In this document: positions 1 through 335 of the stretch, one piece after another | Layout: each line of letters starts with the position of its first letter | How positions within the stretch are numbered: position 1 is the stretch's first letter | Assembly: GCF_003334765.1 (NCBI RefSeq) | Contig: NZ_QOWT01000135.1 | Length of the DNA: 335 nucleotides | Source: Escherichia coli | GTDB lineage: Bacteria; Pseudomonadota; Gammaproteobacteria; Enterobacterales; Enterobacteriaceae | Reading direction: 5' to 3' (one strand) | Translations under genes and position numbers: made by a program | The notes under the pieces: generated by a model | What the model was told of the DNA's origin: nothing | Seen by the model: the letters and a program-made list of their open reading frames with translations, nothing else | Databases searched by the model: none

Positions 1-117
1 TACAGTCATCATGCCTGTCGTACGGAGTGTTATGCCATGACGGTCCATTATTACCGGCTGCGGGATTACGCCCTGCAACATCCGGAATACGACGCCATTA
101 TGCGCATTATTGACTGA
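1..117 (+). CDS. 3' end of upstream CDS (5'-partial; 38 codons + TGA stop at 115-117); probable antirestriction protein of the ArdB/KlcA family (YfjX/YafX-like)
   Basis: Frame 1 is open from position 1 to the TGA at 115-117 and translates to YSHHACRTECYAMTVHYYRLRDYALQHPEYDAIMRIID*. The C-terminal pattern (Y-x-x-L-R-x-x-A-x-x-HPE-x-x-AI-x-R-x-ID) matches my recollection of ArdB/KlcA-type antirestriction C-termini. Its position immediately upstream of a RadC-like gene matches the known CP4-island gene order. Family assignment is from memory, not a search. Confidence 0.6.
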   Translation, partial: YSHHACRTECYAMTVHYYRLRDYALQHPEYDAIMRIID

Positions 118-124
118 AAGGGGG
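117..124 (+). promoter_or_regulatory. Shine-Dalgarno / ribosome-binding site for the downstream RadC-like CDS
   Basis: G-rich purine tract AAAGGGGG at 117-124, overlapping the last base of the upstream stop codon. The spacer from the GGGG core to the ATG at 133 is 8 nt, within the usual 5-9 nt range. A second AGGA at 126-129 is only 3 nt from the ATG, probably too close to act as the main SD. Confidence 0.5.
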
Positions 125-132
125 CAGGAACA

Positions 133-335
133 ATGCAACAGATTTCCTTTCTGCCCGGAGAAATGACGCCCGGCGAGCGCAGTCTCATTCAGCGGGCCCT
201 GAAAACCCTGGACCGCCATCTTCATGAACCCGGCGTGGCCTTCACCTCCACCCGTGCGGCACGGGAATGGCTGATTCTGAACATGGCGGGACTGGAGCGT
301 GAAGAATTCCGGGTGCTGTATCTGAATAACCAGAA
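133..335 (+). CDS. yeeS: RadC-like JAB-domain protein (UPF0758 family; YeeS/YkfG/YfjY paralog group), N-terminal 67 codons, 3'-partial (continues beyond window)
   Basis: ATG at 133-135 is preceded by an SD and opens a frame with no stop to the window end. Translation: MQQISFLPGEMTPGERSLIQRALKTLDRHLHEPGVAFTSTRAAREWLILNMAGLEREEFRVLYLNNQ. I recognise this as the N-terminal region of the E. coli prophage-encoded RadC-like proteins; the JAB metal-binding motif (HNHPSG…) lies downstream and is not visible here. Which paralog (yeeS, ykfG, yfjY or a non-K-12 homolog) cannot be resolved from 200 bp; the symbol is given as the family representative only. Confidence 0.85.
   Translation, partial: MQQISFLPGEMTPGERSLIQRALKTLDRHLHEPGVAFTSTRAAREWLILNMAGLEREEFRVLYLNNQ

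Follow-up and report, generated by a model that had tools for sequence, protein, structure and literature searches.

The window (the whole stretch of DNA analysed, 335 nt) spans the junction between two genes that lie on the same strand. In frame 1 of the plus strand no stop occurs from base 1 until the TGA at 115-117 (translation YSHHACRTECYAMTVHYYRLRDYALQHPEYDAIMRIID), and this part (1..117, +) is the 3' end of an ArdB-type antirestriction gene, contributing residues 124-161 of a 161-aa protein together with the TGA stop. It is followed by an intercistronic spacer of 15 nt, AAGGGGGCAGGAACA (118..132, +), which has no stop codon in the frame of the upstream gene and which holds a Shine-Dalgarno-like AGGA for the downstream gene, placed 4 nt 5' of the ATG at 133-135. 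The remainder (133..335, +) is the 5' end of a RadC-like JAB gene and covers the first 67 of 158 residues and two bases of codon 68; bases 133-333 form 67 open codons that start with MQQISFLPGEMTPGERSL and end with YLNNQ (full translation of the window part: MQQISFLPGEMTPGERSLIQRALKTLDRHLHEPGVAFTSTRAAREWLILNMAGLEREEFRVLYLNNQ). Within this gene an in-frame internal ATG at 163-165 (+), with GGAG just 5' of it, encodes Met11 and corresponds to the annotated start of K-12 YeeS. A preliminary description of this DNA had reported the end of an antirestriction gene and, 15 nt later, a RadC-like JAB gene in the same orientation; coordinates, spacing and orientation are all exact. The junction is correctly read and ordinary: genes, order and island context had all been annotated before and are already known.

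The upstream ORF is the end of WP_191002965.1 (161 aa), annotated as 'antirestriction protein' in E. coli NRZ14408. The full-length protein matches the Pfam Antirestrict model PF03230 from end to end (E 8.9e-35, model positions 1-92 of 92) and aligns through to the C-terminus with both ArdB of CFT073 (PDB 2WJ9, E 6.5e-94) and KlcA (PDB 2KMG, E 3.1e-17). Searched alone, the 38-aa window fragment gives E 1.2e-11 against PF03230 (model positions 55-92 of 92) and E 8.7e-20 against the solved ArdB, 2WJ9. The earlier assignment of this fragment to the antirestriction family is therefore supported by significant matches from the 38 residues themselves, and the protein is related to KlcA. NCBIfam, which holds no ArdB model, returned no match for either the full-length protein or the 38-aa fragment.

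The C-terminal Asp of this protein, D161 (GAC, 112-114), aligns to KlcA D142, and E152 (85-87) and R144 (61-63) align to E133 and R125, which are listed among the conserved residues of KlcA (PMC2836571). In ArdB of R64 the equivalent of the C-terminal Asp (D141) is required for antirestriction activity (PMC12429846). The window carries the C-terminal helix of ArdB with the terminal Asp needed for antirestriction activity. In the study of Serfiotis-Mitsa et al. (PMC2836571), each of the four Type I families was inhibited in vivo by ArdB of CFT073 and likewise by YafX and YfjX, and EcoKI was unaffected in vitro; KlcA was found to have a novel fold and not to be a DNA mimic (PMC2836571). For R64 ArdB, direct inhibition of BlihIA in vitro has been described at 30-fold molar excess (Kudryavtseva et al., PMC12429846). 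The in vitro evidence on the mechanism of ArdB is divided, with EcoKI unaffected (PMC2836571) and BlihIA inhibited directly (PMC12429846). Relief of Type I restriction would be expected of the window allele by analogy with its homologues (CFT073 ArdB, ~95% identical; YafX; YfjX).

Many database 'proteins' related to the upstream gene are ArdB chimeras with internal segment duplications (P0001, P0003, P0018, P0202 and others), and further ones consist of only ArdB residues ~104/105-161 joined to unrelated N-termini. Either paralogous copies may have been wrongly assembled into one another, or there may be a recurrent breakpoint upstream of the window, near codon 104.

The downstream ORF is the exact 5' end of WP_001186181.1 (158 aa), annotated as 'RadC family protein' in NRZ14408. 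At full length this protein matches PF04002 (E 7.3e-45, model positions 2-121 of 121), Prok-JAB PF14464 (E 2.3e-4) and PDB 2QLC (E 1.8e-25), and with 149.1 bits it passes the subfamily cut-off of TIGR00608 (133.85). Against the equivalog NF000642 it scores 161 bits, below the cut-off of 180, and covers profile positions 88-211 of 212 only; given this score and the absence of the N-terminal region, the island protein falls outside canonical RadC/YicR. The 67-aa window fragment searched alone gave no significant RadC match (PF04002 E 0.16; NCBIfam RadC models E 0.04-0.08), so that the RadC-like call comes from exact identity to the 5' end of the full-length gene. The proposal that the 67 residues are a RadC-like N-terminus thus stands by way of the 158-aa gene, but a search with the fragment itself (E 0.16) does not reproduce it.

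Residues 1-37 of the RadC-like protein form a short N-terminal extension in place of the ~75-aa N-terminal region of housekeeping YicR, and residues 38-67 are the start of the JAB domain, including the invariant E55-R56-E57 (295-303). E57 (301-303), which aligns to E25 of 2QLC, is likely the JAMM glutamate. The JAMM motif (Glu...H107-x-H109-x7-S117-x2-D120) is complete in the full-length protein, with E57 as the one element inside the window, and E57, H107-N-H109, S117 and D120 are invariant across the five proteins aligned (the island protein, YeeS, YkfG, YfjY and YicR). This motif agrees with the catalytic centre given for the RadC domain in a 2025 review, namely one Glu at strand beta-1, two His and one Asp (PMC11981726).

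The preliminary description had left the biochemical role of the RadC-like member open. Reviews indeed still call the activity of the RadC domain open (PMC5512222, PMC11981726), but YfjY, renamed LfgB, is reported to degrade the antitoxin MqsA (PMC10846083), so the statement holds in part. This is the sole direct assay of a RadC-like paralogue, and it used overnight incubation with an SDS-PAGE read-out (PMC10846083). From domain fusions, Iyer et al. proposed that RadC-type JAB proteins lack a ubiquitin-tail groove and may process nucleic acids (PMC5512222). In RefSeq the K-12 names have been changed along these lines (L003 22920-23869, a K-12 locus): yfjX has become lfgA ('putative antirestriction protein') and yfjY has become lfgB ('CP4-57 prophage protease'). 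The naming is based on one 2024 paper, and ykfG and yeeS still carry the neutral label 'RadC-like JAB domain-containing protein'.

Three E. coli chromosomes, those of NRZ14408 (NZ_CP158426.1 940324-940658), TUM9803 and LT599825, match the window at 100% identity. In NRZ14408 the gene order is GTPase, Ag43, DUF905, DUF932, ArdB, RadC-like, DUF987, CbeA, CbtA, DUF5983, DUF957 and DUF4942, with the kps capsule genes and then the core gene yghD beyond. The DUF987 gene and the CbeA/CbtA-type pair anticipated after the RadC-like gene are all present in these flanks, downstream and in the same orientation (L001 20678-21773, L001 being the NRZ14408 locus). None of the conditions that would have refuted the preliminary description came true, and the idea that this is accessory island DNA is supported, as the block lies inside an insertion of ~50 kb that reaches from tRNA-Phe(GAA) and an integrase to yghD. 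The island starts at this tRNA gene, beside yqgA, with an adjoining arm-type P4-family tyrosine integrase; the latter is homologous over its whole length to IntA of CP4-57 (35% identity, E 3e-76) and does not resemble IntF of CP4-6 to any meaningful degree. A distal direct repeat of the tRNA-Phe 3' end, sought as an exact copy of the last 14-30 nt of the tRNA or as a 24-mer with at most three mismatches, does not occur in the 85 kb between yghD and cmtA (NZ_CP158426.1 920324-1005000). The element is a pheV island without a recognisable distal attachment site, and its far edge is placed only by the core gene yghD. Two genes of the island are damaged: upstream of the block, an insertion of ISEc12 (IS21-family) splits the gene for the Ag43/Cah autotransporter (L001 12895-18328), and the DUF5983 gene is truncated (L001 21770-21946); an IS110 remnant follows DUF4942. 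With no second tRNA 3' end, a split Ag43 gene and a truncated DUF5983 gene, this island copy looks degenerate.

For the DUF4942 protein, the last of the block (L001 22277-23119), there is a match to a PHROG with the annotation DNA methyltransferase (E 3.6e-15), which hints that the block may also carry a DNA-modifying function.

The G+C content is ~0.55 over the block and 0.36-0.40 beyond it. Strong terminator-like hairpins were found at L001 18349, 18654 and 22220, that is before DUF905, before DUF932 and after DUF957, and a scan of the locus gave no promoter-like or terminator-like sites at the ArdB-RadC junction. Because such hairpins flank DUF932-DUF957 and none lies at the junction, a single transcript fits; in the literature yfjXY-ypjJ-yfjZF is handled as one operon (PMC10846083, PMC5371832).

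Other signals in the window were also considered. Rfam at a permissive threshold returned only a chance lncRNA match (E 0.68), and the predicted fold of the junction (bases 80-180) is no better than that of shuffled sequences (z +0.49). A candidate hairpin over the Shine-Dalgarno sequence and ATG (122-156) was rejected, with a z of -1.27, 25 of 200 shuffles as good and no conservation in six junction types. The same applies to an antisense ORF of 40 aa (66-188), a spurious one whose frame contains stop codons in both CP4-6 and CP4-57. As to repeats, the window has no direct ones and short imperfect inverted ones only.

The junction is very common. Of 5,426 complete E. coli genomes, 4,790 carry it at an identity of at least 90%; the places number 12,828 in all, with a median of two per genome and never more than 13, and this recurrence puts it far beyond chance. 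The 4.4-kb block from DUF932 to DUF4942 occurs in 5,015 of the 5,426 genomes (median three, maximum 18 places). Both are chromosomal almost throughout: seven of the 12,828 junction places in RefSeq E. coli are on plasmids, and the block is found at 14,891 places on chromosomes against seven on plasmids. Beyond E. coli, the whole block is also carried by one Citrobacter plasmid, and the block was further found in a K. oxytoca record, in Pantoea dispersa and in two metagenomic contigs. An origin from plasmids was considered and rejected, as the high-identity 'plasmid' records are mostly megabase-sized or K-12 records with the yafX-ykfG (CP4-6) pair. A phage origin was rejected as well. Among 50,697 phage records there is one match, OR844783.1, a 3.2-kb contig of ~2x coverage flagged UNVERIFIED_ORG, which is almost certainly host chromosomal DNA carried into the phage preparation. 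PHROG families do exist for proteins of the block, and the DNA block is absent from genuine phage genomes. The label 'prophage-like' given in the preliminary description is thus nominal only.

In one of the metagenomic contigs, L014 (4403-5444), a tandem pair of divergent ArdB genes (161 aa and 147 aa) precedes the RadC-like gene. The second is ~40% identical to the window protein and overlaps the start of the RadC-like gene by 4 nt. This contig also has two CbtA genes downstream.

A different picture is obtained for more distant relatives of the upstream gene. Our first homologue search listed close Enterobacterales relatives only, and a representative homologue search was used to obtain the contexts of distant ArdB/KlcA homologues (38-48% identity). 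These have no RadC neighbour in other contexts: IncP KlcA, for example, is found beside KlcB, KleA, KorA and KorB, and two further settings (L012/L013 and L015/L016) are without RadC too. The adjacency of ArdB and RadC is therefore a property of the enterobacterial block and not of the ArdB/KlcA family.

Taken as a whole, the window very probably holds the junction of two co-transcribed but separately translated genes of an island block, one for an ArdB inhibitor and one for a putative JAMM peptidase. Both belong to an accessory block that is conserved in the tRNA-associated integrative islands of enterobacteria and has the order DUF932, ArdB, RadC-like JAB, DUF987, CbeA antitoxin, CbtA toxin, DUF5983, DUF957 and DUF4942, and the present copy sits in an extraintestinal E. 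coli, in its pheV island. Gene identities, gene order, copy number and island context are direct observations on the genomes. The upstream product would be a protein of the ArdB/KlcA fold that relieves Type I restriction without DNA mimicry, an activity taken over from experiments on homologues. Downstream, a short RadC-type JAB protein would be made with a complete metal site of the Glu / His-x-His / Ser-x-x-Asp type. It may act as a zinc metallopeptidase on a protein substrate, as we infer from the paralogue LfgB that cleaves the antitoxin MqsA; this peptidase reading is weakened because it comes from one study only, and that of YfjY/LfgB, a paralogue 72% identical. Translation of the two genes would be separate, since the downstream gene starts 15 nt past the upstream stop and is preceded by a Shine-Dalgarno sequence of its own. 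ArdB and the RadC-like protein would then be co-resident cargo rather than obligate partners. Any role of the products at element establishment, as put forward in the preliminary description, we likewise infer.

Other explanations of the same junction can be weighed against this one. In keeping with the ssDNA processing named in the preliminary description, the RadC-like protein might act on incoming single-stranded or damaged DNA at entry into a new cell, with ArdB shielding the same DNA. A mutator phenotype upon overproduction of YfjY, cited in PMC10846083, would agree with an activity on nucleic acids, as would the extra N-terminal region of ~75 aa that YicR has and the island form lacks; nonetheless we consider this unlikely. 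Much less probable still is a functional pairing of ArdB with the RadC-like protein. Their genes are adjacent in all copies of the block that were examined, K-12 carries three RadC-like paralogues, and the in vivo antirestriction assays of ArdB reportedly used K-12 derivatives. Yet ArdB/KlcA homologues exist without a RadC neighbour (IncP KlcA, L012/L013, L015/L016), CP4-44 keeps YeeS without any ArdB gene, and the spacing at the junction varies (15, 11, 8 and -4 nt). Moreover, ArdB of R64 directly inhibits a Type I enzyme in vitro (PMC12429846).

The fact that the two ORFs share a frame, with a TGA and five sense codons (KGAGT) between them, brings up another possibility: UGA read-through could sometimes join both in one polypeptide, a small two-domain 'polyvalent' protein. 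Three junction types (the window, CP4-6 and K. oxytoca) have in common the TGA, the stop-free spacer of 15 nt and the shared frame, with different spacer sequences. Exactly such a fusion is seen in P0088 (275 aa), which reads ...MRIID-R-KGAGT-MQQISF..., and RadC and antirestriction domains do occur fused in polyvalent proteins (PMC5512222). However, P0088 is a single sequence from one ENA contig of 1.8 kb in which a sequencing error is possible, a separate Shine-Dalgarno sequence and ATG serve the downstream gene, and a shared frame is expected by chance in one of three cases. Elsewhere the layout differs: CP4-57 has a TAA, a spacer of 8 nt and another frame, Pantoea has a spacer of 11 nt and L014 has an overlap of 4 nt. 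As spacing and frame differ in these three, the shared frame is probably a coincidence, and we give read-through hardly any credence. A broader version, in which ArdB and the JAB peptidase act jointly and the peptidase is the missing cellular factor behind the relief of EcoKI seen in vivo only, or in which a minor ArdB-JAB fusion arises by UGA read-through, is in our view highly improbable. Ideas of a partner or a fusion have some room because the adjacency is invariable within the block, the frame is shared in three junction types and the fusion P0088 exists; they are weakened because there are ArdB/KlcA genes without RadC, R64 ArdB inhibits directly in vitro and the spacing is not conserved. 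The preferred reading remains that of two separately translated genes carried side by side.

Few accessory modules of E. coli are as widespread as this block. What is understood of the biochemistry of its RadC-like member, and of the place of that member after ArdB, goes back to one study of a paralogue, and the question touches thousands of genomes.

Several known systems allow a direct comparison. The nearest ArdB is that of CFT073 PAI II (ORF14, PDB 2WJ9), which is ~95% identical over residues 25-161 (counted from the alignment) and is in the same length class, with the same C-terminal ...MRIID and the same island context. Over the 38 residues of the window it has two differing positions (EYD against ECS), whereas the N-terminal 24 residues, a region outside the window, diverge. 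The window ArdB is of the CFT073 island type. For the RadC-like gene, housekeeping RadC/YicR (NF000642, TIGR00608) shares 41% identity in the JAB domain and has the same E / HxH / S / D motif, but the island form is without the first ~87 profile positions, which make up the N-terminal region of YicR (~75 aa).

In the K-12 islands CP4-6 (yafX-ykfG-ykfH-yafW-ykfI) and CP4-57 (yfjX-yfjY-ypjJ-yfjZ-ypjF) the genes follow one another in the same order and orientation, and both islands thus show the arrangement that had been described for them. The DNA of the window, in contrast, is just 73.5-77.8% identical to theirs, and the ArdB protein is 67-69% identical to YafX and YfjX. CP4-6 shares with the window the TGA stop and the spacer length of 15 nt between yafX and ykfG; in CP4-57, yfjX-yfjY (lfgA-lfgB) differs by its TAA stop, its spacer of 8 nt and its frame. 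With respect to the RadC-like protein, identity is 98.6% over 148 aa for YeeS of CP4-44, 82% for YkfG and 72% for YfjY, and the protease claim for LfgB thus concerns the most distant of the three K-12 paralogues.

The proposed kinship to the K-12 islands therefore holds for the order of CP4-6 and CP4-57, but the nearest RadC-like relative is YeeS of CP4-44, an island without ArdB. CP4-44 has the same downstream order (DUF987, here YeeT, then CbeA, CbtA and YeeW) and differs upstream, where yeeR replaces DUF905, DUF932, ArdB and the first 10 codons of the RadC-like gene. Homology of the K-12 CP4-44 DNA to the window begins at about base 157 (L005 12280-12320), and YeeS is annotated from Met11. 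Given that the homology begins only there and that yeeR lies in place of the missing part, the window keeps the ancestral junction that has been lost from CP4-44 of K-12.

Follow-up and report, generated by a model that had tools for sequence, protein, structure and literature searches.

A conserved 15-nt junction between an antirestriction gene and a RadC-like gene in an Escherichia coli island operon, with RadC translation probably led by its own Shine–Dalgarno site

The junction between an antirestriction gene and a RadC-like gene in the DNA analysed here, a 335-nt stretch from Escherichia coli (the window), is probably an ordinary internal junction of a polycistronic island operon, in which the RadC-like gene is translated mainly by way of its own Shine–Dalgarno (SD) site and translation of the upstream gene plays a secondary role. 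The anatomy of the junction, its conservation, the strength of the SD and the absence of terminator or promoter consensus sequences are established directly. A junction of this type is an already known kind of operon feature, and the K-12 paralogue has already been described as an operon.

The window reads ATT ATT GAC TGA (115–117), then the spacer AAGGGGGCAGGAACA (118–132), then ATG (133–135) CAA CAG, with exactly 15 nt between the stop and start codons. Translation of frame 1 as far as position 117 gives YAMTVHYYRLRDYALQHPEYDAIMRIID followed by the stop, the last residues being AIMRIID, and the frame from position 133 is open through the end of the window, beginning MQQISFLPGEMTPGER (in a longer read, MQQISFLPGEMTPGERSLIQRALKTLDRHL). 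The RefSeq annotation of a 12.3-kb locus identical to the window (L001) has the same gene ends, with an antirestriction protein and then a RadC family protein 15 nt apart. The 15-nt separation given in the original prediction is therefore exact by sequence, by reading frames and by RefSeq gene ends. Both genes lie on the same strand, and the gap could not accommodate both a terminator and a promoter, as expected of a junction inside an operon. The features of the window are collected in the table.

Table. Features of the window around the antirestriction–RadC junction (positions are those of the window unless a locus is named).
Feature	Position	Strand	Evidence
3′ end of KlcA/ArdB-type antirestriction gene, last 38 codons plus stop	1–117	+	translation; CDS L001 5632–6117; PF03230
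TGA stop of antirestriction gene	115–117	+	sequence, translation, annotation of L001
Non-coding intercistronic spacer, 15 nt	118–132	+	sequence; variable in class A alignment except GAGG core
Shine–Dalgarno AAGGGGG of RadC gene	118–124	+	duplex with 16S 3′ end; GGAGG in relatives, same columns
G5 homopolymer within SD; G4 or G5 by E. coli allele	120–124	+	E. coli allele alignment
Predicted hairpin, arms 122–130 GGGCAGGAA and 148–156 UUUCUGCCC, ATG in 17-nt loop	122–156	+	inverted repeat I3, centroid fold
5′ part of RadC-like JAB gene (YkfG/YeeS/LfgB family), 67 codons in window	133–335	+	CDS L001 6133–6609

The full upstream protein matches Pfam family PF03230 at 8.9e-35 over residues 66–161, with the whole model covered, and is classed by its sequence in the KlcA/ArdB antirestriction family. 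The downstream protein matches PF04002 at 7.3e-45 and scores 149.1 bits on TIGR00608, above the cut-off of 133.85, while falling below the equivalog cut-off of NF000642 (161 versus 180); it is classed, on the same kind of evidence, in the RadC-like JAB family. The full RadC-like protein also contains the stretch HNHPSGEVTPSKAD, which we take to be a JAMM-type metal-binding motif. The window matches a chromosomal stretch of E. coli NRZ14408, part of a genomic island, with 100% identity, and the 66 nt around the junction are likewise 100% identical in the strains Nissle 1917 and ATCC 25922. Of 5426 complete E. coli genomes, 4790 contain similar sequence, at a median of 2 and a maximum of 13 places per genome; among the matches listed from these complete genomes, every row carries the annotation of an antirestriction protein together with a RadC/JAB protein. 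The gene order of L001 is Ag43 fragment, DUF905, DUF932, antirestriction, RadC, DUF987, CbeA, CbtA, DUF5983, DUF957 and DUF4942. Two homologues of the upstream gene from K-12, YafX and YfjX, have been cloned as homologues of ArdB (PMC2836571).

The start of the RadC gene can be placed at ATG 133, which is kept in all relatives. An in-frame ATG at position 163 (Met-11) was considered as the true start and rejected because this codon is ATA in many relatives; it is also preceded by a GGAG only 2 nt upstream and by an anti-SD pairing of only −2.6 kcal/mol. The equivalent of this Met-11 is the annotated start only in yeeS of K-12, which is rearranged. At that locus (yeeR–yeeS, prophage CP4-44, L004 5230–5380) the antirestriction gene is absent, as are the first 10 codons of RadC, and the two remaining genes overlap by 4 nt (ATGA), an arrangement which from its sequence is apparently a by-product of deletion or rearrangement. 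A near-palindrome, ATTATGCGCATTAT, occupies window positions 97–110 in the last antirestriction codons and is probably due to chance, since it is not palindromic in the class A relatives described below. An Rfam scan of the window returned a single match at chance level (E = 0.68).

Conservation of the junction was followed in a scan with one genome per species, which yielded 66 loci with RadC relatives, mostly from Enterobacterales. The antirestriction gene stands directly upstream of the RadC gene in 52 of the 66, and the gap measures 8–15 nt in 50 of these 52. The 48 distinct Enterobacterales junctions, with an SD 4–8 nt before the ATG, fall into classes by gap length, viz. class A, to which the window and K-12 yafX–ykfG belong, with 15 nt after a TGA and GGAGG at spacer positions 3–7 (n = 24); class B, which includes K-12 lfgA–lfgB, with 8 nt after a TAA, a following ATGATG and an SD that overlaps the stop as TAAGGA (n = 14); class C, with 11 nt after a TAA and the sequence TAAGGAG (n = 9); and one junction with a gap of 9 nt. 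The position of the stop in the protein is the same in 48 of 48 junctions, with TGA in the 15-nt class and mostly TAA in the 8- and 11-nt classes, and the C-terminal RIID directly before it is kept in all relatives. No overlap of stop and start was found among the 48. Across class A the aligned coding flanks hardly vary, and the spacer varies more than any other stretch save for its GAGG core, as would be expected if the spacer is non-coding and selection acts on its SD only.

Several loci depart from this arrangement. In L034 (2683–2901) and L049 the antirestriction and RadC genes are parted by a 72-aa ORF of unknown function, which lies 9 nt after the former and 42 nt before the latter; the tight antirestriction–RadC junction is therefore not obligatory. 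In the more distant loci L053, L057, L066 and L067 the neighbour is a different one: in Providencia and Citrobacter the RadC gene directly follows that of a DUF932 protein, and in Gilliamella and Schmidhempelia there is a 4-nt overlap between it and an unrelated ORF upstream. The two closest relatives other than E. coli K-12, L005 and L028, whose RadC proteins are 98–99% identical, carry an ATG immediately after the stop (TGAATGGAGG; positions 2983–3003 in both), in frame with RadC, at the place where the window has AAG. Judged from sequence, this extra ATG could provide either a 5-codon N-terminal extension of RadC or a restart site at zero gap.

The closest described counterpart of the window is the yafX–ykfG pair of the K-12 cryptic prophage CP4-6, which likewise consists of an ArdB-type antirestriction gene and a RadC-like JAB gene, with TGA as the stop, a 15-nt gap and the SD in the same columns. 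YkfG is 82% identical to the RadC-like protein of the window, and the downstream order of DUF987, antitoxin and toxin is alike. The pair differs in its SD, which is the canonical AAGGAG and not the AAGGGGG of the window (an A-to-G difference at one base, with pairing kept as G·U), in the spacer bases outside the SD and in the genes that lie further upstream. A second pair, lfgA–lfgB (yfjX–yfjY) of K-12 CP4-57, is paralogous and has the same gene order, but differs in its 8-nt gap, its TAA stop, its SD (AAGGA) overlapping the stop and its double ATGATG start; LfgB is 72% identical to the window RadC, and its N-terminal 18 residues differ. The genes yfjXY–ypjJ–yfjZF have been treated as an operon, lfgABCDE; LfgA failed to complement the phenotype of an lfgA::kan mutant, which was attributed to lfgB, the gene that follows, i.e. 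the mutation behaves as polar (PMC10846083). The same study placed the binding of MqsA approximately 245 bp upstream of lfgA and reported repression by MqsA of 4-fold for lfgA and 3-fold for lfgB (PMC10846083).

Co-transcription of the antirestriction and RadC genes, as put forward in the original prediction, is very likely and is well supported, because the genes share a strand, are 15 nt apart, show no terminator or promoter consensus in signal scans, keep their adjacency and spacing among relatives and have a paralogous pair in the K-12 lfg operon for which lfgA::kan polarity and co-repression by MqsA are on record. Neither an intrinsic-terminator-like nor a sigma-70-like site came out of consensus scans of the window, which cover the interval 100–133 that the earlier prediction had singled out. 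On the + strand of L001 from 4700 to 8200, the same kind of scan found no intrinsic-terminator or promoter consensus save two weak stems inside cbtA/DUF5983. Terminator-like hairpins with long stems of 11–13 pairs lie instead at L001 4349–4375, 4654–4683, 8220–8246 and 9260–9286, where they follow Ag43, DUF905, DUF957 and DUF4942, respectively, and so bracket the block from DUF932 to DUF957; as sequence features, they suggest the extent of the transcription unit. The genes ykfG, yafX, yfjX, yfjY and yeeS have no entries in the E. coli supplement tables searched from SMRT-Cappable-seq and 3′-end mapping, and may be absent from these because they are silent in the laboratory.

The accompanying argument, that the junction leaves no room for a terminator or a promoter, stands as far as the gap itself is concerned, which is too short, and does not extend to a promoter inside the coding sequence or to Rho-dependent termination, neither of which needs intergenic room. 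Transcription of the island class is strongly affected by Rho: ykfG RNA rose 284-fold in the rho N340S mutant, the largest rise among 72 genes measured (PMC9160355). The log2 microarray responses of yafX and ykfG were 1.99 and 1.71 in rho N340S and 1.35 and 1.17 with bicyclomycin (PMC9160355 supplement), and since the two genes respond alike, Rho appears to act upstream of the pair and not at the junction. Termination by Rho at the junction, like an internal promoter, is thus made unlikely by the empty scans together with the similar responses of yafX and ykfG in the Rho mutant.

A separate transcript for RadC, begun at a promoter buried in the 3′ coding sequence of the antirestriction gene, would mean that the tight gap says little, as such a promoter requires no intergenic space. 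The hexamer TTGACT at 110–115, overlapping the stop codon, matches the −35 hexamer at 5 of 6 positions, but a −10 partner is lacking 16–18 nt downstream, where the candidates are AATGCA, ATGCAA and TGCAAC, and the hexamer was not flagged in the promoter scan; neither the window nor the + strand of the upstream gene, over its full length, gave a sigma-70-like hexamer pair in the consensus scan. The ‘RNA length’ of 128 nt listed for the ykfG probe might imply an annotated start nearby (PMC9160355 supplement), but this value, which was left out of account, conflicts with the primers of the same study (PMC9160355); by our mapping these lie at approximately +100 and +335 of ykfG. The polarity of lfgA::kan on lfgB points to transcription reading through into the second gene, which likewise argues against a RadC promoter of this sort (PMC10846083), and we consider one very unlikely.

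The two ORFs of the window share frame 1, with the stop and start 18 nt apart and no stop codon between them, and read-through of the UGA, in its TGA-A context, would join the two proteins through the residues KGAGT (spacer codons AAG GGG GCA GGA ACA). The TGA is always kept in the 15-nt class, as such a fusion would have it, but relatives L023, L026 and L029 have an in-frame TAA inside the spacer, the 8- and 11-nt gap classes are out of frame, and so are sister E. coli alleles with a gap of 14 nt. On account of the in-frame spacer stops in relatives and the out-of-frame gap lengths in other alleles the fusion was rejected, and it is barely credible as an account of the window.

The best duplex with the 3′ end of 16S rRNA pairs AAGGGGG at 118–124, over 7 bp including one G·U, at −10.7 kcal/mol and 7–8 nt before the ATG. 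The SD had been described as starting on the last base of the stop codon, A117, and this needs correction: as the best anti-SD duplex pairs 118–124, the SD starts at the first base after the stop. No other of the ten genes in the cluster has an SD as strong, that of the antirestriction gene reaching −6.2 kcal/mol, and of the 481 ATG triplets in the 12.3-kb locus, counted over both strands, only ATG 133 has an anti-SD match of this strength (1 of 481); the site is more than chance. A second SD candidate, AGGA at 126–129, was rejected, being only 3 nt from the ATG and not conserved. The window is the only class A sequence in which G replaces A in the SD core, with anti-SD pairing kept as a wobble. 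The G-run is also of variable length, being G5 in the window and G4 in the APEC O1 and O157:H7 alleles (L071 and L072), with gaps of 15 and 14 nt, respectively, so that the two genes do not stay in the same frame in all E. coli alleles.

With regard to translation, two mechanisms of coupling between neighbouring genes have been discussed, i.e. ribosome scanning with reinitiation and the unfolding of an inhibitory structure (reviewed in PMC12548453). The proposal that ribosomes finishing the antirestriction gene are positioned to reinitiate on the RadC gene was not supported, given the strongest SD of the cluster, the lack of overlaps in relatives and a low published coefficient at a gap of this size. 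For this route to supply most RadC initiations, the finishing ribosome would have to stay on the mRNA, slide 18–21 nt and be captured by the SD. The gap is indeed short, with its length conserved at 8–15 nt, and the SD lies directly after the stop or, in the 8- and 11-nt classes, overlaps it as TAAGGA(G); scanning models, among them SD-dependent 70S scanning, have been described (PMC12548453), and reinitiation is measurable at gaps of 0–25 nt (PMC4538824). The stop and start are nevertheless not as close as is usual for termination–reinitiation, standing at +15 here, +14 in the sister alleles and +8 to +15 in relatives, and the −4/−1 overlap typical of such pairs is present in 0 of the 48 distinct junctions.

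Published measurements also bear on the distance. In synthetic E. coli operons the reinitiation coefficient was 0.0072 at gaps of 0–25 nt versus 0.022 at −4 (PMC4538824), and in native E. coli pairs reinitiation was almost abolished by gaps of about 20 nt, with 80–100% of it lost at +38 nt and variable losses at +2 and +14 (PMC10666635); the data on distance dependence in the literature are mutually inconsistent (PMC12548453). Classical translationally coupled pairs with −4/−1 overlaps (ATGA or TGATG, e.g. hyfH–hyfI, ydbH–ynbE and menD–menH) share with the window co-oriented genes, a single mRNA and an SD near the upstream stop, but differ from it and its 48 relatives, which have no overlap (PMC10666635). 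The window also resembles E. coli same-strand pairs with SD-bearing gaps of about +9 to +12 nt, for which a terminator plus a promoter would be too long and an SD fits; the window gap of 15 nt (14 in some alleles) lies slightly beyond this peak (PMC10666635). Of 201 such pairs at +9 to +12 nt, 194 were polycistronic, and they were judged likely to initiate independently or with weak coupling (PMC10666635). The RadC gene moreover keeps working contexts beside other neighbours, i.e. after the 72-aa ORF at a 42-nt gap and directly after DUF932, and its SD is far stronger than that of the upstream gene (−10.7 versus −6.2 kcal/mol). Because of this difference in SD strength and a reinitiation coefficient of about 0.007, direct initiation should dominate, and reinitiation as the main source of RadC is unlikely.

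The second mechanism would require an RNA structure that masks the SD, such that RadC is made only if the antirestriction gene is translated. A hairpin of this kind is predicted between 122–130 and 148–156 (or, in another register, 116–123 and 144–151), from a 9-nt inverted repeat that is 89% complementary, with the ATG held in a 17-nt loop; such a fold would make the 3′ half of the SD inaccessible. Its predicted energy is −11.0 kcal/mol, and forcing open the bases up to 124–127 is predicted to cost 8–9 kcal/mol. In class A, GGAGGAA can pair with UUCCUUU of codons 4–6 in 95% of cells, and the SD has a predicted pairing probability of 0.5–0.9 in many relatives.

Controls for this structure consisted of counting the two registers on 23 class A junctions and of synonymous-recoding nulls on 7, then 46 junctions, besides shuffled sequences. 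The 111-nt region folds no better than its shuffles (z = +1.31); in the conserved register 0 pairs are changed on both sides, and partners slid by one column still pair in 82–86% of cells, while the register specific to the window pairs in only 60% of cells and the sister E. coli alleles carry an uncompensated A126C mismatch in the hairpin. Synonymous recodings of the RadC N-terminus gave an SD occlusion of 0.52 versus 0.53 observed and the same opening cost, with a median rank of 0.50 and none of the 46 junctions at 0.05 or lower. The idea that selection has kept the hairpin for coupling was accordingly rejected, there being no signal above the controls from shuffles, covariation or recodings, and it is for this reason kept only as an unproven rival; strict dependence of RadC on its unfolding is doubtful. 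According to the folding model the hairpin may form and make RadC synthesis partly dependent on translation of the antirestriction gene. Given a fairly stable predicted hairpin (−11 kcal/mol) and an SD that is mostly paired in the prediction, this dependence could exceed what is assumed here.

A more elaborate reading would see in the junction a tuned expression device. The hairpin and the G4/G5 tract would then fix how much antirestriction protein is made relative to RadC, and shift that ratio from time to time, and RadC synthesis would require translation of the upstream gene, perhaps owing to joint action of the two proteins. Compatible with this are a hairpin that is physically plausible for the window allele, a G-run that does vary between alleles and a pair that forms the tightest non-overlapping junction of the cluster; a device of this kind is considered highly improbable.

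The reading we favour, that of an ordinary junction served chiefly by its own SD, can be set out as follows. RNA polymerase would read straight across the 15-nt gap of an operon ordered DUF932, antirestriction, RadC/JAB, DUF987, CbeA and CbtA. The strong SD at 118–124 would recruit ribosomes directly to ATG 133, as the main route to RadC, and upstream translation would probably aid RadC only secondarily; translational coupling at the junction, if it occurs, is probably partial. A ribosome stopping at TGA 115–117 would cover or open the bases to about 124–127 and thereby melt the weak local hairpin, and continuous ribosome cover would leave no naked RNA for the loading of Rho in this strongly Rho-silenced class of island. 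Hand-over of the same ribosome by termination–reinitiation is likely to be a minor route at this distance.

The significance of these results beyond annotation is small. If the RadC protease and the antirestriction protein need a fixed stoichiometry, the junction would be a handle for testing it, although nothing here points in that direction. A short gap alone is no proof of ribosome hand-over. For annotation, the true start of the RadC-like gene is fixed at ATG 133, and not at the in-frame ATG 163, and the window is assigned to the widespread yafX–ykfG/lfgA–lfgB family of island operons.

Follow-up and report, generated by a model that had tools for sequence, protein, structure and literature searches.

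The stretch of DNA analyzed here, referred to as the window (335 nt, Escherichia coli), spans the junction of two genes, which are described together with their features on the + strand. By translation, positions 1–117 carry the 3′ end of an antirestriction gene of the ArdB/KlcA family (161 aa), namely its last 38 codons and the stop TGA at 115–117. After an intergenic gap of 15 nt, in which a Shine-Dalgarno-like AAGGGGG (118–124) lies 8 nt 5′ of an ATG, positions 133–335 carry the first 67 of the 158 codons of a short RadC-like JAB gene of the yeeS type (WP_001186181.1), whose ORF extends past the window end. The whole window is 100% identical to the chromosome of E. coli NRZ14408 (NZ_CP158426.1), from which the full-length RadC-like ORF of 158 aa was read and where the two ORFs are annotated as “antirestriction protein” (161 aa) followed by “RadC family protein” WP_001186181.1. 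Matches to the window at ≥90% identity occur in 4,790 of 5,426 complete E. coli genomes (~88%), nearly all of them chromosomal, with a median of 2 and a maximum of 13 copies per genome.

The initial annotation of the window placed the ATG of the RadC-like gene at 133–135 and an in-frame TGA at 115–117, and both the coordinates and the frame are right, the stop codon lying 18 nt upstream of the start. Residues 1–10, M[QK]Q[LI]SF[LI]PGE, are conserved in 158-aa homologues, some of them labeled by their sources as Citrobacter, Klebsiella and Enterobacter, and the ATG at 133 is therefore supported. Two alternative starts were rejected. Initiation at window 163 (Met11), the start given in the annotation of K-12 YeeS, is ruled out here by the conservation of residues 1–10 across genera and by the variability of Met11, which is Ile in two of the 158-aa homologues. 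An upstream start, with a hidden helix-hairpin-helix (HhH) head, is ruled out by the in-frame TGA together with the complete ArdB domain encoded upstream.

In NRZ14408 (locus L001) the two genes belong to a module with the order DUF905, DUF932, ArdB, RadC, DUF987, CbeA, CbtA, DUF5983 (a fragment), DUF957 and DUF4942. This module adjoins an IS-disrupted Ag43 gene and kps capsule genes, and the locus is a CP4-44-like integrative island of E. coli. The Ag43/Cah autotransporter gene (L001:895–6328) is split by ISEc12 (IS21-family istAB) and annotated as two pseudogene fragments, while an IS110 fragment and the kps genes come after the module. The 158-aa protein is 99% identical to K-12 YeeS (CP4-44), 82% to YkfG (CP4-6) and 72% to LfgB/YfjY (CP4-57), which are likewise JAB-only and of similar length (148–160 aa). 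The order antirestriction, RadC, DUF987, antitoxin (CbeA-type) and toxin (CbtA-type) is also shared with CP4-6 and CP4-57. Unlike K-12 yeeS, the window copy has retained its ArdB neighbor and the complete N-terminus of the 158-aa form. Homology to K-12 resumes only at L001:8157, that is, at about window position 157 or codon 9 of the RadC-like gene (L005:5303 in the CP4-44 locus of K-12). In K-12, a segment containing yeeR has taken the place of DUF905, DUF932, ArdB and the initial codons of the RadC-like gene. It is because of this rearrangement that K-12 YeeS is annotated as 148 aa from Met11.

When the full-length protein was searched against Pfam, the RadC JAB domain PF04002 was matched at residues 38–157 (model positions 2–121 of 121, E 7.3e-45), overlapped by a weaker Prok-JAB match. 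No HhH domain and no UPF0758_N domain (PF20582) was matched in the 158-aa protein by this search, which does detect PF20582 in E. coli K-12 YicR, run as the positive control. The HhH-less, JAB-centered architecture proposed in the initial annotation is thus borne out, PF04002 being the only such domain present. Given the E-values, chance can be ruled out as the source of the homology. Among the NCBIfam models, the RadC equivalog (PRK00024) was matched only at positions 88–211 of 212 and with 161 bits, below the cutoff of 180, and the TIGR00608 subfamily model was passed with 149.1 bits against a cutoff of 133.85. The JAMM/MPN+ motif is complete, with E57, H107-N-H109, S117 and D120 (H107-x-H109-x7-S117-xx-D120); the published form of this motif is EXnHS/THX7SXXD (PMC300881). 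E57, H107, H109, S117 and D120 are invariant across 95 aligned sequences (42–57% identity to the query). The codon of Glu57, which occupies the position of the JAMM Glu, lies within the window at 301–303, and those of H107, H109, S117 and D120 lie beyond it.

An AlphaFold2 model built on the alignment of the 95 relatives (pLDDT 91, pTM 0.83) contains no secondary structure before residue 13, and a helix at 13–30 leads into the JAB core. The stretch ahead of the JAB domain is only about 37 residues long and is modeled as a tail and one helix. Residues 1–12 (window 133–168) form the tail, which is predicted to lack regular structure (pLDDT below 50 for residues 1–6), although its sequence is conserved in the 158-aa homologues. 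Residues 13–30 (169–222) form a single alpha-helix in place of the HhH head (pLDDT about 86–91). The start of the Pfam RadC JAB domain (residues 38–67 of 38–157) occupies positions 244–335, where the first domain helix is modeled at residues 40–51 and the first beta-strand at 58–64. Translation of positions 133–335 gives 67 residues ending EEFRVLYLNNQ. The family-conserved FRVLYLNNQ, which had been expected to be reached by about residue 60, comprises residues 59–67 and falls at the first beta-strand of the modeled JAB core. Foldseek returned as its best match the RadC structure 2qlc (E 5e-13, TM 0.88 normalized to the target), followed by JAMM deubiquitinase homologues and, as weak neighbors, cytidine deaminases; the JAB (deaminase-like) fold is thus recovered by both the model and its structural matches. 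Domain search and structure prediction had been proposed as checks on the initial annotation. They returned the RadC JAB domain alone and a chain made up of tail, one helix and JAB core, with no HhH upstream and with the JAMM motif present downstream.

Comparison with the housekeeping protein makes clear what the short form has and lacks. YicR (222 aa) carries UPF0758_N at 9–77 (E 8e-21), a weak HHH_2 match at 43–73 and the RadC JAB domain at 103–221, in agreement with the earlier statement that canonical RadC (about 220 aa) has an HhH domain ahead of JAB. By BLASTP, residues 39–158 of the island protein align with YicR 103–222 at 48% identity (120 residues), and by hhalign, with a profile of the 95 relatives, residues 22–158 map onto YicR 87–222. 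The short form therefore corresponds to YicR minus an N-terminal stretch of roughly 80 residues and keeps part of the linker, and the C-terminal part of helix 13–30 aligns with the YicR linker region from residue 87. The island protein shares with RadC/YicR (UPF0758; PRK00024, TIGR00608) a homologous JAB domain, an identical JAMM motif and this alignable preceding linker, but lacks the UPF0758_N/HhH head and stays below the PRK00024 cutoff. The locations also differ, as the island gene is flanked by the Ag43 pseudogene, IS elements and kps, whereas yicR has a core-genome position, between rpmB-rpmG and dfp. Among solved structures, the JAB domain of Chlorobium tepidum RadC (2qlc) is the best match both in sequence (E 2e-25) and in fold. 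Nevertheless, its crystal chain of 126 residues covers only residues 54–158 of the island protein in the sequence search and has no clear counterpart to helix 13–30.

The absence of the HhH head is by no means particular to this locus. When 1.84 billion 50%-identity representatives were searched exhaustively, 21,519 proteins matched at E ≤ 1e-10, and a set of relatives was formed from the query and the 94 best-scoring of these representatives at 45–58% identity, 95 sequences in all. UPF0758_N was found in only two of these 95 nearest sequences, so that 93 have no HhH head. In the 94 best-scoring representatives the JAB domain is preceded by a median of 52 residues, and the alignments of 80 of them begin no later than query residue 20. 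PHROGs also contains a 153-position family for the short form. The short form is an old, large and widespread HhH-less subfamily with its own conserved N-terminal helix, not a recent truncation. The term “truncated” in the initial annotation holds in so far as the protein is HhH-less and shorter than YicR, but it is better replaced by that of an old subfamily with a conserved N-terminal helix.

These results bear directly on the reading that the short ORF is a decaying 5′-truncated radC remnant, or that its start was mis-called and an HhH head lies upstream. Such a reading could draw on the length difference from YicR, on the score of 161 bits below the 180-bit equivalog cutoff and on K-12 yeeS, which is genuinely clipped at its 5′ end by rearrangement. 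Against it, the TGA is in frame 18 nt upstream and the DNA before it encodes a complete Antirestrict domain to its C-terminus. Moreover, all catalytic residues are invariant, the AlphaFold2 model is confident, and conservation of the N-terminal region extends across genera and to 80 of the 94 representatives, which are at about 50% identity. The length of 158 aa is likewise maintained, in 90%-identity clusters that comprise thousands of sequences. Pseudogene decay is ruled out by the retained length, the conserved N-terminus and the invariant catalytic residues, and the remnant reading as a whole is extremely improbable and already refuted by the results given here. It can be held with high confidence that the window encodes, at an island gene junction, the start of a yeeS-type protein with a stand-alone JAB/MPN+ architecture, an intact JAMM motif and no UPF0758_N head.

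The gene upstream (L001:7632–8117, 161 aa) was characterized in the same way. Its product matches Antirestrict PF03230 at residues 66–161 (model positions 1–92 of 92, E 8.9e-35) and PHROG 10132, “anti-restriction protein” (E 3e-59). Judged by these matches, the upstream ORF is a true member of the ArdB/KlcA family of antirestriction proteins; type I restriction is reported to be inhibited in vivo by plasmid ArdB/KlcA. The 15-nt gap places the ArdB and RadC genes on the same strand and in the same reading frame (window 115–135 = L001:8115–8135), and the arrangement of stop codon, purine-rich stretch and ATG within 8–15 nt is found again at four paralogous junctions. The block is bounded on either side by a strong terminator-like hairpin (L001:6654–6683 and 10220–10246). 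No terminator-like site was found on the + strand from about 6700 to 9560 of L001, and hence none between the ArdB and RadC genes. In addition, the CP4-57 paralogues have been described as a yfjXY-ypjJ-yfjZF operon (PMC10846083). Co-transcription of the ArdB and RadC-like genes is plausible because of the 15-nt gap, the shared strand, the lack of an intervening terminator and the CP4-57 operon. Of the earlier claim that the two are co-transcribed, the antirestriction gene directly upstream is real (PF03230, E 9e-35), and the shared transcript is a plausible inference.

As for RNA elements at the junction, no Rfam family was found in or near the window, and the inverted repeats within it are short and unremarkable. 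A 9-bp stem (GGCAGGAA... / ...UUCCUUUCUGCC) at window 122–161 would bury the Shine-Dalgarno-like stretch and the ATG. Its candidacy as a regulatory stem was ruled out, since it reaches a z of only 0.58 against shuffled sequence and shows no conservation at the paralogous junctions, and it is probably fortuitous.

Relatives of the short RadC are common beyond the E. coli chromosome. By tblastn they were found on 2,319 of 72,556 plasmids, 1,648 of which (71%) are typed as conjugative, and in 34 of 50,697 phage records. On an IncL/M plasmid of pOXA-48 size, a 149-aa JAB-only homologue directly follows a DUF3085 gene, in a same-strand block that also includes DUF4942, DUF1380 and an antirestriction gene (L003:6433–7366 and 10660–11520). 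Like the island protein, this pOXA-48-type protein, one of the short JAB proteins of plasmid leading regions, is JAB-only (62% identity over residues 38–158) and belongs to a same-strand block of small genes with DUF4942 and an antirestriction gene. Unlike it, the plasmid protein has a different N-terminal region and DUF3085, not ArdB, as its partner, and the plasmid is known to be conjugative. As DUF4942 is also the last island gene (L001:10277–11119), the E. coli island and the IncL/M plasmid share several cassette components. Adjacency of DUF3085 and RadC has been reported as frequent on broad-host-range plasmids, and a complex of the two has been predicted (2026; PMC12826799). In a Klebsiella plasmid record the order is DUF932, antirestriction, RadC (180 aa), YeeU and CbtA.

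The neighbors of more diverged short RadCs were also surveyed, and the picture is qualitative as most contigs were too short to inform. In these more distant examples the commonest neighbor is DUF932, not ArdB, and SSB, H-NS/Hha and toxin-antitoxin genes are found nearby as well. Several diverse short RadC genes adjoin DUF932, SSB or toxin-antitoxin genes without ArdB, and one is surrounded by metabolic genes, which indicates that the linkage to ArdB is not universal. The loci with DUF932 near the short RadC (L004:4633–5454, L008:3464–3907, L018:7339–8166, L019:2674–3873 and L001:6723–7541) span the E. coli island, Klebsiella plasmid records, a metagenome contig and an alphaproteobacterial plasmid. 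The pairing of DUF932 and RadC may represent an older functional unit. On Pseudosulfitobacter plasmid p3 (L019:4001–5069), two tandem short radC genes come after SSB and DUF932 and before a RES-type toxin-antitoxin pair. On a metagenome contig (L010:4001–4447), a 148-aa JAB-only RadC (47% identical) stands by itself, flanked by GntR-family and citrate-transporter-like genes, and no obvious genes of mobile elements lie within 4 kb of it; HhH-less RadCs are thus not always island-borne.

The short architecture and its pairing with ArdB are already known and do not constitute a discovery, because the short form is present in Pfam, NCBIfam, PHROGs, RefSeq, the K-12 annotation (YeeS, YkfG, LfgB) and comparative papers. 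A 2025 Koonin-group preprint names the module “RadC/ArdB antirestriction systems” (PMC12458937). The functional suggestion of the initial annotation, an establishment or anti-defense role, repeats an existing and unproven idea. Such a role would fit the genomic context, and the literature search returned no report tying the short RadC to conjugation, transformation or restriction evasion. RadC as a cofactor of ArdB, as a way to explain older reports of antirestriction “in vivo but not in vitro,” is a candidate weakened by recent work that reports inhibition of at least one type I R-M enzyme by ArdB alone in vitro (2025; PMC12429846), and because ArdB acts alone in that assay, it would not need RadC.

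In the mechanism put forward here, the RadC-like protein and the antirestriction protein would be made from one shared transcript, and the RadC-like protein would work as a zinc-dependent hydrolase without having to carry a DNA-tethering domain itself. Its gene would form part of an island and conjugative-plasmid cassette (DUF932, ArdB, RadC, DUF987, CbeA/CbtA, DUF4942) that would make it easier for the element to deal with a new host, and the preferred class of substrate would be a host protein, i.e., a regulator or a defense component. A peptidase acting on host regulatory or defense proteins, together with a role in establishment, is proposed tentatively and at rather less than even probability. 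The slight lean to a peptidase over a nuclease comes from the loss, in the short form, of the sole recognizable DNA-binding module and from the data on LfgB, the only one of YeeS, YkfG and LfgB with experimental data. LfgB/YfjY (72% identical) has been reported to degrade the antitoxin MqsA and casein, and its deletion mutant showed sensitivity to H2O2, acid and heat that could be complemented (PMC10846083). The protease assay involved overnight incubation of a protein of poor solubility, and contaminating proteases could not, as its authors concede, be strictly excluded (PMC10846083). Arguing against a peptidase, Iyer and colleagues considered that the RadC-type JAB probably has no groove for a ubiquitin tail and is likelier to be a nuclease or to process nucleic acids (PMC5512222, PMC3239186).

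Under this latter reading, the protein would act on incoming ssDNA of the element, newly replicated DNA or host nucleic acid during establishment, and a partner would supply DNA binding. Consistent with it are the deaminase-like fold and the fusions of the RadC JAB domain to HhH, ArdC-N, DnaG primase and DinG helicase (PMC5512222, PMC3239186), the cytidine deaminases among the weak Foldseek neighbors, and a mutator phenotype upon YfjY overproduction, as cited in a later report (PMC10846083). The family is also biased to conjugative plasmids, which enter as ssDNA, SSB and DUF932 genes lie nearby in some plasmids, and DUF3085, with which a complex is predicted, is often adjacent (PMC12826799). 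On the other hand, the short form has lost the only recognizable DNA-binding module, the sole biochemical report is of proteolysis (PMC10846083), and no report of nuclease activity was found in the literature for any RadC. Nucleic-acid processing is thus regarded as unlikely on balance, albeit a serious contender.

It may also be asked whether the protein is simply a domesticated stress factor of E. coli, a protease that removes MqsA or a similar regulator, thereby derepressing rpoS, and that has no role in horizontal transfer. The RefSeq name of lfgB, “CP4-57 prophage protease,” would accord with this. Nevertheless, the window protein is of the YeeS type and shares only 72% identity with LfgB, and the authors' caveat itself leaves the biochemical evidence weak (PMC10846083). 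The family is found at 2 places in the median E. coli genome and at as many as 13, and on thousands of plasmids in many genera. One regulatory job specific to a single host does not account for such copy numbers and plasmid spread, and a purely domestic stress function appears improbable.

A stronger form of the establishment proposal would see the HhH-less RadC as a true anti-defense or establishment effector, a zinc hydrolase made with ArdB and DUF932 just after entry of the element, that would act either by inactivating a defense or regulatory protein of the host or by processing the DNA that has come in. This is doubtful at present, though a little less so than the stress-factor reading. 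To our knowledge, antirestriction activity has been shown for no RadC. A functional analogy, and only that, is offered by ArdC, an antirestriction protein of the conjugative element R388 and a metallopeptidase-containing factor by which the plasmid overcomes hsdRMS of the recipient (PMC7213743); it is a precedent for antirestriction factors with a metalloprotease domain. Unlike the RadC-like protein, ArdC is a zincin-fold protease unrelated to JAB and has an ssDNA-binding domain of its own. The RadC JAB domain is fused to an ArdC module in some Firmicutes and fusobacteria (PMC3239186).

Few proteins of bacteria and their mobile elements are as widespread as the RadC-type JAB proteins. The short form has matches in about 88% of the complete E. 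coli genomes and is carried by conjugative plasmids in the thousands, among them resistance plasmids of the pOXA-48 type. With its single domain and clear catalytic motif, the HhH-less form is the simplest version in which to ask whether RadC-type JAB proteins cut protein or nucleic acid and whether they aid establishment. If it does act as an anti-defense or establishment effector, this would provide the first function for one of the commonest unassigned genes of enterobacterial islands and conjugative plasmids.

A few database proteins join or repeat the two domains in unusual ways. In the singleton metagenome protein P0022 (275 aa; ...IMRIIDRKGAGTMQQISF...), a TGA-to-Arg change fuses the ArdB and RadC ORFs, and two other proteins with both PF03230 and PF04002, P0040 and P0046, show a frameshift-like junction or a deletion. 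An ArdB-RadC fusion as a natural architecture was ruled out on the proteins read in sequence: all three are rare, each goes back to one of these changes, and they probably represent errors or rare mutants. Fusions of the P0022 type echo the natural ArdC-RadC fusions described in Firmicutes. Two further proteins, P0001 and P0006, contain internal RadC duplications and look like rearranged or misassembled copies, which suggests recombination or misassembly among the paralogous E. coli copies.

Follow-up and report, generated by a model that had tools for sequence, protein, structure and literature searches.

A 335-nucleotide stretch of Escherichia coli DNA (the window) was originally predicted to contain part of a RadC-like gene from a family with several near-identical copies per genome, each in a different CP4-like island. 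The locus raises two questions: whether so short a fragment can be assigned to one island, and whether copies in different islands recombine with one another. The window is the boundary between the antirestriction and RadC genes of the "yee" cassette, which is carried in tRNA-linked islands.

Genes of the window and membership of the RadC family

Positions 1 to 117 (plus strand) hold the 3' end of an antirestriction gene (ArdB/KlcA type, PF03230), which translation and annotation identify as the last 38 codons followed by a TGA stop at positions 115 to 117. The 38 C-terminal residues in the window are YSHHACRTECYAMTVHYYRLRDYALQHPEYDAIMRIID, followed by the stop. The full antirestriction coding sequence is 486 nt in strain NRZ14408, in which it is annotated at 19632 to 20117 of the pheV locus (L001), and the Pfam assignment PF03230 is given on its precomputed record. 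A 15-nt intergenic spacer follows (positions 118 to 132, plus strand), delimited by the gene coordinates, and a reading of its sequence revealed a Shine-Dalgarno-like AGGAA at positions 126 to 130. The remainder of the window, positions 133 to 335 on the plus strand, is the 5' part of a RadC-like JAB/MPN gene of the YeeS type. Of the 477 nt of this gene, which encodes 158 amino acids, the window contains the initial 203 (67 codons plus 2 nt). The ATG at positions 133 to 135 starts a reading frame that stays open through the end of the window (67 codons), and the N-terminal sequence of the protein in the window is MQQISFLPGEMTPGERSLIQRALKTLDRHL. In the exact-match genome, the 477-nt coding sequence is annotated as "RadC family protein" (L001, the NRZ14408 pheV locus, 20133 to 20609). 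The antirestriction and RadC-like genes are co-directional, which is consistent with co-transcription, and the sequence suggests a putative operon.

The 67 residues encoded in the window gave no family match on their own in a profile search; they lie mostly upstream of the RadC domain, residues 1 to 37 preceding the Pfam domain. The full protein from the exact-match genome matched Pfam RadC, PF04002 (E value, 7.3e-45; residues 38 to 157; model positions 2 to 121 of 121), and TIGR00608 (149 bits against a cutoff of 133.85). The predicted RadC-like gene at positions 133 to 335 was correct in its coordinates, and its family is confirmed by these two models. The JAMM metal-binding motif, HxHx7Sx2D, is present as HNHPSGEVTPSKAD in the full translation, downstream of the window. 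The full-length RadC equivalog model of the YicR type, NF000642, scored 161 bits, below its cutoff of 180, and the alignment covered only model positions 88 to 211 of 212. Because the alignment is confined to the C-terminal 60% and the score falls below the equivalog cutoff, the window gene is a short, island-type RadC. The island protein has the RadC JAB Pfam domain and the JAMM motif in common with chromosomal RadC of the YicR type but, at 158 amino acids, is without the N-terminal part of the latter. YfjY (renamed LfgB), a paralog with 71% DNA identity, reportedly degrades the antitoxin MqsA as a zinc protease of the JAB/MPN type (PMC10846083). On this indirect evidence, the window protein may have metalloprotease or isopeptidase activity.

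Copy number and placement of the fragment

In order to determine the copy number of this region, the window was compared by megablast with 5,426 complete E. coli genomes. Matches were found at 12,828 places in 4,790 of them, with 1 to 13 places per genome. At E values of 1e-110 or below, corresponding to about 89% identity or better over the full length, there were 12,354 places in 4,430 of the 5,426 genomes (median, 3; maximum, 13). The identities of copies other than the best in a genome were bracketed by repeat searches at stricter E values, calibrated at ~46-fold per mismatch from matches with 3, 4, and 5 mismatches. Strain NRZ14408 had 4 places at E ≤ 1e-110 and 1 at E ≤ 5e-146 (95% or better), and strain TUM9803 had 8 and 3, respectively. 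Sensitive blastn still found 4 places in NRZ14408. This multi-copy status is far beyond chance, and the places hold annotated homologs belonging to this cassette. A pattern scan of species-representative genomes returned 31 loci, many of them chance matches in unrelated phyla; none was labelled Escherichia coli, the Escherichia entries being E. albertii and Escherichia sp. ESNIH1 only. Relatives with 68 to 78% identity were found in Citrobacter, Kluyvera, Mixta, Kosakonia, and Enterobacter.

Three of the four NRZ14408 copies were located, those at selC and ileX by reasoning from K-12 synteny. The pheV copy (at 940,324, minus strand) is 100% identical to the window. The selC copy (73,809 to 74,143, minus strand) is 92.8% identical, with 24 mismatches, and sits at the distal end of a ~51-kb selC island, adjoining setC. 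The copy at ileX-mug (815,576 to 815,910, plus strand) is 92.2% identical, with 26 mismatches, and lies in a ~48-kb island between nfeF and tRNA-Ile/mug. The fourth copy was bracketed at about 89 to 95% identity by E-value titration. It was not found at pheU, leuX, aspV, thrW, serU, the four asn tRNAs, or the cobU/CP4-44 site of NRZ14408, and no further cassette turned up elsewhere in the selC and ileX islands of this strain. In other strains, copies are carried at pheU and in further islands.

The original prediction was supported in part. It was right that the family is multi-copy, that its copies reside in different tRNA-linked islands, and that recombination occurs; NRZ14408 does not hold a single match free of paralogs above about 80% identity. 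However, it overstated how alike the copies in the source genome are. Instead of copies that are near-identical (98% or better), the two located paralogs are the 92.8% and 92.2% copies described above, and one place alone reaches 95%.

Several features of the NRZ14408 chromosome were noted in the course of this survey. The pheV and ileX copies form inverted repeats ~124 kb apart, and the pheV and selC copies form direct repeats ~866 kb apart; these pairs could in principle be substrates for inversion or deletion. Two ISEc31 copies in the selC island (L068, 44516 to 45729, and L069, 25018 to 26231) split the antirestriction-RadC half of the cassette from the GTPase gene, which is ~30 kb away, and this suggests that the selC cassette was split by an IS-mediated rearrangement. 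The region from 2,079,700 to 2,129,900 (L066 to L067) holds a conjugative-type element at an asn tRNA, with VirB-type secretion genes, MobC, and an integrase. The cobU site, occupied by CP4-44 in K-12, is empty of an island and instead carries the pdu operon.

Exact matches to all 335 bp were confined, among the 5,426 complete genomes, to strains NRZ14408 and TUM9803, the former present as CP158426 and LT599825 with identical coordinates. Together with three draft assemblies and contig L039, which looks like a further NRZ14408 assembly, these three complete-genome records bring the exact matches to seven, all in the same pheV-kps context. Because all exact matches lie in pheV-kps and only one NRZ14408 place reaches 95%, the full window places uniquely at pheV-kps, and the expectation that it would not do so failed for the intact fragment. 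For the RadC part alone, the same expectation held across strains. Positions 133 to 335 were matched at 99% or better at 350 places in 307 genomes: a single place each in NRZ14408 and TUM9803, 2 to 5 copies in some other genomes, and never more than 5. The exact 158-amino-acid protein was found in at least three contexts, namely, pheV-kps, an island adjoining mug-rpoD (L043), and another beside an SNF2 helicase gene (L041). In these three contexts, positions 133 to 335 are base for base the same as in the window, and all 5 to 6 SNPs fall at positions 12 to 57. Across strains, therefore, an island cannot be identified from the RadC part by itself.

Cassette organization and island context

The cassette has the order GTPase, Ag43, DUF905, DUF932, antirestriction, RadC, DUF987, CbeA, CbtA, DUF5983, DUF957, and DUF4942. 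In all exact-match contexts, the kps capsule genes and then yghD come after the DUF4942 end. The core order of antirestriction, RadC, DUF987, CbeA-type antitoxin, and CbtA-type toxin is also found in the ileX and selC copies and in K-12 loci. The pheV island of NRZ14408 spans about 920.8 to 971.7 kb (~51 kb), with yghD at its far end. The pheV tRNA lies at 971,752 to 971,827 and the integrase at 970,292 to 971,554, which therefore places the window at the tRNA-distal end of the island. This is the layout of a tRNA-integrated island of the P4-integrase type, with an integrase beside the tRNA 3' end and core genes bounding the element, the integrase type being taken from the annotation alone. 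The selC island has the same integrase/tRNA layout as that at pheV, and in the ileX island of NRZ14408 the integrase is at the end far from the tRNA.

The term "CP4-like" could be taken to mean a prophage, and this reading was rejected. No phage structural genes were found in the 51-kb pheV island of NRZ14408, and phage genomes essentially lack the cassette, with a match in 1 of 50,697 records. "CP4-like" should be read as denoting an integrative island, not a prophage. The sole matching phage record, OR844783.1 (Escherichia phage ECO111 5-P), is an unannotated 3.2-kb sequence with 94.3% identity to the window and is probably not a phage genome. Plasmid records with the cassette are rare as well (59 of 72,556), and several of them are chromosome-sized. 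The PLSDB "plasmid" records H201, H206, H209, and others that carry the cassette are 0.8 to 4.9 Mb in length, and they resemble chromosomes, or pieces of chromosomes, entered as plasmids.

Other differences were seen around the cassette. The Ag43 gene of the NRZ14408 pheV cassette is split by an insertion of ISEc12, an IS21-family element (L001, 13823 to 16125), and it is intact in TUM9803 (L071, 4482 to 7328). One exact-match draft has a ~2.7-kb insertion with no called genes between the DUF932 and antirestriction genes (L036, 6785 to 9490); a group II intron reverse transcriptase occupies the corresponding place in L060 and L061. A trio of genes for an MFS transporter, an alpha-beta hydrolase, and a LysR protein is duplicated in NRZ14408, occurring beside thrW (L051, 2636 to 6112) and upstream of the pheV cassette (L001, 7859 to 11420). 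The thrW locus is without the cassette, and the match between the trios was judged from annotation only.

Comparison with K-12 places the window gene closest to yeeS (b2002, CP4-44), with 97.2% nucleotide identity over window positions 157 to 335 and, downstream, yeeT, cbeA, cbtA, and yeeW as in the window cassette. Unlike the window gene, yeeS of K-12 is 5' truncated: homology ends abruptly at window position 157, where yeeR sequence is found instead (L003, 8147 to 8481), and no antirestriction gene precedes it. Since yeeR sequence replaces the 5' end, K-12 YeeS starts at Met11 of the window protein. It also occupies a different chromosomal site, the cobU/CP4-44 site that holds pdu genes in NRZ14408. 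The YkfG locus (CP4-6) resembles the window cassette in having an antirestriction gene (YafX) followed by RadC-like, DUF987, antitoxin, and toxin genes, and the YfjY/LfgB locus (CP4-57) has the same arrangement with YfjX/LfgA. However, ykfG shares only 77% and yfjY/lfgB only 71% nucleotide identity with the window, and they are therefore distinct sub-lineages from the window gene.

A recombination junction within the antirestriction gene

Upstream of position 57, DUF932 and most of the antirestriction gene form a block whose allele is rare, with only 11 records at about 99% identity or better (98.9 to 100%). A three-way informative-site test was carried out on NRZ14408 with two types taken as present-day proxies from other strains. 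Type A, represented by strains AH50 and GN03551, has the rare upstream allele at pheV-kps and a different RadC allele; type B, represented by strain 82.0311 (L044), is the common pheV-kps allele. A and B differ at 349 sites. NRZ14408 follows A at 136 consecutive sites, from -1484 to +57, and follows B from +78 on, with exceptions at one site (+438) and at a few sites scattered beyond +1800. This parental switch between +57 and +78 therefore sets the exchange point at window positions 58 to 77, inside the antirestriction gene, with the type A allele upstream and the type B allele downstream. The clustering of SNPs between the window and L044 was significant (Fisher P = 1.8e-13). No Chi site was present at the crossover.

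A cluster of SNPs at positions 12 to 57 could in principle arise from a difference in rate, with a fast-evolving antirestriction gene next to a constrained RadC gene. Of the three genes, radC indeed varies least: its copies differ at no more than 19 of 477 nt, and the maxima are 49 of 486 nt for the antirestriction gene and 16 of 222 nt for DUF987. Nevertheless, A and B keep differing downstream of position 77, with 22 informative sites from +78 to +421 and 99 more up to +1786, and the source sequence goes cleanly from its 136 A sites to B. This pattern is a switch of parents, which differences in rate cannot yield, and 934 incompatible site pairs were found; we consider an explanation by rate highly improbable.

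Misassembly of short-read drafts at repeated island modules is well known, and it might be argued on that general ground that collapsed or chimeric repeats created the mosaic or inflated the copy count. The same 335 bp and context were nonetheless recovered in independent assemblies (CP158426 and LT599825, both of NRZ14408, TUM9803, and three further assemblies), and the other copies have distinct, fully annotated flanks. We regard the chance of an assembly artefact as close to nil.

Recombination is evident throughout the cassette. The DUF987 protein look-up yielded ten further cassette contexts, which were used for the mosaic analysis; NRZ14408 was not among them. The Hudson-Kaplan minimum number of recombination events (Rmin) was 19 in 1,268 bp among 13 distinct sequences. 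In all, a small and non-random set of about 15 to 20 cassette copies was compared in detail. L058 and L056 have 0 mismatches in radC and 48 in the antirestriction gene. L044 (pheV) and L043 (ileX-mug), which lie in different islands, have 0, 0, and 9 mismatches in the antirestriction, radC, and DUF987 genes, respectively. NCBIfam gave no informative match for the flank of L056 or for the antirestriction protein.

We infer that RecA-type homologous recombination made the junction at positions 58 to 77. Paralogs in different islands had been predicted to be substrates for conversion or recombination with one another. As rejected candidates, the located selC and ileX paralogs now present in NRZ14408 are not the donors, their 24 to 26 mismatches being spread over both sides of the junction. 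All three sequences in the three-way test sit at pheV, so the junction is evidence for allelic exchange between strains no less than for conversion of one paralog by another. Recombination is real, as predicted, and the window itself spans a crossover at positions 58 to 77; both parental types of this junction are themselves pheV alleles.

Ectopic gene conversion between two islands in one cell, in place of allelic replacement from another strain, nevertheless has some evidence in its favor. The radC segment of type B is base for base the same at other islands in other strains (L043, ileX-mug; L041, SNF2 helicase). Furthermore, the pheV and selC cassettes of NRZ14408 (L001, 19500 to 23400, and L068, 40700 to 44640), are 89% identical overall, yet two tracts within this divergence of about 11% match perfectly, one of 271 bp (window +730 to +1000) and one of 268 bp (+1789 to +2056), and the latter includes the same truncated DUF5983 gene. 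Against this, both parental types of the junction are found at pheV-kps, neither of the located NRZ14408 paralogs fits either side of it, with mismatches across the whole window, and the fourth copy is below 95% identity. We therefore consider ectopic conversion rather unlikely as the origin of the junction, though its probability is appreciable.

Recombination between two pheV-island allele lineages, with exchange at positions 58 to 77, very probably gave rise to the source allele. In the full explanation, which we hold with high confidence, the cassette is dispersed as paralogous copies in several P4-integrase-type islands per genome and evolves as a patchwork through homologous recombination; two pheV-island allele lineages recombined at positions 58 to 77 to give the allele seen in the source genome.

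The switch to identity between L001 and L044 falls after position 57. A second, unrelated allele pair, L058/L053 and L056, has 48 differences and then none right after window position 66. It is conceivable, though we think it improbable, that antirestriction alleles are reshuffled against a conserved RadC-DUF987-toxin/antitoxin block at a recurrent crossover point in the final ~60 nt of the antirestriction gene (window positions about 58 to 77). If this were true, anti-defence specificities would be exchanged between islands as a unit.

The old recombination junction in the window is ordinary for this cassette. Earlier work has documented both the multi-copy nature of the "yee" modules and their mosaicism, and the current understanding of them is unchanged. 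P4-like elements have been described as "pervasively mosaic," with three homologous loci in K-12 (PMC5371832), and the diversity of the flu and yee modules in GI-pheV has been called "likely due to recombination" (PMC11537424). The "yee module" of that study resembles the one analyzed here in having a P4-type integrase at pheV, flu and yee modules, and a high SNP density through recombination. Unlike that study, which focused on ST131 and UPEC, the present analysis maps an exchange to 20 bp in the NRZ14408/TUM9803 allele, and this 20-bp crossover interval within the window is the one specific addition. Paralogy and recombination will affect SNP calling, cgMLST-style typing, and the assembly of these modules, and a short cassette fragment should be assigned to an island only with the help of its flanking sequence or of the antirestriction side of the window.
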